Assembly (NCBI GenBank): GCA_963796455.1
Contig: CAWCLO010000004.1
Location: forward strand, 1-64,000
Source: Candidatus Sulfomarinibacteraceae bacterium
GTDB taxonomy: Bacteria; Acidobacteriota; Thermoanaerobaculia; Thermoanaerobaculales; Sulfomarinibacteraceae
DNA length: 64,000 nucleotides
Direction of reading: 5' to 3'
Part shown: one piece after another, positions 1 through 64,000 of the stretch
Position numbering within the stretch: the first letter of the stretch is position 1
Layout of the letters: every line of letters begins with the position of its first letter
The notes under the pieces: model-generated
Database searches by the model: none
What the model was told of the DNA's origin: nothing
Seen by the model: only the letters and a program-made list of their open reading frames with translations
Position numbers and translations under genes: made by a program

Positions 1-876
1 ATTATCTGCCTTGGCCCAATCGTCGGGCTTGCATACCTCGCTACTCTTGGCACTTTGACAGCGGATCCAAGGACGTTCACTGTGCATGGAAAGGCGACAA
101 CCGCAGGCTTCGGCCCAAACCAGGTTTCCTCTGTGCTCGGGCTAGGTCTCTTTTTGGTCTTTCTGTTACTGGTGGTGGGCCCGAAGAATCGCGCATCTAA
201 GGCCGGTCTTATCATGCTGGGTATTTGGCTTGGCGCGCAGACAGTGCTCAGCTTTTCACGTGGCGGGCTATGGACGGCGGCCGGAGCGATCCTTGTCGCA
301 GCAACTTTCTTGGTTCGCGATCGAAGGAGGCGAGGCGCACTTCTGACATTGGCAGTCGTTGCGTTCGTGATCGTCCGTTTCGTCGTCCTCCCGGCTACCG
401 ACCGGATCAGTGGTGGCATTGTTTCCCAGCGAATCGTCGATACGAGCCTCACCGGACGTGACAAGATCATGAAGGCTGACTGGATCATCTTTCTCGAGAA
501 TCCCGTGTTGGGTGTTGGCCCGGGAGGATCCTTCGGTGCACACGCATTGACCTTCGTTGCGACGTCCGCCCATACCGAATATACGCGGCTGCTCGCCGAG
601 CACGGCTTGTTTGGCGTCATCGCCCTGCTAATGCTGTTGTGGATAGTCTGGAGCCGCTGGAGGCGCCAAGAATCTGCCGCTGAGAAGGCTGTTGGCATGG
701 CCTGCATGGCGTGGGCGCTGCTATATATGGGGCATGCAGCAATGCGGCTCGCTGCGCCCGCGTTCATGTTTGGGTTAGGATGCGCGGTGTTGGACCTCGG
801 CTCAATCGAGTTGCCCAGTTGGCGCCGTCACCGTTTTGGTGGCGTCTCAGTTCGACAGGCGGATCTGAGCCGTTGA
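1..876 (+). CDS. O-antigen ligase/Wzy-like membrane protein, 5'-truncated by the window
   Basis: Frame open from base 1; hydrophobic protein with SFSRGG, TGR..I, P.LGVGPG and AHTEY...AEHG motifs typical of the O-antigen ligase family. Confidence 0.8.
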   Translation: MICLGPIVGLAYLATLGTLTADPRTFTVHGKATTAGFGPNQVSSVLGLGLFLVFLLLVVGPKNRASKAGLIMLGIWLGAQTVLSFSRGGLWTAAGAILVAATFLVRDRRRRGALLTLAVVAFVIVRFVVLPATDRISGGIVSQRIVDTSLTGRDKIMKADWIIFLENPVLGVGPGGSFGAHALTFVATSAHTEYTRLLAEHGLFGVIALLMLLWIVWSRWRRQESAAEKAVGMACMAWALLYMGHAAMRLAAPAFMFGLGCAVLDLGSIELPSWRRHRFGGVSVRQADLSR

Positions 877-1865
877 AAGTCTTGATCGTCACGAGCGAGT
901 GGCCTTCGGATGAGCATAGAAACTACGTGCCCTTTCTCGATGAACAAGTGACTCAGTTACGGAACGCAGGTGTGGAGATCGAGGTCTTTTGGTTCCGGGG
1001 ACGGGCCAATCCACTGCGTTACGCATCGGCTTGGTGGCGATTGCGGCAAGCGCACAATCTCTCGGACTTCGACCTGGTGCACGTGCATTTCGGACAAAGC
1101 GGTCTGGTCGCTCTGCCCTGTCAAGTCCCACTCGTTGTCACAATGCACGGAAGCGATCTCCACGGACTGCCGCGGGCCGACGGTCGGCTAACACCTCAGG
1201 GCCGGTTGCTCAGGACCATCAGCCGATTCGTTGCTCGACGGGCGACAAGGGTGATTGTGGTCTCGGCGCAGCTTCTTGCGATGTTGCCCGCGGGAATTGA
1301 AGCCGAGATCATACCCTGCGGTATCGACCTCGAGGTTTTCTCGCCGAAGCCCATGGCTGCGGCGAGGGCTGATCTCGGCCTGCCGGCAGGTGGGAAGCTC
1401 GTGCTCTTCGCCGGCGATCCAAGCAACCCCATCAAACGTCATTCCCTGGCGGTCGAGGTCACCGCGAGGCTGGACCCCGGTCTTCGCGCGACCCTTGTAA
1501 CCCTACACGGGCGTGGGCACTCCCAGGTGCCCTTGTTCATGAACGCATGTGACGCTCTTCTGGTCACCTCTTTTCACGAAGGTTCGCCAATGGTTGTGAA
1601 GGAGGCATTGGCATGCGGACTTCCCGTCGTGAGCGTGCCGGTTGGGGATGTCATCGAACGCACGCAGGGTATTCCTGAGTGCCGCGTGGGTCGAAACGAT
1701 GACCCCGGCGAGTTGGCTTTCGTTCTCGAAGAGGTGCTCCGCAATTCATCACGGGCTGACAAGGGTCGAGCTTCGGTGCACGACCTTGGGCACCCCGCCG
1801 TTACCCAATTGATCTTGGACGTTTATAGCCAAACAATCTCCACGGGAGTTCGGCAACAAGAATGA
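873..1865 (+). CDS. Glycosyltransferase family 4
   Basis: TTG start overlaps upstream stop; VHVH, VVTMHGSD, EGSPMVVKEALACGLPVVS..VG motifs. Confidence 0.88.
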   Translation: MKVLIVTSEWPSDEHRNYVPFLDEQVTQLRNAGVEIEVFWFRGRANPLRYASAWWRLRQAHNLSDFDLVHVHFGQSGLVALPCQVPLVVTMHGSDLHGLPRADGRLTPQGRLLRTISRFVARRATRVIVVSAQLLAMLPAGIEAEIIPCGIDLEVFSPKPMAAARADLGLPAGGKLVLFAGDPSNPIKRHSLAVEVTARLDPGLRATLVTLHGRGHSQVPLFMNACDALLVTSFHEGSPMVVKEALACGLPVVSVPVGDVIERTQGIPECRVGRNDDPGELAFVLEEVLRNSSRADKGRASVHDLGHPAVTQLILDVYSQTISTGVRQQE

Positions 1866-2000
1866 TCAGTCTATGAGGAGGAATTCAGCATCCGGTTGTA
1901 CCCATGACCTTCGTGGCTGCCGGCCCAGAAAAGCGAATATTCGATTCAGAGCAAATATCAGATCTCTCGCTGATCGGGTTGTTTGGGCAACCTTGTCGAG

Positions 2001-3263
2001 ATGAGGCTCGTGTTTCTGAGTCAGTATTGGCGCCCCGAACTGGGCGCGCCCCAGAATCGCCTGGGGGAGCTTGCCGTCCGTCTCAGATCGGCCGGTTGGA
2101 AGGTTTCGGTTATCACCGCACAGCCGAATTACCCTCGGGGCCGGGTTTTTGCCGGTTATCGCGGATGGTGGTGGTCGTCTGAAGTCAACGACGACATTCC
2201 CATCACACGATGCCCGCTCATACCGTCCCGGTCGAAGAGGACCGTTGCCCGGATGGCTTGCTATCTGTCTTTCGTAGTCACGTCGACTTTGGCCTCGTTG
2301 TGGAGGGTGAAACGGCAGGATCTCCTATTCGTCGAAAGCCCGCCGCTGTTTCTGGGAATCGCGGCGCGCCTTGTTGCAGCAGTAAAGCGTTGCAGATACG
2401 TGTTCAATGTCTCGGACCTCTGGCCGGATTCGGCAGTTGAGATGGGGTGGGTCGAAGATGGCCATGCCGTTGCGGCGGCGAGGCGCCTGGAACGATGGAC
2501 TTACAGTGGCGCAGAAGCCGTGACCGGCCAGTCGCCATCCATCGTGAATGCCCTCAGAGAACGCGTCGCCGGCATACCGGTGTACCTGTTGACGAACGGG
2601 GTGGATTCCGGGCGGTTCCGCTGTGCTCCGCCAAACGAGAGTTGGGGAGCGCGCGTGCGAGGGGAAGCCAGCGACGTGGTAGCCGTTTACGCCGGTCTTC
2701 ACGGGGTGGCGCAGGGCATTGAACAGCTGATTCGAGCGATGAAGCTTCTGCATGATAGGGCTGGACTCCGGTTGGTTCTCATCGGCGATGGGGCGGAGAA
2801 GGCCGCTCTCGTGAAACAAGCCAAGGACATGGCCCTTTCGAACGTCGTGTTCCAGGACGCTGTGCCGGCTGCAGAGATCCCCGGGATTTTGCGTGCTTCG
2901 GATATCGCAGTGATACCGCTCGGCTTCGACCTCACAGGGGCGGTGCCGTCGAAGATTTACGAGGCGATGGCTGCCGCGTTGCCGGTTATATTCGTGGGCG
3001 GCGGTGATGGTCGACACCTGATCGAGGAGACAGCGACCGGGATCTGTTGCGACATCGGGGATGAGGAGGGTATCTGCGCTGCGCTGCGATGTTTGGCCGA
3101 CGACCCAAAGTTGCGGCGGGAGCTTGGATCTCGAGGAAGCGCGGTAGCGGCGGAGCGTTTTGACCGTGATGCAATTACGAGAGGTTTCGAGGCGTTTCTG
3201 AACCGGTTGATCGAAGGGCGCTTGCTCGGCGAAAGTGTGGCGAGTTCGGCAACGGATTCATAG
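2001..3263 (+). CDS. Glycosyltransferase family 4 (WbuB-like)
   Basis: SQYWRPELGA, PNYP.G, ESPPLF, DLWPDSA, VPSKIYEAMA motifs. Confidence 0.9.
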   Translation: MRLVFLSQYWRPELGAPQNRLGELAVRLRSAGWKVSVITAQPNYPRGRVFAGYRGWWWSSEVNDDIPITRCPLIPSRSKRTVARMACYLSFVVTSTLASLWRVKRQDLLFVESPPLFLGIAARLVAAVKRCRYVFNVSDLWPDSAVEMGWVEDGHAVAAARRLERWTYSGAEAVTGQSPSIVNALRERVAGIPVYLLTNGVDSGRFRCAPPNESWGARVRGEASDVVAVYAGLHGVAQGIEQLIRAMKLLHDRAGLRLVLIGDGAEKAALVKQAKDMALSNVVFQDAVPAAEIPGILRASDIAVIPLGFDLTGAVPSKIYEAMAAALPVIFVGGGDGRHLIEETATGICCDIGDEEGICAALRCLADDPKLRRELGSRGSAVAAERFDRDAITRGFEAFLNRLIEGRLLGESVASSATDS

Positions 3264-3319
3264 TGGCGGCCGAGGTATGCTTTTTCTATGATCCTGCTGA
3301 ATTTGAATGATCGAGTGTC

Positions 3320-4444
3320 ATGCGAATTCTGATTGTTGTCGGTGCGCGTCCCAACTTCATGAAGGCAGCACCGCTCGTGCCGGCCCTCGAAAAGTTGGGG
3401 GCGGATGTTGCGCTTGTCCACACCGGACAGCACTTTGATGCTGAGATGTCCTCAAGCTTCTTTGATCTATTGCGTCTTCCGGAGCCGCAAGCCTTTCTCG
3501 GGGTCGGAGGGGGAGCGCGAGAGCAACAGTTCGCCTCGGTCGTTGCCGGGGTAGGTCGGTTCGTTCGGGAGTGGCTACCCGATCGGGTGCTTACCGTCGG
3601 GGATGTCACTTCTACAGCCGCGGCGGCGGTCGCTGCCGACGCGTGTGAGGTCCCTGTCGATCACGTCGAGGCGGGACTGAGGTCCTTTGATCTCACAATG
3701 CCCGAAGAGCGAAATCGTCGGGTCGCCGATGTGCTGGCCGACATGCTCTTCGTGTCCGAACCGTCAGGTGTCGACAACCTCCTTCGTGAAGGCAAACCGG
3801 ACCAGAGCATCCACCTCGTGGGCAACGTGATGATCGATACCCTCGACCGGCACCTGGATCGGGCGCTCAACCTGGAGCCGTGGCGGCAGTTCAATCTGAT
3901 TGCCGGAGAATACGCTGTGGTCACCGCCCACCGTCCATCGAACGTTGACTCGTCAGGGGCGCTGGAAGGTCTCTGCAGGGTTCTTTCGGTCATCCGCGAA
4001 TCGGGGCTGAAAGCTGTTTTCCCGGTCCATCCGAGAACGTCCCTGGCCCTGCGGCAGCGGAACGCATCCTTCGGAGATTCCACGTGGCTCGAGCTGACAA
4101 AACCATTGGATTACCTCTCGTTCATCGGTCTCGTCGCGAAGTCTAAGATGGTCCTAACCGATTCTGGCGGGCTCCAGGAGGAGACGACCGTTCTCAACGT
4201 TCCGTGTTTGACGCTGAGGGGAAACACCGAGCGTCCAATCACGTTAGTGGAGAACGGAGGGACGAGCGTGCTGACTGGGATGGGTGAAGATCGTGTTCGT
4301 AAGGTTTTGAGTAGCGTCGTGGCTGGGACATTCCCGCCCGGCCGCCGCCCGGATCTTTGGGACGGATGCGCCGCAGAGCGTATCGCCGCGATTCTGGGGC
4401 GCTGGGGCACCATGCAGACCTCGTCGCAAGCGGGGAAACATTGA
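3320..4444 (+). CDS. wecB: UDP-N-acetylglucosamine 2-epimerase (non-hydrolysing)
   Basis: VVGARPNFMK, HTGQH, HVEAGLRS, PEERNR, TDSGGLQEE, NTERP. Confidence 0.93.
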   Translation: MRILIVVGARPNFMKAAPLVPALEKLGADVALVHTGQHFDAEMSSSFFDLLRLPEPQAFLGVGGGAREQQFASVVAGVGRFVREWLPDRVLTVGDVTSTAAAAVAADACEVPVDHVEAGLRSFDLTMPEERNRRVADVLADMLFVSEPSGVDNLLREGKPDQSIHLVGNVMIDTLDRHLDRALNLEPWRQFNLIAGEYAVVTAHRPSNVDSSGALEGLCRVLSVIRESGLKAVFPVHPRTSLALRQRNASFGDSTWLELTKPLDYLSFIGLVAKSKMVLTDSGGLQEETTVLNVPCLTLRGNTERPITLVENGGTSVLTGMGEDRVRKVLSSVVAGTFPPGRRPDLWDGCAAERIAAILGRWGTMQTSSQAGKH

Positions 4445-4502
4445 GCATGACGTTCACCGGTACCTCGGGGGTCGTCATTTGAACAATCGGTTTTCTTTGG
4501 GC

Positions 4503-5203
4503 GTGAAGGGCGAAAAGGCTCGAATGCTACGAGAGAATGCGCGTCGCAACGTGGAGGTCCCGGAAGATCGGTATGCCCCGTGGATGTTGTCGGCTAGGTT
4601 CATCAGGTCCAGTGCGGAGCGGTGGGCGCCCAGATGCTTCACCGCTACTCGGTGTTCCCCAAGAATGCCGACCCGGTGTTGGAGATCGGATACGGACACC
4701 GTGGTTGGCTCGCCGACATGTTGGGTTGGGGCCTGCGGTGTTCCGATCTGCACGGTATCGAACTCGACGGTGAGCGAGCCGGAGTTGCCCAGGCGGCGTT
4801 CCCCGGGGCGGATCTTAGGGTTGGAGACGCCGCGTCGATGGAGTGGACCGACGAGTCTTTCGAACTGGTGGTAGCGTCGACAGTTTTCACATCGATCCTG
4901 GACGACGAGGTGCGACGAAGAGTGGCCGATGAGGTGACCCGCGTCCTACGGCCGGGCGGAGCGCTACTGTGGTACGACTTCCGGGTGGACAATCCGGCCA
5001 ATCCTAATGTCCGGGGCATTGCAGAGGAAGAACTGAAGAACCTATTGCCAGGCTTCGCCCATCACCTACGAACGGTGACCCTGGCACCTCCGTTGGCACG
5101 GCGGGTGGTTCCCATCAGTTGGGCGGTGGCGACCCTGTTCGAGTGTCTGCCATTTCTTCGAACTCACATTCTCGGAGTACTCGTGAAGCCGAAGGATGCG
5201 TGA
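4503..5203 (+). CDS. Class I SAM-dependent methyltransferase, apparent frameshift near 4625
   Basis: C-terminal ORF 4622-5203 has VLEIGYG, GIEL, GDA, SFELV, RVLRPGG; plausible N-terminus (..EDRYAPW..) lies in another frame; start uncertain. Confidence 0.75.
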
Positions 5204-6458
5204 CGAGATCTTGAGTTCTCTTCTTTGTAAACCGGTTTTGGGCCCGACAATCGCCGGTGTTGCGACGGTGATTGCTGTGCTTCTCTTCTGGTGGCTCCTC
5301 CCCGGCAGATCTCCGTTGCCGACTCTGCTTGAGTACGGTGAATACTATGAACCCGTCGCTCGGTCATTGCTGGCCGGGGACGGTTTTGTTCTCCCCGATG
5401 GCACACCCGCTCTCAGGTATCCGCCAGGACACCCGCTCGTCTTGGCGACCGTATTTGGTATCGCTGGATGGGTCGGGATTTCCGAATCTCTCGCACTCAG
5501 GTTGTTGATTCTGATGTGTTCCGGTTTGACCGCTGCCCTCCTGTTTTTGACCGCCCGAGATTTCTGGGGTGGGGAAAGGGGATTTGCGACCCCGGTGGTG
5601 TTTGCGGTCTATCCTCTAGCTCTCTGGCTCACCCTGCAGCCCATCAGCGAGATGACATTCCTGCCGGTGTTTGCATTCGCGATGTGGCTTTTCTGGCGCG
5701 GAGCGCTGGGCACCTGTCATGCCTCGTGTAGATTGACTGCGGCGGGTATGGCGGTCGGTGCATCGATGCTCATCCGACCCGCTGCGATCGGGCTTGGTGT
5801 CGTCCTGGCGGGGTCTCTGTTGATGAGTGACCGTGAGATCAAACTTCGAGTCCGGTTGCTTCGGGCCTCGTATCTACTCTTCGGTTGTATTTTGGTCGTT
5901 CTCCCGTGGGAAGTGAGTGTATTTGCACAGACCGGAAGGATTGTGCCGTTGAGCACCGGAGGGCCATCGTCGATTCACGATGGCCTGACTTTTGCGGTAC
6001 GGGACAAGGGGTATAGGTCGGCGCAGGCGCCGCCTCGCGAGGTCGCAGGTTTCATGCATGCTGTAGATCGTGGGTACCTCGAAGCGGGATCGGTGAGAAT
6101 TTTTCCTGCTGCCGTCGAGTCGGCAAAGACGCATCGGGTCGGGGCGGTACACGTAGGTCTGTGGAAGGCGGTCCGCGCGTGGTACGCGACCGACAGTCGC
6201 CGTCAAGAGGGATGGGTGCTTGCTGTTCAGATACCTGTTCTGAGTTTGCTCGTGTTGGCATCTATACGAGCTGTGCGACTCGGGGGTGAGAAACGCCGGC
6301 TGGCATTTGTGCTGTGCTCCATCGTTGGATATTTCTGGCTGGTGACCACCGCCGCGTTGTCGATCGTTCGCTACATGACCCCGACAATCTGTTTGTGGTT
6401 TCTCGTTCTGCCGTCGTTGTTCGTCGGGCGACTCGAACGTTTGGATGGAACACATTGA
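5196..6458 (+). CDS. Polytopic membrane protein, GT-C/ArnT-like glycosyltransferase candidate
   Basis: Y...ARSL..G, R.PPG.P, SE, LIRP, PW and RY motifs with many TM segments. Confidence 0.65.
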   Translation: MRDEILSSLLCKPVLGPTIAGVATVIAVLLFWWLLPGRSPLPTLLEYGEYYEPVARSLLAGDGFVLPDGTPALRYPPGHPLVLATVFGIAGWVGISESLALRLLILMCSGLTAALLFLTARDFWGGERGFATPVVFAVYPLALWLTLQPISEMTFLPVFAFAMWLFWRGALGTCHASCRLTAAGMAVGASMLIRPAAIGLGVVLAGSLLMSDREIKLRVRLLRASYLLFGCILVVLPWEVSVFAQTGRIVPLSTGGPSSIHDGLTFAVRDKGYRSAQAPPREVAGFMHAVDRGYLEAGSVRIFPAAVESAKTHRVGAVHVGLWKAVRAWYATDSRRQEGWVLAVQIPVLSLLVLASIRAVRLGGEKRRLAFVLCSIVGYFWLVTTAALSIVRYMTPTICLWFLVLPSLFVGRLERLDGTH

Positions 6459-6575
6459 ATGAGGCGGTGAGGGTCGGCGTGAGCGGGCAGCGCTCTCCGT
6501 ATATGAGGGTGACCCATGTCGAGTGTTTGCCGCTTCAGTGGAACAAGCTATTTGGAGCGCGGGTAAAACAAAACA

Positions 6576-7733
6576 ATGCGTGATGAATTCCTGAGTTTTT
6601 CGCCCCCTGCCGTCGGCGAGGAAGAGATTGCCGAGGTTGTCGACGCCCTGCGGTCAGGGTGGATCACGACCGGTCCGCGGGTTGCGCAGTTCGAGCTGGA
6701 GTTCGCAGCCGCAGTGGGCGCCGAAGCGGCCCTCGGTGTATCCTCCGGCACCGACGCCATGCAGGTCGGTCTGGCGGCTCTCGGCGTCGGCCCCGGTGAC
6801 GAGGTGATCACGACGCCAATGACCTTCTGTTCGACGGTGCACGTGATCGAGCACGTGGGCGCCACTCCTGTTCTGGTGGATGTTGAAGAGGACACCTTGT
6901 GCATCGATCCTGCAAAGGTCGAAGCTGCGGTGAGTCCGCGAACCAAGGCTATTCTTCCTGTCCATCTTTATGGCCACCCATGCGACATGGGTGCTCTGCT
7001 CGAGATCGCCCGGAAACATCAACTCAAAACCCTCGAAGATGCGGCGCACGCCCTGCCGGCTCGATGGGGTACGCAGACGATCGGCTCGATCGGCGATCTT
7101 GCGGCATTCAGTTTTTACGCGACAAAGAACCTGACAACAGCCGAAGGCGGCATGCTCACCGGCTCCAAAGAGCTGATCGACCGCGCCCGACCGTGGTCCC
7201 TTCACGGCATGAGCCGCGATGCCCATGCTCGGTATCAGTCCGGGGGTTCGTGGCATTACGATGTGATCCTTCCGGGATTCAAGTGCAACATGACCGATCT
7301 TCAGGCAGCGCTTGGAATTCCACAGCTCAAAAAGTTGCCTTTCTTTCAGGATCGGCGGCGAGAGATCGTTTCCAGGTACGCAGCCGGATTGGCGGATGTG
7401 ACGGCAATCGAGCTGCCGCAGGAACGGCCCGAAGTGTGGTCGGCGTGGCACCTGTATGTGATTCGGCTCGAACTCGATCAATTGACCATCGACCGCGATC
7501 GATTCATCGAGGAGATGGCGGCCCGCAACATCGGCACCTCGGTCCACTTCATCCCGATCCATCACCATTCCTACTACCGGGATCGAAAAGGTTTCGAATC
7601 GGACAACTTCCCCGTGGCGGATGCGGCCTTCGAACGAATCATCAGTCTGCCCTTGCATCCCGGCCTTTCGGACAGGGACGTGGATGATGTGATCGAGGCT
7701 GTCCTCGATGTTGTTCGGATTTTTCGTCGGTGA
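6576..7733 (+). CDS. DegT/DnrJ/EryC1/StrS family sugar aminotransferase
   Basis: SGWITTGP, VHLYGHP, EDAAHA, FSFYATKNLTTAEGG (PLP lysine). Confidence 0.95.
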   Translation: MRDEFLSFSPPAVGEEEIAEVVDALRSGWITTGPRVAQFELEFAAAVGAEAALGVSSGTDAMQVGLAALGVGPGDEVITTPMTFCSTVHVIEHVGATPVLVDVEEDTLCIDPAKVEAAVSPRTKAILPVHLYGHPCDMGALLEIARKHQLKTLEDAAHALPARWGTQTIGSIGDLAAFSFYATKNLTTAEGGMLTGSKELIDRARPWSLHGMSRDAHARYQSGGSWHYDVILPGFKCNMTDLQAALGIPQLKKLPFFQDRRREIVSRYAAGLADVTAIELPQERPEVWSAWHLYVIRLELDQLTIDRDRFIEEMAARNIGTSVHFIPIHHHSYYRDRKGFESDNFPVADAAFERIISLPLHPGLSDRDVDDVIEAVLDVVRIFRR

Positions 7734-7796
7734 TGATCGTGGTCAAATTCTGAGGGTGCCGATCGCCGGCCCGTCAATCATGATGGTCTCAAACGA

Positions 7797-9566
7797 ATGA
7801 AAAACATCTCCTTCGTTATTGCTGGCGCTGTGTTCTTTGCGGCGTTGAGCGTGGTGCTCAATCCTTTTCAGTTCGATCACGGCAATAGCGGACGCTACCT
7901 CCTGCCGGTCCTCAAAGATATGGATCCCACTTTGTTCTCCGACGATCCGCAGGTCGAGGCGTTGGAGGGATTCGGCAGCGGGTTTTATCTGGCCTTGTCG
8001 TGGGTCACCACGAATCTGTCGACGAGTCCCCATGACATCGAGCGGGTGATGGGCGGTTTGTTTGTTTTCACCCGATTCCTCCTCGCGATTGCCCTCGTCT
8101 GGCTGGCTTGGGAACTTGCGGATAGTCGCCTTGAACGGTGGGTCTTGATCTCAGTTCTGTTGTTACTCTTTTCATTTCCGGTGAGCGTTTCCGTTGCGGG
8201 AGTGAGTATCGGGTTTCCGACAATGAACCATGCGACGCTGAGTGAAGTCGCAATGGTCCTGTCCGTGGTCTTTCTGATTTCGCGACGGTTTGTGTCGATG
8301 ACCGTAGTCAATACGGTCGATGTGTGGATCCACCCGCTTATGGCTGTGCAACGTTTAATTTCTTTGGGGCTCGCGGCGATTGTCGGGGACCGGGCCCGCA
8401 TGAGACCCTTACTGGCACTTGGGCTTATCGCTCTATTTGGCTCTTCTGTTGTCGCGTACGTCTATCGGCTTGCACCACCTCCGCTGTCTCCAGATGAAGT
8501 CGCGATTTTCCTTGAGGCAAAGGGGAGAATGATCCACACGTCCCCATTCGTTCAGCCCTGGACATCTTGGATGTTGTTTGCCTCTCTGATCTACCTTGCC
8601 TGGTTTTCAACGCGCCGATTCGGATCCGGACTTGCCGACAACCGTGTTCGTCTCATGTGGTTGGCCGCCGGTATCAGCAGCGTTGTCGGCATCAGCTTCG
8701 CCGCACTCAACCACGTATTCCAGAACCCTGTCCTCACCCGTTTTCAGCCAATGCGGATGTTCATGCTGTCGTGGTTCATCCTCTTGGTTCTGGTCGCGCT
8801 CGGTGCGAGTCGGGCGTTCTTGATGGACGATGCCTCGTGGCCGTGGTTGGCCGCATCATTGGTGACGATCCCGATTCATGGCGGCGTTGATGTGATCGTC
8901 TGTTGTTCCAGTTCCTTCGTCCTTTTCTTGGTGACTGCGGACCGCACTGGTGAACAGAAATGGAAGCGATCTCGGGTGTTGTTGACGCTTTTCGCGATCT
9001 CAATTGTCTCGGCCGGAGTCGTCTCCGCGCGTTCGTACCATTTTGTTTTGGGTTCGCTGGTCGTTTTGGCGATTTGTGGGTTGTCATGGATACCGGTAAG
9101 GCGAGGGGTCATGGCTTCAGCAATACTCCTGGTTGCAGTTGCCGCCGGCGTCGTGAGTTCTCATCGTTATTTCCGAGTTGAATCGTCTGAATCCACAGGT
9201 CGCCCTCGAGTTGACGCAGAATACTTTCGTACGCTGGCGTGGATACAAAAAAACACTGCGCAGAACGCTCGGTTTGCCGTCGAACCGCCGATGGCATTTT
9301 TCCGAGCGAGGTCTCATCGGACATGTGCAAATCAGAACATCTCCGCGGTCGTGTGGGTTGATCCCAGTTTGAGTGAGGAAGAACGAATTCGAGCAGAGCA
9401 GGTAGACGAAATTTTTGAAGGCACCGAGATGCCCTCGATGCCGGCTGAAGTGAAACGAATTTCCGGGGACCACGGATTTGATCACGTCGTTACCCGAGGC
9501 GACCGCTTCTGGGGCTACGAGCCAGTGTATTCCAGTGGGTCCTTCTTCGTGTACCAAATACGATGA
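7797..9566 (+). CDS. Uncharacterised polytopic membrane protein in glycan cluster
   Basis: 589-aa ORF, many hydrophobic segments and a soluble C-terminus (WIQKNT..NARF); no family recognised with certainty. Confidence 0.65.
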   Translation: MKNISFVIAGAVFFAALSVVLNPFQFDHGNSGRYLLPVLKDMDPTLFSDDPQVEALEGFGSGFYLALSWVTTNLSTSPHDIERVMGGLFVFTRFLLAIALVWLAWELADSRLERWVLISVLLLLFSFPVSVSVAGVSIGFPTMNHATLSEVAMVLSVVFLISRRFVSMTVVNTVDVWIHPLMAVQRLISLGLAAIVGDRARMRPLLALGLIALFGSSVVAYVYRLAPPPLSPDEVAIFLEAKGRMIHTSPFVQPWTSWMLFASLIYLAWFSTRRFGSGLADNRVRLMWLAAGISSVVGISFAALNHVFQNPVLTRFQPMRMFMLSWFILLVLVALGASRAFLMDDASWPWLAASLVTIPIHGGVDVIVCCSSSFVLFLVTADRTGEQKWKRSRVLLTLFAISIVSAGVVSARSYHFVLGSLVVLAICGLSWIPVRRGVMASAILLVAVAAGVVSSHRYFRVESSESTGRPRVDAEYFRTLAWIQKNTAQNARFAVEPPMAFFRARSHRTCANQNISAVVWVDPSLSEEERIRAEQVDEIFEGTEMPSMPAEVKRISGDHGFDHVVTRGDRFWGYEPVYSSGSFFVYQIR

Positions 9567-9606
9567 ACCGGGTGAGTCAGAGAGGCTGCATGATTCGGAT
9601 CGTGAG

Positions 9607-10260
9607 ATGAGGGTCAATCGCGGCATTCCCCAAGCGATCAACGTGATAACGGCCGGGTTCGGTCTCGTCCTTCTGGTGCCCGTGCTGGTGGTTGTTTCGG
9701 TCGTCGTCGGAATGACTTCTCGTGGTCCTGTGCTGTTCCGTCAACCACGGGTTGGTCGGGCCGGACGACTCTTCTCCATGCTCAAGTTTCGAACGATGAA
9801 GATAAATAGCCAAGATGTTCAAGTGACCGCGACGGGTGACGAACGCGTGACGGCGGTCGGTCGGGTTCTCCGTCGATTCAAACTCGACGAACTGCCCGAA
9901 CTCTGGAATGTCGTCCGTGGTGATCTGGCGCTCGTCGGCCCTCGGCCGGAGGTCCCTCGCTACGTCGATGTCGATGACCCGTCGTGGCAGCAGGTTCTGG
10001 AAGAAAGACCGGGGATCACGCATCCGGTGACGCTGCGGCTCCAGGACGAAGAGGGCCTGATCGCCGAAGCAGGCGCAGATCCTGAGCGCTTTTATCTTGA
10101 CGAGTTGCTCCCTTTCAAGCTCAGGGGTTATCTGGAGTATCAGCAGGGTCGTTCCTGGTTGCGAGATCTCCGAGTATTGGCGGCGACGGCGGCTGCGCTG
10201 GTGGGCTGGCGCTGGTACTCTCCGGTGAGCCTGGATGAGGTGCGCCGAGGGAAGGCATGA
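9607..10260 (+). CDS. Bacterial sugar transferase (small phosphoglycosyl transferase)
   Basis: FRQ.RVG..G..F.MLKFRTM, LDELPELWNV..GD..LVGPRPE, RPGIT. Confidence 0.92.
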   Translation: MRVNRGIPQAINVITAGFGLVLLVPVLVVVSVVVGMTSRGPVLFRQPRVGRAGRLFSMLKFRTMKINSQDVQVTATGDERVTAVGRVLRRFKLDELPELWNVVRGDLALVGPRPEVPRYVDVDDPSWQQVLEERPGITHPVTLRLQDEEGLIAEAGADPERFYLDELLPFKLRGYLEYQQGRSWLRDLRVLAATAAALVGWRWYSPVSLDEVRRGKA

Positions 10261-12193
10261 CCGAAGAACTGGAATACCCCAGAAAAGACCGCCGGGCAGG
10301 CGAGCGTCGCGCGAGCGGCCCAGCCTGGCAGCGTTTGATGAACCGACCGGGTCAGTTCGTTCTGGATGCCTGCGTTCTGGGCAGCGCATTTGTTCTCTCG
10401 TACCTCCTTCGTTTCGAGTTTGATATCCCTGCTCATGAGATTCATTCGATGGCCGTCCAGCTGCCGATGGTCCTCTTCCTCCAATTCGGTGCGATGCAGG
10501 CCTTTGGCATCTACACCTTCATGTGGCGCTATGTGGGGATGGCCGAGATCGGCGCATTCATCAAGGCTGGGTGGTGGTCGCTGCTGCCTCTGGTGCTGTT
10601 GCGCCTGGGTCTGCCGGACGGGCTGAGTGATTGGCGGGTTCCGCTGTCCATCTGTGTGATGACCACACTCTTCGGTATTGGCGGGGTGCTCGCATTGAGG
10701 GTTCTGCGGCGGGCGGTTTACGAAGGCTACGAAACCAAGAGCAGGGGAGATGCTGCGCGCGGCAGGAACGGGCGCCACAAACCGGTGTTGCTTGTCGGCG
10801 CCGGACGCGCCGGAGTGCAGGCCGCCCGCGAGATCGTCAGCCGGGGAGATATGGATATCGAAATCCAGGGTTTTGTCGACGACGACCCGCTCAAACAGGG
10901 CACCGTGATCCACGGGATCAAGGTCATCGGCACCACCTCCGACCTCCCGCGCCTTGTTGGGGACCTCGGCGTTCACCACGTCGTCATCACCATTGCCCAG
11001 GCCTCCCGCACCGATATTCGCCGCATCGTGGAGATCTGCGAGAGCATCCCGATCAAGGCCCAGATCATCCCCGGTCTCTATCAGATCCTCAGCGGATCGG
11101 TCGAGATCAGCCGGATCAGAGACATCGAGATCGAGGATCTGCTGGGGCGCGATTCCGTCACCCTTGACGAGGATCTCCTGCGCTCGTATCTCGACGGCAA
11201 GACCGTCATGGTGACCGGTGCCGGCGGATCTATCGGCGCCGAGCTGGCGCGCCAGGTTGCTCGATACGGTGCGGGCACATTGCTGCTGGTCGAAAGGGCC
11301 GAATTCGCGCTCTTCGAGATCGACCGAGAGTTGAAGAACAGTTGGCCGGATCTGGACATCGTCCCGTTGGTTGCGGATGTCTGCGATCGTGATTTGATGG
11401 CGGGTCACATGAAGCGATATGCCCCGTCCGTGGTGATCCATTCGGCGGCCCACAAACACGTTCCGATGATGGAGTCCAACCCCATCGAGGCGGTCAAGAA
11501 CAACATCCTCGCGACCCGTGAGCTCGGTGAGGTTGCGGGCGAGGCCGGGGTCGAGTCCTTTGTCCAGATCTCGACCGACAAGGCGGTGCGGCCGACATCG
11601 GTGATGGGTGCCTCCAAGAGGATCGCGGAACTTGCGGTTCAGGATCTCAACCACCGCTACCCGACTCGTTTCGTCTCGGTCCGTTTCGGAAATGTTCTGG
11701 GATCGGCGGGCTCGGTGATCCCGGTCTTTCGCGAGCAGATCCTCGCTGGCGGACCGGTGACGGTCACCCACCCGGATATGGTGCGTTACTTCATGACCAT
11801 CCCCGAGGCCTCCCAGCTCGTCCTGGAAGCGGGCGCGATGGGCGAGGGCGGTGAGATCTTCATCCTCGACATGGGCGAGCCGGTGCGGATCTTCGATATG
11901 GCCAAGGACATGATCGGCTCTCTTCGGGCTCAAACCCTTCGACGATATCGACATCGTCTTTACCGGCAAGCGCCCGGGTGAAAAGCTCTTCGAGGAGCTC
12001 GAGACCGTCGGTGAGCACATCACCAAGACAAAGCACCCGAAAATCTTCATCGGCACCATCCAGACTTATGAGGACAAAGAGATGGCGGCGGTACTGGAGA
12101 AGCTCCGAGAGCTCTCGGTGCTTGGCAGTGAATCAGAGCTCCGGAGATACTTCAACCAGTCTGCTGCCGGAGGCGAGGGTGAGCGAAGGCTAA
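10257..12193 (+). CDS. Nucleoside-diphosphate sugar 4,6-dehydratase (CapD/PglF-like), two apparent frameshifts (~11915, ~12160)
   Basis: TGAGGSIG, HSAAHKHVP, ISTDKAV, MGASKR, VRFGNVLGS.GSV; conserved tail DIDIVFTGKRPGEKLFEEL continues in another frame. Confidence 0.9.
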
Positions 12194-12214
12194 CCAGGTG
12201 TCGGGGCCGCGATC

Positions 12215-13063
12215 TCACGGGTGCTGATTCGGGTCGCCTTGCATTCGGTTGAGTTTCACGCTGTTGGCTCCCCGTTCCTGCGGTTGTCGGGAGCAGGGAA
12301 AGCGCTTGAGCCAATGTCCAAGGATACGTTGTTCTTCGTCGCGGTGTGCGTCGTCGAGGAAAATCGTTGCATCCGAAGAGAGATGGTCCCACAAGATTGG
12401 AAGCGCAGGAAAACGAATCTCGGGTGCGATATATCCAGGCGGACCGTCAACCAGTAGTACATCGATACTGGGCAGTTCGTGCAGGAACCCATCAGGAAGT
12501 TCGTACCACTGCATATTCCGACCTTCGACCTCGATATCACAAAGGGGCGCTGCAACAATGGTCGCAAACTCTGTGAGACCGGAGCGGCGGAGAAGACCAC
12601 TGACGAGATCTGCCCAACGTTCGTCGTGTTCCAACGAGAAAAGATGGCCGTTTCCTCGAGATCTGAGAGTTCGGGCGATATAGACGGTGGAGATACCGCT
12701 ACCGCACTCGACGATTGTTTCCGCATCCGTAGATTCGATGGTTGTCAGGATGTCTAACAGGTCAACGGGAAAAAGAGCCCACGGACTCCATGGAAGTGTC
12801 GAACTGAAACCGTCGGTTCCCAGTTGGATCAGAGCTCTGACCTGATCGACTCGAGGGTCTTCGATGTCGAGTTTTCTCCAGAGCACCTCTTTCCAATGCC
12901 AGCAGAAAATGATCCCCAGGAAAGCGGACAATCCAAAACCAATAGCGAGGCCAAGAGGTTGAGAGACTGCTGACAGGAAATAAACGATTGCCGTCAGAAC
13001 CCCGCCGATGAAGATGGCTATCAACAAGATGCGGATTCGGGCATGGTTCGTGTTTTTGGTCAT
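12215..13063 (-). CDS. Class I SAM-dependent methyltransferase with N-terminal TM helices
   Basis: IVECGSGIST, SLEHD, LLVDGPP, IFLDDA.R. Confidence 0.82.
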   Translation of the reverse strand: MTKNTNHARIRILLIAIFIGGVLTAIVYFLSAVSQPLGLAIGFGLSAFLGIIFCWHWKEVLWRKLDIEDPRVDQVRALIQLGTDGFSSTLPWSPWALFPVDLLDILTTIESTDAETIVECGSGISTVYIARTLRSRGNGHLFSLEHDERWADLVSGLLRRSGLTEFATIVAAPLCDIEVEGRNMQWYELPDGFLHELPSIDVLLVDGPPGYIAPEIRFPALPILWDHLSSDATIFLDDAHRDEEQRILGHWLKRFPCSRQPQERGANSVKLNRMQGDPNQHP

Positions 13064-13335
13064 GTTCACCGACAAGGCTACACCATGAAGGCCCACTGTT
13101 TGACCTCGGAAGAGAGGCCGCCTGATCGAGAAGGTTCATTTTAAGGAGTCAGAAAGCTTGGGGTGAGCATTGAGAAGCGGCCGGAAATCTCGTTCGGCAG
13201 CTTCTCAATATTCGCAGTGAGTGGCGCGCCTACACACGGAATTCCGTTTCGGCTTCGATTCGGTCGACGGCAAAACGCATTGTTCGACGCCGCCGCCGCC
13301 GACTCAGCGTCCTGACGACATGTACTATCGAATTC

Positions 13336-13360
13336 AACCCGGGCCCGGCCTGGGTTTTTT
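13336..13360 (+). terminator. Intrinsic terminator-like hairpin
   Basis: AACCCGGGC-ccg-GCCTGGGTT stem running into a T6 tract. Confidence 0.55.
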
Positions 13361-13405
13361 CGTGTCACTTTGAGTGAACGGTGACTCAAATGTTAAGCTC
13401 GATAC

Positions 13406-14617
13406 ATGGCCCAGGACTTCCGATTCGATCCTCCGGCTATCGAGCCGCGGGAAGAGCTTGTGTGGATTCTCCGGCGGGCATTCGGGCCGCGGGAGGTGGC
13501 ACTCGACCCTGTTGGCACATGGGCCCGGTTGGTGGTGGTCAAACTGGCGAACGATCTCGATCTGGCAGCCAGGATCGCCTCGCGGGTGCCTCCGGAGCTT
13601 CTGGATGTGGAAGTAGGGTCGGAAGCGGCCGCTGGGATCAGAGAGGCGCACGCATCGGCGGCGACTGTGTCGTTGATGGTGGACCGGGTCTGTGACGAGA
13701 TCGTGGAGGTCGCGGCTTCGTGGTCGACCCGCGCGATTTTCCTCAAAGGGGCGGCTCTTCAGCTTGGTGGTTTTGTTTCTGCAGGGGCGCGTTCGATGGG
13801 CGACGTGGACGTTCTGGTGCCTGAGGCCGAGGCGGAAGGCCTGCAGAAGGCTCTCATCAATCGCGGCTGTCAAGCGGTGGATGCTCCGGTCAGCGATCAC
13901 CAGCTGCAATGGCTCAATCACCCAAGTGGATTGGGCATCGAGGTGCACACGGTGATTCCGGGAGTGCGTTTCAAGGGCACCTCGTCGGCCACCCTGCAAG
14001 AGGTGTTGGAGGGTGATGCAGGTCATCAGCTCGATAAACAACCGGGCGAAGTGTTCGTGCCGAGGGTCTGGCTGCTGATGGCCCACCTTCTTGTTCACGG
14101 CATCGCTCAGCACGGTCTCAAACCGGAAAGTTACCCGGCGACTCGGATGCTTGCCGATCTCCAGGATGTGGTGCCGGAACGCGGGCGCTGGGATCTGGCA
14201 ATGCCGGAGGTGATGCCGTGGATCGAGCGCGATGTGACCGAAGAAGAGGTCACTGCCTGCCGCGATCTGGCGAACGATCTGTCGATGGGCGTCGATCCGG
14301 CAGGGCTCATCACATCCGACAGCAGGGAAGGAAAATATCTTCGCCACGTGATTGCGGCCTCGACCGATCCGGAGTACGGCAAGGCGATCCGCTTGCATTC
14401 ATTGACGCGGCCGGTCTCGGCGCAGGGAAATTCGAAACGACTCCTTCGCGACGCCTGGCGAACCGTGTGGCTCACCAACACGCAGATCGATCAGCTTTAC
14501 GGGCCGCCCGATCTGATCTTCGGCTATTGGGCCCGCCGCTTGTGGCGCCCCTTCGAACTGGTCGGTCGAACCATCCGCTATGGCGCTGCCTGGGCGAAGC
14601 ACAAGTTGCGCCGCTAG
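13406..14617 (+). CDS. Uncharacterised nucleotidyltransferase family protein
   Basis: FLKGAAL, R.MGDVDVLV, IEVH, HLLVH, LADL motifs. Confidence 0.8.
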   Translation: MAQDFRFDPPAIEPREELVWILRRAFGPREVALDPVGTWARLVVVKLANDLDLAARIASRVPPELLDVEVGSEAAAGIREAHASAATVSLMVDRVCDEIVEVAASWSTRAIFLKGAALQLGGFVSAGARSMGDVDVLVPEAEAEGLQKALINRGCQAVDAPVSDHQLQWLNHPSGLGIEVHTVIPGVRFKGTSSATLQEVLEGDAGHQLDKQPGEVFVPRVWLLMAHLLVHGIAQHGLKPESYPATRMLADLQDVVPERGRWDLAMPEVMPWIERDVTEEEVTACRDLANDLSMGVDPAGLITSDSREGKYLRHVIAASTDPEYGKAIRLHSLTRPVSAQGNSKRLLRDAWRTVWLTNTQIDQLYGPPDLIFGYWARRLWRPFELVGRTIRYGAAWAKHKLRR

Positions 14618-14692
14618 GTGTTCACCTTCCCGTGAGGATCCTCAACCGCTGGGGGGCTGAGGATTCCTTGCCAAAGAGGGGCCTGGAAGTAT

Positions 14693-15109
14693 TCAGGCCA
14701 GTTCGGAGGCGGGGAAGAAGAAGTTGACCTCGATGGCGGCGTTCTCGGGCGAGTCGGAGCCGTGGATCGAGTTGCGCTCGATCGACTCGCCGTAGAGCTT
14801 GCGGATGGTGCCTTCGTCGGCGTCGGCGGGGTTGGTGGCGCCCATGACCTTCCGCAGGTAGGTGACGGCATCCTCGCGCTCGAGAGCCAGCGGCCACACG
14901 GGGCCCGAGGTCATGTAGGCCACGAGATCGTTGTAGAAGGGGCGCTCCTTGTGCACGGCGTAAAAGGCCCGAGCCTGGGCCTGGTCAGGTGCATCATGCG
15001 GCCCGGCGAGGATCGTGAATCCTTCGTTTTCGAGGTGGGCGATGATCTTGCCGGCGTTGCCGTTCTCGACGGAGTCGGGTTTGATGATGGTCAGAGTGCG
15101 CTGGGTCAT
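14693..15109 (-). CDS. ndk: Nucleoside diphosphate kinase
   Basis: RTLTIIKPD, FY.VH.ERPF, MTSGP, MGATNP, GTIR, NSIHGSDS; GGAGG SD; short compensated frameshift near 14985-15005. Confidence 0.95.
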   Translation of the reverse strand: MTQRTLTIIKPDSVENGNAGKIIAHLENEGFTILAGPHDAPDQAQARAFYAVHKERPFYNDLVAYMTSGPVWPLALEREDAVTYLRKVMGATNPADADEGTIRKLYGESIERNSIHGSDSPENAAIEVNFFFPASELA

Positions 15110-15311
15110 GGTTCCTCCAGGGGGATCGTGCCCGGGTGGGGCGGGGGGATGATACACGATTGAATCATGAATGAGGAATGAGGAATCAAGAAAGTGGCAT
15201 GGACGCACCTTCGACGTGACTCAATGCGTTGCCGAGACGCTGATAAACTTGCGAAGTCTTTCCAGCATGATGGAGGTTCTGGTGGCGAGAGCTGATACCC
15301 TTTTCCAAGGC

Positions 15312-17138
15312 ATGAAATACCGGCTCGAGCCGGAATTCAGCGACCCCTCCTCGAGATTTCCGTGTCTCGCTTTGCGGATGCGGGGCCGGCTTTCCTTTTT
15401 GTACGGCGCCGAACAGGCCGATGATGTGTGGAGAGAATTGGAACGGGCTCCTCAAGGTACACCAGGCCCACGCGACCGAGGAGATCGATCCGCAGAAGCC
15501 GAGTTCGATCCGTAGGAGCGATTTTCCGAACGAGACGTGATGCTGATCACCTACGGCGATCTCATCGTGTCCAAGGACCGGTCGCCCCTGAAAACCCTGG
15601 CCGACTGTGCGAGAAGTTTCTTCAGCGGCCTGATCACCACGATCCACATCCTGCCGTTCTACCCATATTCCTCGGATCGCGGGTTTTCGGTGATCTCCTT
15701 CGAAGAGGTGGACCCCAACTCGGGACCTGGGAGGACGTGGCCGAGCTCGAGGACGATTTCAAGCTGATGTTCGACGGCGTTTTCAACCACGTTTCGTCAA
15801 AGAGCTACTGGTTTCAACAGTTCCTCGCAGGCAACCCGGAGTATGAGGATTTCTTCACGGTCTTCGATACCACGAATGCGCTGTCCGAGGAGGAGCTCGA
15901 GATGATCCTGCGCCCGCGACCTCCTCGGTGCTGTCGGAGTTCGAGACGATCAACGGGCCGCGCTGGGTGTGGACGACTTTCTCCCAGGACCAGATCGACC
16001 TCAACTTCAAGAACCCGCAGGGTGCTGCTCAAGATCATCGAGATGCTGCTCTTTTACGTGCGGCAGGGGGCCGATCTGATCTGCGACTCGATGCGATCAC
16101 CTATCTGTGGGACGAACTCGGCACCTCCGTGCGCCCACCTCGAGCAGACCCACGAGGTCGTCAAGCTGTTGCGTGACGTGCTCGATGCGGTCGCGCCGCA
16201 CGTGGCTCTGGTGACCGAGACCAACGTGCCCCACGAGCGACAACATCACCTATTTCGGCGACGGGACCGACGAGGCGCAGATGGTCTACAATTTCGCCCT
16301 GCCGCCGCTGGTCCTGCACGCGTTTCACAACGCCGACGCCACGTGCGCTGACCGATGGGCGGCCGGCCTCGATCCGCCGTCGGCGACCACCGCATTCTTC
16401 AATTTCCTCGATTCCCACGACGGCATCGGCGTCATGGGGGCCGCGGGACATCTTGACGAAGATCAGATCGGGAGGATGTGCGAAGGGTCCGGGAGCACGG
16501 CGGTTTCATCTCGATGAAGACCGGACGGCGACGGCACCAAAAGCCCCTACGAGCTCAACATCACCTGGTTTTCAGCTCTCAATAACCAGAACGGGGATGG
16601 CAAAGAAATCCAGGTCGCTCGTTTCATCGCGTCACGGGCGATCGCGCTGGTGCTGCGGGGCGTGCCGGGGATCTACCTGCCGAGCATGGTCGGCCACCGG
16701 AACGATGTGGAAGCGGTTTTTCGCGAGAATAGCCGGCGGAGCATCAATCGATCGCGAATCGTAGAGAGTCAGCTTTTCAGACTGATTCGAAACGAAGAGG
16801 CGATGGCGGCCCGGGTTGCTCGTGCCTACCTTCACCTTCTCGAGGTCCGGGTGGCGGAGCCGGCCTTCCACCCGAACGCCCCTCAGCAAGTACTCGATCT
16901 CGGCCCGAGCGTCTTTGCGGTCGTCCGAGCGGCCATCGAGGGCGATTCGGCCGTGCTCTGCCTGATCAACGTCAGCGATGACGAAGTGGCGTTCCGGATC
17001 GATCTGGCTCAGGCGGGTCTTGCTGCGGGCAAAATGGTCGACCTCGTGTCGGCGGAGCCGATCGAGGCAGGTTCGGGTCACCTCGAACTGAAGCTCGGTC
17101 CGTACGCTGTGCAACTGCTCAAAGGAGATCGTGCGTGA
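15312..17138 (+). CDS. GH13 sugar phosphorylase (sucrose/glucosylglycerate phosphorylase family), broken by several indels and one in-frame TAG
   Basis: Fragments in order: LITYGD, IHILPFYPYSSDRGFSV, DGVFNHVS, WTTFS.DQIDLNF, RLDAITYLW, TETNVPH, VYNFALPPLVLHAF, NFLDSHDGIG, PYELNITW, GVPGIY. Confidence 0.85.
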
Positions 17139-18121
17139 GAATCTTGGCCGGTGATATCGGGGGCACCAAGACCCGTCTCGGTCTGTTCGAGAGCGACGGC
17201 GGGCGATTGATCCTGGACGAGGAGCGCAGCTACGCGAGCGCCGACCACCGTGGTTTCGCCGAAATCATCCGGGAATTCAGCGATCCATTGGGGATGGAGA
17301 TCGACAGCGCATGTTTCGGGATTGCCGGACCGGTCACAGGTCGCAGGGTTGCAGTGACCAACCTTCCCTGGGTGGTCGATGCTGATGAATTCGAGAGTAC
17401 CTTCGGTATCAAACCCGTCTTGCTGCTCAACGATCTCGAGGCGACAGCGTGGGGTCTTTTCGAGGTAGCAGCAGAGGACCTCCACCTCCTCAACCCGGGC
17501 CTCGTCGATACTACCGGGAACGCTGCGGTGATTGCCGCCGGCACCGGGCTTGGCGAAGCCGGTCTTTATTGGAACGGTCGGGTGTTCGCGCCCTTTGGTT
17601 GCGAGGGCGGACATACGTCCTTTTCTCCGACCGACGAGATCGGGGACGGCCTGCTGCGGTTCCTGCGCGAAAAATACGAGACGGTGAGCTGGGAAAGGGT
17701 GCTGTCCGGCCCGGGGCTTGCAGATCTCTACCGCTATCTGCTCGAGATCGAGGGGCGAGATGCTCCTCGGTGGTTTGTGGCGGCCGATGAGGCGGGTGAT
17801 CCCGTGCCGGCGATCTCGGCCGCCGCCATCGCCGAACGCTGCAGGACATCCGTTCGAGCCCTGAAGGTCTTCTGCCGCCTTTATGGTGAGGAGGCCGGCA
17901 ATCTGGCCCTCAAGCTGATGGCGACCGGCGGTGTGTGGGTCGGCGGCGGGATCGCTCCGAAGGTCCTTCCGGTCCTGGCCGAGCAGACCTTCATGGCCGG
18001 TTTCCTCGACAAAGGGCGGATGCGACCACTGCTGGAGAAGATGCCGGTCCGTGTGGTCCTCGATGACCGCGCCGCCCTCCTTGGTGCCGCTCGCTACGCA
18101 GCAAACGCCATCAGTCAATAA
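17135..18121 (+). CDS. glk: Glucokinase
   Basis: LAGDIGGTKTR, IAGPV, TNLPW, LNDLEA, AGTGLG, EGGH, ERVLSGPGL, GGGIAPK. Confidence 0.93.
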   Translation: MRILAGDIGGTKTRLGLFESDGGRLILDEERSYASADHRGFAEIIREFSDPLGMEIDSACFGIAGPVTGRRVAVTNLPWVVDADEFESTFGIKPVLLLNDLEATAWGLFEVAAEDLHLLNPGLVDTTGNAAVIAAGTGLGEAGLYWNGRVFAPFGCEGGHTSFSPTDEIGDGLLRFLREKYETVSWERVLSGPGLADLYRYLLEIEGRDAPRWFVAADEAGDPVPAISAAAIAERCRTSVRALKVFCRLYGEEAGNLALKLMATGGVWVGGGIAPKVLPVLAEQTFMAGFLDKGRMRPLLEKMPVRVVLDDRAALLGAARYAANAISQ

Positions 18122-18150
18122 TTGAACGCCAATGTTGCCCGAAACCAGAT

Positions 18151-18341
18151 GGGGCGGGCCCTGAAGGACCCGCCTACGCCACCATTGGAACGGTAAGCGA
18201 GATTGGCGAGATCGCAATCGGAGAAACCGCAGATCACGCAGATGAACGCGGATATTGCAGTGTTCCTATCTGCGTCAACCTGCGCTATCTGCAGTAACTC
18301 CGAACTCCGAACTCCGAACTCCGAACTCCGAACTCCGAACT
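18151..18341. repeat. Intergenic repeat cluster: REP-like hairpin, inverted CGCAGAT-type units, (AACTCCG)6 array
   Basis: GGCGGG-ccctgaagga-CCCGCC at ~18152; cgcagatcacgcagatgaacgcggat facing atctgcgtcaacctgcgctatctgc; six AACTCCG at 18296-18337. Confidence 0.85.
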
Positions 18342-18458
18342 TTCTCCCTCCATTGCCCCATCTCGAGACGATGTGTCCCAACTTCAAACACCGGTCGCGG
18401 CCTGAAAGTTGACTCCGAGTTGGCATTGGCCTTGCAGTAGGGATGGGCGGAGGCGGAA

Positions 18459-18836
18459 ATGAGAGAACGGAGACGAAGTCCACGCTACGAAGTCGACAGA
18501 GGGATCACCGGTCACCTCAAGCCGACGATCGAGGTCCGGATCATGGATATCTCGGAACATGGACTGATGATCGAGTCTCCGACGGGTCTGCCTCCAGCGG
18601 GTATCTGCGAGCTGACCATCAACATGCCGAGTGGTCCGAAGAAGATTCGGGCCAGGGTTGCCCGATGCCGCGCGCAGATGGTGAAGCGGGCGGCCGGCAA
18701 GGTGGTGGTCAGGTTCCACGCGGGTCTCGAGTTTCTCGAAGACTTTGCCGAAGGGCTGGAAGTCAAGGAGCTCATTTCAGAACTCTGTTCGCTCGAAGTT
18801 TCGGTCGCTGCTGAACCGATCAAAAAAGCAATGTGA
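18459..18836 (+). CDS. Stand-alone PilZ domain protein
   Basis: RRRSPR (RxxxR) and DISEHG (D/NxSxxG) c-di-GMP motifs; terminal GLEF. Confidence 0.85.
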   Translation: MRERRRSPRYEVDRGITGHLKPTIEVRIMDISEHGLMIESPTGLPPAGICELTINMPSGPKKIRARVARCRAQMVKRAAGKVVVRFHAGLEFLEDFAEGLEVKELISELCSLEVSVAAEPIKKAM

Positions 18837-18887
18837 TGTGACGTCGGGTCCACCAGAATCCGCCCTCCGGGTGGGCTCTACGTCGAG

Positions 18888-18924
18888 AACCGCGAGGCCG
18901 TTGTTGGCCTCGCGGGTTTTTTTT
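18888..18924 (+). terminator. Intrinsic terminator after the PilZ gene
   Basis: CCGCGAGGCC-gttgtt-GGCCTCGCGG followed by T8. Confidence 0.8.
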
Positions 18925-19030
18925 AACCCTTGGTTTTTGAGGTTTTCTGCTGCGGGCGGCGATGCGTCCTGCTTTGTTGCATTTTCCTGCCGAGACGGGC
19001 TCGATGGGCAAGAAGTCGATGTAAGATCTG

Positions 19031-19336
19031 TTGGTTGTGAATGGCTTTGAGGTTGATGGCGCGACGCCGGGTGAGTTTGTCGCACAGGTGAGATCGGAGC
19101 TCGAGGTGCGCGACCTTGGCGGACTGGCTGATCTCTGTCTCGAAGGAACCGAGTTGGTCTTCAGGGTTCGGTGGATGGGGAGTTCGGAACTTCGTTATCG
19201 CCTCACCGATCGCGACAACGGTTTTGCGGCACGATTGTCCGGGGAACGGATGTCAGCCTTTCACGCACCATTCAAACAGAAATTCATCGAGCGTTTTGAT
19301 CAAATCATCGAGGCGGTCGGCGCTCGATCGATCTGA
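19031..19336 (+). CDS. Hypothetical protein
   Basis: ~100-aa ORF filling the gap, protein-like composition; start uncertain. Confidence 0.55.
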   Translation: MVVNGFEVDGATPGEFVAQVRSELEVRDLGGLADLCLEGTELVFRVRWMGSSELRYRLTDRDNGFAARLSGERMSAFHAPFKQKFIERFDQIIEAVGARSI

Positions 19337-19358
19337 CGCACCGGTATCGCGATTGCAG

Positions 19359-19886
19359 CTACCACTCGATCTCGGCGAGGACCCCGATCAGCTGTTCGAC
19401 GCGTGCCGCGGAATCGTCGCCCGCAGGGTATCGATAGTGGATGGTGACCAGCTGATTACCGGTGAAGTGGAGGGCCAGGATGACGGTCTCCTCGATCACT
19501 GCGCCGCCCTCGGAAAAGCGTCCACGCGAATAAAACGCGGAACCGAAGTCACCTGTCAACTCCTGTGCACCGAGGTATTTACCATCTGGAAGTGACTCGA
19601 TCGCCGCCTGATGATCATTGACCGACGCGACCAGATTGACGGCGTGCACCTCGGGGCTGACCGTGAACCACACGGTCCCGGTGGATTGCTCGCCGGCCGG
19701 ACGCAGTTCGAGAATGTCTCCCTGGTTCTTCGCGACCACCAGGTCGATCGGAACCGATGCCAACCTGATGCCGAGGTCGGTGTTTTCGACGCCGTCGGGG
19801 ATCGGAGGTGGCTCCGGTGGTGCTGCGCAGGAGAGCACTGCCACCACGGCGAGGACCGAGACGGTCAACCGAATCGGGGAGATCAT
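19359..19886 (-). CDS. Hypothetical lipoprotein
   Basis: Signal peptide with lipobox VLSC followed by a Pro-rich linker. Confidence 0.7.
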   Translation of the reverse strand: MISPIRLTVSVLAVVAVLSCAAPPEPPPIPDGVENTDLGIRLASVPIDLVVAKNQGDILELRPAGEQSTGTVWFTVSPEVHAVNLVASVNDHQAAIESLPDGKYLGAQELTGDFGSAFYSRGRFSEGGAVIEETVILALHFTGNQLVTIHYRYPAGDDSAARVEQLIGVLAEIEW

Positions 19887-19888
19887 GC

Positions 19889-20857
19889 TCACACCTCTTT
19901 GATAAGAGGAACAGCGACACACTCGGCGAGATCGACTTCGTGGTCGGTCGCACAATGCATGCACCGCATATGCACCTTCTGGCCATCGGTGCGGTACTCG
20001 AGCTCTCGCTCTCCACAGGAACCGCAGATGAAGTTGCGCGCATATCCCCAATCAATGACCACGTCCTTCTTGAAAGAGGAATCCTTGTCGAGGTGCCAGG
20101 ACATGTTCTTTGCGAGGTCGCCGTTCGCCATTGGAAACGGGGTGTGAAAAATGGCCTGGAGCCGGAACTTGGCTTTTTTGGTCGTGATCCGACCGCCGCC
20201 ATAGTCCACATCCTTGATCATTTCGTATGGAATGGACTCGAATTTGCCTTCGCGGATCGTGACCATCCTTCGCGAGGTGAGAAGCAGCGGCCCCTCAGCC
20301 GACTCCAGCCGCAGGAAGGGGACCTCTTCCCTGATCAGCACGTTCGAAAAGTCGGCGGCTGCCTCCTTTTTGAGCGGGGTTTGCTCCATGTACTGCATCG
20401 CCCGGTGCAACCATTCCTCTCGAACCTGCATCGCCTTGATCATGGCCTGTTCGAGGGTGTGGTCCTTCTGCATTTTGAGGAGTTGTTCCCGTTCGTATTT
20501 GGCAAAAACGACGCCGCAACGGTCGCATTCGTCTGCGGTGTTCGAGACCGCGTGTTTGCACGCAGGACACCGCCGTACCGAGTCATCTTCGGCAAACTCG
20601 GCATCGACCGGCGCTTGATCGCTGACCCGGATATCGATGAGGATCCCGGCGTTGTACAGCGAGTCAGCCATCTTGTTCGCCTGTTCGGTGTCGAGTGACT
20701 CGAAAATGGCCTTGGTCGAAGGCGGAAAGCGCTCCGAAAAATCGTCGGATGGACGACCGGTCAGCCGTTCCATATTGGCGGCGAATCGGATGCGCCCCGC
20801 TTTGGACGGATCAGTCAGCCCGAGCACGTGGATATCGTACGAATAGGTCTCGCTCAT
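19889..20857 (-). CDS. Hypothetical protein with two zinc-ribbon-like CxxC pairs
   Basis: CPAC..CDRC and CGSC..CMHC; GAGG SD. Confidence 0.75.
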   Translation of the reverse strand: MSETYSYDIHVLGLTDPSKAGRIRFAANMERLTGRPSDDFSERFPPSTKAIFESLDTEQANKMADSLYNAGILIDIRVSDQAPVDAEFAEDDSVRRCPACKHAVSNTADECDRCGVVFAKYEREQLLKMQKDHTLEQAMIKAMQVREEWLHRAMQYMEQTPLKKEAAADFSNVLIREEVPFLRLESAEGPLLLTSRRMVTIREGKFESIPYEMIKDVDYGGGRITTKKAKFRLQAIFHTPFPMANGDLAKNMSWHLDKDSSFKKDVVIDWGYARNFICGSCGERELEYRTDGQKVHMRCMHCATDHEVDLAECVAVPLIKEV

Positions 20858-20930
20858 ACAGCACCTCGCATTGATTCAAGTATATCCGACGGTTTCGCGG
20901 GTTTGTCCCCTGGTCCACACCTCGCAGGGT

Positions 20931-21010
20931 AGAAAGGGAGAAGGGGGAAAGGGAGACCGCCATCCAGGCTGCTCCGCAAATTCCGAACTCCGAACTCCGA
21001 ACTCCGAACT
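20931..21010. repeat. Short octamer (AAAGGGAG-like) and heptamer (AACTCCG) arrays
   Basis: agaaagggagaagggggaaagggag; aattccg(aactccg)3aact. Confidence 0.75.
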
Positions 21011-21051
21011 TGCGGCTCGTAATTCCTTTATTTGCTGTACAATGGGCCGCG

Positions 21052-22200
21052 ATGAGACGCTGTATTTCGAGCCCGGTGTTGCGAGTCCTCCCGCTCATGT
21101 GCTGGGCGGCGGTGGTCTTGGCATCGAGCCCGACCGACGATCAGCTGCATCAGGTGAGAATGCGGATCGATCAGCTCGAGAAACGTCTCGATCGCCTGGC
21201 GTCGGAGGCCGAGGGCGTTGCCAAGGAACGGGAACAACTCGATGCTCAACTCGAGCTTGCCGATGCGCGGGTGCAGGAAGTTGAACTGCAGCTCGTGGAA
21301 AGTGGTCGCGAAGCGGATCTTCTGCGGCAAGAGGCGGCAACGGTGGGTGCCGAACTCGATGAACGACGCCTGCTTCTCGAACAGCACCTCGAGATCATTG
21401 CGCTGCTCGGCCGACCCGGTCCGGTGCAGCTGCTTTTCGATGCCTACCAGGGTGGGGATCTCGAGGAGGCGATCGGTACCGTTTCGGTCCTGACCGCGGG
21501 CCAGATCAAGCTGATGGACGAGTACCGCGAGATCTGGAGACGGCATGGTATTCGCCTGGCCGCCTTGAGCCAGACCCTGGATCAGGCAACAGAGGAAGCA
21601 CGGCAGCTCGAGGTGCGGCGGCAGGAATTGGGGGAGGTGCGGCGTGTGGTCGCCCTACGCCTCAAAAAGCTCGAACGCAGCCGGGCGAACGCCGGCGCCA
21701 GTCTCGAAGATCTCAGAGACCGTGAGGCGGCCCTGGAGCGCCTGGTTGGAGTCCTGTCGTCCAAACAGCGTTTCTCCGGTCAGGAAGACGTGCGCGGTTA
21801 TCGGGGCGCCTTGCCGTGGCCGGTGACCGGTCCAGTGGTGCAGGCTTTCGGCCGCCAGAGAATGGCGAAATACAATACCTACACGGTCTGCAACGGGCTG
21901 CGCTTCGAGACTGAACTTTCGTCACCGGTGACGGCGGTTTTTCCTGGAGTCGTCGCATATGCCCGACATTTCAAGGGTTACGGAAATATGGTGGTGCTTG
22001 ACCATGGTCACGGGGTGTACTCGCTGGTCGCCGGTCTTGCTACAATCCACGTCAGAGTCGACCAACGAGTTACGATGGGAATGAAGCTCGGTTTGGCGTC
22101 GCCTCCCACCGATGGTGGCAATATCTACTTCGAATTTCGTGTTAATGAAAAACCAGAGGACCCAAAACGCTGGCTACAGCTGGAAAGGGGCTCGTCCTGA
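21052..22200 (+). CDS. EnvC-like murein hydrolase activator (coiled coil + degenerate M23/LytM)
   Basis: Signal peptide, long coiled coil, LPWPV.G, GYGNMVVLDHG, YFEFR...P.DP..WL; Zn-ligand His residues absent as in EnvC. Confidence 0.85.
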   Translation: MRRCISSPVLRVLPLMCWAAVVLASSPTDDQLHQVRMRIDQLEKRLDRLASEAEGVAKEREQLDAQLELADARVQEVELQLVESGREADLLRQEAATVGAELDERRLLLEQHLEIIALLGRPGPVQLLFDAYQGGDLEEAIGTVSVLTAGQIKLMDEYREIWRRHGIRLAALSQTLDQATEEARQLEVRRQELGEVRRVVALRLKKLERSRANAGASLEDLRDREAALERLVGVLSSKQRFSGQEDVRGYRGALPWPVTGPVVQAFGRQRMAKYNTYTVCNGLRFETELSSPVTAVFPGVVAYARHFKGYGNMVVLDHGHGVYSLVAGLATIHVRVDQRVTMGMKLGLASPPTDGGNIYFEFRVNEKPEDPKRWLQLERGSS

Positions 22201-22202
22201 AC

Positions 22203-23333
22203 ATGAACCGTACCCGAACCATATTTCTCGCCGTCTCCGTGACGGTCGTCATGCTTTTTTCCGGAGTGTTGCTCGCCAGCCGTAACAGCCAGGACATTTT
22301 GTTCCGGGCGCTGGGCAATCTGGCCGAAGTGGTGCACCTGATCGAGACCGAGTATGTCGATGAACTCAATCAGGAGGCGCTCTCTACCTCCCTCGACGCA
22401 GGCCTCGTGGAATCACTGGAACGATCGGCTGCGGTGCTGCCGTCCGACCAAATCGGGGCCTACCTCGAGTATGTCGAGTCGCCGCCACCCTATGGCGTCG
22501 GGCTCACCTCGCGGCTCGGATCGGCGGCCGTCCTCTATGTGTTGTCGGGCTCGCCCGCCGAGGCTGCCGGCCTCAGTGAGTGGGAGGTGATCGAACTGGT
22601 GGAGGGCGTCAACAGCCGCGGACGGCCCATGTGGCAGATCCGCCTCGAGTTGATGGAACGGCGGAACAAAGGCCTCCCGGTCACCTTGACCGTTTTCGAT
22701 CGTGAAGTCGATGAACGGCGCGAAGTTGTCCTCGAACCGAGTGAATGGGCGCCTCGGGCCGCCACGGCCGAACTGCACGATGAGGGGACCGTGATCAAGG
22801 TGGAATTGATCCAGGAAGGCGCCGTCAAAGACATCATTGATCTTGTCCCGGAAGACGGCAGGTTGGTGCTCGATCTGCGCGAGACCCGATGGGGGCTCGA
22901 AACCGAAGTCATTACCCTGGCCGACAGTTTTGTCGCCGAGGGAGTTCTCGGAGAGTGGAAAGGGCGTCGAGCGGGTTCGCAGTCATACAAAGCCACGACA
23001 AAAATCAAGACTCCCGCGATGCCGGTCGTCCTGATCGGTCCGAGGACCGAGGGGATCGGTGAAATCCTCGCCGCAGCCCTGCAACGAAACGGAGCCACCC
23101 TCGTCGGAGATCGAACCGTCGGCAGGGCTCCATACATGAGCCTCGTCCGCGATGGCGATGTGGCGGTGTGGATGCCGGTCGGGCACTGGCTTCGCGCTGA
23201 CGAAGAGCCGATCAACGGCAATGGTATCGAGCCGGACGAGAAGGTGGAGGGCGGCCTTGGCGAAGGATCGGTCGATGCCGTCCTGCAACGAGCCCTCGAC
23301 CTGCTCGTTGGGGAGCTCGAGAAAGCTGCCTGA
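22203..23333 (+). CDS. S41 (CtpA-like) PDZ protein with substituted catalytic residues
   Basis: EYVD, PDZ (GSPAEAAGL), LVLDLR, GI.PD; SASASE replaced by TEGIGE and TFGKG by TVGRA. Confidence 0.8.
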   Translation: MNRTRTIFLAVSVTVVMLFSGVLLASRNSQDILFRALGNLAEVVHLIETEYVDELNQEALSTSLDAGLVESLERSAAVLPSDQIGAYLEYVESPPPYGVGLTSRLGSAAVLYVLSGSPAEAAGLSEWEVIELVEGVNSRGRPMWQIRLELMERRNKGLPVTLTVFDREVDERREVVLEPSEWAPRAATAELHDEGTVIKVELIQEGAVKDIIDLVPEDGRLVLDLRETRWGLETEVITLADSFVAEGVLGEWKGRRAGSQSYKATTKIKTPAMPVVLIGPRTEGIGEILAAALQRNGATLVGDRTVGRAPYMSLVRDGDVAVWMPVGHWLRADEEPINGNGIEPDEKVEGGLGEGSVDAVLQRALDLLVGELEKAA

Positions 23334-23336
23334 TTG

Positions 23337-24509
23337 ATGCCTGCAAAGAAGCCCTCCCGTGCGAGGAAGCGCCCCACAAAAACCAACCTACCGTTGGGGC
23401 CCCTGGTCATCGTCGCGCTGGTTGTCCTGATCGCGGCGGTCTGGCTGCTCTTCCGCGGTGAGCCTGGAACCACCGGTGCGCTCGAAACGCGGCTCGTCGA
23501 CCTGGCGGCCGGGCGAGGTGTAACCAGGGAGAAAATTCTGGTCGACGATCCCATTCAAAAGGTGGACGGGATTTTTGTCCGAACCTGGCGTTTCGAATTT
23601 CCTACCAAGGTCGAGCGCGAGGGTTTTGTCGGCGATCTCGAGATCGAGGCCTCGGCGCGCGATGCCGTCCTCACGCTGCCGACCGATCTTTCGAGTGATG
23701 TCGTGCGGCTCCGATTCGGCCTCGACGGCGAGGCCTTCGATCTGCATCTCGCGCTGGCGACGACTGCGCCGCCGGTCGCTGCGGTTGTGCCGACCGCGAC
23801 CCCAAAACCGCAACCTACCCAGAAGCCGCAACCGGCCCCAGATGCCCGAGGCCGTCTCGCCATTCTGCTTGACGATGGCGGCCAGAATCTCGATCTGGTG
23901 GCTGAGGCCGCCGCGTTGCAGGCTGAAGTGGGGTTCGCGATTCTGCCTTTCCTCCCGAGGTCTGCCGAGACCGCGAATGCACTGTACAAAGCGGGACACG
24001 AAATCTGGCTTCACCTGCCGATGGAACCCGAAAACTACCCGCGGAACGATCCCGGCCCGGGTGCGCTGCTGCTCTCGATGACGACCGATGAACTGCGGAT
24101 CGGGATTCACTCCGCGATCAACAACATTCCGCACGCTGTCGGGGTCAACAATCACATGGGGTCAAAGGTTACGGCGGATCTCAAAACGATGACCTGGATC
24201 ATGCAGGAACTCAAGTCGAGGAACATGGCCTTTATCGACTCTCGGACCACGGTCAAGACCGTTGCCGAGGACGCTGCTCGGGCCCAGGGGGTTCCGGTCA
24301 ACCGGCGGCACGTGTTTCTCGACAACGACCGCAAGGCACCGCTGATCCGAAAGCAGCTCGAGGAGGCGGTCTACCGTTCCCGTCTCGAGGGAGAGATCAT
24401 CGCCATAGGCCACATGGACAAGGTGACGATCCGGGTTCTGACCGAGGATCTGCCGGGACTCGCAAAGCGCGGTGCCGATCTGGTCAATCCAAGCGATTTG
24501 GTGCGCTAG
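23337..24509 (+). CDS. Divergent polysaccharide deacetylase family protein
   Basis: AILLDDGG, LHLPMEP, GVNNHMGS, FIDSRT, VFLDN, IAIGH. Confidence 0.9.
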   Translation: MPAKKPSRARKRPTKTNLPLGPLVIVALVVLIAAVWLLFRGEPGTTGALETRLVDLAAGRGVTREKILVDDPIQKVDGIFVRTWRFEFPTKVEREGFVGDLEIEASARDAVLTLPTDLSSDVVRLRFGLDGEAFDLHLALATTAPPVAAVVPTATPKPQPTQKPQPAPDARGRLAILLDDGGQNLDLVAEAAALQAEVGFAILPFLPRSAETANALYKAGHEIWLHLPMEPENYPRNDPGPGALLLSMTTDELRIGIHSAINNIPHAVGVNNHMGSKVTADLKTMTWIMQELKSRNMAFIDSRTTVKTVAEDAARAQGVPVNRRHVFLDNDRKAPLIRKQLEEAVYRSRLEGEIIAIGHMDKVTIRVLTEDLPGLAKRGADLVNPSDLVR

Positions 24510-24816
24510 TTCCTTTTCGAATTAGAAATTAGGAATGGCGCGCAACCCGTTTTGGCCTGTGCGCGTCGCGAAGATGAACCCATGCAGCGGATTTTTGAAG
24601 GATGACTGCCGGGAATTCCTGGTCCCTAATCCGTACTGTCCAAAACAAATCGGGACCTGAATTTGCCCGATTGGAAACACGAGGTTTAGGGTTTAGATTC
24701 TGGCATTTCCGATTCGTGGTTGTCCCGCGCTGTCTTCACTTTCCTTTGCCGTTTCCGGAGGGAGAAAGAGAGATCCACCCGGCACTGATTCCGCACGTAC
24801 GCGAATGTCGCCTCCC

Positions 24817-24973
24817 GATGTCATCCTGAGCGGAGCGCATTTTGCGCGTAGTCGAAGGACCCGTTCGACTCGCGCTGCTCGCTCAGGGCAGGTTCTGCGG
24901 TCTGAGATCGTTCCGTTCCATCTCATAGATCCTTCGACTTCGCCCCTGCGGGGGCTCCGCTCAGGATGACATC
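24817..24973. mobile_element. MITE/REP-like non-coding palindromic element
   Basis: Perfect 20-bp terminal inverted repeat GATGTCATCCTGAGCGGAGC; inner AGTCGAAGGA/TCCTTCGACT; related copies at 37063 and 52307. Confidence 0.75.
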
Positions 24974-25099
24974 TTTACAATATGCAGCGAACCCAAAAAT
25001 CCCGCTGCTATATGTCACCGGGAGAGCAAGGATCCACACAGGAGGTTTTTCCCGACATCGAATGGCTACTGAGGATTCCGATCCTGAAGGGGAAAAGGA

Positions 25100-25191
25100 G
25101 ACTGATCGCTGTCGCTGATGACTGAACGCCGCCACTGCCTACTGTTCGCTGACGCTGTCCCTGGATGCCGTCCGAGACTCTGTCTTGGACA
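25100..25191. repeat. CGCTG-type hexamer array ending in a 20-bp motif shared with the four-helix-bundle locus
   Basis: CCGAGACTCTGTCTTGGACA (25172-25191) is the exact reverse complement of 42104-42123. Confidence 0.75.
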
Positions 25192-25222
25192 AGAGTGATC
25201 CCTGATCTCTAATCCCTATACC

Positions 25223-26629
25223 CTATTTCTTGCGGTGCCACACGGTTCCGTGCGGTGTGTCCTCGATGCTGATTCCCTTCGAGGCCAGCTGATCGCGGAT
25301 TTCGTCGGATCGTGCGAAGTCGCGGGCGGCCCGCGCGCCGGAACGTTCTTCGACAAGGCGCTGGATATCAGCGTCGTCCCCACCTTCGTCTGCGGCAGGA
25401 AGAATGGCAAGGACGCTGTCGGCCTCGTCGAGGGCGGCGCTCAAAGCGGCTCGATTTTCTACCGAAATTCCATTGCCGTCGAGTGCGGTGTTGACCTCTC
25501 GCACCAGGAGGTGGAGGGCGCCGAGAGCGCGCGCGGTGTTGAGGTCGTCCCCCAGCGATTCGCGGAAGGCCACCGAGAATTCGTCAATCGCGCTGATTCC
25601 GAGATCTCCCGGGCCCTCGGCGGGCGGCGTGTGTTCGATCCGTCGAAGCGTGTTGGCGATGCGCTCGACAGCCTGCTCGGCGGCGTGGAGGCCGTCCATC
25701 GTGAAATTGAGCTTCTGCCGGTAGGGGACCGAAATGAGGAGGTAGCGGAGAACCACCGGGTCGAAGCCCTTCTCGATCAGGCTTTTCAGGGTGAAGAAGT
25801 TGCCCTTCGACTTGGCCATCTTCTCGCCCTCGACGACCAGGTGCTCGGCGTGCAGCCAGTAGCGTGCAAAGGGCTTGCCGGTGGCTCCTTCGACTCTGGG
25901 CGATTTCGTTTTCGTGGTGCGGAAAGATGTTGTCCACACCGCCGGTGTGGATGTCGAAACTCTCGCCGAGAAGAGCCATCGACATGGCCGAGCACTCCAG
26001 ATGCCAGCCCGGCCGGCCGGGGCCGATTTCGGACTCCCATGAGGGCTCGCCCTCGCGCGGTCCCTTCCAGAGGACGAAATCGCGAGCGTCGTCCTTTTCA
26101 TACTCTTCAGAGTCAACGCGGGCGCCAACCAGATTGGCTTCGGGCTTGACCCCCGACAGCTTGCCGTATTCGGGGAATGTGGTGATTCGGAAGTAGATCG
26201 AGCCATCGCTGCGGTAGGCGTGGCCGGCGGCCTCGAGGCGTTGGATCAACGCCACCATCTGCGGCACATAGTCTGTGGCCCGTGGGTAGTGCTCAGCGCG
26301 TTCTGCCCGTAGGGTGTCCAGATCGTCGAAGAAGGCTGCGATATAGCGGTCGGTGTAGTCGCGGAGCTCGAGCCCGGCGGCTTTCGACCTCCCGGATTGT
26401 CTTGTCATCGATATCGGTCAGATTCATGACCTGGGTGACCTCGAAGCCGAACAGCTTGAGGGTACGCCGCAGAAGTCTTCAAAAAGAAAGGTGCGGAGAT
26501 TGCCGATGTGGGCGTAGTCGTAGACCGTCGGACCGCAGGTGTAGAGGCGGACGTGGTCATCTTCGGCGGGCTCGAAGACCTCGACTGTCGAGTCATCGTG
26601 TTGTAGAGACGGAGCGGTAACTCGGACAT
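25223..26629 (-). CDS. cysS: Cysteine--tRNA ligase, with several apparent sequencing frameshifts
   Basis: [76 protein letters not shown] spread over frames. Confidence 0.93.
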
Positions 26630-26745
26630 CAGTGCCTCCGGAGATGGATTGTACATTTGGATTAGGAATTAGGAATTCAGGGGACGATTCGACCTTGTTT
26701 GTTCGACTGATTCTCAGGGTGGGTCGAATTACCGAACCCGGGGAG

Positions 26746-27419
26746 CTATTCCAGCAGATTCTCCCGGATGTAGGTGAATTTGCCCTTGTTCACCAACCCG
26801 AAGCCCTCCTCGAATTCATTGATCAGGCGAGAAACGGTCTCCCTGCTGGTGCCGATCGAATGGGCAATGTCGGAGTGGGTGGGTCGACGAACAACCACCC
26901 AACCATTGCCGAGCCGCTGACCGTGGTCGAGGGCCATATCGAGGAGATAGCGGGCGAGTCTTCCCGCCACATCCATATAGGCCAGCGACTCCATTTTGGA
27001 GTTCGCCCGTCGAAGCCGGCGCGACAAGATGGCCATGAGTTTTCGAGAAATACCGGGGCTCGTGTTGAGCAGATGCTCGAAGTCCGGCGAGCTTGATGAC
27101 CAGCATCTCGATCTCGGTGATGCTGATGACCGACGCCGATCGCGGCGCGGTTTCCAACAGACGCCATCTCCCCGAAGACCTGGCCGGCACCGAGCACGGT
27201 GAGGATGAATTCCTTCCCGTCCGATGAGGTCGTGACGATTTTGACCCGGCCGTTGACGGTGATGTAGATCGCGTCGGAGGTGTCGCCTTCGTGAAAAATG
27301 GCGGTGTCTGTCGGCAGGTGTTTGACCTGAGCGAGGGCCGCGACGTCCTTGAGCTCCTGATCGGTGAGCTCTGAAAAGAGCTCGATCTCCTTCAGAAGCT
27401 GGGGCGCCCGTTCGGTCAT
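26746..27419 (-). CDS. Crp/Fnr family transcriptional regulator, apparent frameshifts ~27085-27165
   Basis: [44 protein letters not shown]. Confidence 0.88.
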
Positions 27420-28783
27420 GAATCCTCCCGCGCCACCAGGTTGATGACGATGTCGGCAACCTCTTCGCCGGCGATCGGTTCTTCGATCGTCACACAGTTT
27501 GCCTCGTCCTCACCGGTGCACCATGTGAATCCGTCGAGGGACAAAAGAGAAGCAAGGGTTGTGATCGAATATTGCACGTCGGTGGCGCTGACCGGTCGGT
27601 CTGGATGGTATCTGTGCTCGAGGCGGTCGCTGTCGACCAGCCCGTGCCGTACCGCAGTGAGAATCTCTCGTTGTGCCGGTTGCTTCATGATGTCCGACAA
27701 CAATGGTACCTGTCCACCGGGCAATGTTTCCACTTTCGGCGCAAGGGTCACCAGGACAATGGCCAGTTCTGCGCGATTAAGCCGTTTTGAATCAACAGCT
27801 TCTTGTACATATGCCGGCATCACGGATATCCGCCAGCGGAGTTGGGCGCGGCGCAGGCCGACCGATTTTTCGGGAATGTCATCCGGCAGCGAAGAATAGA
27901 GGTTCATCGCCGACTGCCAGTCGTCCTCCGCTTCTGCGATCCCGATCGCTTTGAGAATGGCTTCGGGGTGGTCGGGCAGGGAAGCGTAGATGCGCATGGC
28001 CGCATTGAGGTCTCCTCGCGCTTCTGCCAGCGATCCCGCGAGCAGAACGACTTCGGCGTCTCGAGGCAGCGACGACAATACGATCTCGGCACGATCGAGA
28101 TCGCCGAGTGCGATCAGGATTTCGCTTTCCAGCAACACGGCATTTCGATCTTCAGGGTCCGCCGATCGAGCCGGAGCCAGCGCCGCAAGGGCTTCATCGA
28201 GTTGCTTGGTCTCGAAGAGCTCTGCGGCTGCCGCGACGCGATTGTCGACCCACAAAGTCTGCAGATCCCCGGCTCGTTCTATCCAGCGTTGATTCGGCCA
28301 CAGTTCGACACCAGTGGCGGCCGACTCGAGGGCTAACAGTTCATTTTTGGATCGCTCCGCGGCGACCGAGAGCGTGACCCATGCGGCAGCATAGGTCGGT
28401 TGTGATTCCGTCAGGTCTTCGAGGCCCGAAATCGCTTTTTTCGCACCATCGCTCATCTTCGCCTGGAGACTCAACAACCGACTCGCCGGTCCGTCTCCTG
28501 CCGCTGTTGCAGCCGTCCGGGCGGCCGCCACATCGCCGCGCTCAAGCGCCTGATAGCCGTTGTTGATCTGGTCCCCGGTCACCCGGTCCAGCGACGGCGC
28601 GCCGGGCCCGCTCAGCGGCGAAGGAAAGTCGAGTTGAACAGCCGGCGTGTCAATCGGGACGTGTGAACATCCACCGAGAGTCATGAAGGCGATGAGCGCC
28701 ACCGTCCCGGAAATCCCGCCGGCCGCGGAGGTGAAGGGCCACCCGCGGATCAGTGAACGGTTTCGGTCAGGATGAAGGGTCAT
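27416..28783 (-). CDS. TPR-repeat lipoprotein with SLH-like C-terminus
   Basis: Lipobox LGGC; Ala-rich helical repeats; LNRAELA and Y.PDRPVS SLH-like motifs. Confidence 0.65.
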   Translation of the reverse strand: MTLHPDRNRSLIRGWPFTSAAGGISGTVALIAFMTLGGCSHVPIDTPAVQLDFPSPLSGPGAPSLDRVTGDQINNGYQALERGDVAAARTAATAAGDGPASRLLSLQAKMSDGAKKAISGLEDLTESQPTYAAAWVTLSVAAERSKNELLALESAATGVELWPNQRWIERAGDLQTLWVDNRVAAAAELFETKQLDEALAALAPARSADPEDRNAVLLESEILIALGDLDRAEIVLSSLPRDAEVVLLAGSLAEARGDLNAAMRIYASLPDHPEAILKAIGIAEAEDDWQSAMNLYSSLPDDIPEKSVGLRRAQLRWRISVMPAYVQEAVDSKRLNRAELAIVLVTLAPKVETLPGGQVPLLSDIMKQPAQREILTAVRHGLVDSDRLEHRYHPDRPVSATDVQYSITTLASLLSLDGFTWCTGEDEANCVTIEEPIAGEEVADIVINLVAREDS

Positions 28784-29021
28784 TCTGTTCTGGTTTTCCA
28801 GGAAATGAGTTGACCGGTGCGATGCTGGCGATCGCGTGCTTGTACACCAGTTGTTCCTGACCGTGATTTTCGAGAATTACGGAGTAGCGATCGAATCTGC
28901 GGATAATCCCTGTCAATCGTTTGCCGCTGACAAGATACACGTGAACGGTTTTAGACTCCTTGCGGAGCTGATAGAAGAATGGATCTTGGATATTGATTGA
29001 ACCGCTCCCAGGCTTGTTCAT
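28767..29021 (-). CDS. hfq: RNA chaperone Hfq
   Basis: NIQDPFF..LRKE...V.VYLVSG..L.G.I..FD.Y; QLVYKHAI; follows miaA. Confidence 0.95.
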   Translation of the reverse strand: MNKPGSGSINIQDPFFYQLRKESKTVHVYLVSGKRLTGIIRRFDRYSVILENHGQEQLVYKHAIASIAPVNSFPGKPEQNDPSS

Positions 29022-29969
29022 GATGATTGTCTTTCTTTGGTGTGCTGGTTCCATAGTCGGATGACCGCCGCCGCCCCACCATCTTCGACCGGCGGTACCC
29101 AATGGACTGTTCCCTCACGGGTGTCCCTCAACCACGTGAGTTGGCGTTTCGCAAATCTGCGGCTCGACCGTTTCGTGTTTTCGATCGCCGTTTCTCGATC
29201 GCACCCTCCCTCGAGCAATTCGACAATTTCACGGTAGCCGATTGCCTTCAAAGCGTGAGCGTCGACTGCGACTCCGGCGGCCAAAATCGCCTCAACCTCT
29301 TCCACAAGGCCGGACGCGAACATACTGTCCACACGCTCGCCGATTCTAGCATAGAGCTCCTGGCGAGAACGACTTGGAGCCACCAGCATTGGAGCAAATC
29401 TCGGACGGGGGCTGATGCCTCTTCCAGTGGCTGGTCATTGTGTCGCCGGTGAGTTCGTAAATCTCGAGAGCACGAAGAATTCGCTGCCGGTCCTGGGCGC
29501 CGATTCTCGCGGCGGATTCGGGGTCGATCTCCTGGAGCCGTGCAAAGACCCCCGCCGGATCCAGAGCCCATTCGTCGGCCAGACGTGATCCGATGACGCT
29601 GTCCCTTGGAGGTGAAGGAAAGAGGCCGAGGAGCAGCGCGCGGATATAGAAATGTGTGCCGCCAACCACGACAGGGCAGCGACCGCGCTGCCAGATATCG
29701 TGGATCACCGCCAGGGCGGCATCCGCAAATTCACCGGCGGAGAACACTTCGTTGGCATCGGCGACATCGATCAGGTGGTGGCGAACTCTACGACGCGCCT
29801 CGGGGCTCGGTTTGTCGGTACCGATATCGAGGCTGCGGTAGACGGCGAAGGCATCGGCCGAGACGATCTCGCCATCCAGGCTGTCTGCGACCTCGAGGCC
29901 AAGGCTCGTCTTGCCCGATGCGGTCGGGCCGAGGATGACGAGGAGAGGTGGGGGCGATGAGATCTTCAT
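29018..29969 (-). CDS. miaA: tRNA dimethylallyltransferase, apparent frameshift ~29400
   Basis: GPTASGKT, DIGTDKP, HHLID, VGGTHFY, RILRALE; then GLVEEV, AIGYRE, FAKRQLTW in a second frame. Confidence 0.93.
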
Positions 29970-30016
29970 TTGTTGCAGCCTCAAGCGACGCGAGTGATTA
30001 TCGCAAATAATCGGTC

Positions 30017-30148
30017 GAGTTCGGAGTTTTGAGTTCGGAATTCGGAACTCGAAATTTGGAATCCTGGGAATCCGTCTCGGTGCCATTCTCGGATCGCCAT
30101 GGTCCGGTGAGCGGAAACTCCGAACTCCGAACTCCGAATTCCGCACTC
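30017..30148. repeat. Inverted pair of heptamer arrays around a unique core
   Basis: GAGTTCG-type units 30017-30073; AACTCCG-type units 30116-30148. Confidence 0.85.
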
Positions 30149-32414
30149 AAGGAAACGCGACCCACCCCTCACCATCCAGCCTCGCTCCACACCATCCGTT
30201 GCGGGCGGGCCATCGGGTGGTGATCTGGCGGGCGTCCAGCCTTTTCAGGACTTCCTTGTGTGGATGGTCGTGGGTATTGAGAGATCCTGCCGGAATAACG
30301 GCGACCGCCGGCGTCGCGCGGTTCAGGAAGAGTTCGGAGCTTGATCCACGGCTGCCGTGGTGCGCCACCACCAGCACGTCGCAATCGAGGGACGACCGGC
30401 GAGCCAAACGAAATTCGGTTTCGCGCCCGATATCGGAGGTCAGGAGGACCACGGAGTCCCCAAGCTCGCTTCGAAGCACTACCGAGCGCTCGTTTTCTTT
30501 GCGCGGCAAGTCCATTGGAGGAGGCCATACGACGACGACTCGAATCTTTCCCACGGTGGTTTGCACCCCGAGCGAAAGGGCAAAGACGCGGACTCCGCGC
30601 CGGCGCGCCGCACGAAGCAGCGGCACGGCCTCCACCTCGGCGGTCATCCACAAGGGCATCATCAATCGGTCCACCGTCATCGTTTCAAGAACCTGAACGA
30701 TGCCCCCGATGTGGTCTTCATCGGTATGGGATGCGATGACCGCACCGATCTTCCGGGTCCTTGCATCCGCCAGTAACATGGAGGCTTCGCGTCGGAAGCG
30801 ACCCGCGTCGACCAACATCACGTCGTCCTGGTGGCGAACTAACACGGCCGCTCCATCACCGACCGGCAGGGCCTCGACGGACGTGACCGTCCCCGGAGCC
30901 GCAACAAAGAGCACGCTCGTCAGCATCACGGCCCCGATCCAGGTCACCGCGCCGTGGATGGCGCGGCGCCCGGGTTGGAGGGCGACCCACCCGCTGGCGG
31001 CAAAGACCAGAACGGCCAGCAACGGCAGGTGTGGTGCTACCAACTCGAAGGAACGGGCGGGGCTGCTGGCCATGCCGATTGCCGTCGTGAGCCAGAAAAC
31101 GATCTCGATCAAGAACGAGGCCGCTCCGGACCAGATCGGGGCGACAACGGCTGCCGCCACCGAGAGGAGCACGGTCGGCGCGATCAACGGCAGGACGATG
31201 AGGTTCGCCAGGATCGCGCCGGGAATCAGGCTGCGGAAATGCCACGCGACCAGGGGCACGGCCGCCGTCTGGGCGACAACGGGAACGGCGACGGCTCCGG
31301 AGAGCCAGCGAGGTATGGAGAGAGCCCGGGTCAGCGGTGGCACCCAGCGAACGAGAGCCGCGGTGATGATGATTGTGAGTTGGAAGCCGGCGTCGAGGAC
31401 CAGTCCGGGTCGGATGGTGAGCAGGCAACTCGCGGTCAGCAATACTGCGGCCATCGGTACGATCGCTCGTCCGAGGAGCCGCGCACCGAGGTAGATGACT
31501 CCCATCAACGCGGCCCGCATTGCCGATGGCGCTGCACCGGCCAAAAGGGCATAGGATGGGAGAACCAGGATGAGGATCAGTCGAGCCGCGCGAGGGCTTG
31601 CACCGGACCAAGCCAGCAGAAGCCATACTGCTCCACCTACCAGGCCCACATGCAGGCCGCTGACCGCGAGCACGTGGGCAAGACCCGAACGGCGCCATCG
31701 ATCGCGGCGTTCGCGCGGCACCAGGTCGCGCCGGCCGAGGGCAAGCGCTGAAGCGGTTTCGGCAGCCCGTATCTTGCGGATGTCGGTGCCGGCGGAGGCC
31801 AGGAGGGCGGTGCTCAGGCGGTCGCGAAACAGGGGCAGAGGGTGAGTTGCCGAGGTTTCTGTCAGGAGTCGTGGTGCGGCCACGAGAAGGGGTCGGAAAG
31901 AGGAACCGCGAACCCGGGCCAGGACCTCGATCTCGGACCCGGGGCGAGGTAAAGAATCCCTCCTGCTCACCCCCCGAAGCTCGAGACCGCAGCGCCCGGC
32001 GAGCGGCAGGAGCTGGTCTCCTAGGGAAGACGAGAGTACACGGACCCGGGTGCGAAGGCCCCAACGTTCCGTGGTCCAGCTTTCGAGTACTACGACTCGA
32101 ACCCGGATGGCGGTGTCGGCTCCGATGACCTGATTTTCGAGGTGGCGGCGATCGGCTGCCGCATCGAGGCCCCGTCCCCCGACCAGGGCGAGACCCGCCA
32201 TCAACCACAGCGCGCCGGTAGCCGCAGGCCCTCGTGATGAACTGCCGGCCAGGGCGGCGATCACGCCCAGAGCACCGCAGGCGGTGAGCAGCACGGCCAG
32301 ATATCGGGGCCCTGGGGATGGTGTCAGAGCAGCGGCGGTTGCCGCGAGAACAGCGCCGGTCGTGAGCAGCCACAGAGGACGCAGGGCGCGCCGTTCCGCA
32401 GCCTCGTCGGTCAC
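30147..32414 (-). CDS. comEC: ComEC/Rec2 DNA uptake competence protein
   Basis: SGLAHVLAVSGLHVG, RA.LM, GFQL; MBL domain VG.G, SHTDEDHIGG, VAHHGS, HPH. Confidence 0.92.
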   Translation of the reverse strand: MTDEAAERRALRPLWLLTTGAVLAATAAALTPSPGPRYLAVLLTACGALGVIAALAGSSSRGPAATGALWLMAGLALVGGRGLDAAADRRHLENQVIGADTAIRVRVVVLESWTTERWGLRTRVRVLSSSLGDQLLPLAGRCGLELRGVSRRDSLPRPGSEIEVLARVRGSSFRPLLVAAPRLLTETSATHPLPLFRDRLSTALLASAGTDIRKIRAAETASALALGRRDLVPRERRDRWRRSGLAHVLAVSGLHVGLVGGAVWLLLAWSGASPRAARLILILVLPSYALLAGAAPSAMRAALMGVIYLGARLLGRAIVPMAAVLLTASCLLTIRPGLVLDAGFQLTIIITAALVRWVPPLTRALSIPRWLSGAVAVPVVAQTAAVPLVAWHFRSLIPGAILANLIVLPLIAPTVLLSVAAAVVAPIWSGAASFLIEIVFWLTTAIGMASSPARSFELVAPHLPLLAVLVFAASGWVALQPGRRAIHGAVTWIGAVMLTSVLFVAAPGTVTSVEALPVGDGAAVLVRHQDDVMLVDAGRFRREASMLLADARTRKIGAVIASHTDEDHIGGIVQVLETMTVDRLMMPLWMTAEVEAVPLLRAARRRGVRVFALSLGVQTTVGKIRVVVVWPPPMDLPRKENERSVVLRSELGDSVVLLTSDIGRETEFRLARRSSLDCDVLVVAHHGSRGSSSELFLNRATPAVAVIPAGSLNTHDHPHKEVLKRLDARQITTRWPARNGWCGARLDGEGWVAFP

Positions 32415-33718
32415 ATCTTCTCCAGCATTGCCAAGATCTCCACGTGGTGGGTGTGGGGGAAAAGATCGAAGAGCTCGATCGTGGTGAGTTGATAGCCGTT
32501 GTCGAGCAGGTGGATTGCGTCGCGGCTCCAGGTGGCGGCATCACAGCCGAGCATCAGGATCCTCTGCGGCTGCCATTTCACGATCGAATTGAGCAACTCC
32601 CGGGTCAATCCGGAGCGAGGGGGATCGGTGATGACGAGCGCTTTGGAAGGGAGATCGCTTTGGTCCCGGAGGATCTCCTCGGCGGTCACGCCGACCGCCA
32701 CTTTCGCCTCGGGGAGGTTCTGCTGCGCTGCCTGTGCGGCTCCGAAGTGCGGTTCGGCAAGAAAGAGCTCGCGTGGACAGCGTGACGTTGCGGCAGCGGC
32801 AAGGAAGCCCACTCCAGCGTGAAGATCGAAGACCGGCTCACCCTCGTCACCCGCGAGGTCGGCGACTCTCGAGAAGAGCGGTTCCAGGAGAAAACGGTTG
32901 CCCTGGAAAAATGCCCCGATCGGGACTTCAAGCCGGGTGGCGAGCTCAAAAACGACCCGGTCGTCGCCCCATCCTGAACGAGGGTGACCGCTTCGCGACA
33001 ATCGATGAAAACCGGAAACGAAGTCAGAAACCTCGTCGCTCGTCGGTATCCAGGCGTTGGAGGTTTCTTTCGGACCTCCCTTGGCCGGTCGGATCGCGGC
33101 GACCGCGGTCGCGGGATCGCTCCCCTCCAACCATTCAATATCGACCGCGGCATCGCACCGTCGAGACAGGCTCTTGGAAAGCTCCGGCAACGCTCGCATC
33201 AGGAGAGGAGAAAGTATTCGGCAAGGCGAAATATCGGCGACCTCGTGGCTTTGGGCTTCATAAAAACCGAGTCTCTGCCGGGTGGGGTCCCAGTGAAGGC
33301 GAGCGCGGAGGCGTGAGGCGGCGGGGGAGGCGTGAAATATCGCCGCAGCGATGGCAGTTGAAAGCTCCGGTTTGGACCTTGCGGCGTCGGAAGCCATTGC
33401 AGCTTTGACCGGTCCACCCAATTGGGGGTCGACGTGGGGCCAGTCGCAACCGCCACAGCTGGAAGCGCTCGGGCAGGGGTCTTCGAGTCTGGCCGGGTGC
33501 GGGTTGCCGATGACCTGGAGACACCTGGCCTCGACGATTCCGGCTCGCCGCCTGGTGGCTTTGGCCCGGATCTTTTCGTCGGGCAATGCTGCGGTCACCA
33601 TCAGGGTTTCGCCGGCATGGTGCGCGAGACCTTGTCCGCCCCCGACCACCTTCTCGATGATGACCTCGAAATCATCCGATGCGGAATTGCGGCCGCCCGG
33701 GTCAAGCAATTCGTTCAT
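32411..33718 (-). CDS. TRAM-domain RNA (uracil-5)-methyltransferase (RlmD/TrmA family)
   Basis: CGGCDW, FFQGN, DLHAGVG, DPPRSGL, GCDAAT, DLFPHTHHVE. Confidence 0.88.
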   Translation of the reverse strand: MNELLDPGGRNSASDDFEVIIEKVVGGGQGLAHHAGETLMVTAALPDEKIRAKATRRRAGIVEARCLQVIGNPHPARLEDPCPSASSCGGCDWPHVDPQLGGPVKAAMASDAARSKPELSTAIAAAIFHASPAASRLRARLHWDPTRQRLGFYEAQSHEVADISPCRILSPLLMRALPELSKSLSRRCDAAVDIEWLEGSDPATAVAAIRPAKGGPKETSNAWIPTSDEVSDFVSGFHRLSRSGHPRSGWGDDRVVFELATRLEVPIGAFFQGNRFLLEPLFSRVADLAGDEGEPVFDLHAGVGFLAAAATSRCPRELFLAEPHFGAAQAAQQNLPEAKVAVGVTAEEILRDQSDLPSKALVITDPPRSGLTRELLNSIVKWQPQRILMLGCDAATWSRDAIHLLDNGYQLTTIELFDLFPHTHHVEILAMLEKM

Positions 33719-34386
33719 CCGTCGATCTCCAGTCGTGGCAGGCGCAGCAATTCGCGGATATTTCGATCACGGTGGGCCCGGTAGGCGCGTTCTCGACCAT
33801 CGGCGGATGTGGTGCTCTGATCGGCGGCGGCCCGCGCACGATGCGCGACTTCATCGCGCTGCTTTTGATCGAGCAACTCGTAGCTGTTGGCGAGAAGCGC
33901 CGTTTCGAGCGCATACAGGTGTTCTCCGACGGTCTCGGGTGGGAGGTCGGCAGCCGCGGTGACGGAGCCGGCCATGCCTTTGATCAGCTCCGCAAGACGA
34001 GGATTGTATGCTTCAGCCTCTCGTGCCGAATCTTCGAGCCTCTCGGCCAGACGATGGAGCGCCGGGGTCTGATCGACGGTCTTTTCAGCAGCCTCCTCAT
34101 CGTGTGCACCGACGTGCATCTCCGCGATTTGTCGCGCCTGGGCGCGAACGGCGTGGCGGCAATAGCTCAGACTCACAACGGGTTCGCCATCTCCTCGATC
34201 CCGTCGCTTGGCGAAGGTTTCGGCGATCCCGGCCTGTACGGCGGCCAAGGGAATCTGATCATCCCACCATTGCCGCAGGAGATGGAAATCTTTTGGCGAC
34301 AGTGTGTGAGGCACGCCGCGCAAGGTCGCGAAGAAATCTTCGGCCGCGCGATAGTATTCGAGCTCACGGTCCTCCGGTGTCGCCAT
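33715..34386 (-). CDS. Hypothetical helical protein
   Basis: 223-aa ORF with 4-bp overlap to the next gene; LSPKD..L...W....IP motif. Confidence 0.7.
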   Translation of the reverse strand: MATPEDRELEYYRAAEDFFATLRGVPHTLSPKDFHLLRQWWDDQIPLAAVQAGIAETFAKRRDRGDGEPVVSLSYCRHAVRAQARQIAEMHVGAHDEEAAEKTVDQTPALHRLAERLEDSAREAEAYNPRLAELIKGMAGSVTAAADLPPETVGEHLYALETALLANSYELLDQKQRDEVAHRARAAADQSTTSADGRERAYRAHRDRNIRELLRLPRLEIDG

Positions 34387-34499
34387 GTCGAGAGTGTAGC
34401 CCGTTCCCGCCGCAGAACCAGCCCCGAGAGGATTTTGAAATGGAATCTCTTGAATAATACCGACTGAATGAATCGTAACGGTACAATACTGACTCAGAA

Positions 34500-36890
34500 A
34501 TGCGACGCATTTTTCGCCTGATTTTCGTCTTCTGCCTCGTCACGGGGGCTTCGTCGGTGCTTGCGGGCACCTGGGGTGCTTTGCCTGACGCGATCGCCCG
34601 ACTTCAGGTCAACCCGAATGATCGGGCCGCGGAAGGCGTGATCGCAGATGCCGAGGCGTCGATTTTGAACGAAATTGCGGCTGGGCGCCTTCCGGCCGTG
34701 GTGACCTTGATGGAGGTCTACGCGAGTCTTGTCATGCGTCTTCCCAGTGGTGAGCAGAGAATACAGTCACTTCAGAGGCGGGCGGCGGCCGCGCTGGTGA
34801 TTCATGGCAATCAGCAAAAAGCGTCCGATCTCGATGAAGCAGGAAGGTCTTGGACTCTTGCCGCTTCTTTTGATCCGTCGAGCGAGGCGGTCGAGCTTCT
34901 GCGGGGGTTGATTTTTCCGCCCGCCGAACCTGAAACCGGCGAGACCTGGATCTCAGAGCTCGACGGTGCCGCCCTGGTCTACCTGCCGCCCACGAGAGTT
35001 CGCATCGGATGTTCGGAACTGGATCGCCGCTGCCGCCAGAACGAGGTCTTTTTCCTCTGGCTCGAGGTGCCCGGCATCTGGGTCGAAACCACCGAGGTGA
35101 CGAACGATCGTTATCGTCGTTGCGTCGCAAGCGGTGGGTGCTCACTCCCGGCAAACGAGGAGGTCTTTAATGACCGCTCGGTGGGATCGCGACCCGTGGT
35201 TGGAGTGACATGGTTGCAAGCCCGGGATTTCGCGAGGTGGACTGGTCGAAGCCTTCCCACCGAGGCGGAGTGGGAACGCGCGGCTCGTGGCGATTCGACC
35301 CGCCGCCGATTCCCCTGGGGCTCCGCTCGTCGTCCGGACGCTGCCAACGTGTTGAGTGACGCGTTGAGCTATGGCGGAGGACCCATGGATGTGGGGTCAT
35401 TCGAGGCAAATCCGGAAGGAATTCATGATCTTGCCGGCAATGTCTGGGAGTGGTGCGAAGATCGTTATCAGCCGGGGCTCAAGGATCTTCCTTCTGACGG
35501 ATCTCCCCGGAAATCCGGAATCGGCCGGGTGGTTCGCGGCGGCTCGTGGCGGCGAACCATCGACCTCGCCCGGGTCTCGACCCGGTCCTGGTTCGACGAT
35601 GATTACCGAGCCGACGATCTGGGCTTCAGATGTTTTTCGCAACAAACCGGAAATCTCAGCGACGCCAGGGTGATCTCGACCGCCCGCCGGACGTTTCCGA
35701 TCGAGATCGAACCGGGGCGGGAACTCTTCGGGGTGCGGTTGAGCGCCGAAGATCGACGCTATCTCGAGCAACGGACGATTACCTGGCTGGTCCTCGAAGA
35801 ACGATCCGGCGAGGCGGTGTTGCAGGCGGAAAATCTGCTGCGTCGAGATCCCCGCGATCCTGCTGCCATCGAGTTGCTCGACTGGGTCGAGACGGAGTTG
35901 GCAAAGCGGGCTCAGGCGGGTGATGTAACGGTTTTTGCGGAGCTTCAGATCAGCTATCGCCGAGTCATTTCGTCCCATCCCCAATTTGGGCGCCGTGCAC
36001 GCGACTCGGATGTCCGGTTGGCTGCGGCGCTCCGCGCCTGCGGTGAGCGATACAGCCGGGATGGAAATCGGGAACGTGCGCGAGCCTGCTTTCAGGAGGG
36101 CCTGAGAATCGCTTCGGGCGACCCCGTATTGCGGCGCGGTCTCGAGGCCCTCGAGAACAGAGCGGGAGAGTTTCGCATCTGGTCAGGTGACGGCAAGCAG
36201 ATGTCCTGGGTGCCGGGCGATACCTTTCGATTCGGGGCCAGCCCGGGAGACCGGCAGGCCGCGACCGACGAGTTGCCCTCCAGCGAAATTCGGGTCGACG
36301 GATTTTGGATGGACCGCACCGAGGTCACGAATGAAGAATATCGTCGCTGCGTCGACGCGGGCGCATGTACCCCGCCGAATCGACCCGAGGTCTTTGATGA
36401 TCCGATGCGCAAAAACCACCCGGTTTTGTGGGTCAGTTGGCTCCAGGCCCGGAGTTATGCGGATTGGGCCGGGAAGCGGCTGCCAACGGAAGTCGAGTGG
36501 GAGCGGGCTGCCCGGGCCGGATCCACGACCCGGTATCCATGGGGAAATTCCTGGGACTCATCCAGGGCAAACGGCCTCGGGATTGAAGGAAATGACCGCT
36601 GGGTGCAAGATGCCCCGGTCGGCAGTTTCCCCGCAAATGTGTGGGGAATTCACGATCTCATCGGCAACGCGGCGGAGTACGTCCTCGATGTCTATCACCT
36701 GAGCTACGACGGATTGCCCCGTACCGGTCGACCCTGGGTGCAGGAAACAGGGTCCTTTAGCGAGCGCCAGCGAGTCATCCGCGGTGGGTCCTGGGCCGAT
36801 CAAGCTTCGCGCCACCGCGTTTCCCGCCGCGCCTCGAGGGTGGAGATGGACACGCATCGCGCCACCGGTTTCCGCTGCGTCGTCGACTGA
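34500..36890 (+). CDS. Secreted protein with two FGE/SUMF1-like domains and helical linkers
   Basis: Signal peptide; two copies of TEVTN, PV..V.W, LPTE.EWERAAR, PWG, G..DL.GN..E, RGGSW, GFRC. Confidence 0.88.
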   Translation: MRRIFRLIFVFCLVTGASSVLAGTWGALPDAIARLQVNPNDRAAEGVIADAEASILNEIAAGRLPAVVTLMEVYASLVMRLPSGEQRIQSLQRRAAAALVIHGNQQKASDLDEAGRSWTLAASFDPSSEAVELLRGLIFPPAEPETGETWISELDGAALVYLPPTRVRIGCSELDRRCRQNEVFFLWLEVPGIWVETTEVTNDRYRRCVASGGCSLPANEEVFNDRSVGSRPVVGVTWLQARDFARWTGRSLPTEAEWERAARGDSTRRRFPWGSARRPDAANVLSDALSYGGGPMDVGSFEANPEGIHDLAGNVWEWCEDRYQPGLKDLPSDGSPRKSGIGRVVRGGSWRRTIDLARVSTRSWFDDDYRADDLGFRCFSQQTGNLSDARVISTARRTFPIEIEPGRELFGVRLSAEDRRYLEQRTITWLVLEERSGEAVLQAENLLRRDPRDPAAIELLDWVETELAKRAQAGDVTVFAELQISYRRVISSHPQFGRRARDSDVRLAAALRACGERYSRDGNRERARACFQEGLRIASGDPVLRRGLEALENRAGEFRIWSGDGKQMSWVPGDTFRFGASPGDRQAATDELPSSEIRVDGFWMDRTEVTNEEYRRCVDAGACTPPNRPEVFDDPMRKNHPVLWVSWLQARSYADWAGKRLPTEVEWERAARAGSTTRYPWGNSWDSSRANGLGIEGNDRWVQDAPVGSFPANVWGIHDLIGNAAEYVLDVYHLSYDGLPRTGRPWVQETGSFSERQRVIRGGSWADQASRHRVSRRASRVEMDTHRATGFRCVVD

Positions 36891-37062
36891 AATCCCGACT
36901 TCGCTCTGCGGGTCGTCGCCGTGGCAGGTTCGCCCAATTTCGCCCGCAGATCACGCAGACGAGAAATCGCTATCGCTATCGATGTGACGACGATCCGCGG
37001 CTCGAGTCGGCCCCTTTGGATCGCTCGGGTAGGTTCGTCGCCCTCGACTCTTCCCGTCCTTT

Positions 37063-37108
37063 AGATCCTTCGACTACGGCTATGCCTCCGCTCAGGATGA
37101 CATCGGGA
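37063..37108. repeat. Half copy of the GTCATCCTGAGC element
   Basis: AGATCCTTCGACT...CTCCGCTCAGGATGACATCGGGA. Confidence 0.75.
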
Positions 37109-37202
37109 AGGGCTCGTGCTGAATTGGGATGGCTTCGTAGCGACGGTAGCGGGGTTGTCGTGAGAAGGGGGCCGCGAGCGCCGGAGGCGCGACAGAATCT
37201 AA

Positions 37203-37324
37203 AGCCCATAGCCCCATAGCCCCATAGCCCATAGCCCCATAGCCCATAGCCCATAGCCCATAGCCCCATAGCCCATAGCCCATAGCCCATAGCCCATAGC
37301 CCTATAGCCTAGAGCCTAGAGCCC
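37203..37324. repeat. Tandem AGCCC(C)AT array, about 16 units
   Basis: Directly visible; degenerate end overlaps the stop codon at 37316-37318. Confidence 0.92.
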
Positions 37325-38458
37325 GACCTTCTCCAGGATCTGATCCAACGCCTCGAGTTCACCTCGAGTGGTATAGAAATGCGGGGAGAACCGCACATTG
37401 CCCTGGCGAACCGAAACGATGACCCGGCGTTCTTCAAGCCGGCGGCGGGCCTCGGCCGGTCCGATCCCGGGGTGTCGGGCGGCGACGATTCCCGAGATCG
37501 GATGACCTGCCCCCGGCGAATAGACATCCCATCCATGAGCCAGCAGAATGCGGGTCAGCAAGCGGCTCAGCATTTCGACCCGTGTCTGGATGTTGTCGCG
37601 TTCGACGGCAGCGAGGATATCGAGGGCGGCCGCCAGTCCGGCAACGCCGATTTCGTTGGCCGCTCCCGGTTCAAATCGCCGGCCATCGCTGCGATGTTCG
37701 AGGTGGTCGAGAAAATAGTTTTTTGGCGCGAGCACCACGTTTCGCCAACCCGAGATGACCGGATGCAGTTTTTCGCGCAAGTGTGGCGTGGTGGCCATCA
37801 GACCGCAGCCCTCTGGACCGAGCAACCACTTGTGGCCGTCGGCAACCAGCGCATCCACTCCCAGAGTTCCCATGTGCATGGGCAGCACACCGAGACCCTG
37901 GATCGCATCAACCACCAGCAGCGTTCCGTGTTCGCGGCAGAGGCGGCTGAGCTGGGCCAGCGGGGCGATCCAACCACTGTGAAACGCGACCCACGAAACC
38001 GCGAGCACCCGGGTCCGGTCCCCGATCAACGATTCGACCACCTCCGGTTCGATCCGCCCATCCGGTTGCGGAAATCTCACCACCTCCACGCCCCGGCGTT
38101 GCAACCCGAGCCAGGGTGCGACGTTGGCAGCAAATTCTTCCGCGCCAACCAGAATTTCGTCGCCCTCTTCGAGATCCAGCCCCTCTGCGATCAGCGACAG
38201 GCCTTCTGAGGTGCTTTTGATGATCGAGATATCATCCGGGGCGCACCCGATCAGCTGGCTCCCGAGATGCCTGCAACCAAGCTGATTGTTGCGCCACTCG
38301 GAATTCTGATCAAAACCGGTCCGCTCCTGTTCGGTGATGCGCCGACGCATGGCCTCGGCCACCGGAGTCGGCAGCGGACACACGGCTGCGTGATCGAGGT
38401 ACAACGCGTGTTCACGAATCGGAAAGTCGGGCAACCAGCGGCCGAGATCGAAGGTCAT
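37316..38458 (-). CDS. Class V PLP-dependent aminotransferase-fold enzyme
   Basis: YLDHAA, STSEGL, VVDAIQ, DGHKWLLGPEG.G, RFEPG, VRFSPHFY. Confidence 0.88.
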   Translation of the reverse strand: MTFDLGRWLPDFPIREHALYLDHAAVCPLPTPVAEAMRRRITEQERTGFDQNSEWRNNQLGCRHLGSQLIGCAPDDISIIKSTSEGLSLIAEGLDLEEGDEILVGAEEFAANVAPWLGLQRRGVEVVRFPQPDGRIEPEVVESLIGDRTRVLAVSWVAFHSGWIAPLAQLSRLCREHGTLLVVDAIQGLGVLPMHMGTLGVDALVADGHKWLLGPEGCGLMATTPHLREKLHPVISGWRNVVLAPKNYFLDHLEHRSDGRRFEPGAANEIGVAGLAAALDILAAVERDNIQTRVEMLSRLLTRILLAHGWDVYSPGAGHPISGIVAARHPGIGPAEARRRLEERRVIVSVRQGNVRFSPHFYTTRGELEALDQILEKVGL

Positions 38459-38649
38459 GGGGTGATCATACCGCGGGTTGTTGCGAATTCGGATGTGATG
38501 CCCGACCTTAAATAGTGGGGTTTTATCGTGGGCTATCGGCGGATCGCTGTTGCTGTCTCAATCGGAATAGCATTCGACGGATTGGCCGCCGAAATCCGCA
38601 ATCGAAACTGGAGCGATTTCCTGTTCTTCGGTTTTTTGATGAACGAGGC

Positions 38650-39330
38650 TCAGACGTTCGGCATCAGGTGAATTTTTTGGATCTGCAGCATGCCGACTTT
38701 GGTCAGTGCATCGGGGTCGCGGATGGCGAGTGGGATGAGGTCGATTTCGGCGATGCCGGTCGCATCCATATTCGGACCGCGCAGCAGACCGTGTCCGCAC
38801 ACCCTGCCCGTTGGTTCCCCGTGCCGGCTCATTCGCCGCGCCAACTCGATGATGGTCTCCCACTGCGCGGGCGGGAAGTTCGGTTGGCTCGAGAGGGGAT
38901 AGATGATGTAGCCGACCCTGGTTCGCAGGTTGGCGGCCTGGAGAAGATCCGATTCCGCCGCTGAGGCGAGGAATCGTTGGCTCACGACATAGGTGTGCTC
39001 GGGGTCGAGATCGCGGAGTACGGCGAGGTGCTCCTGATCGCTCAGGCGCACAGGGATGTCCGAGTCGCGGATGACGTCGTTGAGAAGGCCCTGAACGTGG
39101 TCCCCGATTTGCGACCCACCCTCGGCGGCGGCGGGAAACCAGTTTCCGGTCATCGGTTCGAGGCGAACCAGGTAGATGCCGAGACATGAGTCGGGCAGGC
39201 CGTTGCTGGATTTCGAACTCTGTACCATCGCTTGCCGCTGCGCCAGGCGGATCTCGGGGGGAAGAAATACCTTCAGAAATTCCATCCCTGCGAAGGGTCG
39301 ATCGACGGGTTGGTCCGTTGGTCCAGCCAT
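38650..39330 (-). CDS. Hypothetical protein with degenerate GGDEF-like fold
   Basis: IRDSDIPVRLSDQEHLAVL in place of R.SD...R.GGEEF..LL; VGYIIYP. Confidence 0.6.
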   Translation of the reverse strand: MAGPTDQPVDRPFAGMEFLKVFLPPEIRLAQRQAMVQSSKSSNGLPDSCLGIYLVRLEPMTGNWFPAAAEGGSQIGDHVQGLLNDVIRDSDIPVRLSDQEHLAVLRDLDPEHTYVVSQRFLASAAESDLLQAANLRTRVGYIIYPLSSQPNFPPAQWETIIELARRMSRHGEPTGRVCGHGLLRGPNMDATGIAEIDLIPLAIRDPDALTKVGMLQIQKIHLMPNV

Positions 39331-39425
39331 CTTTCGATCGTCTCAGAACCGGTCCTGTGAGTCAACGAAGCGATGTGACGCCTCTCATCAGAAGACGGTC
39401 TTTCGAGGCGATCGAGGTGTTTTTG

Positions 39426-41693
39426 TCAGTTCTTTTTCCGGAGCACGTTGAGCGCCGAACCAGCCTTGAACCATTCAACCTGTTCGTCATTCAACGTATG
39501 TTTGAGCTGGATCCGGTCTTCCGACCCGTCGGCGTGGTGGATGACGGCCGTGATCAGTTCTCCCGGGGCCAGTCCATCGAGGCCGGTCAGAGACAGACGA
39601 TCATCCACATGGATCTTTTCGTAGTCGGCTGGATCATTGAAGTGCAACGGCAGCATGCCCTGTTTCTTCAAATTGGTCTCGGCGATGCGTGCGAATGACC
39701 GGGCGATGACCGCCATTCCCGCCATGTGGCGGGGCTCCATGGCGGCGTGCTCGCGCGACGACCCTTCGCCATAATTCTCGTCAGCCACCGCAACCCAACG
39801 GATACCGCGTTCCTTGTACGAACGGGCGAGCTTGGGCAGCGACACCGCCTCGCCGGTTTCGATGTCGATTCCGTGGCCGGGTTCGTCGGCAAAGGAGTTG
39901 ATTGCGCCGAGGAAAAGATTGTCCGAAATGTTGTCGAGGTGGCCGCGGAATCTGAGCCATGGGCCGGCTTGTGAGATGTGGTCTGTAGTGCACTTGCCTT
40001 TGGCTTTGAGAAGCACAGGCATGCGCTCGTAGTCCTTGCCGTCCCAGGCGGCAAAAGGCGTGAGCAGCTGCAGCCTTTCCGATCCTTCCGCAACGCTGAC
40101 CTCGACCGAAGATCGATCTTCCGGGGGCGCCTGATATCCGTCGGCCTTGAATATGAAACCGTCAGCCGGCACTTCGGGAGCGGCCGCCGGTGGATTGAGA
40201 GTGTATTTCGAGCCGTCCTCTGCGGTCAGTTCATCGGTCAGTGGGTTGACCGAAAGATAGCCTGCCAGGGCGAAGGCAACCACGATCTCCGGGCTCGAGA
40301 TGAAGCTGTTGGTCTGCGGGTTGCCGTCATTTCGTTTGGCAAAATTGCGGTTGAAGGAGCTGATGATCGAGTTGACATCTCCGTCACTGATGTCGTCGCG
40401 ATGCCATTGTCCGATGCACGGTCCGCAAGCGTTGGCCAGGACGGTTCCTCCGAGTTTGGTGAATGTTTCCAGTTGGCCGTCCCGTTCGATGGTGGCCTCG
40501 ATCTGCTCCGAGCCTGGGGTCACCCAGAGTGTTGATCGGGTTTTCGCGCCGTGGGAAATGGCCTGGTTGGCCACATCGGCGGCCCGGGTGAGGTCTTCGT
40601 AGGAGGAATTGGTGCAGGATCCGATGAGGCCTGCGGTCAGATTGTCGGGATAGTTGTTTTTCGCCGTATCAGCCGCCATTTCGGAGACCGGTCGCGCCAG
40701 ATCGGGCGAGAAGGGGCCGACGATGTGCGGTTCGAGGGTATCGAGATCGATTTCAATCACCAGGTCGAAATAGGATTCCGGGTTCTCCGCGATTTCGGGA
40801 TCCGCGGTCAGCAGGTCCTTGTTGGCCTCTGCCAGCGTTGCGATGCGCGCTCGCTGGGTGGCGTCGAGATAGGTCTTTGCTCGTTCGTCATAGGGGAAGA
40901 TCGAGGTGGTGGCGCCGAGTTCGGCTCCCATATTGGTGATCGTGCCCTTACCGGTGGTCGAGATCGACGAGGTTCCGGGTCCGAAATACTCGATGATCCG
41001 ATTCGTCCCGCCCTTGACCGTGAGGATGCTGAGCAGCTTGAGAATCACGTCCTTGGGTGACGTCCAGCCGCTGAGGCTGCCGGTGAGTTTGACACCGACG
41101 ATCTCCGGCTGCAGAACCTCCCAGTTGAAGCCTGCCATGACGTCCACCGCGTCCGCGCCGCCGACGCCGACGGCAATCATTCCGAGACCGCCGGCATTCG
41201 GAGTGTGGGAATCGGTGCCGATCATCATCCCGCCGGGGAAGGCATAGTTTTCGAGAACCACCTGGTGGATGATGCCGGAGCCGGGTTTCCAGAACCCGAG
41301 GCCGTAGCGTGCCGAGACCGTCTTCAGAAAGTCGTAGACCTCGCGGTTGCGATCGATTGCCGATGCCACATCTTCGTCGGCTCCCGACCGGGCAAGAATC
41401 AAATGATCGCAGTGGACGGTTGAGGGGACCGCAGTTGAATCGCGTCCCGAGAGCATGAACTGGAGCAGGGCCATCTGCGCCGTTGCGTCTTGCATCGCGA
41501 CCCTATCGGGGCGCAACTGCAGATATGCCTTGCCTCGGTCCAGTTCTTCTTCGGGGTCTGCGAGGTGACCGAATACGACCTTTTCGGCCAGGGTGAGCGG
41601 TCGACCGAGACGTTTCCGGATGACGGAGAGGCGTTCGCGAGTGGTGTCGTAAACCGACTGAACGAATTCCGGGGTGGTCTCGATGGTTTGCAT
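39426..41693 (-). CDS. Aconitate hydratase (mitochondrial-like type)
   Basis: [70 protein letters not shown]. Confidence 0.96.
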
Positions 41694-41847
41694 GTGGCTC
41701 TCCTTGGAGTTGTTTGTGGTTTGCATCAACGGCCGATACAACGCCGGGGTGCGACGGGTATTCTACACCCACTTGTGACGGGGGCGGAACCAGTATCCGG
41801 CATCACTCGTGTCTACCAGAGGGGCAGCAGCGACAGAGAACAGCGAT

Positions 41848-41903
41848 CAGCGGCAGCGGTCAGGAGTACAGGCGACGAAGTGGCAACCTCCTGGTCGTTC
41901 AAC
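41848..41903 (+). repeat. Left arm of a 56-bp inverted repeat flanking the four-helix-bundle gene
   Basis: 53/56 match to the reverse complement of 42706-42761. Confidence 0.92.
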
Positions 41904-41911
41904 GAAAGGAA

Positions 41912-41978
41912 CGGCCGTTGTGGTGTAGGCGTCTCGCCTGCACACCGTGCGGCCGAGACGGCCGCACCACAAAGGCCG
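41912..41978. repeat. REP-like palindrome
   Basis: TTGTGGTG..CGTCTCG..TGCAC / GTGCG..CGAGACG..CACCACAA hairpin. Confidence 0.75.
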
Positions 41979-41997
41979 GAGCCCCGAAGAAGTGAGT

Positions 41998-42211
41998 GCT
42001 GTTCGCTGTCCCGGCCGTTGATCGCCGACGCCGACGACTGAACGCTGACGCTGACTACTGTCCACTGTCCCTGCTTGCCGTCCCTGGCGCTGTTTCTGAA
42101 ATCTGTCCAAGACAGAGTCTCGGCTGGCGTTCAGGGACGGCGACAGCGATCAGCGTCAGGGACAGGGAACAGCAATCAGTGTTCAGCGTCAGCGAACAGA
42201 AGTCAGCGTCA
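41998..42211. repeat. Two opposed degenerate hexamer arrays (CGCTG-type, then CAGCG-type)
   Basis: cgctga/ctgtcc units 41998-42092; cagcga/cagcgt/caggga units 42131-42211, separated by TGTCCAAGACAGAGTCTCGG. Confidence 0.75.
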
Positions 42212-42237
42212 CGTTTGACTGGCATGGGGCCCTGAAA

Positions 42238-42591
42238 TCAAGACTTCGGGTTGAGCAATCTCCAAGTCATTGCACGCACCTGATCAAAGGCCTTCATCGC
42301 TTCACTGGCTCTGTTCGGGCTGATCGCCCCGGCGTGAGCGAGAAGCTGCAAGTGGCTGTCGACCTCTTTGGCCGAGGCGTAGGCGATCCTCCAGTGGTTC
42401 GACCGGTCTCTACCAAACCGGCCGTGCCCTTCTGCCAGGTTCGCAGGGACCGAACTTGCCGACCGGATCACCTGATCGGCTATCGACTTCAGAGGAGCTG
42501 GAACCCTCATCACGAGCTTGATCGCGATTCCTGCGGCTTCGAGTGCTTTCGAGTGGGCAACGAGTTTGGTGTTCGTGGCGGCGTTGGACAT
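42238..42591 (-). CDS. Four-helix-bundle protein (23S rRNA IVS protein-like family)
   Basis: 117 aa; DQVIRSASSVPANLAEG.GR and IAYASAKEV signature; GGAGG SD at 42601-42597. Confidence 0.9.
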   Translation of the reverse strand: MSNAATNTKLVAHSKALEAAGIAIKLVMRVPAPLKSIADQVIRSASSVPANLAEGHGRFGRDRSNHWRIAYASAKEVDSHLQLLAHAGAISPNRASEAMKAFDQVRAMTWRLLNPKS

Positions 42592-42727
42592 GGTCACCTC
42601 CGGGTCGTTCATGCCCATACCCACAAGCCGGTGTGGTGGCCGATGTCAAGGATGCCCTGCACCCTGCCTGTCCTTGACATCGGCCGCCCACCGGCTACCT
42701 CTTCTGTTGAACGACCCGGTGGTGGCC
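42592..42727 (-). promoter_or_regulatory. Long 5' leader hairpin occluding the SD of the four-helix-bundle gene
   Basis: Nested stems 42592-42611/42708-42727 (18/20), 42626-42633/42689-42696 (8/8), 42638-42652/42671-42685 (15/15). Confidence 0.65.
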
Positions 42728-42840
42728 ACTTCGTCGCCTGTACTCCTGACCGCTGCCGCTGCTCTCTGGCGCTGAACACTGACCGCTGTCCCTGTTCGCT
42801 GTTGCCTGTCGCTGACGCTGGACACTGTCGCTGCCGCTGC
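42706..42840 (-). repeat. Right arm of the 56-bp inverted repeat plus CGCTG-type hexamer array
   Basis: 42706-42761 is the reverse complement of 41848-41903; continues as cgctgt/cgctga/cgctgc units. Confidence 0.9.
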
Positions 42841-43003
42841 AATTCGGGATCGGGAACGGGTACGTGCCAACCGCGAACCGGATATGCCAAAAACCAACCC
42901 GTAAACCACGTGTTGTCAGGTGGGTAACTTCAGGTGACGATCTGTTTTGGACAGCAGTGATCCTGCATCTTGAATCTTGTGGGCGGGCTAAGCTGGTCAT
43001 ATC

Positions 43004-43516
43004 ATGGCATCCGATCCAGCGTGCACGAGGCCGCCGCCCCGCTTCCTCTGCGATGCCATGCTGGGTTCCCTGGCTCGGTGGTTGCGTTTGTTCGGCTTCG
43101 ACTGCGACTATCCGGCGCCCGGGATCGAGGATCGGGTGCTCGCCGAGCGCGCGCGGGCCGAGGGACGATGGCTGTTGACCCGCGATCGGGAACTGGCGGC
43201 GGTCGGACCACGATCCATGTTGATTCGGCAATCGGATCTCGACGACCAATTGGTCGAGGTTTTCACCCGGCTCGCCTGCCTGCCTACGGCGACGCTCGAG
43301 GCGGCGCGGTGCGCGGAATGCAACGGGGTGCTCGAGGAGGCAGCGCCACGCGACGTGAGCGATTCGGCGCCTCCCCACGTCCTTCGGACAACATCGAGAT
43401 TCAGCCTTTGCTCTGGTTGTGGCAGGGTGTATTGGCCCGGCAGTCACGGCGAGAGAATCGTTCGGCGGATGGCAGCGGTGGTGGGGCGGGCGAAAATCAT
43501 GTTATCCAAGAAATGA
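43004..43516 (+). CDS. Mut7-C RNase domain protein (PIN-like + zinc ribbon)
   Basis: RFLCDAMLGSLARWLRLFGFD, LLTRDREL, RCAECNG, CSGCGRVYWPGSH. Confidence 0.9.
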   Translation: MASDPACTRPPPRFLCDAMLGSLARWLRLFGFDCDYPAPGIEDRVLAERARAEGRWLLTRDRELAAVGPRSMLIRQSDLDDQLVEVFTRLACLPTATLEAARCAECNGVLEEAAPRDVSDSAPPHVLRTTSRFSLCSGCGRVYWPGSHGERIVRRMAAVVGRAKIMLSKK

Positions 43517-43585
43517 AGTCAACAGTGACCAGTTGAAGTTATCAGTCACCAGTTGTCAGTCAGTGGGTCGGTAGGCTCGAAGTCT

Positions 43586-44296
43586 TTAATTTTCAGGTAC
43601 AAAGCCGAGTCGAACCAGGGCCCGCCGGGCCGCCTGCTGCTGCGCCTCTCGCTTGCTGACGCCTTCGCCGCGGGCAACTTCGTCACCATCCCACTCGACC
43701 ACGTAGACCCACAGACGTTGGTGGTCGGGGCCTGATGCACCGGCCTGCCGGTACCTCGGTAAGGGCAGATTGCGCGCTTGCGCAGCCTCCTGGAGCGAAG
43801 ACTTCGGATCGGCCAGAGCGAGGGTCCTGTCATCGAGATTGTTGAGATCTTCGGCAAACTGATGTTCGATAAAGGCGAATGCCGCCTCCCAACCACCGTC
43901 GAGAGCGATCGCTCCAATGATGGCTTCGAACAGATCTTCGAGCAAAGCGGAGCGTTCCCGTCCTCGACCCAGTTCTTCGCTCGGTCCGAGCTCGACCCAG
44001 CCGTCGAGACCGAGCAGGGCGGCCCTCTCGGCCAGTCTTTCCGATCGCACGAGGTGGACCCGCTTCCGGGTCAAGAGGCCCTGGTCATCATTTGGAAAGA
44101 TCTCGAAAAGCAGTCGCGCGACGGCGTGCCCGAGGACCGCGTCGCCGAGGAACTCGAGGCGCTGATAGGACCCCGCTGTGTACGCGGTGGCCGCTGAACC
44201 GTGGCGCAGCGCGCGCCGGAGAAGCTCGGGGTCGGAAAAACTGTGACCCAACAAGGCTTCGAGATCTGTGACAGCGTCGTCTCTGAGTCCGGTCAT
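43586..44296 (-). CDS. rnc: Ribonuclease III
   Basis: QRLEFLGDAVL, DLFEAIIGAI.LD.G, dsRBD DPKSSLQE...GPDH...G.SKREAQQ.AA. Confidence 0.95.
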   Translation of the reverse strand: MTGLRDDAVTDLEALLGHSFSDPELLRRALRHGSAATAYTAGSYQRLEFLGDAVLGHAVARLLFEIFPNDDQGLLTRKRVHLVRSERLAERAALLGLDGWVELGPSEELGRGRERSALLEDLFEAIIGAIALDGGWEAAFAFIEHQFAEDLNNLDDRTLALADPKSSLQEAAQARNLPLPRYRQAGASGPDHQRLWVYVVEWDGDEVARGEGVSKREAQQQAARRALVRLGFVPEN

Positions 44297-44377
44297 GGGT
44301 GCATTGTACCCGCGGTTGCAGGCCGCCGAGAGCATTTCCGGAGGGATGATCGCGGCAGAGGAAGGTACGATGTCGTG

Positions 44378-46204
44378 GTGACGTCACATCATCCATTGCT
44401 CGAGCGCGCGCATGAAGCGCCGGAAAAGCCGGGGGTCTATCGATTCCAGGACAAGAACGGCAAGGACATCTACGTCGGCAAGGCGCTCAATCTGCGGCGA
44501 CGGGTGCTTTCTTATTTCGGCAAGCACGACCTCCCGGAGCGAACCCTCACCATGATCGGCAAGGCGCGTGGCCTCGACTTCACGGTCACCGCCACCGAGG
44601 CCGAGGCCTTCATTCTCGAAAACAATCTGATCAAACGCCTCCGTCCCCGCTACAACATCAATTTGCGGGACGACAAGACCTATCCCTACCTCAAGGTCAC
44701 TACCGGAGAGGTCTGGCCGCGGGTCGAGCTCACTCGAAGGGTTCGCGACGACGGCCACGCCTACTTCGGGCCTTTCATGGGCCAACACATGGCTCGCAAG
44801 CTGATGGATCTCGCGCGGACCAACTTCCAGGTCCGGACGTGCCGGATAGAGATCGACGGCAAGCTGCCGCGCCCGTGTCTCTACTACCACATGCGCGCCT
44901 GCCTCGGGCCCTGCGTCGATGGTCTGACGACCCCCGAGGCCTACGCCGAATCCGTCGATGAATTGCGCCTTTTTCTCGAGGGGCGTCATCGCCAGTTGTT
45001 GCCGCGTTTGGAAAAGAACATGTGGGTCGCGTCGGAGCGCGAGGATTTTGAACTCGCAGCGCGCTATCGGGACCTCTTGAAGGTGGTCGGTCGGCTCGGT
45101 GAACGCCAGGATGTGGAACGTCCGGGTCGCGGTGACACCGATGCGGTGGCGATCTGGACCGATGGTGAGCACGCCTCAGTGTGCGTACTGCCGTTTCGAG
45201 CCGGGCGTCTGGTGGAAAAACGGGAATTCCACTTCGAAGGAATCGGCGAGGTTTCAGCCTCCGATCTGTTGACGACCTTTCTCGCGCAATACTACGAAGC
45301 CAACCCGTCGGTTCCCGGCCGGGTGGATACGGCGCAGGATCTCGAGTCTGAGGACAAGGTACTTCTGGGCGCCTATCTCCGTCACATCCGCGGCCTCAAG
45401 ATCGATCTCACGAACCCGCGTCGAGGTCCGAGGGTTCGCCGTACCCAGTTGGCCCTGGACAATGCCCGGGCAGCCTTCGATCTCCGATTCCGCGCTCCAC
45501 GTTCGCAAGCGCAGCACCTTGCGCGACGGCTCGGCGAGGCCCTCGGCCTGCCGGGGCCGGTGCGGCATATCGAGTGCTTTGACATCTCACATTCTGGGGG
45601 CAAGGAGACGACGGCCTCCTGCGTGGTCTGGCAGGACGGTCGCATGAACAAGAAGCAATACCGGAGTTTTCACATCCGTTCGGTCGAAGGGGTGGACGAT
45701 TTTGGGTCGATTGCGGAAGCTGTCGGCCGCCGTTATCGCCGACTCATCGACGAGAATCGTGCGATGCCGGATCTCGTGTTGATCGATGGCGGGGTCGGCC
45801 AGCTCAACGCGGCGATGGCGGCCCTCGATTCTCTGGAACTCGATCTACCTCTGGCGGCTCTGGCCAAACGTGAAGAAGAAGTCTGGTTGCCGACGGCCTC
45901 CGAGCCTCTACGGCTCGATCCATCTGATCCGGCCCACCTGGTTTTGCGGGAGACGCGTGACGAGGCCCATCGCTTCGCCATCAGCCGGCACCGCTCGCGG
46001 AGAAGCAAACGGACTCTGGCCTCACAGCTCCTGGCGGTCCCGGGTATCGGACCGGGCAGGGCAAAATCGCTGCTCACCCGTTTTGGATCGGTGCGTGCGG
46101 TGCAGCAGGCTTCCGTCGAAGAGCTGCAGCGAGCCTTGGGACCGAGACTGGGTCGACACCTCTTTCACCATCTGCATGCGGGGGAGCCGCCGGCCGAAGG
46201 CTGA
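44378..46204 (+). CDS. uvrC: Excinuclease ABC subunit C
   Basis: PGVY..IYVGKA.NLR.RV.SYF, PRYNI.LRDDK.YPY, ECFDISH, DLVLIDGG.GQL, RDEAHRFA, HhH PGIGP. Confidence 0.96.
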   Translation: MTSHHPLLERAHEAPEKPGVYRFQDKNGKDIYVGKALNLRRRVLSYFGKHDLPERTLTMIGKARGLDFTVTATEAEAFILENNLIKRLRPRYNINLRDDKTYPYLKVTTGEVWPRVELTRRVRDDGHAYFGPFMGQHMARKLMDLARTNFQVRTCRIEIDGKLPRPCLYYHMRACLGPCVDGLTTPEAYAESVDELRLFLEGRHRQLLPRLEKNMWVASEREDFELAARYRDLLKVVGRLGERQDVERPGRGDTDAVAIWTDGEHASVCVLPFRAGRLVEKREFHFEGIGEVSASDLLTTFLAQYYEANPSVPGRVDTAQDLESEDKVLLGAYLRHIRGLKIDLTNPRRGPRVRRTQLALDNARAAFDLRFRAPRSQAQHLARRLGEALGLPGPVRHIECFDISHSGGKETTASCVVWQDGRMNKKQYRSFHIRSVEGVDDFGSIAEAVGRRYRRLIDENRAMPDLVLIDGGVGQLNAAMAALDSLELDLPLAALAKREEEVWLPTASEPLRLDPSDPAHLVLRETRDEAHRFAISRHRSRRSKRTLASQLLAVPGIGPGRAKSLLTRFGSVRAVQQASVEELQRALGPRLGRHLFHHLHAGEPPAEG

Positions 46205-46205
46205 C

Positions 46206-46316
46206 GAGTTCTGAGTTCTGAATTCGGAATTCTGAGTTCTGCATTCGCTCTGCCGCCCGTTTCAATGCCGGATTCGTGACGAAAACTCCGAACTCCGAAT
46301 TCCGCACTCCGAATTC
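46206..46316. repeat. Inverted pair of heptamer arrays around a ~36-bp unique core
   Basis: Six GAGTTCT/GAATTCG units 46206-46247; AACTCCG-type units 46284-46316. Confidence 0.88.
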
Positions 46317-46337
46317 GGGGTGTTAATGTGGCGTCCT

Positions 46338-47015
46338 ATGTTCATCTCCGAAACATTCACGAGCATTCAGGGCGAAGGGATCCTTGCCGGAGTACCGTCC
46401 CACTTCATTCGCACCTCGGGGTGCAATCTCCGCTGCCGTTGGTGCGACACCCCGTATACCTCGTGGCTGCCGGAGGGCAATCGTCGATCGGTGACGGAGC
46501 TTGTGGCAGAGGCTCGATCCTCTGGCGTCGGTCATGTCGTGGTGACAGGCGGAGAGCCTCTTTTGCAGCGGGAGATCGGAGTCCTGACGAATGATCTGGC
46601 GGCCGCCGGTCTGCACGTGACGGTGGAGACCGCAGGCACGATTGACGCAGACTTCCACTGCGATCTGTTGTCGTTGTCTCCAAAGACCGCGAACTCCGAT
46701 CCCGGGGGCCCGCGGCGTGACCGCCATCGTTTGCTGCGTGCGGATCAAGGGCCGGTTCGGCGTCTCGTGGCCCGCTTTTCCGAGTACCAGTTGAAGTTTG
46801 TCATAGAAGATGGCGGAGATCTCGAGGAGGTCCTGGAATTGATCGACGGTATCGGAGGTATCGAGACGGCACGCGTCCTGCTGATGGCGCAGGGCAGGAC
46901 CGCAGAAGAGGTGGCCGAACGTGCCGCGGCCGTCGCGGCCTTGTGTCTGGAGCATGGCTTTCGCTACACTCCCCGACTGCATTTGGACCTCTTCGGAGGT
47001 GGCCGGGGAGTGTGA
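46338..47015 (+). CDS. queE: 7-carboxy-7-deazaguanine synthase (radical SAM)
   Basis: ETF.SIQGEG, CNLRCRWCDT, TGGEPLLQ, VETAG, SLSPK, PRLH. Confidence 0.92.
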   Translation: MFISETFTSIQGEGILAGVPSHFIRTSGCNLRCRWCDTPYTSWLPEGNRRSVTELVAEARSSGVGHVVVTGGEPLLQREIGVLTNDLAAAGLHVTVETAGTIDADFHCDLLSLSPKTANSDPGGPRRDRHRLLRADQGPVRRLVARFSEYQLKFVIEDGGDLEEVLELIDGIGGIETARVLLMAQGRTAEEVAERAAAVAALCLEHGFRYTPRLHLDLFGGGRGV

Positions 47016-47486
47016 ATGGGTTATTTCAGACTGGCAAAGACTTTCGAGGTCGAATACGGACACCGGTTGAGCAAACATCCGGAGAAGTGCCGTTTTCCTC
47101 ATGGCCACAGCTTGCGCATCGAGGTGGTCGTGCGGGGACGCGAGTTGGACGACCACGACATGGTCTGTGACTACAAGGCGCTCAAGATGCTCGTGATCGA
47201 TATCGTTGATCGACTGGACCACGGGATGGCGCTCAACTCGAAGGACCCTGAACTCGAGAGCCTGAAGGGAATCGGTGAGCGGATCCTGCTCTTCGAAGAC
47301 ATGGACCCGACTTCCGAGGTCCTGGCGCGTTGGATATTCGAAGAGATGGCCGCGCGACTGGCGAATGCCCATGACGTCGAGGCTCCGTCCGGGGTGGCCT
47401 ACCTGATCCCGAACGATCTCGAACTGGAACGGGTTCGGGTATGGGAGACCTCAACTTCGTGGGGAGAATTCGTGGGGATTGAATGA
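47016..47486 (+). CDS. queD: 6-carboxytetrahydropterin synthase
   Basis: HRL....KC..PHGHS, DY, LDH, PTSEVLA, VWET; adjacent to queE. Confidence 0.9.
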   Translation: MGYFRLAKTFEVEYGHRLSKHPEKCRFPHGHSLRIEVVVRGRELDDHDMVCDYKALKMLVIDIVDRLDHGMALNSKDPELESLKGIGERILLFEDMDPTSEVLARWIFEEMAARLANAHDVEAPSGVAYLIPNDLELERVRVWETSTSWGEFVGIE

Positions 47487-47496
47487 AAGAGGGCAC

Positions 47497-47596
47497 ATTC
47501 GGATTTCCGATTTCGGATTTCGGAATTCCCATCGCACCTGCTGTGGAGAATTGGTTTGTCCCTGAACTCCGAACTCCGAAATCCGAACTCCGAATT
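47497..47596. repeat. Inverted pair of heptamer arrays around a ~35-bp unique core
   Basis: ATTTCGG-type units 47497-47528; AACTCCG-type units 47565-47596. Confidence 0.85.
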
Positions 47597-47604
47597 GATC
47601 GCTA

Positions 47605-48648
47605 GTGGATTATTCGCATGAAAATCCGTTGGTTGCACCTGCCGATGTGAAACATTGGCTCGAGGCGATCCCTGGACCGATCGCCATCACCGGTGGAACC
47701 GGTTTCGTCGGCTCCCATCTCGTGGATTGCCTGTGCGCGGCCGGTATCAGACCGAGGGTTCTCGTGCGCCGGCCGGATGATCCGCGGTGGATCGCTGATG
47801 CTCCGGTAGAGATGATCGAGGGGTCGCTGGAGGATATTGACGCCCTGGGTCGATTGGTCGATGGGGCCGGATCGGTTTTTCACATAGCGGGCGTGCTGCG
47901 GGCTGCCAGCGAAAAGGACTTTGACGAAGGCAACCGGCAGGGCACACAAAACCTCGTCCGCGCGGTCGGCCGAAACGCTGCCTCAGCGCGTCTGATCCAC
48001 GTCTCCTCGCTCGCCGCGGTAGGTCCGTCCCCGGAACCGGAGGGGGTCGGACCGGAAGCCGAAGCGGCGCCGGTGTCCTGGTATGGAAAATCGAAGTTGG
48101 CGGCAGAAGGGGAGATACGGGCCGGGGCGGGGGACGGTTGGTGGACGATCATCCGGCCGCCTGCGATCTATGGGCCTCGAGACAGCGACATCTTCGAGTT
48201 CTTTCGAATGGCCGACCGGGGTGTGGTCGCTTTTCCGGGCGGGGAGCGTTGGCTGACCGTGTCATATGTTGGCGATGTCGTGCGGGCGATTCTCGCCGCT
48301 GCTGCGGGCAACGCGGGTGCCGTCTTCCACATCGGGGAGCCGGAGCCGGTGCGACTCGACGATATGATTTCGATCCTGTCGGAAGCGGGTGGCGTGCGGT
48401 CGAAGGTGGTCAAATTGCCACCGTGGTTGGTGGCGGGGGCCGGGTCGATTGGCAGTCTCCTGCAACGTCTCGGTTGGCGCCGGTTGCCTCTGACGCAGGA
48501 CAAATGTCGCGATTTGCTGGCCTCCCACTGGACGGCACGCACGGCTGATTCCCTGCAGGCGCTCGGTATCGCTTCGCAAACGCTTTTTGCCCCGGGGTGC
48601 CGAGAAACCTGGCAGTGGTATCGCGAGCAGGGCTGGCTGGCACGCTGA
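47605..48648 (+). CDS. NAD(P)-dependent epimerase/dehydratase-type SDR; candidate ketosphingolipid reductase
   Basis: ITGGTGFVG, HVSSLAA, YGKSK, IRPPAIYGP; sphingolipid role inferred from neighbours only. Confidence 0.85.
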   Translation: MDYSHENPLVAPADVKHWLEAIPGPIAITGGTGFVGSHLVDCLCAAGIRPRVLVRRPDDPRWIADAPVEMIEGSLEDIDALGRLVDGAGSVFHIAGVLRAASEKDFDEGNRQGTQNLVRAVGRNAASARLIHVSSLAAVGPSPEPEGVGPEAEAAPVSWYGKSKLAAEGEIRAGAGDGWWTIIRPPAIYGPRDSDIFEFFRMADRGVVAFPGGERWLTVSYVGDVVRAILAAAAGNAGAVFHIGEPEPVRLDDMISILSEAGGVRSKVVKLPPWLVAGAGSIGSLLQRLGWRRLPLTQDKCRDLLASHWTARTADSLQALGIASQTLFAPGCRETWQWYREQGWLAR

Positions 48649-48738
48649 CACCGGATCTCCTGCTATTATTACGACGCCGTGTCAGTGACGACGACGATTT
48701 CTGGGGTCGGGTCCGAGGCTTGATCCAACGGAGTGCAT

Positions 48739-49923
48739 GTGGACGTTTTTCAAAAGTGTTTTGATTTCAAAGATGCCGATATGGTCCGCGAAGCAGGCCT
48801 GTACGCCTATTTCCGGATGATCGGTTCCGGTCAGGATCCGGTCGTGACCATCGACGGACAACGGGTGATCATGCTCGGTTCCAACAACTACCTGGGTCTG
48901 ACCAATCATCCTGAGGTCAAGGCAGCCGCGGCACGCGCGCTCGAAACCTACGGCACCGGAACAGCAGGCTCACGCTTTCTCAACGGCACCCTGGATATCC
49001 ACGTCGAACTCGAGGAAAAACTGGCCGAGTTCATGGGTCGGGAATCGGCGCTGACTTTCTCCACCGGTTACCAGGTGAATCTCGGTGTGATCTCCAGCGT
49101 CGTCGATCGCAGCGACGTGGTGATCCTCGATAGCCTCGATCATGCCTGCATCCTGGATGGCGCCCGACTGTCCTACGGGCGGGTCCTCAAGTTTCCCCAC
49201 AACGATATGGAGGCGCTCGAGGAGCGCCTGCGGAGCGTTGAGGCGGACCGCGGCGCTTTGATCATCGTCGACGGCGTGTTTTCGATGGAGGGGGATGTCG
49301 CCGATCTGCCCCGAATCGTCGAGCTGAAAAAGAAATTCAATGCTCGCCTGATGGTCGACGATGCACACGGCATCGGAGTCATGGGCGCAAACGGCCGCGG
49401 CACGGCCGAACATTTCGGGCTCGAGGATGAAGCCGATCTGGTGATGGGGACATTTTCCAAATCACTGGCGGCGGTCGGTGGATTTGTCGTGGGAGATCGA
49501 AAGGTCATCGACTACATCAAGCATCTTGCTCGATCTCTGATGTTCTCCGCGTCACCGCCGCCGGCGTCGGTGGCAACGGTCATCAAGACGCTCGAGATCA
49601 TCGAGCGCGAACCCGAACGTCGGCAACGCCTGTGGGAAAACACGGAATACATGAAGCACGAGTTCACGACCATGGGCTACGACACCGGCGAATCCGCCTC
49701 TCCCGTCATTCCATTGGTGGTCGGCGAGGATCAAACGGCCTTCAAAATGACCATCCGCCTCCAGGAGGAGGGGGTTTTTGCAAATCCCGTCGTGTCCCCC
49801 GGGGTCCCCGAAGGACGAGCCCTGATGCGGACCTCCTATATGGCGACCCACACTCGCGACCACCTCGATCGTGCCCTCGAGGCCTTTGCCAAGGTCGGGC
49901 GCGAGTTGGGCGTGATTCAGTGA
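48739..49923 (+). CDS. Alpha-oxoamine synthase, serine palmitoyltransferase-like
   Basis: GSNNYLGL, GSRFLNGTLDIH, FSTGYQ.NLG, DHA, DDAHG, GTFSKS (PLP Lys), MFSASPPP; N-terminal G.Y.YFR. Confidence 0.85.
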   Translation: MDVFQKCFDFKDADMVREAGLYAYFRMIGSGQDPVVTIDGQRVIMLGSNNYLGLTNHPEVKAAAARALETYGTGTAGSRFLNGTLDIHVELEEKLAEFMGRESALTFSTGYQVNLGVISSVVDRSDVVILDSLDHACILDGARLSYGRVLKFPHNDMEALEERLRSVEADRGALIIVDGVFSMEGDVADLPRIVELKKKFNARLMVDDAHGIGVMGANGRGTAEHFGLEDEADLVMGTFSKSLAAVGGFVVGDRKVIDYIKHLARSLMFSASPPPASVATVIKTLEIIEREPERRQRLWENTEYMKHEFTTMGYDTGESASPVIPLVVGEDQTAFKMTIRLQEEGVFANPVVSPGVPEGRALMRTSYMATHTRDHLDRALEAFAKVGRELGVIQ

Positions 49924-49932
49924 TGGTGAGCG

Positions 49933-51069
49933 ATGCGGATTGAGTCGATTCGCAGCCGCGCGGATCGCGCGCGCTTTGTCGATTTCCCCTGGCAGATCTA
50001 TCGCGACGATCAAAATTGGGTGCCGCCACTCAAGGCATCGGTTCGATCGATGCTTGATGCCCGAAGCCACCCCTTCTACAACGGAGGCAAGGGCGCCGAA
50101 ATCGAGCTCTTTATAGCCTGCGAGGGCCCCGACGTCGTCGGCCGGGTCGCCGCGATTCTCAACCACACCAATAACCAGGTTCATGCCGAAAATGTCGTCT
50201 TCTTCGGTTTCTTTGAAACTATCGATCGCCCGGATGTGGCGCGCGAACTACTCGGTGCAGTTGAGGTTTGGGCAACAGAAAAAGGTGCGACCGCGGTTCG
50301 GGGGCCGATGAACCCGTCCACGAACTACGAGTGCGGTCTGCTGGTCGAGGGTTTCTCACGTCCGCCCGTTCTCATGATGACCTACAACCCGCCCTCCTAT
50401 CCCCGTTTGATCGAGGGAGCTGGCTACCGCAAGGTCAAGGACCTGCACGCCTACATCTCGCCGGTCCACGGCGCCAGTCTGAATCGGTTGCAACGCCTGG
50501 CCGCCAGGACACGAAACCGTAATCCGGAAATCGAGACGAGAGGCGCGAACCTCGCGGATTTTGCCGGCGAAGTCAAGTTGGTTCAGAATATCTACAACTC
50601 GGCCTGGGAGAAGAACTGGGGCTTTCTCCCCATGTCGGACTCGGAGATCGAGTGGTTGGCGAAAGAGCTCAAACCACTGGTGCAGAAAGACCTGTTGCGT
50701 TTCGCCCTGTACGATGGCGAACCGGTGGCTTTCTTGCTGACGATTCCGGATTGGAACCCGGTGCTGGCGGATCTCGACGGGTCGCCATGGCGGCACCCGA
50801 TCCGCACCCTCAAACACGTGCTCAAGAGCAAACCCGAGACGATGACCGGTCTGCGGGTGATCACCCTCGGTGTCAAGGCCGATCACCGCAAACGCGGCAT
50901 CGAAGCCATCCTGCTCGGTGAGGGTCTGGAAAAGAGCCTCGAAATCGGCTACCAGTGGTGTGAGTACTCATGGATCCTCGAGGACAACGAGGTCACAAAG
51001 CGTGCCGTGAGATTGATGGATGGTGAGCTCTACAAGATCTATCGGATCTACGAAAAAAGCCTCGGCTAG
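49933..51069 (+). CDS. Tandem-GNAT acyltransferase, bacterial ceramide synthase (bCerS/YghO)-like
   Basis: FPW.IY.DD.NWVPPL, VVGRVAA, FGFFE, GPMNPSTNYECGLL.EGF, MM.YNP.Y, NWGF.P, SWILEDN. Confidence 0.8.
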   Translation: MRIESIRSRADRARFVDFPWQIYRDDQNWVPPLKASVRSMLDARSHPFYNGGKGAEIELFIACEGPDVVGRVAAILNHTNNQVHAENVVFFGFFETIDRPDVARELLGAVEVWATEKGATAVRGPMNPSTNYECGLLVEGFSRPPVLMMTYNPPSYPRLIEGAGYRKVKDLHAYISPVHGASLNRLQRLAARTRNRNPEIETRGANLADFAGEVKLVQNIYNSAWEKNWGFLPMSDSEIEWLAKELKPLVQKDLLRFALYDGEPVAFLLTIPDWNPVLADLDGSPWRHPIRTLKHVLKSKPETMTGLRVITLGVKADHRKRGIEAILLGEGLEKSLEIGYQWCEYSWILEDNEVTKRAVRLMDGELYKIYRIYEKSLG

Positions 51070-51079
51070 AAGACCTGGT

Positions 51080-52123
51080 TCAGGGTTTTCCACAGAGCGG
51101 CACGCCGCGTTGATCCGGGTCGCCGGTGGCTTTGAGAAAGCGCTTGGTGAGACCGCGAACAATGGTGCGGACGCGATTTCGGCTGGTGTTCTGACCCGGG
51201 AGGGGAATCTGAGCGGCGGCGAGGCTCTGATGGCCGCCACCAAAACCGTGCCGACCTCCCAGATTCCTCGCGATTCGACCGGCGTCCCCTTCGCGGGCAA
51301 TCGTCCGGATGCTGAGGTGGAGCCACCCGTCGATGACCGCCAAGCACATTGCCCAGTCGACGTCTTCAACCCGAAGCAACAGATCCGCTGCCTCGGCCAC
51401 CATCTCTTGCGAGTCGAGCTCTCCGAGATCCGACACGATCCGATTGCCGTAGATCTTCGCGTTGTCGAGTGCGACGCGGAGTTTCGAAAAATAGGATCGG
51501 GGCAGTGGGGCCTGAACGATTCGTCCGAGCACTCGCGCATTGGCGTGGGGATAGAGATCGAGGAAAGCCTCGAGATCGGCTTTGGTGCTTTCGCGACCGA
51601 GATCCTGAGTGTCGGAACGAATGCCGTAGACCATGGCCGTGGCCAGTTTCGGTGGGATTTCGATATCGGCAGCGAGCAGGTATTCGTAGAGTATCGAGGA
51701 CGTCGCGCCGTAGCGGCTTCGGATATCGGTAAACCGGGCCGAGCGGGTCTCGCGCCGAATCGGATGGTGATCGATGACCACATCCAGGCGGTTGCTCGGG
51801 TCGAAGCTGACATTTCCGGCGCCCGGTTGGGCATCGACCATGCTCAGGCGATCGAATCGGTCGAGATCGAGATCGTCCAACGTACGGGTATTGAGCCCGA
51901 GATACTTGAGCAGTGCGAGATTCTCCGCTCGCCACACGGAGCCCGAATGAGCGATCGAGCACGCGATATCGTGCCGTTGATTGGCCAGTTCGCGGAGGGC
52001 TGCCGCCGCTGCGATCGCGTCCGGGTCGGGTGTGTTTTGCAGGATGATCAGCATGCTGCGTGCGCCGTCGAGCACCGACGAGAGTCGAAGCAGGCGTTCT
52101 TCGGGCGTCGTAGGTCGTCCCAT
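51080..52123 (-). CDS. DHH family phosphoesterase
   Basis: PDPDAIA, VIDHH, GATSSI, GIRSDT, GGGH..AA. Confidence 0.9.
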   Translation of the reverse strand: MGRPTTPEERLLRLSSVLDGARSMLIILQNTPDPDAIAAAAALRELANQRHDIACSIAHSGSVWRAENLALLKYLGLNTRTLDDLDLDRFDRLSMVDAQPGAGNVSFDPSNRLDVVIDHHPIRRETRSARFTDIRSRYGATSSILYEYLLAADIEIPPKLATAMVYGIRSDTQDLGRESTKADLEAFLDLYPHANARVLGRIVQAPLPRSYFSKLRVALDNAKIYGNRIVSDLGELDSQEMVAEAADLLLRVEDVDWAMCLAVIDGWLHLSIRTIAREGDAGRIARNLGGRHGFGGGHQSLAAAQIPLPGQNTSRNRVRTIVRGLTKRFLKATGDPDQRGVPLCGKP

Positions 52124-52231
52124 CAGACGCCACCGCCCTGGTAGTTGCTCCCCCCGGAATGCTTTTGCTGCATCAGTGACCCCGGCGGAAGAGTATACCG
52201 CGTGCCCGGTTTTCGAAGAGCTACCTTTTCG

Positions 52232-52745
52232 TCGCTATCGCTATCGCTATCGCTATCGCTTCGATATCGGAATCGGCTGGACTGAGCTGGCTCGATGATT
52301 TCAAGGTGTCATCCTGAGCGACTTGCCCCGGCGTAGCTGTAGACGAAGCCGGAAGCGCCTGTGGCGCGAAGTCGAAGGATCTGCGGTCCGAGGGCGTTGC
52401 CTTCCATCCCACAGATCCTTCGACTACGCCCCGTGGGGGCTCCGCTCAGGATGACATTGGGAGGCGACGTTCGCGTGCGTGGGTGATCGGTGCCGGGTGG
52501 TACTTCCTTCCGGGAACGGGAGCGGGAACGGCTAGGGCGGTCAGCCCTTTCGAGTGCGGGAATGCCGGATCCACCGGGGCCGTTCGATAGCGATTCCGAT
52601 ACCGATAGCGATAGCGAGAATGCCGAGCGGTCCTCAGTTCCCCCTCGTTCTCCTTTGCCCCTTTCTCCCTTTCCCCCTTTCTCCCTTTCCCCCTTTCTCC
52701 TACGTCCCTCTGCCTACGGCATCCAGCATCCAGCATCCAGCTCTC
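52232..52745. repeat. Intergenic mosaic of short tandem arrays
   Basis: (TCGCTA)4+ at 52232; opposed CGATAG-type units 52585-52617; CCCTTT(C/T)C octamers ~52659-52700; GCATCCA x3 ~52719-52740. Confidence 0.85.
52307..52456. mobile_element. Second full copy of the GTCATCCTGAGC MITE/REP-like element
   Basis: TGTCATCCTGAGCG...CGCTCAGGATGACA termini; inner AGTCGAAGGATCTG/CAGATCCTTCGACT. Confidence 0.75.
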
Positions 52746-52791
52746 AGCCTCCCGAGGAGGGACATGCGTAGAATAGGCACACGGAGGAAAG

Positions 52792-55164
52792 ATGATCCGT
52801 CGTGCCTGGTTCCTGCTCACAGCCTGTGGAGTCCTGCTCCTTCTGATCGGGGTGCTCGGTTTGGCAAATCTGCGGATGCGATCGGCATCCAGCCGCCTTC
52901 CGGAACGCGGTTCAGTGGTCGAGTCGATCCCCGGATGTCCGGCCCGCGTCGAGGTGGTCTTTGACGGGCGGGGAATACCGCACGTCAGTACCGGTAGTCC
53001 GTCGGCGCTGTGGTTCGCCCAGGGCTATCTGCACGCCCGCGACCGGTACTTTCAGATGGAGATGGCGCGCAGCACGGCATCGGGGCGCCTGGCCGAAATC
53101 TTTGGCGAATCTGCTTTGGATAACGACCGCAAAATGCGGGTCTTGCGTCTCGGTGCCACCGCCCGAAGGCAGGCGGCGCAGCTGATGGCGAGCGATCGTT
53201 CAGTTCTCGAGTCCTATTCCGATGGGGTCAACGCGGCGATCGCGCAATTTGGGCACTGGATCGCCCCCGAGATCTGGCTCCTGGGCATCGAACCCGAGCC
53301 CTGGGTCCCGGAAGATTCCCTCGCAATCTCACTTCTGATGCAGCTCGATCTCAGCTGGTCGATGGGGATGGAGTTGCGTCGCGGGCTCCAGATCCGGCGA
53401 CTCGGCCAGGAGCGCGCGACCGAGCTCTGGGGTTGGACTCCGCTTCAGATCAGGGATTGGATACCACCTGGCGACGCGATCAAGTATTCGTTCCGTGATC
53501 ACGAGCCGATCACCCATCCGACCGGAAGCATCGGATCGAACGCCTGGGCGATTGCGCCTGAGCGGACGGCGACGGGGCGGCCGCTGCTTGCCACCGATCC
53601 CCATCATGGCATCCAGATGCCCGGGGCTTTTTTTGCAATCCACCTCACTGGACCGGGCACCCACGTCGCGGGGCTTTCGGTGGCCGGGACACCGGGAGTG
53701 TTGATCGGCCACAACGAAAGCGTCGCTTGGGGTCTGACGATGTCGATGGTGGACGATCAGGATCTCTTTGTCCTCACCCTCGACGATAGCGGTACCCGTG
53801 AGTTGGTGGACGGACGCTGGCGACCGCTGCGGACGGTGACCGAGAACATCTACGTTCGCTGGCAGGAGAGTCCGGAACTCATCAAAATCCGCCTTTCCGT
53901 CCATGGGCCTATGGTTCGGGAACAGCGTGATGAGGTATTGGCCCTCGCTTGGACCGCGCTGAACGGACCCAGCTTGTTGCCGGCGGTGATGCGCATGTAC
54001 CGCACCACGACCGTGGGTCAGGCCGCGGAGGCATGGCGCGACGTTCTCAGCCCATCTATGAATCTGGTTGCCGCGGATACGACTGGCGACATCCTTCATC
54101 AGGTAGTCGGTCAGGTTCCGAAAAGGGAGGCGGGAGCCGGACGGCTACCGTCGCCGGGCTCGGACTCACGGTGGGCGTGGAAGGGCTTTCGGCCGATGGC
54201 TGAAAACCCGTCCCGGCTCAACCCGGAAGAAGGGTTCATCGCCTCGGCAAGTCAAGATCTCTTCGGCGAAGGTGAATACCCGGAACGTGAGCGATATCCC
54301 GCCGATTTTGCGCCTCCGTGGCGGTCCCGCAGGCTTCGCGAAGTCCTCGCAAAAAACGATCAGTGGACTGTGGCCGATTGTATGGCCCTGCAAACTGATG
54401 AAGTTTCGGGTCGAGCGATTGCGATGCTCAAAATCATGTGGCCCGATTTCAGTGAATACGAAGGTTTGGCAGTTGCGCGGCTGATGGAGTGGGACGCGGT
54501 CATGGATTCCGGATCCGACGGAGCGGCTCTCTACGCACGCCTGATGTTGGATCTGGGTCGTGCAGTCAGCGGTGACGAGGCACTCCGTGACGGGCTGGGT
54601 TCGCCGCCCCTCGGCCCGGAGGAGATCTTGAGGTTGCTGGCCGGCGGACTCGACGACAGCTGGTGGGATGATGTCGGTACCCAGAAGACGGAGAATCGAA
54701 GCGAAATTTTGGCAGGTGTTTTTTCCCGGCTCGACAACAAAGTGGGTTTCCCTTCGTGGGGTGAAATCCACACGGTGCACTTCCAACACCAGTTGACCGA
54801 AGCACCGGGTCTCGGGAGGATATTCAGCGACTCGTGGAACCGTGGTCCGTTTGCGGTTGGTGGCGGCAACGTGACAGTCAACGCCCACTCCTGGAATTCG
54901 GCGCGGCCGTTTGCGGTCACAGCGATCCCTGCTGCGAGGTTTGTTGCCGACGTCGGGAACTGGGACGACAGCGTTCTCGTGTTGCCGGTCGGACAGAGCG
55001 GTCGGCCCTGGTCGCCCCACTATGCCGATCAGATCGAAAGCTGGATCGCTGGTGAGCCGCTGAGCTTTGCATTCAGTGAGGCGGCGGTCACCGCCGCGGC
55101 GGTAGCACGCATGGAGCTCAGGCCCGGTCCGCGCGAAAAACTGCCCGAGGAGACCGAGCGGTGA
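52792..55164 (+). CDS. Penicillin acylase family (S45) Ntn-hydrolase
   Basis: GIPH, FAQGYLHARDR.FQM, GSNAW (Ser nucleophile), LLA.DPH, GHN, GQSG.P.SPHY.DQ. Confidence 0.92.
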   Translation: MIRRAWFLLTACGVLLLLIGVLGLANLRMRSASSRLPERGSVVESIPGCPARVEVVFDGRGIPHVSTGSPSALWFAQGYLHARDRYFQMEMARSTASGRLAEIFGESALDNDRKMRVLRLGATARRQAAQLMASDRSVLESYSDGVNAAIAQFGHWIAPEIWLLGIEPEPWVPEDSLAISLLMQLDLSWSMGMELRRGLQIRRLGQERATELWGWTPLQIRDWIPPGDAIKYSFRDHEPITHPTGSIGSNAWAIAPERTATGRPLLATDPHHGIQMPGAFFAIHLTGPGTHVAGLSVAGTPGVLIGHNESVAWGLTMSMVDDQDLFVLTLDDSGTRELVDGRWRPLRTVTENIYVRWQESPELIKIRLSVHGPMVREQRDEVLALAWTALNGPSLLPAVMRMYRTTTVGQAAEAWRDVLSPSMNLVAADTTGDILHQVVGQVPKREAGAGRLPSPGSDSRWAWKGFRPMAENPSRLNPEEGFIASASQDLFGEGEYPERERYPADFAPPWRSRRLREVLAKNDQWTVADCMALQTDEVSGRAIAMLKIMWPDFSEYEGLAVARLMEWDAVMDSGSDGAALYARLMLDLGRAVSGDEALRDGLGSPPLGPEEILRLLAGGLDDSWWDDVGTQKTENRSEILAGVFSRLDNKVGFPSWGEIHTVHFQHQLTEAPGLGRIFSDSWNRGPFAVGGGNVTVNAHSWNSARPFAVTAIPAARFVADVGNWDDSVLVLPVGQSGRPWSPHYADQIESWIAGEPLSFAFSEAAVTAAAVARMELRPGPREKLPEETER

Positions 55165-55808
55165 TTCACCGCGAACACGATGCCGTGAGACTGGCAATTT
55201 CCTCATGTGGACCCCAACTCGAGGTGGCCCTTCGTGCCTCGTCCATGGGCGAGGTTTCCATGGTCCGTCTGGGTGCCGGCAAGCCCCGTTCAACCCTCGT
55301 TCTGGCTGCCGTGGATCTCTTGTTCGAAAATGCCGGACTCACCGCAGACGCGCTCGAGGAGGTCGTCATCTCACGGGGGCCGGGTTCCTTCACCGGCATC
55401 CGCGCCGGGTTGGCCACTGCCGCGGGTCTGGCGAGTGCTACCGGCGCCGTCTGTTTGGCATACGACTCATTGCTCATGCATGCCGCCCGATGTGACGCTC
55501 CCGCCTCGTTGTGGAGTGCACAGCCCGGGCGGCGAGGCGAGGTCTATGCCCGCAGGTTCGAACTCGCGTCAGACGAGCCCCCGAGCGGTGTCGAAGATAT
55601 CGAGATCCTCGCGGTGGCCGATCTTGCCGGCAGGGGACCGTGGGTCGCAGCGGAGGGCCTGGATCTCGGTCAGGCCGAGAGGGCGGTCGCCGCGCGGAGC
55701 GCCTCCGAAGCCCTGCTTTTGCTTGTCGAAGCGGGCGCTGAAACCCAGCCGGTGGAACCTCTCTATATCGAGGGCCCGCCGATCCACCGCGCGGGTGGTG
55801 GCAACTGA
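55161..55808 (+). CDS. tsaB: tRNA threonylcarbamoyladenosine biosynthesis protein TsaB
   Basis: GPGSFTGIRAG, RRGEVY, EPLYI; upstream of rimI. Confidence 0.88.
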   Translation: MIHREHDAVRLAISSCGPQLEVALRASSMGEVSMVRLGAGKPRSTLVLAAVDLLFENAGLTADALEEVVISRGPGSFTGIRAGLATAAGLASATGAVCLAYDSLLMHAARCDAPASLWSAQPGRRGEVYARRFELASDEPPSGVEDIEILAVADLAGRGPWVAAEGLDLGQAERAVAARSASEALLLLVEAGAETQPVEPLYIEGPPIHRAGGGN

Positions 55809-55809
55809 G

Positions 55810-56271
55810 GTGGCGGTGAGGTACGTGGTAAGACCACCTCAGGTGGGAGACGCGCGAAACCTGGCGGTGGCCGAGTTGGACTGCTTTTCCGATCCATGGC
55901 CGCCGCAGTTTTTTGTCTCCGAAATCCTGGCGGAAGGGCGATTCAACCGAATCCTCGAGGATTCAGCAGGTCAGCTGAAGGCCTATCTCTTTTGTGCATG
56001 GCAATACCTGGATCTGCACGTGCTCAAAGTGGCCAGCTTGCCGGCCTATCGCCGGATGGGGCTGTCGACCCGACTGATGACGCTCGCCGAGGAGCACACG
56101 ACGGAGACCGGTGGCGAAAGCCTGACCCTGGAGGTCCGGCCATCCAATGTGGCGGCAATCAGAATGTACGAGTCCCTCTGCTATGAATGTGCGGGAACTC
56201 GACCGCGCTACTACCAGGACGGTGAGGACGCGGTGATCATGACCAAGAGAATGAGGAATTCGGAGTTATGA
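55810..56271 (+). CDS. rimI: Ribosomal protein S18 alanine acetyltransferase
   Basis: F.DPW, HVL.VA..P.YRR.G, LEVRPSN..AI.MY, RPRYY.DGEDA..M; start uncertain (55798-55816). Confidence 0.88.
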   Translation: MAVRYVVRPPQVGDARNLAVAELDCFSDPWPPQFFVSEILAEGRFNRILEDSAGQLKAYLFCAWQYLDLHVLKVASLPAYRRMGLSTRLMTLAEEHTTETGGESLTLEVRPSNVAAIRMYESLCYECAGTRPRYYQDGEDAVIMTKRMRNSEL

Positions 56272-56500
56272 GTTCGGAATTCGGAGGTGACGTTCGTGCG
56301 TGGCCGCAATTTTTCAGAGGTCGCGACGAGTCCTGACCGTCAAATGTCCGGAGACTGAGAACCAGACAGTGTGGTGCAGCCGTCCGGGCCGCGCGCGCAC
56401 ACCGCAAGAACCATTTTCATTCCTCTCAGAAGGATTTCCTCATTCCTCATTCCTCGTTCCTCATTCCGAACTCCGAACCCCGAAATCCGAACTCCGAACT
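56249..56500. repeat. Opposed heptamer arrays between rimI and fumC
   Basis: GAATGAG/GAATTCG units 56249-56286; TTCCTCA then AACTCCG units ~56435-56500. Confidence 0.8.
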
Positions 56501-56503
56501 TCT

Positions 56504-57886
56504 TCAGGTCATTTCTTCCGGTCGCACGAGACGATCAAAATCTTCTTCGCTGAGGAGACCGAGTTCGACCGCGGCGGCTTTGAGTGTGATGCCCTCGGTA
56601 TGCGCCTTTTTTGCGATTTTCGCCGAGTTGTCGTAACCGATTTCCGGATTGAGGGCGGTGACCAACATGAGGCTTTTTTCGAGGTATTCGTCGGTCCTGT
56701 TCCGATTGGCCTCAATACCGGCCACACACTTGTCGGCAAAGCTGTTGCAGGCGTCTGCCAGGAGACGAATCGACTGCAGGAGATTGAAGATCATCATTGG
56801 TTTGAAGACATTGAGTTCGAGGTGGCCCGTCGCACCGCCGATCGCGATCGCGGTGTCGTTGCCGATCACCTGCGCCGCCACCATCGTCAGCGCCTCACTC
56901 TGGGTCGGGTTGACCTTGCCCGGCATGATGGACGAACCGGGCTCGTTCGCGGGGAGGGTGATTTCGCCGAGACCGCAACGCGGTCCAGATCCGAGAAGAC
57001 GGATGTCGTTACCGATTTTCATCAGCGAAACGGCGAGGGTTTTAAGCGTGCCGCTGGTCTGGACGATGGCGTCGTGGGCGGCCAGTGCCTCGAATGGGTT
57101 GTGAGCCGGGACAAACGGCAGTTCGGTCATGTCGGCAATGGCGGCGGCGGTCCGCGCGCCGAACTCCGGATGGGTGTTGAGGCCGGTGCCGACGGCCGTG
57201 CCGCCGATTGCGAGTTCATAAAGATCGGGAAGGCTCGTGTTGACCCGGTCGATGCCTTTGTCGAGCTGTTCACGATAGGCCGAAAACTCCTGTCCCAGGG
57301 TGATCGGAACAGCGTCCATGAGGTGGGTTCTGCCAATTTTGACCACATCAAAAAATCGGATCGCCGCGTCGTCGATGACATCTCGAAGATGGGTGAGAGC
57401 CGGCACGAGGCGGTGGACAATGGCCTCGACTGCCGCGATGTGCATGGCGGTGGGGAAGGTGTCGTTCGAAGACTGGCCGCAATTGACGTGATCATTCGGG
57501 TGGATGGGGTCTTTTGAGCCGACGATACCCCCCGCCATTTCGATGGCCCGGTTGGCAATGACCTCGTTGGCGTTCATATTGGTCTGGGTACCGCTCCCGG
57601 TCTGCCAGACGACCAGAGGGAAGTTGTCGTCCAGGATTCCTTCGATCACCTCTCTGGCGGCTCTTTCGATGAGATTGGCGCGTTCAGCATCCAATACGCC
57701 CAACTCGCTGTTGCTGTGCGCTGCCGCCAATTTGAGGATGCCCAGCGCTCGAATGATGCCCCGCGGCATCACTTCGTCGCCGATTTTGAAGTTTTCCAAC
57801 GATCGCTCGGTCTGGGCCCCCCAATAGCGATTGGCCGGCACGCTGACCTCGCCCATCGTGTCTTTTTCGACCCGTGTATCGGCCAT
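56504..57886 (-). CDS. fumC: Class II fumarate hydratase
   Basis: [49 protein letters not shown]. Confidence 0.97.
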
Positions 57887-57994
57887 GATCATTCCTCCCG
57901 CCTTCTGTCCCTAAGGGTAACAGCGGATCGCGCCCAAATCGTTCCGGTTGAGTACGATATGGGGCTTTTTGGGCAATGGTTGTAGAATATGTAT

Positions 57995-59110
57995 ATGGGA
58001 TTGCTCGGAGAGATGCTTGTCGAGCGCGGTGCGATATCTGTGGAGCAGTTGCACACAGGTCTGGCGGCGTGCCGTCGCGGTGGCGCCCGTCTCGGGACCT
58101 ATCTGGTTGATTACGGTTTTATCGAAGAAGATTCGCTTCTCCAGGCCCTGGCGGAGCAGCATGGTGTGCCCTATGTTTCACAGCAGATGCTGCTCGAGTA
58201 TCTCGAGGGTGTCGATGCGGGCGTTCTGCCGAAATCGATGCTGCGCCGGTTGCGGGTGGTGCCTTTCAGGCTGATTCAGGACCGCATCCAGGTCGCGATG
58301 AGCAATCCAGGGGATGCACGGATCATCGACCGGATCGCAAATTTCACCCAGATGCATGTGGAGCCCTTTGTCGCGTCCGATCGAACGATTGAACTCGCGA
58401 TCGACCGGGCGAGGGACACGCCTCCAGCCGCCGGAGAAGATGCCGACCTTTTGACCGAGGTCGTGGCGGCGGAGGAGGACAAGCTCGAGTGGGACGATTT
58501 GTGGAAACCGCGCATGATTCCCGCGACACTGTTCAGGCATCACAGCCGGCCGCGAGCAGCCAAGATGGTCCACGTTGCGAGCTTTCCGAGCCTGGTGCCT
58601 GCCGGTTCGGATGGCGGCAAGTTGCGGGGCGCCATCACCGACAATCGTGAGCTTCTGAGGTTGTTCGGGTCGGCCACCACTGCCAGCGAAGTCGGCGAAA
58701 TCCTCGTTCACTACACGTCACAGCGCTGTGACCGGGTGTGTCTTTTTGCGGTGCACCACGGAAAGGTCTCTGGTTGGATGAGTCGGGGAATTCCTCTCGA
58801 TGCCGCTGATGTGCGGTCCTTCTCGATTTTTGCCGATGTTGCCTCGGTGTTCACCGAACTCGAGGAGCGCGACAGATACGCCGGACCGATGCCGGCCGGG
58901 GTGGTCAATGACGATCTCCTCCGGCTGCTGGGTCATCCGGAACCCACCGAGGTCCTGGTGGTCAGCCTCCCAATGAACGGACGCGCCAAGGGATACGTGA
59001 TGGCGGATCTCCCGACGCGGTCCGTCCCGGTTGCGATTCAGGACGAGCTGGTTTCTGCCGGGCGAGCGGCCGGAGAAACGCTGGCCGCAGTTCTGCGCGG
59101 TCGCGGGTGA
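57995..59110 (+). CDS. MshEN/GspE-N-terminal domain protein without ATPase
   Basis: LGEMLV..G.I..EQL..GL....G.RLG..LV..GFI....L..AL.EQ; VAMSNP; no Walker A. Confidence 0.78.
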   Translation: MGLLGEMLVERGAISVEQLHTGLAACRRGGARLGTYLVDYGFIEEDSLLQALAEQHGVPYVSQQMLLEYLEGVDAGVLPKSMLRRLRVVPFRLIQDRIQVAMSNPGDARIIDRIANFTQMHVEPFVASDRTIELAIDRARDTPPAAGEDADLLTEVVAAEEDKLEWDDLWKPRMIPATLFRHHSRPRAAKMVHVASFPSLVPAGSDGGKLRGAITDNRELLRLFGSATTASEVGEILVHYTSQRCDRVCLFAVHHGKVSGWMSRGIPLDAADVRSFSIFADVASVFTELEERDRYAGPMPAGVVNDDLLRLLGHPEPTEVLVVSLPMNGRAKGYVMADLPTRSVPVAIQDELVSAGRAAGETLAAVLRGRG

Positions 59111-59159
59111 AGCCCACCGACCCCGGGTTTCTTGGACCGGATCAAGATAAGATGGTTTC

Positions 59160-60269
59160 ATGAAGCGTCTGGGCGAGATTCTGCTCGATCGGGGGGCAAT
59201 CGCCATTGCCGAACTCCATACCGGGCTCGAGGCCTGCCACTACAGTGGCGGAAGGCTCGGTACCCAGCTCCTCAAATTCGGTTTTGTCGACGAGCACGCG
59301 TTGCTCGAGGCTTTGTCCGAACAGCTCAGTGTTCCCTCCGTCTCAACCGTGATCCTGCGTCGAGCTCCACTGGAGCTGCGGCAACTGATTCCTTTCCACG
59401 TCTCGAAGCGGATCCAGGCGATGGTCTTCGAACGCAAAGGAGGCACCCTCAACGTCGCGATGACGAGCCCGAGAAACCCGGCGGCGACCGAGGAGGTCGT
59501 GAGTTATGTGGGGATGGACATCACCCCCCATGTGGCGACCGAATCAGGGATTCTCTCGGCGCTCACCCAATTCCCGGAACAAACCGGCGAAGCTCCGAAA
59601 GAGCAGCCGCCGCAGGTATTTGACGGAGCCAATGAATGGCATCAATTGTGGGCTCCGGCCGCTCTGGACCCGGCCGCGCTGATCCGAACGAAGCAAAGCG
59701 TTCCCGGGAACGGACTCGCCATGGCAGCCACCTTTCCTGGTCTGATGCCGGTCCCGGACGGCACCTCGGTTCGAGCGGACGGCGCCCTGGACGAGGATGT
59801 TTTCAATTCGTTTTTGCGCGGGGTCGAACATCGGGATGAGATCGGTGACCTGCTCGTGCGCAGGGCCGTCAAACTGCTCAAGAGGTGTTGTGTTCTGGCT
59901 GTCCATTCCGGACATCTGGTGGGATGGCTGGGGCGCGGGCCGGGAGTCGTGTTGGACGATATCCAATCCTTCTCAGCGCCTACGGAATCGTCTGCCATCG
60001 TGAGCAAGTTGGAAGGCCTCGATTTTTATTGTGGAGCTGTCCCGATGGGTGCTGACAGCAGCGAACTCATCCGATTGCTTGGCAATCCTCAACCGGGCGA
60101 GGTGATCATCGTTCCGGTCACGGTCAAAAACCGGCGGGTGGCGTATCTCTTGGGTGATATCCCGGACTCCAGGGTGCCGAAAACCGCCCAGGCAGAGCTC
60201 CGCGAGGCAGCTCAGAAGGCGGGCCTGGCCTTCGAGATCTTGATCATGAAGCGGAAGATCCTGGCCTGA
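59160..60269 (+). CDS. MshEN/GspE-N-terminal domain protein, paralogue of the upstream gene
   Basis: RLGEILL..G.I...EL..GL....GGRLG..LL..GFV....L..AL.EQ; shares W..LW.P, A.FP.L.P, AVH.G...GW, L.RLLG.P.P.EV with its neighbour. Confidence 0.78.
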   Translation: MKRLGEILLDRGAIAIAELHTGLEACHYSGGRLGTQLLKFGFVDEHALLEALSEQLSVPSVSTVILRRAPLELRQLIPFHVSKRIQAMVFERKGGTLNVAMTSPRNPAATEEVVSYVGMDITPHVATESGILSALTQFPEQTGEAPKEQPPQVFDGANEWHQLWAPAALDPAALIRTKQSVPGNGLAMAATFPGLMPVPDGTSVRADGALDEDVFNSFLRGVEHRDEIGDLLVRRAVKLLKRCCVLAVHSGHLVGWLGRGPGVVLDDIQSFSAPTESSAIVSKLEGLDFYCGAVPMGADSSELIRLLGNPQPGEVIIVPVTVKNRRVAYLLGDIPDSRVPKTAQAELREAAQKAGLAFEILIMKRKILA

Positions 60270-60446
60270 CATCCGTCCGGGTACGGCCCTCCAGTCACTT
60301 CCAGTCATCAATCGGTATCGCTATCGAACGCTGGAGCCGGCGTTTTTTCGCTACCGACAAATCGATTGGATGCTGGTTGCACGGTTGCGCGACCGCGAAA
60401 ACAGACCGGTCCCGACAGGCGTATAATCCTCAGATTGGAGGTGCGA

Positions 60447-61331
60447 ATGGCCCAAATGGAGAGCTACACCGACACATTTGTGGAATTGATTCGGAGAGCT
60501 TCGACGGAGCTCCCTGCCGACGTAGTCAATGCCTTGCAGGAGGGACGCGCGGCCGAAGAGAGCGGTGGTCTCGCATCGCTGGCGCTCGATACGATTCTCA
60601 ACAACGTGGACATGGCCCGCGACGATTCGGCGCCCATCTGTCAGGACACCGGTACGCCGGTCGTTTGGATCCATCATCCGGTTGGAGTCAGCACCCGCGC
60701 ATTGAAGGAAGACTTCGTCGCGGCCGTTCGGCAGGCGACAAACAACAAGTTTCTGCGGCCGAATGCCGTCAATACCCTGACCGGAGCCAATACAGGTGAT
60801 GGCGCGGGACGCGGGATTCCCTTCCTCCATTTCGAGGAGTGGGATGAGGATCGAGTTGAAGTCAGGATGATCCTCAAGGGCGGAGGTTCCGAAAACGTCG
60901 GAACCCAGTACAAACTGCCGGACAGTGATCTGGGAGCCGGCCGTGATCTCGAAGGTGTGCGCCGTGCCGTGCTCGACGCCGTCGTGGATGCCCAGGGAAA
61001 GGGTTGTGCTCCCGGTATTCTGGGTGTTTGCATCGGAGGCGATCGGGTTTCTGCGTTTGAAACCTCGAAACGACAATTGTTGCGGCCGCTCGCAGATACC
61101 AACCCGATGCCCGAGTTGGCAGAGCTTGAAGAACGCCTTCTGCGAGAGGGCAACGAGCTCGGAGTCGGACCCATGGGTTTTGGTGGAAACACCACCCTGT
61201 TGGGGGTCAAGATCGGCGTGCTCGACCGTCTTCCGGCGTGTTACTTCGTGACCATCTCGTATATGTGCTGGGCGAGCCGCAAAGCGGGCGTCAGCATCGA
61301 TCAGGGGGGAGACGTGACATGGCTGAGCTGA
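60447..61331 (+). CDS. Fe-S class I fumarate hydratase / tartrate dehydratase alpha subunit
   Basis: PICQDTG, LRPNAV, KGGGSEN, GCAP, GPMGFGG.T, MCWA.R; GGAGG SD and TATAAT at 60422. Confidence 0.9.
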   Translation: MAQMESYTDTFVELIRRASTELPADVVNALQEGRAAEESGGLASLALDTILNNVDMARDDSAPICQDTGTPVVWIHHPVGVSTRALKEDFVAAVRQATNNKFLRPNAVNTLTGANTGDGAGRGIPFLHFEEWDEDRVEVRMILKGGGSENVGTQYKLPDSDLGAGRDLEGVRRAVLDAVVDAQGKGCAPGILGVCIGGDRVSAFETSKRQLLRPLADTNPMPELAELEERLLREGNELGVGPMGFGGNTTLLGVKIGVLDRLPACYFVTISYMCWASRKAGVSIDQGGDVTWLS

Positions 61332-61906
61332 AACTGCCGGTCAGCGAAGAAACTATCAGAGGCCTCGAGGTAGGAGACTTTGTCGAGCTCAGCGGGCGAA
61401 TGATCACCGGACGCGATGCGGCCCACAAATGGCTGATGGAGGATTTCCGGGAAGACGTCGCTCCGTTCATGAAAGATACGGTCATCTACCACTGCGGCCC
61501 TGTTGTTGCGGAAAACGATGACGGATCCTATGACTTCGTGGCTGCCGGTCCGACGACCTCGATCCGCGAGGAACCCTATCAGGCCGATGTCATCGGTCGA
61601 TATGGCCTGCGCGGAGTGATCGGCAAAGGTGGCATGAAGGACAGGACCCTCAAGGGGCTTGGAGAACACGGGGCCGTCTACCTGCATGCAGTCGGTGGGG
61701 CGGCGCAGGTTCTGGCGCGCGCCATCCCACGGGTCGAGCGGGTCTTCATGTTGGAAGAATTCGGTGTGCCCGAAGCACTGTGGGTGATCGAGGTCGAAAG
61801 ATTCCCGGTGATGGTAACCATGGATTCGCACGGCGGCTCGCTGCACGACGAGGTCGAGGAGCGGTCGAAGGCCAAGCTGCGGGAGTTGCTCGGATTCGGG
61901 ATCTAG
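61319..61906 (+). CDS. Fe-S class I fumarate hydratase / tartrate dehydratase beta subunit
   Basis: TGRDAAH, YHCGP, AGPTTS.R, IGKGG, GVPEA.W, DSHG.SL. Confidence 0.9.
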   Translation: MAELKLPVSEETIRGLEVGDFVELSGRMITGRDAAHKWLMEDFREDVAPFMKDTVIYHCGPVVAENDDGSYDFVAAGPTTSIREEPYQADVIGRYGLRGVIGKGGMKDRTLKGLGEHGAVYLHAVGGAAQVLARAIPRVERVFMLEEFGVPEALWVIEVERFPVMVTMDSHGGSLHDEVEERSKAKLRELLGFGI

Positions 61907-62316
61907 CCGCCACCAAGGATCCAACCCAGGGAGCTGCCGTTCGGCACCGGCAGTTCGGCTTCAGTCTCGTCGAGGCGATGGCCGCACTCACCATTTTCGG
62001 GATGGCGGTGATCGTTGCGGCGAGTTTTCTCGACGTCCACATGAGCGCGGCGCGTCGGCTCGAGGCACGCGCCGATCTGGTTCGCGCAGCGGAGGCGACG
62101 CTCGAGAGCGTACGTGGCGGTGCCCTGCCGCTGGTTTCCGCCGGTGTCGATCTCGGTGAACAAATCCCACCCAAATCGTCGGTGACGATTTCAACCAGCA
62201 TCCTGGTCCTCCCCAAGCCGATTGAGGGACTCTATGAAATTCGGGTGGAATCGCGAGCCATGGTGCGCAGCGAAGAGATGGTGGTGACGATCTCGACCCA
62301 GGTGTGGCGGCCATGA
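61906..62316 (+). CDS. Prepilin-type N-terminal cleavage/methylation protein (start not resolved)
   Basis: G|FSLVEAMAALTIFG class III signal at 61957; no canonical start codon nearby in frame. Confidence 0.7.
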   Translation, partial: AATKDPTQGAAVRHRQFGFSLVEAMAALTIFGMAVIVAASFLDVHMSAARRLEARADLVRAAEATLESVRGGALPLVSAGVDLGEQIPPKSSVTISTSILVLPKPIEGLYEIRVESRAMVRSEEMVVTISTQVWRP

Positions 62317-62852
62317 AAAGGTTTCGTCGATCGAACCGCGGCACCACGCTGGTGGAGTTGTTGGTCGTGCTGGCTCTGGTCAGCGCCATGGTGTTGGTTG
62401 CGTCCGCTCTCGTGATCCACTCGATCAAGCTCCTGGGAGCCACGGGCCGGTCGGTCCGCAATCCCCTGGTGGTCCACGTCACGAGTCGCCTGCGCAATGA
62501 CATCCAGGCTGCGGCCGGTGTCAGGAATCCCGAGGAATCATGGTCCGAGACACCCCTCGAGATCCGCACTCGCAACAACCGCATCTTGCGTTTTGAGGTG
62601 GTGAACGGAAATTTGATGCGCCGGAGTATCGGCCTCGATGGAAATTTGGAGGATGAGAGGCTGTTGCTTCGCGGCATCACGGCCTGGTGGTGGCAGACCC
62701 CAGTGCCGGGGGTTGTTGATCTTCGGGTCGGATATTTGATTTATCCGGGGACCGAGACGCAGGCGTCGCGCGATGTCGGTTATGCCAAGGAACGGCGGAC
62801 TGAAAACCTGCGTTTCGCGATCCGTGGTTATGGAGGGACCCGCCGGTGGTGA
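62313..62852 (+). CDS. Prepilin-type N-terminal cleavage/methylation protein
   Basis: MKRFRRSNRG|TTLVELLVVLAL; ATGA overlap. Confidence 0.85.
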   Translation: MKRFRRSNRGTTLVELLVVLALVSAMVLVASALVIHSIKLLGATGRSVRNPLVVHVTSRLRNDIQAAAGVRNPEESWSETPLEIRTRNNRILRFEVVNGNLMRRSIGLDGNLEDERLLLRGITAWWWQTPVPGVVDLRVGYLIYPGTETQASRDVGYAKERRTENLRFAIRGYGGTRRW

Positions 62853-63331
62853 CCTCTGATCGTCGAGCCGGCGAACGAGGTGTCGCGCTGGTCTTTGCGC
62901 TGGCGGCATTGACGCTGGTGGCGATCACGCTGGCCGCGGTAGTTGGTGAACTGAGGTCGCGCGGCGCTGGTGTCGTCATCGAAGAGCGCGCGGTCCGGGT
63001 CACCGCTCTGAGCGATGCATCCGTCGCTGAAACTCTCGCCGGGCTCGCCAAATACGGTTCGACCTATCTCGGGATCACCGAACGACGATTTGCCGGTGGC
63101 TATATTTCGTCCACCGTGCGTCCGATGGGGGAGTGGGAGGCCGAGGTCGTCGCAATCGGCCGTGACGACAATTGGCAGATGACGGTACGGCTTCGCGTGA
63201 CGCTTCAGGGAGGTCCCAGAGTTGTGTGGTGGGAACGGACGCAGCACCCCATCAGTGCGCTGCCTTCCGACCCGACCGGCGACAGTGACCGACCGAGACC
63301 CGCCCCGATTCCCACCATCCGGATGAACTGA
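62846..63331 (+). CDS. PilX/GspK-like minor pseudopilin
   Basis: ERG|VALVFAL (no Glu+5); third gene of the pilin trio. Confidence 0.65.
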   Translation: MVTSDRRAGERGVALVFALAALTLVAITLAAVVGELRSRGAGVVIEERAVRVTALSDASVAETLAGLAKYGSTYLGITERRFAGGYISSTVRPMGEWEAEVVAIGRDDNWQMTVRLRVTLQGGPRVVWWERTQHPISALPSDPTGDSDRPRPAPIPTIRMN

Positions 63332-63410
63332 TCAGAACACGACCTTGGTCCCCAGCCCGCGTGTGCTGACCGGAAACAACCGGAGCTGTCCGTCGTAAGA
63401 CTGCAGGGAC

Positions 63411-64000
63411 ATGAGTCGACGACACATTCCCGCGCTGCTGCTCCTCGTGATGGTGATTGCCGTGGCGATTGAGCGGCCCCTGGTTGGTGACACACCGGAA
63501 GGATCTGACCGACCCTTGAAGGCGGTCGCAAACGACGGCAGCCATCCGGATGCCCCGCCCGTCCGAAACGTGATTCTCATCAGCCTGGACACCACCCGAT
63601 GGGACGCGATCAGCGCCTACAACGCTCCGGAGGTGAATTCGCCGAATATCGCTGCCATCGGGCGCGAGGGAGTCGTGTTCGAAAACGCCTTCGCCCCGAT
63701 GCCGGTCACCTTGCCTTCGCACGCCACCATGCTGACGGGCAAGATTCCGCCGGCTCACGGGGTTCTGGACAACGGTCGATATACGCTCGCCGACCGTCAC
63801 GTGACGCTTGCAGAAGTGATGAAAGAAAACGGTTTCAATACCGGAGCGTTTTTGAGCGCATTGGTCATGGAATCCAAGTTCGGACTCGATCAAGGTTTCG
63901 ATGTCTACGATGATGAAATTGACGAGACCTCGATTATCGGTGAGCGTCGAGGAGATCGGACAACATCGAAAGCCATCGAGTGGATCAGGAAAAATAGAGA
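63411..64000 (+). CDS. Sulfatase-like / alkaline phosphatase superfamily protein, 3'-truncated by the window
   Basis: Signal-like N-terminus, NVILISLDTTRWD, PVTLPSHATMLTG, TLAEV, GLDQGFD.YDD; frame open to the window end. Confidence 0.88.
   Translation, partial: MSRRHIPALLLLVMVIAVAIERPLVGDTPEGSDRPLKAVANDGSHPDAPPVRNVILISLDTTRWDAISAYNAPEVNSPNIAAIGREGVVFENAFAPMPVTLPSHATMLTGKIPPAHGVLDNGRYTLADRHVTLAEVMKENGFNTGAFLSALVMESKFGLDQGFDVYDDEIDETSIIGERRGDRTTSKAIEWIRKNR

Follow-up and report, generated by a model that had tools for sequence, protein, structure and literature searches.

The gene and its hairpin

The window, by which we mean the whole stretch of 64,000 nucleotides that was analysed, carries on its minus strand an element flanked by a Mut7-C gene and an aconitase gene, which are divergently oriented. 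It contains a gene whose product matches PF05635 with E = 1.6e-15 and PDB 2gsc with E = 3e-4. The spacer between the Mut7-C and aconitase genes is short and lacks the element in five of five relatives. No same-strand host gene that could drive transcription lies upstream of the ORF, and a consensus scan of 41700-43100 returned no sigma-70 promoter. The features, in the direction of the gene, are as follows.

42960-42968, minus strand: ATGCAGGAT, probable 9-bp target duplication (left copy); the target consists of heptamer repeats
42942-42959, minus strand: left terminal inverted repeat, the same end as in IS4-family (DUF4372 plus DDE_Tnp_1) elements
42729-42941, minus strand: IS-end segment, then a variable 5′ hexamer-repeat tract
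42708-42728, minus strand: anti-SD strand, forming helix 1 from the 5′ side; 58 of 59 copies have it
42626-42696, minus strand: helix 2 (8 bp) and helix 3 (15 bp), nested inside helix 1
42591-42612, minus strand: SD strand, the 3′ side of helix 1, with an ATG at 42612, the SD GGAGGTGA at 42601-42594 and the ATG at 42591
42591-42238, minus strand: main ORF, a 117-aa four-helix-bundle gene (PF05635 / TIGR02436, 23S-IVS-protein family)
42104-42237, minus strand: 3′ hexamer tract, then the right terminal repeat (42117-42104), which lacks its last 7 bases
41795-41803, minus strand: right 9-mer ATGCCGGAT, 8/9 identical to the left one; composite duplication or heptamer-array unit
41760-41769, minus strand: GGTGTAGAAT, probably the aconitase -10 box; it lies downstream of the insert and is conserved in five of five relatives

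The preliminary description had read three nested stems of 18/20, 8/8 and 15/15 pairs that end right at the ATG and take in the GGAGG SD, and this anatomy was confirmed. The hairpin is 138 nt long: helix 1 joins 42727-42708 with 42592-42611 through 18/20 Watson-Crick pairs, the mismatches being C.A at 42725/42594 and A.A at 42720/42599; helix 2 joins 42696-42689 with 42626-42633 (8/8 pairs, read by eye); and helix 3 joins 42685-42671 with 42638-42652 (15/15 pairs). Back-to-back TTGACA boxes lie inside helix 3, at 42649-42644 on the minus strand and at 42674-42679 on the plus strand. The leader has two in-frame ATGs: the main one at 42591 and a second, previously overlooked, which sits atop the outer helix at 42612. 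Folding of 42570-42780 gave -103.9 kcal/mol (z = -5.9), with none of 200 shuffles as stable, and no Rfam family matched at its gathering score within the window.

The predicted cost of opening the ribosome footprint has a median of 30 kcal/mol over the 59 full-length copies of the element in the genome, against 5.7-17.0 kcal/mol for nine putative host starts in the window. Deleting the anti-SD strand in silico brought the cost down to 12.4 kcal/mol, inside the host range; internal initiation or cleavage would therefore allow expression.

Spurious ORFs with repeated peptides elsewhere in the window (about 36976-37290, 46074-46307 and 47399-47638) suggest that further intergenic spacers also hold heptamer arrays, of the kind that flanks cassette insertions. 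Two of five listed sequencing runs contain part of the stretch, both as contigs of relatives' copies.

A mobile cassette in dozens of copies

What the preliminary description missed is that the gene and its hairpin are multicopy: the genome holds 59 full-length copies at >80% identity, along with many fragments. Over these 59 copies (1,711 pairs) the ORF has a dN/dS of 0.14, and its pN/pS is about 0.1 for shared variants and 0.5 for single-copy variants, ratios by which it is under purifying selection.

The copies have terminal inverted repeats and variable hexamer tracts on either side. Among 64 paired elements, 9-bp target duplications are exact in 20 and within one mismatch in 35, against shuffle maxima of 8 and 16, and none has a duplication of 7, 8, 10 or 11 bp; heptamer-array targets are frequent and inflate the 9-bp count, which also includes cases outside arrays. 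At the present locus, the 8/9 likeness of the flanking 9-mers is one that about 12% of shuffled flank pairs reach (7.5/64). A scan for the left end returned 118 stretches, of which 117 were examined. Four of them, in other taxa, are elements of 1.34-1.41 kb with the same ends, long ORFs and exact 9-bp duplications, and the two proteins tested from these were both DUF4372 plus DDE_Tnp_1 transposases. The cassette itself contains no transposase. A transposase of this type with the cassette's ends occurs in one of 25 genus genomes (one of 24 apart from the present one, G000), and seven queries together with a genome search found no cognate transposase in the 90.5% complete assembly of G000. The lone DDE_Tnp_1 match of the genome was rejected for this role, its ends being unrelated to those of the cassette; this match, of 353 aa, lies in an element (L031:1190-2745) that has a direct repeat of some 30 bp on either side. 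By its ends and contents, then, the cassette is a transposase-less, non-autonomous mobile element with IS4-family ends, of the MIC/MITE type. The idea of a retro-element, raised by 5′-truncated copies, was set aside in view of the terminal repeats and the uniform 9-bp duplication.

Of 24 other genus genomes, 17 have the four-helix protein, as do 3 of 16 genomes of another family, and the same ends together with 87-89% identical proteins occur at loci of Ca. Sulfomarinibacteraceae, Acidobacteriota. Mobile insertion cassettes and passenger-carrying IS231 elements are described within the IS4 family (PMC2266710), and the cassette resembles them in having IS4-family ends around a non-transposase cargo. 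Its CA ends and 9-bp duplication fit the IS4Sa row of the table in that source (CA ends, 8-10 bp), a putative assignment based on ends and duplication length. Unlike the MIC and IS231 elements as that account presents them, the cassette reaches dozens of copies per genome, carries an IVS-protein cargo under purifying selection, and has hexamer tracts and REP-bearing ORF-less derivatives. No published description of the cassette was found in a search of titles and abstract openings.

Convergent intergenic gaps hold more full copies than their share (26 of 59 copies, against 21% of gaps; crude gene calls), and the orientation of full copies against host transcription (17 versus 7, p = 0.064, on the same crude calls) is not significant. 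One recurring subfamily of the cassette is deleted to codon 57. In other species, the gene and its hairpin occur within different terminal sequences (L035, L042, L046 and L060 versus L036, L040, L055, L056, L058 and L061), a sign that transposon ends of different kinds may have captured them repeatedly. Several copies at L180, L183 and L184 (family f2; G040, G036) have a second, inverted, partial four-helix-bundle ORF downstream, which shows no pairing with the leader. The cassette's IS4 ends also surround unrelated palindromic cargo without the four-helix gene at G000:C5:1335-2018 and C4:114700-115250, and relatives carry IS4 ends around other ORF-less cargoes.

A possible second partner for the anti-SD strand

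Downstream of the gene lies a sister element, which we call a mini, with these parts.

41804-42103, plus strand: ORF-less sister (mini) element, inverted, in tail-to-tail fusion with the cassette
41841-41908, plus strand: "distal arm", made up of the mini's anti-SD arm and 5′ tract; its minus-strand reading is an SD mimic (41901-41881)
41918-41972, no strand assigned: REP doublet in place of the mini's inner hairpin and ORF

The mini consists of a degenerate end (41804-41817), the 5′ tract, the anti-SD arm, the REP doublet, a tail of the ORF (41983-41998) and the 3′ tract. The preliminary description held that the anti-SD strand has a second partner downstream that carries a mimic of the SD region, and both points were borne out: 41841-41908 and 42701-42768 form an inverted repeat of 68 nt with 90% complementarity (52/56 ungapped), and the mimic TGAACGACCAGGAGG lies at 41901-41887. 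By sequence, this mimic is nothing but the anti-SD arm of the mini itself, read as its reverse complement. When the region is folded in one piece, the distal arm is predicted to capture the anti-SD strand with P ~1, in a duplex of -120.6 kcal/mol, and the predicted cost of opening the ribosome footprint falls from 22.8 kcal/mol without the arm to 13.2 kcal/mol with it. At this locus, the two folds are thus predicted to be mutually exclusive, as had been proposed.

The further proposal was that these folds form an evolved cis switch, off in the nascent RNA and turned on by 5′-3′ distal pairing. The strength of the predicted duplex speaks for it, as do the 8/9-alike 9-mers that border the composite. 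The comparison between copies has largely refuted it, to the point that we find it barely tenable. When partners were scored over about 1.6 kb downstream, the score was 99 here, 66 in two convergent copies, each of which sees the other's leader, and at most 39 in the other 56 copies, three of which have merely a short motif match 0.8-1.0 kb away. A partner of arm length is thus found in 1 of 59 copies, and none was found in relatives (best score 33 among 25 scored of 28 loci; 36 among 32 scored of 35 further loci, which partly overlap the first 28). The arm belongs to a separate element with 73 copies in the genome, all of which keep the anti-SD arm and not the SD strand. Three of these 73 minis are no more than 2.5 kb from the start of a full copy. 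Only the present one is inverted downstream, and chance would supply 0.2-1.8 such neighbours. Co-adaptation of the two arms was rejected, as the pair at this locus ranks fifth among the 73 minis and eighth among 58 full copies. A sibling at C7:251065, identical at 854 of 870 bases and with intact ends, has no distal arm; the insertion is absent from all five relatives; and the lack of a same-strand upstream host gene also counts against a switch. The distal arm is most likely an accident of this copy and not an evolved on/off switch, because it is a piece of a sister element adjoining one copy only. Of the riboregulator-like leader proposed earlier, the conserved hairpin, predicted to bury the SD, is supported and the long-range switch is not.

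The right ends of the cassette and of the mini are both truncated at their junction, as would be left by two insertions and a later deletion at the centre of the palindrome, or else by a single composite insertion.

The switch had also been likened to long-range-pairing type I toxin mRNAs. In aapA3 and hok, conserved 5′-3′ pairing keeps the mRNA off until 3′ trimming turns it on, according to the account of these mRNAs in PMC6733600. The locus shares with them a local SD-sequestering hairpin and a possible 5′-3′ pairing that excludes it, but the logic is reversed: the 5′-3′ pairing here is predicted to free the SD and not to occlude it, and it is unique to one copy where theirs is conserved. 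The product, a 117-aa helix bundle of PF05635, also differs from theirs.

We suggest that the long-range switch be dropped as a design and taken as a by-product of clustered repeats, and as a warning for readings based on a single locus. With a sibling in the same genome that is 98% identical and lacks the decoy arm, the locus offers a natural test construct. The refutation of the distal switch and the identity of the decoy are new here, along with the lead of an antisense half-promoter considered below.

The IS4-ended cassette apparently captured a REP doublet and multiplied with it to 73 copies. REPs similar to those of the mini flank Y1-transposase genes at two of six loci of the genome (L210, L211). 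In one run (X2), REP units are arrayed in tandem with variable spacers; a CRISPR reading of its variable joints was set aside, the unit being the REP doublet.

Conservation and probable role of the hairpin

Across copies and relatives, the pairing over the SD and the start is kept. The hairpin is intact in 58 of the 59 full copies, an anti-SD arm lies upstream of 70 of 72 SD strands, the main start is ATG or GTG in 59/59 copies, the upstream ATG is present in 58/59 and GGAGGTGA in 55/59. In an alignment of 21 leaders, 96.9% of cells are paired and 13 of 45 pairs show two-sided changes, covariation that exceeds all 500 shuffles and all slid controls, a count that is not a probability as the sequences are related. 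These leaders come from 30 loci, from which three cut by contig ends, two with an alternative inner stem, three distant ones and one G000 sibling were excluded. Pairing that is predicted to bury the SD and start is conserved in homologous leaders. The two-sided changes are concentrated in helix 3 (9/15 pairs) and few in helix 1 (3/21), whose sequence is nearly invariant in the alignment. Helix 1 is also retained in 4 of 13 leaders of another genome (G006) despite a wholly replaced inner stem. In the other family, the start codon is covered by pairing with a strand of different sequence, within 170 nt in 12 of 13 complete leaders and further up in the thirteenth, and the only start codon is the counterpart of the upstream ATG at 42612. 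The lock may leak, because the purine-rich stretch ahead of this upstream ATG is unpaired in relatives.

Taken together, we think it probable that the hairpin is a fixed part of the transposase-less, IS4-ended cassette and acts as a constitutive translation lock, and that the second partner of its anti-SD strand is an inverted sister adjoining by chance. According to the folding predictions, any transcript that includes 42708-42728 would fold with the SD and start buried, and one that starts 3′ of the anti-SD strand, or is cut in the stem, would present an accessible start. By analogy with fold-back leaders of the IS200 and IS10 kind, the lock would keep dozens of copies quiet under host read-through, and RNA that is processed or starts internally would be the rare source of the protein. 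A transcript that extends to 41841 is predicted to unlock the gene partly, as a side effect confined to this locus.

Fold-back inhibition is known from IS10 and IS50. In IS200, the 5′ UTR of tnpA contains an SD-sequestering stem-loop (described in PMC4513863), and the likeness to the present element, as far as that description extends, is that a mobile element hides a near-perfect SD in a hairpin by means of an upstream anti-SD strand. Unlike in IS200 and IS10/IS50, the locked gene of the cassette is a four-helix-bundle passenger and not a transposase, and the hairpin spans 138 nt in three nested helices. A conserved helix over the SD and start, as in fold-back leaders, is present in the copies, but the excess of G.U over A.C appositions expected on the RNA if selection acted on the sense fold is absent, both in the copies of the genome and in the 21-leader alignment: distinct alleles number 7 G.U to 10 A.C in the former and 5 to 10 in the latter, small counts that include probably neutral private changes. 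Most likely, by this analogy, the element works like an IS fold-back leader on a MIC-type IS4 cassette with an IVS-protein cargo.

The missing G.U excess bears on a different reading, in which the palindrome acts mainly as a DNA or opposite-strand structure (protein-binding, recombination), its perfection perhaps kept by template-switch correction, and the burial of the SD is a by-product. A role at the DNA level or on the opposite strand is possible because the sense RNA is not favoured by the mismatches and, in 51/59 copies, it is the antisense strand that has the better fold; a C.A apposition that pairs only on the opposite strand is present in 51/58. The compensatory changes in helix 3 come as multi-base blocks, many deletion derivatives have their breakpoints within the stem, and the sequence TTGACA-N16-18-TA is retained solely on the opposite strand, all of which this reading would accommodate. 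We nonetheless regard it as unlikely, as helix 1 always covers the initiation region, even where its sequence or the inner stem has been replaced, and arm-less copies are rare (2/72, one of them with a 59-codon ORF).

The near invariance of helix 1 could also point to processing of the kind seen in rRNA intervening sequences, in which the helix would be an RNase III substrate whose cleavage frees the SD or destroys the RNA. The 23S rRNA intervening sequence of Coxiella burnetii encodes S23p, with restricted translation, and has a terminal stem that RNase III cleaves (as reported in PMC4990558). This intervening sequence shares with the cassette the PF05635 protein family, long helices around the ORF and restricted translation, predicted in the case of the cassette. 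However, the Coxiella cut, in that report, removes the SD and does not free it. The cassette differs further from the system described there in lying outside an rRNA gene, between the Mut7-C and aconitase genes, in having transposon ends, in a conserved and not decaying ORF, and in an SD that is strong and locally paired and not cut away. Membership among rRNA intervening sequences thus holds for the protein family and fails on the location. An RNase III gene does lie near the element (43586-44335), but a functional link to it was rejected: its proximity carries no information, because the same, ancestral gene order is found in five of five relatives without the element. We consider such processing quite improbable as the function of the hairpin.

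The conserved opposite-strand motif, an antisense half-promoter by its sequence, invites a further reading. Of 99 leaders, 91 carry TTGACA-N16-18-TA on the antisense strand and not one carries it on the sense strand; the TA lies 16-18 nt past the -35-like box in 54/59, 19/20, 7/8 and 11/12 leaders with differing stem sequences. A weak promoter in the hairpin (at this locus TTGACA at 42674 and TA at 42696 on the plus strand) could give rise to a transcript beginning at the anti-SD strand, which would take the place of the SD strand in the helix and make the cassette its own activator; antisense read-through of minis could act likewise in trans. The retention of the anti-SD arm, and not of the SD strand, in the 73 minis agrees with such a trigger. 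Against it, the sixth base of the antisense -10 box is T in only 2 of the 91 leaders, the consensus scan gave no promoter, and minis in co-directional gaps show no orientation bias (19 versus 17; crude gene calls). The chance that the hairpin works in this way seems to us slim indeed. The idea can be put more broadly as a natural toehold-type riboregulator, in which the copies lock themselves and an antisense RNA that pairs with the anti-SD strand switches an Avd-like protein on; the trigger RNA would come from the antisense TTGACA-N16-18-TA site or from read-through of any of the 73 minis, and the tail-to-tail fusion at this locus would be its cis version. This we rate as very improbable.

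Under the constitutive lock that we favour, the remaining puzzle is an uncharacterised IVS-protein or Avd-like gene that is kept at a dN/dS of 0.14 in dozens of mobile copies behind a start that is predicted to be locked. Avd is the pentameric partner of a reverse transcriptase, in the description given by PMC6182149. Identifying the route by which the start is unlocked would bear on the role of the protein and on the spread of rRNA intervening sequences.

Two copies, at G000:C3:166980 (-) and C1:701477 (-), have lost the anti-SD arm through the same short-homology deletion, and one of them retains the full 117-codon ORF, representing a natural unlocked allele.
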